NCBI RefSeq assembly: GCF_003334355.1
Contig: NZ_QOWP01000112.1
Length of the DNA stretch: 355 nt
Direction: 5' to 3' (one strand)
DNA from: Escherichia coli
Lineage (GTDB): Bacteria; Pseudomonadota; Gammaproteobacteria; Enterobacterales; Enterobacteriaceae
Part shown: one piece after another, positions 1 to 355 of the stretch
How positions within the stretch are numbered: the stretch's first letter is position 1
How the letters are laid out: the number at the start of each line of letters is the position of its first letter
Position numbers and translations under genes: made by a program
Notes under the pieces: model-generated
Databases searched by the model: none
Seen by the model: the letters and a program-made list of their open reading frames with translations, nothing else
What the model was told of the DNA's origin: nothing

Positions 1-355
1 TGAATTTGACCTTGCGGCTTAACTGTCGCTGAAGTCTCGCCAGCGTCTTCTGGTTTTTCTGAAAACTGTTTACAGGCTCAAAGACTGTGCCATCTGACAG
101 CGTGGCGAGTTTAGCCACGCCAGCATCCAGCCCGATCATTGATGCTGAAGGGTGAACCGGAGTTGATACTTCACTTTCTGTCTGAATACTGATGTACCAC
201 TTACCGCAGGACTGGCTGACAGTGACATTTTTCACAACACCCGTGACCTGACGGCTGTTCCGGTAGCGCATCCAGCCCAGTTTCGGCAGAAAAATACGGC
301 TGTTTTCCTGATCGAGCTTAACGCCCTGCGGGTAGCGGAATGCATCATTCTGTCC
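1..355 (-). CDS. tnpB: IS200/IS605-family TnpB (OrfB) RNA-guided endonuclease, internal fragment; both ends lie outside the window (N-terminal side beyond 355, C-terminal side beyond 1)
   Basis: Seen in sequence: the minus-strand frame phased to position 355 (first full codon 353-355, last 2-4) is open for 118 codons. All three plus-strand frames hit stops within the first 32 nt (tga 1-3, taa 20-22, tga 30-32) and the other two minus-strand frames also contain stops. Established knowledge, from memory: the translation carries TnpB hallmarks, namely FRYPQG (complement of 323-340), a basic/aromatic KLGWMRY segment (complement of 263-283), the beta-strand-like CGKWYISIQTE, the RuvC-I motif IGLDAGVAKLATLSDG, and the following LARLQRQLSRKVK segment. 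No alignment was run. Confidence 0.85.
116..136 (-). other. tnpB: RuvC-I catalytic motif coding segment (IGLDAGV); putative catalytic Asp codon gat = complement of 125-127
   Basis: Seen in sequence: the reverse complement of 116-136 reads atc ggg ctg gat gct ggc gtg = I G L D A G V. Established knowledge: TnpB and Cas12 RuvC-I motifs have this hydrophobic-G-hydrophobic-D-x-G form, with the Asp as first catalytic residue. Assigning this particular Asp as catalytic is inference by motif position. Confidence 0.7.

Follow-up and report, generated by a model that had tools for sequence, protein, structure and literature searches.

Among the described systems closest to the locus examined here is the TnpB of the Deinococcus radiodurans insertion sequence ISDra2, for which solved structures are available (PDB accession numbers 8bf8, 8ex9, 8exa, and 8h1j). 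The catalytic center of ISDra2 TnpB is composed of D191, E278, and D361 (PMC10097598), and the D191A mutation abolishes its cleavage of DNA (PMC8612924). Both the omega-RNA scaffold and a portion of the TAM duplex are bound by the WED segment of residues 117 to 176, and R231 and R232 contact the omega-RNA (PMC10097598). Proteins of the TnpB family are the ancestors of Cas12. In Escherichia coli K-12, IS609 is the single element of the IS200/IS605 family (PMC5009759), and its TnpB is listed among nine purified orthologues in one published study (PMC12781874).

The stretch of DNA analyzed in this study (the window; 355 bases, G+C content of 51%) is almost certainly an internal coding fragment of the tnpB (insQ) gene of IS609, the E. 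coli insertion sequence of the IS200/IS605 family, as judged from its translation, its exact in-frame matches to annotated loci, and its matches to Pfam and NCBIfam models. Positions 2..355 on the minus strand correspond to codons 107 to 224 of the 402-codon gene, i.e., to residues 107 to 224 of InsQ, and codon 225 contributes only its first base, base 1 of the window; both the start codon and the stop codon lie outside the window. In a megablast search of 5426 complete E. coli genomes, 4885 contained a match to the window, and the median among those with a match was two copies; the places of the matches are chromosomal in 9191 cases and on plasmids in 299. The identity is 100% over all 355 bases in many records, and, among the matches listed, every full-length one falls under a gene annotated in RefSeq as "RNA-guided endonuclease InsQ/TnpB family protein". 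Two exact matches are those of strain ATCC 8739 (L001), located between the glv genes and yidH, and strain 504239 (L002), in which the gene, named insQ, is flanked by ydcL and ydcO; at both loci the window is in frame at codons 107 to 224 of an intact 402-codon gene. The original prediction that the window lies wholly inside a tnpB gene on the minus strand was therefore correct.

The nucleotide identity between the window and the IS609 tnpB/insQ gene of E. coli (formerly ydcM) is complete, and there is no difference of substance. In the K-12-derived strain TOP10, the same gene is present at the ydcL-ydcO locus with 99.4% identity to the window. The IS609 copy of the K-12 lineage differs from the window at 2 bases, and the window is therefore derived from another lineage of E. 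coli or of a close relative, or from another IS609 locus. The gene is already known and belongs to a described insertion sequence, which agrees with its initial assignment to a known family rather than a novel system, and the finding is an ordinary one. The appropriate annotation label is IS609 tnpB (insQ), a described RNA-guided nuclease; beyond correct annotation the window is of little importance, and it marks a copy of a mobile element in an E. coli-type genome.

Six-frame translation of the window gave 118 codons without a stop in frame 0 of the minus strand, which is phased to base 355, and 8, 5, 8, 4, and 6 stops in the remaining five frames, as had been described at the outset. The encoded peptide of 118 amino acids is GQNDAFRYPQGVKLDQENSRIFLPKLGWMRYRNSRQVTGVVKNVTVSQSCGKWYISIQTESEVSTPVHPSASMIGLDAGVAKLATLSDGTVFEPVNSFQKNQKTLARLQRQLSRKVKF, in which the IGLDAGV motif occupies residues 74 to 80. 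The frame extends beyond both edges of the window in full-length copies, where it belongs to the 402-codon gene, i.e., it is not bounded by stops just outside the window. The open frame alone is marginal evidence for coding, because at least one fully open frame was found in 1027 of 20000 dinucleotide-preserving shuffles (5.1%; six frames, composition of the window). The chance of about 0.003 that was originally given for such a frame is approximately 15-fold too small in comparison with the shuffles; the expression (61/64)^118 = 0.0035 is valid for a single frame chosen in advance with equiprobable codons, and it ignores the six frames and the real composition. The frequency of equally long open frames in the shuffles would be compatible with a frame that arose by chance in non-coding or antisense sequence; however, the window peptide matches the profile and structure databases with E values of 1e-11 to 1e-23, and the window is exactly identical to annotated genes. 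Judged by this homology, which overwhelmingly decides the gene call, the reading as a chance product is refuted. An antisense gene on the plus strand was also ruled out, with 5 to 8 stops in each of the three plus frames. An Rfam search at the gathering threshold returned no match in the window, and a repeat scan revealed only short imperfect matches of 10 to 18 nt, mostly 73 to 90% identical and chance-like, and no structured element on either strand of the window. A separate feature besides tnpB is absent from both strands of the window.

The window peptide matches OrfB_IS605 of Pfam (PF01385; E = 2.7e-11) as well as guided_TnpB (NF040570; E = 4.8e-23) and IS200_TnpB (E = 6.4e-23) of NCBIfam, and it matches solved TnpB structures with E values of 1.5e-12 to 3e-8. 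The score of 82 bits against NF040570 is under the whole-protein cut-off of 100 bits because the window peptide is a 118-amino-acid fragment, i.e., only 118 of the 402 residues are present. The full protein has the canonical architecture of HTH_OrfB_IS605 (E = 3e-13), OrfB_IS605 (E = 2.3e-34), and Cas12f1-like_TNB (E = 2e-23), and it aligns end to end with the structures of ISDra2 TnpB (E = 5.6e-55). The assignment to TnpB is thus upheld by the OrfB_IS605 and TnpB models for the window peptide and the full protein alike.

The limits of the domains were taken from PMC10097598 and were transferred by alignment rather than from a structure of InsQ. Positions 164..343 on the minus strand encode the second segment of the WED domain (an OB-fold beta-barrel), in which InsQ residues 111 to 170 correspond to residues 117 to 176 of ISDra2 TnpB in the phmmer alignment to 8bf8_A. 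Positions 2..139 on the minus strand encode the N-terminal part of the RuvC domain (RNase H fold), InsQ residues about 179 to 224 in the alignments to 8bf8_A and 9yyg_A, and this part represents the first ~45 residues of the domain. With the same alignment-based limits, the window also encodes the last few residues of the REC domain and the linker between WED and RuvC. The basic helix LARLQRQLSRKVKF in the RuvC part corresponds in the alignment to helix alpha-1 of ISDra2 TnpB, which contacts the omega-RNA, and R220 and K221 of InsQ align with R231 and R232 of ISDra2 TnpB, respectively. By analogy, we infer that the basic helix of InsQ may contact the omega-RNA.

The GAT codon at positions 125..127 on the minus strand encodes D183, which lies within the IGLDAGV motif and supplies the first of the RuvC catalytic carboxylates (RuvC-I). 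The RuvC-I pattern of hydrophobic-G-hydrophobic-D-hydrophobic-G is present as IGLDAGV in InsQ and as G[IV]D[LV]G in three solved TnpBs that were aligned. As expected from the earlier identification of this motif as RuvC-I, its aspartate D183 is the counterpart of D191 in the alignment with ISDra2 TnpB. The RuvC-II glutamate E267 and the RuvC-III aspartate D363, which are located outside the window in full-length copies with an identical window, align with E278 and D361 of ISDra2 TnpB, respectively, and C334, C337, C353, and C356 of the TNB domain, also outside the window, align with the zinc-finger residues C331, C334, C351, and C354. The catalytic triad and the CCCC zinc finger are kept in all six tnpB copies that were compared, which represent five loci.

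ISDra2 TnpB has the same domain order as IS609 TnpB and can be aligned with it over residues 3 to 372, and the identity in this alignment is moderate by inspection. In both elements, tnpA is divergent from tnpB, and a left end and a right end are present, whereas the insertion motif is TTTAT/TTAT in IS609 and TTGAT in ISDra2. The TAM-reading WED residues T123 and N124 of ISDra2 TnpB align with Q116 and G117 of IS609 TnpB, respectively. The core of the RuvC and TNB domains is common to IS609 TnpB and the Cas12f/type V effectors; the window peptide matches V_cas_c2c8 of NCBIfam (E = 2e-16), and the full protein also matches Cas12f structures. Unlike the CRISPR effectors, IS609 TnpB sits inside an insertion sequence, and neither a CRISPR array nor adaptation genes were found near the gene at L001 and L002. 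An identification as a CRISPR effector (Cas12f/C2c8) was ruled out, since TnpB gives the stronger NCBIfam and PDB matches and the loci are without an array.

The bounds of the element were obtained from copies that are identical or near-identical to the window at four chromosomal sites (ydcL/ydcO, glv/yidH, gltX/yfeD, and inside yajI) together with the empty yajI site, and they define an IS200/IS605-type element of 1748 bp, IS609. The block common to the copies at the four sites starts with CCGGTGCGCC and finishes with GGATGTCAA. It is preceded by TTTAT in every copy, and the four sites read TTTAT/CCGG...GTCAA/flank, where the slashes mark the junctions. The empty yajI site of other strains reads ...gtttcTTTATTgagttg..., and comparison of the filled and empty sites places the element exactly between TTTAT and T; a target duplication is absent at this site. 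The right end is TCAA. These insertion and end sequences agree with the published cleavage sites of IS609, which are TTAT on the left and TCAA on the right (PMC6906374). Similar subterminal imperfect hairpins, which take the place of terminal inverted repeats, can be read off the sequence at the left end (CCCCGTCCTTCAGGGCGGGG) and the right end (CCACGTCCTTCAGGGCGTGG). At the yajI site of strain 43905 (L005, 1777-2187 and 3936-4064), IS609 interrupts this lipoprotein gene (DUF3251). Because yajI is intact in about 5083 of the 5426 genomes, the insertion of IS609 there is comparatively recent, restricted to a lineage, and inactivating for the host gene.

The 3' end of tnpB together with the right end of the element folds better than shuffled sequences (z = -3.0), and an omega-RNA in this region is plausible. 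An Rfam search at the gathering threshold of the two 10-kb loci (L001 and L002) gave nothing in the element; the only match was istR, located far off in L001. A permissive Rfam search gave only sub-threshold matches at the 3' end of tnpB (L002 5818-5944, outside the window), namely, HgcC with 22 bits (gathering score of 50), RAGATH-18 with 25 bits (44.9), and sot0042 with 15.5 bits (88). The HgcC, RAGATH-18, and sot0042 RNA families overlap or associate with the 3' ends of tnpB genes. The pile-up of their sub-threshold matches suggests kinship with the RNA of IS609.

A mechanism for IS609 TnpB can be modeled on that of ISDra2 TnpB (PMC8612924 and PMC10097598). By homology, the full InsQ would be a monomeric RNA-guided endonuclease of double-stranded DNA. 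It would bind an omega/reRNA that is produced from the 3' end of tnpB together with the right end of IS609. The final ~16 nt of this RNA, copied from the flanking DNA, would serve as the guide, and InsQ would cut guide-matching DNA beside a transposon-adjacent motif with a RuvC site that includes D183. The TAM in this case would be TTTAT/TTAT, i.e., the insertion site of the element, and the effective target would be the empty donor joint after excision, the cutting of which would favor the re-instatement of the element. The RNA binding, the TAM, and the cleavage activity of IS609 TnpB are thus predictions by analogy with the ISDra2 protein.

The tnpB gene is located inside a complete IS609 with a degraded tnpA, and the initial reading had placed the locus in a mobile element or in a domesticated descendant of one. 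A divergent tnpA remnant is situated upstream of tnpB. The best-preserved tnpA translation, that of the gltX/yfeD copy (L006), matches Y1_Tnp (PF01797; E = 3.5e-39) and retains the HVH motif and the tyrosine of SPGYF. RefSeq marks tnpA as a pseudogene in each of the five chromosomal copies examined; four of these copies show stops or a frameshift, and the fifth is without a normal stop codon. The lesions vary among the copies, with one internal stop common to two loci, a frameshift and a stop elsewhere, and loss of the normal stop elsewhere; the last of these is seen in L006, in which tnpA has no internal stop. The common internal stop, between ...GVSGR and LRRD..., is found in the ydcL/ydcO and yajI copies (L002 4250-4675, L003, and L005 2250-2675, on the minus strand of the loci). 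Since this lesion occurs at different sites, either transposition took place after the death of tnpA, through mobilization in trans, or gene conversion has occurred.

No transposition of IS609 was found in mutation-accumulation lines of K-12 (PMC5009759). Because tnpA is dead in the copies examined and IS609 is silent in K-12, the cutting of an empty donor joint would be without an obvious substrate in these genomes today. The pseudogene annotation of tnpA in five of five chromosomal copies, the transpositional silence in K-12, and the shortening of tnpB to 385 codons in L005 would each be consistent with an origin of the window from a decayed, non-functional pseudogene copy of tnpB, in which the open frame is a remnant. 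However, a TnpB-family gene is annotated in every record listed with 100% identity, the 402-codon gene is intact at both exact-match loci examined in full (L001 and L002), and none of the six copies compared has lost a catalytic or zinc-finger residue. Moreover, the pN/pS values of 0.14 to 0.46 for tnpB between copies indicate purifying selection on the protein. A pseudogene origin of the window is thus highly improbable.

About 90% of E. coli genomes retain the gene at recurring chromosomal loci, where it adjoins a dead tnpA and is under purifying selection. These features might mean that it encodes no active nuclease of the transposon but a domesticated derivative of TnpB, such as a TldR-type RNA-guided regulator that is nuclease-dead. 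On the other hand, the RuvC triad and the zinc finger are fully intact, and the gene is still found between intact hairpin-bearing ends at several insertion sites, on plasmids, and in phages, which is the pattern of an ordinary insertion sequence; we therefore consider domestication quite unlikely. The presence of an intact tnpB under selection beside a dead tnpA is a retention that the model of cutting the empty donor site does not fully explain, and this puzzle is a general question on TnpB that is already recognized. A role of TnpB independent of TnpA, i.e., guide-directed cleavage that protects the element from deletion or recombination, mobilization in trans, or a function at the level of the host, would explain why an intact and selected tnpB persists in about 90% of the genomes despite the pseudogene state of tnpA and the lack of transposition. 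We regard such a role as rather doubtful, and the persistence of tnpB equally fits an element that was active until recently and is slowly decaying.

A comparison of the tnpB copies of L001 (glv/yidH) and L002 (ydcL/ydcO), which are from different strains, showed 20 differences in 1206 coding positions, none of them in a stretch of 481 nt (nucleotides 285 to 765 of the coding sequence) that spans the whole window. By our own estimate, at the mean density of differences, a difference-free stretch of this kind is unlikely, with a chance of roughly exp(-8) for any one interval and of about 0.007 if all intervals are allowed for. This suggests gene conversion between the copies or a recently shared segment.

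The filamentous Escherichia phage If1 (L008, NC_001954.1, 2128-3174) carries a TnpB as ORF348, the old annotation of which is "homologous to eryA gene product". From GLDAGV onward, ORF348 has 96.7% DNA identity to IS609 tnpB over 643 nt, whereas its N-terminal REC and WED parts are only distantly related; the amino acid identity is 75% overall, with the aligned N-terminal part far more divergent. The mosaic junction is located inside the window, at approximately base 135, at the boundary between WED and RuvC. This arrangement suggests recombination between TnpB lineages, in which the TAM-reading lobe was exchanged, whereas the nuclease lobe and the 3' end that encodes the RNA were kept.

Insertions of IS609 have been described in P1-like phage-plasmids (PMC6906374). 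An IS609-like copy on the plasmid NZ_CP069885.1 (L004, 3683-4933) is ~95% identical and is without tnpA and the left end; its homology begins at position 518 of the element, and its right-end hairpin is tighter (CCACGCCCTTCGGGGCGTGG). Copies related to that of L004 are present in the phages SJ46, RCS47, vB_EcoM-813R1, and Morganella phage IME1369_01, the phage records being about 100 kb in length, and in 524 plasmid records, mostly from Escherichia and Salmonella.

Follow-up and report, generated by a model that had tools for sequence, protein, structure and literature searches.

The 355-nt stretch of E. coli DNA analysed here (the window) lies, with a probability that we put at roughly 0.85, within the tnpB gene (insQ) of the insertion sequence IS609, and encodes part of a 402-aa TnpB RNA-guided endonuclease that is IS-borne and has the whole D-E-D triad and a CCCC zinc finger. 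To judge from its sequence, the window is an ordinary fragment of a known gene in a known insertion sequence, already annotated. Its significance is small and lies in a correct annotation, as RefSeq already calls insQ/tnpB an RNA-guided endonuclease.

The fragment and the protein to which it belongs

Minus-strand frame 1 is open over the entire window, while the remaining two minus frames and all of the plus frames are interrupted. The encoded peptide is GQNDAFRYPQGVKLDQENSRIFLPKLGWMRYRNSRQVTGVVKNVTVSQSCGKWYISIQTESEVSTPVHPSASMIGLDAGVAKLATLSDGTVFEPVNSFQKNQKTLARLQRQLSRKVKF (118 aa). In a megablast comparison with complete E. coli genomes the window is 100% identical over 355 nt to genes that RefSeq annotates as 'insQ: RNA-guided endonuclease InsQ/TnpB family protein'. 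This exact sequence is found at two or more chromosomal sites, with the gene orders tehAB-ydcL-(tnpA pseudogene)-insQ-ydcO (locus L001) and glv-(tnpA pseudogene)-tnpB-yidH (L002). At both of these the gene is 1209 nt long and specifies 402 aa, and placing the peptide on the two proteins shows that the window holds codons 107-224 (residues 107-224; positions 2..355, minus strand) followed at position 1 (minus strand) by the opening nucleotide of codon 225. To convert window position x to L001 coordinates, one takes 3356-x. The gene is insQ (ydcM) of IS609, a member of the IS605 group. The K-12 locus has the same gene order as L001, the same element ends and the same TTAT target, although the window is not the K-12 allele, the W3110 copy being different at 2 nt; nothing else of substance separates them. 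Of 5426 complete E. coli genomes, 4885 (~90%) contain matches to insQ/tnpB, at a median of two places per genome, chiefly chromosomal. A literature search for functional studies of insQ/ydcM returned incidental mentions only.

Two domains are represented in the window. Positions 140..355 (minus strand) encode the C-terminal part of the WED domain region (residues ~107-178, matching ISDra2 TnpB residues 113 to ~184, with an approximate boundary), and positions 2..139 (minus strand) encode the N-terminal part of the RuvC domain (residues ~179-224, from the match to Pfam OrfB_IS605), comprising the first strands that bear D183 and the beginning of the next helix. The RuvC-I motif I-G-L-D-A-G-V (residues 180-186) occupies positions 116..136 on the minus strand, where the codons read from 136 to 116 are ATC GGG CTG GAT GCT GGC GTG, and it aligns with 'GVDVGI' of ISDra2. 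The first-pass annotation had placed a RuvC-I catalytic Asp in this interval, and the column mapping bears it out: the GAT codon at 125..127 (minus strand) specifies Asp183, the counterpart of ISDra2 D191 and predicted first RuvC catalytic carboxylate. On its own the 118-aa fragment matches OrfB_IS605 with E=2.7e-11 (fragment residues 56-117) and NCBIfam guided_TnpB with E=4.8e-23; the latter score of 82 bits is below the cut-off of 100 because only a partial sequence is being compared. As a sequence match, the RuvC-I motif in the window is far beyond chance. Features on the plus strand were considered and set aside as chance-level; these are a 22-aa ORF, a match to Rfam sR10 of 13.8 bits (E=0.37), and short two-copy repeats.

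The gene runs from right to left, and the RuvC-II Glu, the RuvC-III Asp and the zinc finger had been predicted to lie beyond position 1; the full ORF confirms this. Its completion and alignment with ISDra2 TnpB of Deinococcus radiodurans (PDB 8bf8, 8exa, 8h1j), which had been proposed as the way forward, recovers all of the residues sought. The two proteins (402 and 408 aa) are collinear over their full length, with residues 3-372 of the E. coli protein aligned to residues 3-370 of ISDra2 TnpB (phmmer against the PDB sequences, 8bf8/8exa; E=5.6e-55) at 38% identity over 353 aligned positions. The RuvC triad is complete, with D183, E267 and D363 in the columns of ISDra2 D191, E278 and D361, and of these D183 alone falls within the window. 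Both CxxC pairs of the zinc finger are also present, with C334, C337, C353 and C356 in the columns of ISDra2 C331, C334, C351 and C354. In the cryo-EM structure of the ISDra2 protein, D191/E278/D361 form the catalytic centre, the zinc finger is of the CCCC type and the RuvC domain begins at residue 185 (PMC10097598). The E. coli protein differs from ISDra2 TnpB, apart from the modest identity, in having 15 extra residues inserted behind the RuvC-II Glu (~279-293), and its element differs in having tnpA divergently oriented.

Profile comparisons of the full-length protein from window-identical loci give the same picture. It scores 380.7 bits on NCBIfam NF040570 (guided_TnpB; cut-off 100), and its Pfam architecture consists of HTH_OrfB_IS605 (E=3e-13), OrfB_IS605 (2.3e-34, residues 162-277) and the TNB zinc ribbon (2e-23). 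On the 'exception' model NF038281 (IS200_TnpB) it reaches 306.4 bits where 425 are required; that model is the narrower of the two, and the protein is accordingly placed in the wider guided_TnpB subfamily. Identity as a type V CRISPR effector was rejected, the scores being 91 against a required 450 bits for Cas12f2 and 143 against 350 for C2c8, and host genes abut the 1.75-kb IS. Judged by its sequence, the full-length protein is a TnpB nuclease with no part missing and is predicted to be active.

The IS609 element and its putative ωRNA

Comparison of loci delimits an element of 1748-1749 bp (~1.75 kb). Its left end starts with CCGGTGCGCC and is directly preceded by TTAT at 8/8 independent sites; its right end terminates with GGAGGATGTCAA, beyond which the sequences diverge. 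Each terminus has its own subterminal hairpin, CCCCRTCC-TTCA-GGGCGGGG at the left and CCACGTCC-TTCA-GGGCGTGG at the right. When empty sites are reconstructed by fusing the left flank, up to and including TTAT, with the right flank from the base that follows TCAA, sequences 100% identical over 300 nt are found in other E. coli genomes; at 80% query coverage or more, the intact yajI site is present in 5083 genomes and the empty ydcL-ydcO intergenic site in 2044, the latter site thus being polymorphic. Insertion of IS609 is precise, 3' of TTAT and without target duplication, which is a hallmark of the IS200/IS605 'peel-and-paste' elements. IS609 displays the full set of features of that family, namely a Y1 HUH TnpA, hairpins at both ends, a fixed target tetranucleotide, and no target-site duplication. 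The TTAT of IS609 differs from the TAM of ISDra2, which is TTGAT.

At ydcL the insertion TTAT closes the T-tract of a hairpin that resembles a terminator and follows the gene (L001:2160-2186; GCGCCATCGTTAGATGGCGC followed by TTTTTAT), so that the IS lies directly behind a terminator. In two copies the right-end hairpin is a variant, CCTCGTCA-TTCA-GGGCGTGG, in which the stem is weakened (L007:2090-2152 and L008:2090-2152); L007 nonetheless belongs to the pair of copies whose tnpA is intact.

The tnpA and tnpB genes are divergent and their start codons are 7 bp apart (L001:2675-2683), so that the promoter of each gene must be situated within the coding sequence of the other. A consensus promoter scan of the element gave 2 sites, with 1.7 expected, which is no excess over chance. 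An intact tnpA, scoring 145.7 bits on transpos_IS200, is found in O157:H7 F6321 and in EC-7215; in the other 23 of the 25 copies sampled it is a pseudogene or is deleted. Two copies of 1501 bp (L009:659-2159) and 1337 bp (L010:816-2152) have internal deletions that remove most or all of tnpA without damage to either end or to tnpB; one lies in an ST131 chromosome, at the yhgE-hslO site, and the other is on a 65-kb plasmid. These internally deleted copies could be mobilisable in trans.

A conserved RNA structure overlaps the final ~140 nt of tnpB and the right end, where the fold of a single sequence has z=-3.2 relative to shuffles. In Rfam the region (L001:3818-3944) has sub-threshold matches only, to HgcC (22 of the 50 bits needed), RAGATH-18 (25 of 45) and sot0042 (15 of 88), older families whose members seem to be ωRNA-like transcripts from TnpB genes. 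Because Rfam contained no above-threshold ωRNA match, we built a comparative alignment of our own from 54 distinct right-end regions. The consensus has 23 base pairs in four helices, with double compensatory changes at 16 of the 23 pairs; three of the helices are within the tnpB coding region and the fourth is the right-end hairpin. Pairing is seen in 95.5% of cells; in controls whose partners are shifted by 1-3 columns the figure is 41-55%. There are 139 double-change cells, as against 10-45 in these controls; the observed pairing and covariation values were reached by none of 500 shuffles. The right-end hairpin would also be read by TnpA as ssDNA, which makes its covariation ambiguous between roles in RNA and in DNA.

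We infer from characterised TnpBs (ISDra2, Geobacillus) that the conserved 3' RNA is an ωRNA. As in ISDra2, it would derive from the 3' end of the gene together with the right end. The putative ωRNA would be ~150 nt long and would end in ...GGAGGAUGUCAA, followed by the guide. By analogy with ISDra2 and the Geobacillus TnpBs, the guide would be the ~16-20 nt of host DNA directly 3' of TCAA, and by analogy with ISDra2 the guide at the ydcO site would be UAUCGGUUUCUGUCAG.

The terminal 12-mer GGAGGATGTCAA is present with two mismatches or fewer at 82 of 93 loci, with unrelated sequence following it. It is almost invariant in Enterobacterales, Burkholderiales and other Proteobacteria at 58-66% TnpB identity (L014-L093); the hairpin preceding it covaries freely, and some lineages have an insertion of ~30 nt.

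Intactness and selection among copies

Matches to the gene amount to ~9,500 places in E. coli, in hit tables that carry no pseudogene flags, and our estimate of intactness rests on 25 fetched copies from at least eight insertion sites and two plasmids. An uninterrupted 402-aa ORF with all seven key residues is present in 23 of these. Nine contain the exact 355-nt window, of which eight are intact and one is broken. The broken copy (L104:683-1891; strain KL53, glv-yidH site) has a TCA to TAA nonsense change at codon 76 (gene nt 226-228), which would fall ~90 nt past the right-hand end (position 355) of the window. The other lesion, in L012, is an 11-bp deletion at gene nt 64-74. Decay is thus a minority outcome among IS609 tnpB copies, both overall (2/25) and among the window-identical ones (1/9).

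These copies bear on three points that the first-pass annotation had raised. It had held that activity could not be told from death or decay within the window, and this proves right, as the same 355 nt occur in eight intact copies and in one with a nonsense mutation; the useful lesson is one of method, in that retention of the RuvC-I motif in a fragment does not show whether the copy from which it came is functional. Of the lesions that the annotation had named as marks of a pseudogene or a nuclease-dead protein, a stop and a frameshifting deletion account for the two broken copies, and the intact copies have no catalytic substitution. It had also directed attention to the sequence left of position 1, which is indeed where the remaining catalytic residues are encoded. 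However, both lesions are N-terminal of the window, that is, to the right of position 355, and the right flank therefore needs checking as well as the left.

Conservation extends beyond E. coli. Of the 25 E. coli copies 24 have D183, as do 80 of the 81 sequences in an alignment of E. coli with 80 relatives; in the two that lack it, the ORF is frameshifted in one and truncated in the other. Among the 80 relatives, which are from other species of Gamma- and Betaproteobacteria at 58-94% identity, no substitution is seen at the triad or at the four Cys, and these residues are absent only where the ORF is truncated (4/80) or the contig ends. We also noted a TnpB with 81% identity to the enterobacterial protein on a 2057-bp contig labelled Streptomyces mutabilis JCM 4400 (NZ_BMTT01000064.1); so short a stand-alone contig is more suggestive of contamination than of a gene native to an actinobacterium.

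The fates of the two genes of IS609 have diverged at the ydcL-ydcO site, where tnpA is dead through stops and frameshifts in 12/12 sampled copies and tnpB is intact. Among nine tnpB copies from this site (L001, L003, L013, L094-L099) the segregating changes number 21 synonymous and 25 non-synonymous, for a pN/pS of 0.34 (binomial p=3.8e-4 against neutrality) from a small sample of 46 changes in all. There are no indels in 1206 nt of tnpB, as against six indel columns in the adjoining 496 nt of left end and tnpA (L001:2683-3891 and L001:2187-2682 respectively). Across 12 intact copies the median pairwise Nei-Gojobori dN/dS is 0.23 (64 pairs with dS>0.02). These values are suggestive of purifying selection on tnpB, with dN/dS of ~0.2-0.3, such that it outlives tnpA; we word this no more strongly because other copies, through gene conversion, could account for part of the pattern. 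The persistence of tnpB beyond tnpA in this species is in keeping with the general view of 'solo' TnpB genes.

Possible roles and alternative explanations

From what is established for characterised TnpBs, the E. coli protein would bind the ωRNA, and the complex would recognise TTAT together with a match to the guide, which is the configuration of the empty donor site after TnpA-mediated excision. The RuvC active site would then cleave the empty donor site, and recombinational repair from the sister copy would restore the element. Most copies in E. coli have a dead tnpA, and in these the element would be immobile with tnpB maintained. With tnpA dead there is no excision, and the canonical homing role is therefore without an obvious trigger in most copies. 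The upkeep of tnpB under these circumstances could reflect residual selfish selection, with autonomous copies converting or mobilising the others, or else a transposase-independent role.

Alternatively, tnpB might be intact and catalytically competent by sequence and yet no longer serve homing, being either silent or kept for some different function, for instance to prevent the empty-site allele from replacing the element or to act on other TTAT-flanked targets. In favour of this is the combination at ydcL-ydcO of dead tnpA in every sampled copy with intact tnpB and low pN/pS, and the site is polymorphic, with an empty allele in ~2044 genomes. Moreover, IS609 gave zero new insertions in mutation-accumulation lines (PMC5009759) and never transposes in K-12 (PMC5009759, PMC2891674). 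However, gene conversion from mobile copies can mimic purifying selection, autonomous copies do exist, and the 46 segregating changes at this site are a small sample; we regard departure from homing as unlikely. Slightly less likely still is the specific form of it in which TnpB-ωRNA acts as a transposase-independent retention or drive device against incoming empty-site DNA, or has been co-opted at the level of the host with its nuclease kept. Were such a device to operate, empty-site DNA, with its TTAT and guide-matching flank, would be cleaved during recombination between strains.

A different concern is that the particular copy from which the window derives is a decaying pseudogene, with RuvC-I intact and a nonsense or frameshift mutation outside the window. 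Such copies do exist: L104 has the exact window together with its TAA at codon 76, L012 has lost 11 bp near the start of the gene, the partner tnpA is a pseudogene in most copies, and a few of the relatives are truncated. As only one of the nine window-identical copies is broken, and two overall, and as the dN/dS values and the lack of indels indicate a gene that is generally maintained, we consider decay of this copy improbable. The remaining alternative, that the protein is a nuclease-dead RNA-guided transcriptional regulator of the TldR type, arises because only one of three catalytic residues is visible in the window, and TldRs have the ancestral fold and RuvC-I region in common with TnpB and also occur in Enterobacteriaceae. 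TldRs have a deteriorated DED motif, have often lost the C-terminal ZnF/RuvC segment, and have acquired new non-transposon partners, their genes adjoining fliC_P or oppF and not being situated inside an IS (bioRxiv 10.1101/2023.11.30.569447). By contrast, every intact IS609 copy has the three carboxylates and four Cys in a protein of 402 aa, and the gene is inside an IS bounded by left and right ends, with tnpA, at no fewer than eight unrelated sites. As the insQ family shows neither loss of two or more DED residues, nor C-terminal ZnF/RuvC truncation, nor a partner of the fliC_P/oppF type, we reject a TldR identity for it, and the chance that this protein is such a regulator is very slight indeed. 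We therefore favour the identification of the window as part of the gene for a complete, IS-borne TnpB nuclease.

A TnpB orthologue named 'IS609' has been purified and assayed with a TTAT TAM (PMC12781874). It belongs to the same family as the E. coli protein, with the same start (MKRLQAFKFQLRP...) and the same motifs, but it is derived from a metagenome, is unlike the E. coli protein at many positions, and is reported for trans-cleavage screening, in which another orthologue was the most active. The TTAT TAM used there matches the TTAT that we derived independently from insertion sites.

Follow-up and report, generated by a model that had tools for sequence, protein, structure and literature searches.

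An internal insQ/tnpB fragment of IS609 in Escherichia coli, with the element's ends, its tnpA remnant and a predicted ωRNA scaffold

A fragment of a transposon-encoded nuclease gene raises the question of where the rest of its element lies, and whether that element retains what an RNA-guided TnpB would need. We address this question for a 355-nt stretch of E. coli DNA (the window, positions 1 to 355). The original prediction, made from the letters of the window alone, placed a tnpB gene on the minus strand, its 3' end, the ωRNA and the right end of an IS200/IS605 element to the left, and tnpA and the left end to the right. We conclude, with a probability of roughly 0.9, that the window is an internal piece of the insQ gene of IS609, a member of the IS200/IS605 family, and that the element most likely works by the established TnpB-ωRNA mechanism.

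The window and the InsQ protein

Minus-strand frame 0 (355 to 2) is the sole open frame of the six, the other five containing several stops, which bears out the predicted strand. The 118-aa translation of the window matches the NCBIfam model NF040570 (TnpB; E=4.8e-23, 82 bits, profile positions 129-242 of 389) and corresponds to residues 107-224 of the 402-aa InsQ/TnpB. The nucleotide sequence of the window agrees at every position (100% identity) with genes annotated as insQ ('RNA-guided endonuclease InsQ/TnpB family protein') in many E. coli genomes. Of 5,426 complete genomes of this species, 4,885 contain it; the median is 2 copies per genome and the maximum 7. A further 524 plasmid records and a small number of phages carry it too. 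Features outside the window were read from public loci carrying a 100%-identical window, namely L001 (ydcO/ydcL) and L002 and L003 (yidH/glv), and their coordinates were carried over from L001/L002 (window position equals locus position minus 4000); identical loci occur at no fewer than two chromosomal sites. The parts of insQ are as follows.

2 to 355, minus strand: internal fragment of insQ, codons 107-224 of 402 (single open frame, 100% identity to insQ, NF040570 match)
125 to 127, minus strand: codon of the RuvC-I catalytic aspartate, D183, in the motif IGLDAGV (conserved in relatives; ISDra2 TnpB alignment)
2 to 190, minus strand: N-terminal half of the Pfam OrfB_IS605 (RuvC) domain, residues 162-224 (PF01385 spans residues 162-277, E=2.3e-34)
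191 to 355, minus strand: InsQ residues 107-161, between the N-terminal HTH and RuvC domains (aligns with ISDra2 TnpB)
673-671 (GTG start) to -533..-535 (TGA stop), minus strand: whole insQ coding sequence (extrapolated from L001/L002)

In all three loci insQ begins with a GTG codon 318 nt rightward of window position 355. Its TGA stop finishes 536 nt short of position 1 on the left side, so that tnpB, far from ending within a few codons of that position, continues leftward for 178 further codons, and its 3' end falls several hundred bp to the left as anticipated. D183 lies 45% of the way along the 402 residues, in keeping with the expectation that RuvC-I would sit roughly mid-protein.

The full-length protein has the features of a complete TnpB. 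It scores 380.7 bits against NF040570 guided_TnpB (cutoff 100) over profile positions 1-388 of 389, and its Pfam layout comprises HTH_OrfB_IS605 (PF12323, residues 1-48), OrfB_IS605 (PF01385, 162-277) and the TNB zinc ribbon (PF07282, 304-370). The RuvC triad of D183, E267 and D363 is intact, two CxxC pairs are present (C334xxC and C353xxC), and the RuvC-I aspartate is kept by nearly all full-length InsQ relatives. InsQ matches the ISDra2 TnpB structures 8H1J and 8EXA with E~5e-55 over residues 3-372. Its dN/dS ratio is 0.08-0.35 in every comparison, pairs with dS>1 included, and by this measure insQ is under purifying selection. An 'IS609' TnpB has been purified in a screen of TnpB orthologues, where it was not the most active of nine candidates (PMC12781874).

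Ends, insertion site and tnpA of IS609

The element is IS609, already catalogued and annotated, and the original prediction's positions were correct but ordinary. The record of E. coli K-12 MG1655 lists 'insertion sequence:IS609' at 1503161-1504908, 1,748 bp, with the same terminal bases as the element found here. The two are the same element, identical in length, in both ends and in gene content (yncK plus insQ); the L001 element differs from the K-12 copy at 8 of 1,748 bases and the window at 2 of 355. Nothing substantial separates them: the window comes from another strain, and the identical window is also present at yidH/glv. The features that define the element are these.

-578 (579 nt left of position 1), minus strand: right end, last base (...GGATGTCAA) (L001/L002 comparison, empty allele, K-12 annotation)
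1169 to 1121, minus strand: left end, starting CCGGTGCGCC, with its hairpin at about 1153-1134 (L001/L002 comparison, empty allele, K-12 annotation)
1174 to 1170, minus strand: TAM, TTTAT (empty and occupied alleles)
-579 to -598, minus strand: candidate guide (TATCGGTTTCTGTCAGCGAT at ydcL/ydcO, TTTGCGCTATGATACCCATC at yidH/glv)
681 to about 1109, plus strand: tnpA pseudogene (yncK), a Y1/HUH gene a few bases beyond the insQ start

Several comparisons converge on these ends. Similarity between L001 and L002 ceases at ...GGATGTCAA on the tnpB 3' side and begins at TTTAT/CCGGTGCGCC on the other, and on plasmids from Klebsiella, Salmonella, Serratia and Burkholderia the resemblance of diverged copies ends at the same base on the 3' side. 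The terminal bases are near-invariant among relatives (GTAGGAATCC, the hairpin, then GGAGGATGTCAA), with unrelated sequence beyond them in every case. A junction probe finds the ydcL/ydcO site unoccupied in about 2,044 E. coli genomes, while roughly 3,300 carry IS609 there. The empty allele of the type strain reads GCGCTTTTTAT/TATCGGTTTCTG. When the empty form, GCGCTTTTTAT/TATCGG..., is set against the occupied form, GCGCTTTTTAT(CCGG...GTCAA)TATCGG..., there are zero duplicated bases. One split alone fits both alleles, and the element therefore runs from CCGG... to ...GTCAA over 1,748 bp, inserted 3' of TTTAT without target duplication. For the yidH/glv copy there is no empty allele among 5,426 genomes, in none of which its left and right flanks adjoin. 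At other places the right flank runs on into yidI, with the left flank over 640 nt distant (L002/L003 3295-3465 and 5171-5245). This ties the insertion to a deletion or rearrangement and makes the copy unusable for defining ends.

Read in the orientation of tnpB, the order is TTTAT, the left end with its hairpin, tnpA on the opposite strand, insQ, the structured 3' region, the right-end hairpin, ...GTCAA and the flank. Terminal inverted repeats are absent; both ends carry subterminal imperfect hairpins, CCCC(A/G)TCC-TTCA-GGGCGGGG on the left and CCACGTCC-TTCA-GGGCGTGG on the right, with the same TTCA loop. Both ends thus lie where they had been placed, the right one to the left of the window with a subterminal hairpin, and the left one to its right at about 1169, with a hairpin and next to the short TAM-like TTTAT. 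Across the IS609 family, with the left ends of relatives located by local alignment, the flank consensus at the left end is TT[T/G]A[T/C]. Four plasmid copies (L004, L005, L009 and L010) are mostly fragmentary elements.

The flank 3' of the right end differs in every copy, as expected if the guide derives from flanking DNA; the segment listed above is a candidate guide. At ydcL/ydcO (L001 3396-3425, plus strand; window about -575 to -604), IS609 sits inside the stop codon of ydcO. That gene ends in ...RNR and a TAA stop in the empty allele, and in ...RNRY when the site is occupied, with a TGA stop taken from the complement of the element's terminal TCAA. As the insertion lies within the ydcO stop, the candidate guide there is antisense to the 3' end of ydcO.

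The tnpA gene is transcribed divergently from tnpB, a layout conserved among relatives. L001 has a premature stop in this gene, which leaves 95 aa; L002 and L003 carry a frameshift plus a stop, and the K-12 counterpart is the pseudogene yncK. Scanning species-representative genomes yielded 80 relatives at 58-94% protein identity, and 35 of the 60 with enough upstream sequence have an intact 138-aa TnpA with the HUH motif and catalytic Tyr; one such protein scores 149 bits against NF033573 ('IS200/IS605 family transposase', cutoff 55). The prediction of an HUH-motif ORF of 130-150 aa to the right of the window is therefore right as to location, and as to length in intact relatives, while the gene is dead in the exact-match copies that were read. 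The alternative of an IS1341-like solo-tnpB element lacking tnpA fails, as a tnpA remnant of ~430 nt is present between the left end and insQ. With tnpA present but dead, the exact-match copies are non-autonomous forms of IS609, and belong neither with intact IS605-type elements nor with solo-tnpB elements of the IS1341-like kind. A yedK-adjacent IS609 in E. coli GF161 (L093, 2003-2500) has an open tnpA frame that keeps HUH and Tyr and has lost its stop codon (TPG followed by a stop becomes TPGQ...). PGAP labels this tnpA a pseudogene, and it might be a source of TnpA in trans.

Dead transposase genes are what one would expect if the chromosomal copies were decaying relics, with insQ and the 3' structure intact only through short elapsed time and nothing functional. 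Along with the stops and frameshifts in tnpA of the three loci, such decay would fit the truncated tnpB ORFs seen in several relatives (L022, L023, L024 and L029), and the copies are 98.4% alike over the tnpB side, which allows a recent origin. However, the purifying selection on insQ holds in all comparisons, including pairs with dS>1. Between the same two copies, moreover, the tnpA side diverges by 3.6% and the tnpB side by 1.6%, so that the former has changed more than twice as fast. The catalytic residues and the covarying RNA helices described below are all retained, the 402-aa frame is open in the copies read, and IS609 holds a fixed position in roughly 3,300 genomes. We regard decay without function as unlikely.

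The same combination of a tnpA-dead copy at a fixed position in the majority of E. coli genomes and an insQ under selection, together with a guide segment antisense to the 3' end of ydcO, could also suggest that InsQ has been domesticated for a host function, either TldR-like RNA-guided regulation or defence against incoming DNA. Known exapted TnpBs of the TldR type have lost their RuvC catalytic residues, whereas InsQ keeps D183, E267 and D363. The guide differs at each insertion site, like that of an ordinary mobile copy, and 1 to 7 copies per genome, with further copies on plasmids and phages, are what a mobile element typically shows. An open tnpA frame with HUH and Tyr, moreover, is kept by at least one E. 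coli copy. We regard domestication as very unlikely.

The structured 3' region

A TnpB of this kind should be encoded alongside a scaffold RNA, predicted here to overlap the 3' end of tnpB and the right end of the element. The region can be divided as follows.

at least -409 to -578, minus strand: predicted ωRNA scaffold (covariation, extrapolated from L001/L002)
-409 to -425, minus strand: helix H1 (3'-end alignment)
-440 to -456, minus strand: helix H2 (3'-end alignment)
-462 to -466 with -499 to -503, minus strand: helix H3 (3'-end alignment)
-470 to -472 with -490 to -492, minus strand: helix H4 (3'-end alignment)
about -518 to -535, minus strand: stop-codon hairpin (forms in nearly all relatives)
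-548 to -569, minus strand: terminal hairpin H5 (3'-end alignment)

The structure was derived from an alignment of 47 non-redundant 260-nt 3' ends from elements at 58-100% protein identity. Conserved structure occupies the last ~170 nt of the element, covering the last ~125 nt of tnpB and 43 nt past its stop. RNAalifold proposes 35 pairs on the 47 ends, 18 of them with compensatory double changes. A five-helix model of 29 pairs has 96.8% of its cells paired, compared with 44-56% in controls whose partners were shifted by 1-3 columns, and 132 double-change cells compared with 6-24 in these controls; none of 500 shuffles reaches any observed measure of this model. RNAalifold also joined columns 59-62 to columns 333-336 in long-range pairs, but compensatory changes are nearly absent from these, and they were excluded from the model. 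H2 is not reproduced in the single-sequence MFE fold.

Strong covariation is seen in H2 and H4, both of which are located within the tnpB reading frame at 90-150 nt from the end of the element. Covariation of helices within a coding frame and away from the DNA hairpin of TnpA argues for a role as RNA. The stop-codon hairpin forms in nearly all relatives from differing sequences, and at high divergence the final 168 nt of insQ have a dS about half as high as the remainder of the gene. By these signs the region appears to be, as expected, an ωRNA scaffold that overlaps the tnpB 3' end and the right end, its covarying structure being present both in the 100%-identical loci and in the 47 relatives. 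The left flank of those loci holds the whole series that had been foreseen, a tnpB stop, a structured region and a subterminal hairpin.

Known RNA families offer a further comparison. At gathering thresholds Rfam returns nothing at the element and only istR elsewhere. A permissive search yields sub-threshold matches on the tnpB strand over the insQ stop codon, to HgcC, RAGATH-18 and sot0042; the IS609 3' region scores 22.2 for HgcC (RF00062, gathering 50), 25.4 for RAGATH-18 (RF03064, gathering 44.9) and 15.5 for the sot RNAs (RF02656, gathering 88). HgcC and the sot RNAs are documented as RNAs from tnpB 3' ends (PMC4615843), and RAGATH-18 is a known TnpB guide RNA motif (PMC11061315). The terminal hairpin of IS609 has the UUCA tetraloop described for sotRNAs and HgcC in PMC4615843, and the invariant CCUGU...GCAGGAA helix of the IS609-type RNA matches the RAGATH-18 core (PMC11061315). 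From E. coli K-12 RNA-seq, PMC4615843 also reports a transcript that overlaps a tnpB 3' end in the sense direction; the tnpB concerned is not necessarily insQ. Literature searches on insQ plus sRNA returned no reports, and the IS609-type RNA is not a curated member of any Rfam family.

H5 has to be read separately from the other helices. TnpA proteins of the IS200/IS605 family recognise subterminal DNA hairpins, as in IS608 and ISDra2, and H5 is also such a hairpin, so its covariation cannot tell a role as RNA from a role as DNA. That the entire 3' structure consists only of single-stranded DNA signals for right-end recognition by TnpA, with no RNA scaffold, would suit H5 and the left-end hairpin with its matching TTCA loop, but is very improbable: H1-H4 and the stop-codon hairpin are set back from the end by 60-170 nt, in the tnpB frame, and covary independently of H5; the left end has no counterpart of them; the region has the sub-threshold matches to Rfam families recognised as TnpB guide RNAs; and solo-tnpB relatives without any tnpA keep the whole structure.

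Two further observations concern the same region. In some betaproteobacterial relatives (L057, L059, L060, L079 and L090), the tnpB stop falls inside the loop of the terminal right-end hairpin, 17 nt from the end, so that protein tail, RNA scaffold and transposon end overlap almost completely. In many plasmid copies of the insQ 3' end, similarity starts or breaks off near L001 3490-3493 (window about -507 to -510; query positions 228-231), which suggests mosaic elements or a recurrent break inside the ωRNA region.

Proposed mechanism, related systems and alleles of the ydcL/ydcO site

In the empty allele at ydcL/ydcO, TTTAT is followed by the same 25 nt that are found 3' of the right end in the occupied allele. 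This pairing of TTTAT with a guide match fits the arrangement required by the TnpB homing model. Under that model, a transcript running over the tnpB 3' end into the flank would be made into an ωRNA with the conserved structure as scaffold and ~16-20 nt of flank as guide. InsQ would bind this RNA, and its RuvC site (D183, E267, D363) would cut DNA that has TTTAT beside a guide match, which at ydcL/ydcO would be TTTAT followed by TATCGGTTTCTGTCAGC. The DNA cut would be the seamless joint left after excision by TnpA, or an unoccupied allele, and repair from an occupied copy would restore the element. Gene identity, catalytic residues, ends, TAM, RNA structure and selection are established by the present analysis, while we infer RNA production, binding of the RNA by InsQ and DNA cleavage from characterised relatives. 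With tnpA dead in the copies read, no excision joint would arise in cis, and InsQ may be without a target in the genome that encodes it.

A more speculative idea is that the tnpA-dead IS609 at ydcL/ydcO acts as a self-protecting allele, with InsQ-ωRNA aimed by its own flank at the empty allele (TTTAT followed by TATCGGTTTCTG...), which is present in about 2,000 other E. coli genomes. We consider it distinctly unlikely. If it were true, incoming DNA with the empty allele would be cut and converted, giving a gene-drive-like bias at ydcL/ydcO without a transposase, and the antisense overlap of the guide with ydcO would be a by-product.

Related systems place IS609 among familiar elements. The reference RNA-guided TnpB is that of ISDra2 from Deinococcus radiodurans, whose TnpB-ωRNA structures are 8H1J, 8EXA and 8BF8. 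Like InsQ, it is a protein of ~400 aa with the RuvC D/E/D residues and a zinc ribbon, and both elements have a scaffold over the tnpB 3' end, a guide from the flank and a 5-nt T-rich TAM, those of IS609 being predicted. The TAM of ISDra2 is TTGAT, which also occurs at some IS609-family relatives, while the E. coli element has TTTAT. In ISDra2 tnpA lies in tandem upstream of tnpB, unlike the divergent tnpA of IS609. IS605 and IS608 of Helicobacter pylori resemble IS609 in pairing a Y1 HUH tnpA gene, a pseudogene in the exact-match IS609 copies, with tnpB, in their subterminal hairpins at both ends and in inserting 3' of a short T-rich motif without target duplication. IS605 has divergent tnpA and tnpB. 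The right end of IS608 finishes in TCAA, as does that of IS609, and its target motif, TTAC, differs from that of IS609. Unlike in IS605 and IS608, tnpA is inactivated in the E. coli IS609 copies that were read.

Much of this was already known: IS609 and its ends are annotated in K-12, the product of insQ already bears the label of a putative RNA-guided endonuclease, and how TnpB works with its ωRNA has been established, so that the importance of the window is slight beyond its correct annotation. Three modest additions can be made. The first is a covariation-backed secondary structure for a predicted IS609-type ωRNA, which scores below the threshold of every Rfam family. The second is the TAM as read from empty sites, TTTAT, with its family consensus, and the third is the occurrence of the ydcL/ydcO site in E. 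coli as IS609, IS200C and empty alleles. A site with three alleles is a natural setting for testing TnpB-mediated homing in a model organism.

IS200C is another IS200/IS605-family element, found at this site in L006 (NZ_CP023820, 520-1245). Its insertion point falls 2 nt upstream of that of IS609, within the T-rich tail of the ydcL terminator. Subtraction puts the number of genomes with IS200C at the site at ~90 (2,134, a count that includes empty alleles, minus about 2,044 empty). In E. coli HH45 (L008, 107-150) the ydcL/ydcO site reads TTTAT, 18 G's and then just the last ~24 nt of the IS609 right end, which is probably an assembly artefact and possibly a large internal deletion. Finally, a 135-nt segment of the filamentous phage If1 (U02303.1, 1501-1635), inside ORF348, is 97.8% identical to window positions 1-135, and may represent either insQ sequence captured by the phage or chimerism of an old record.
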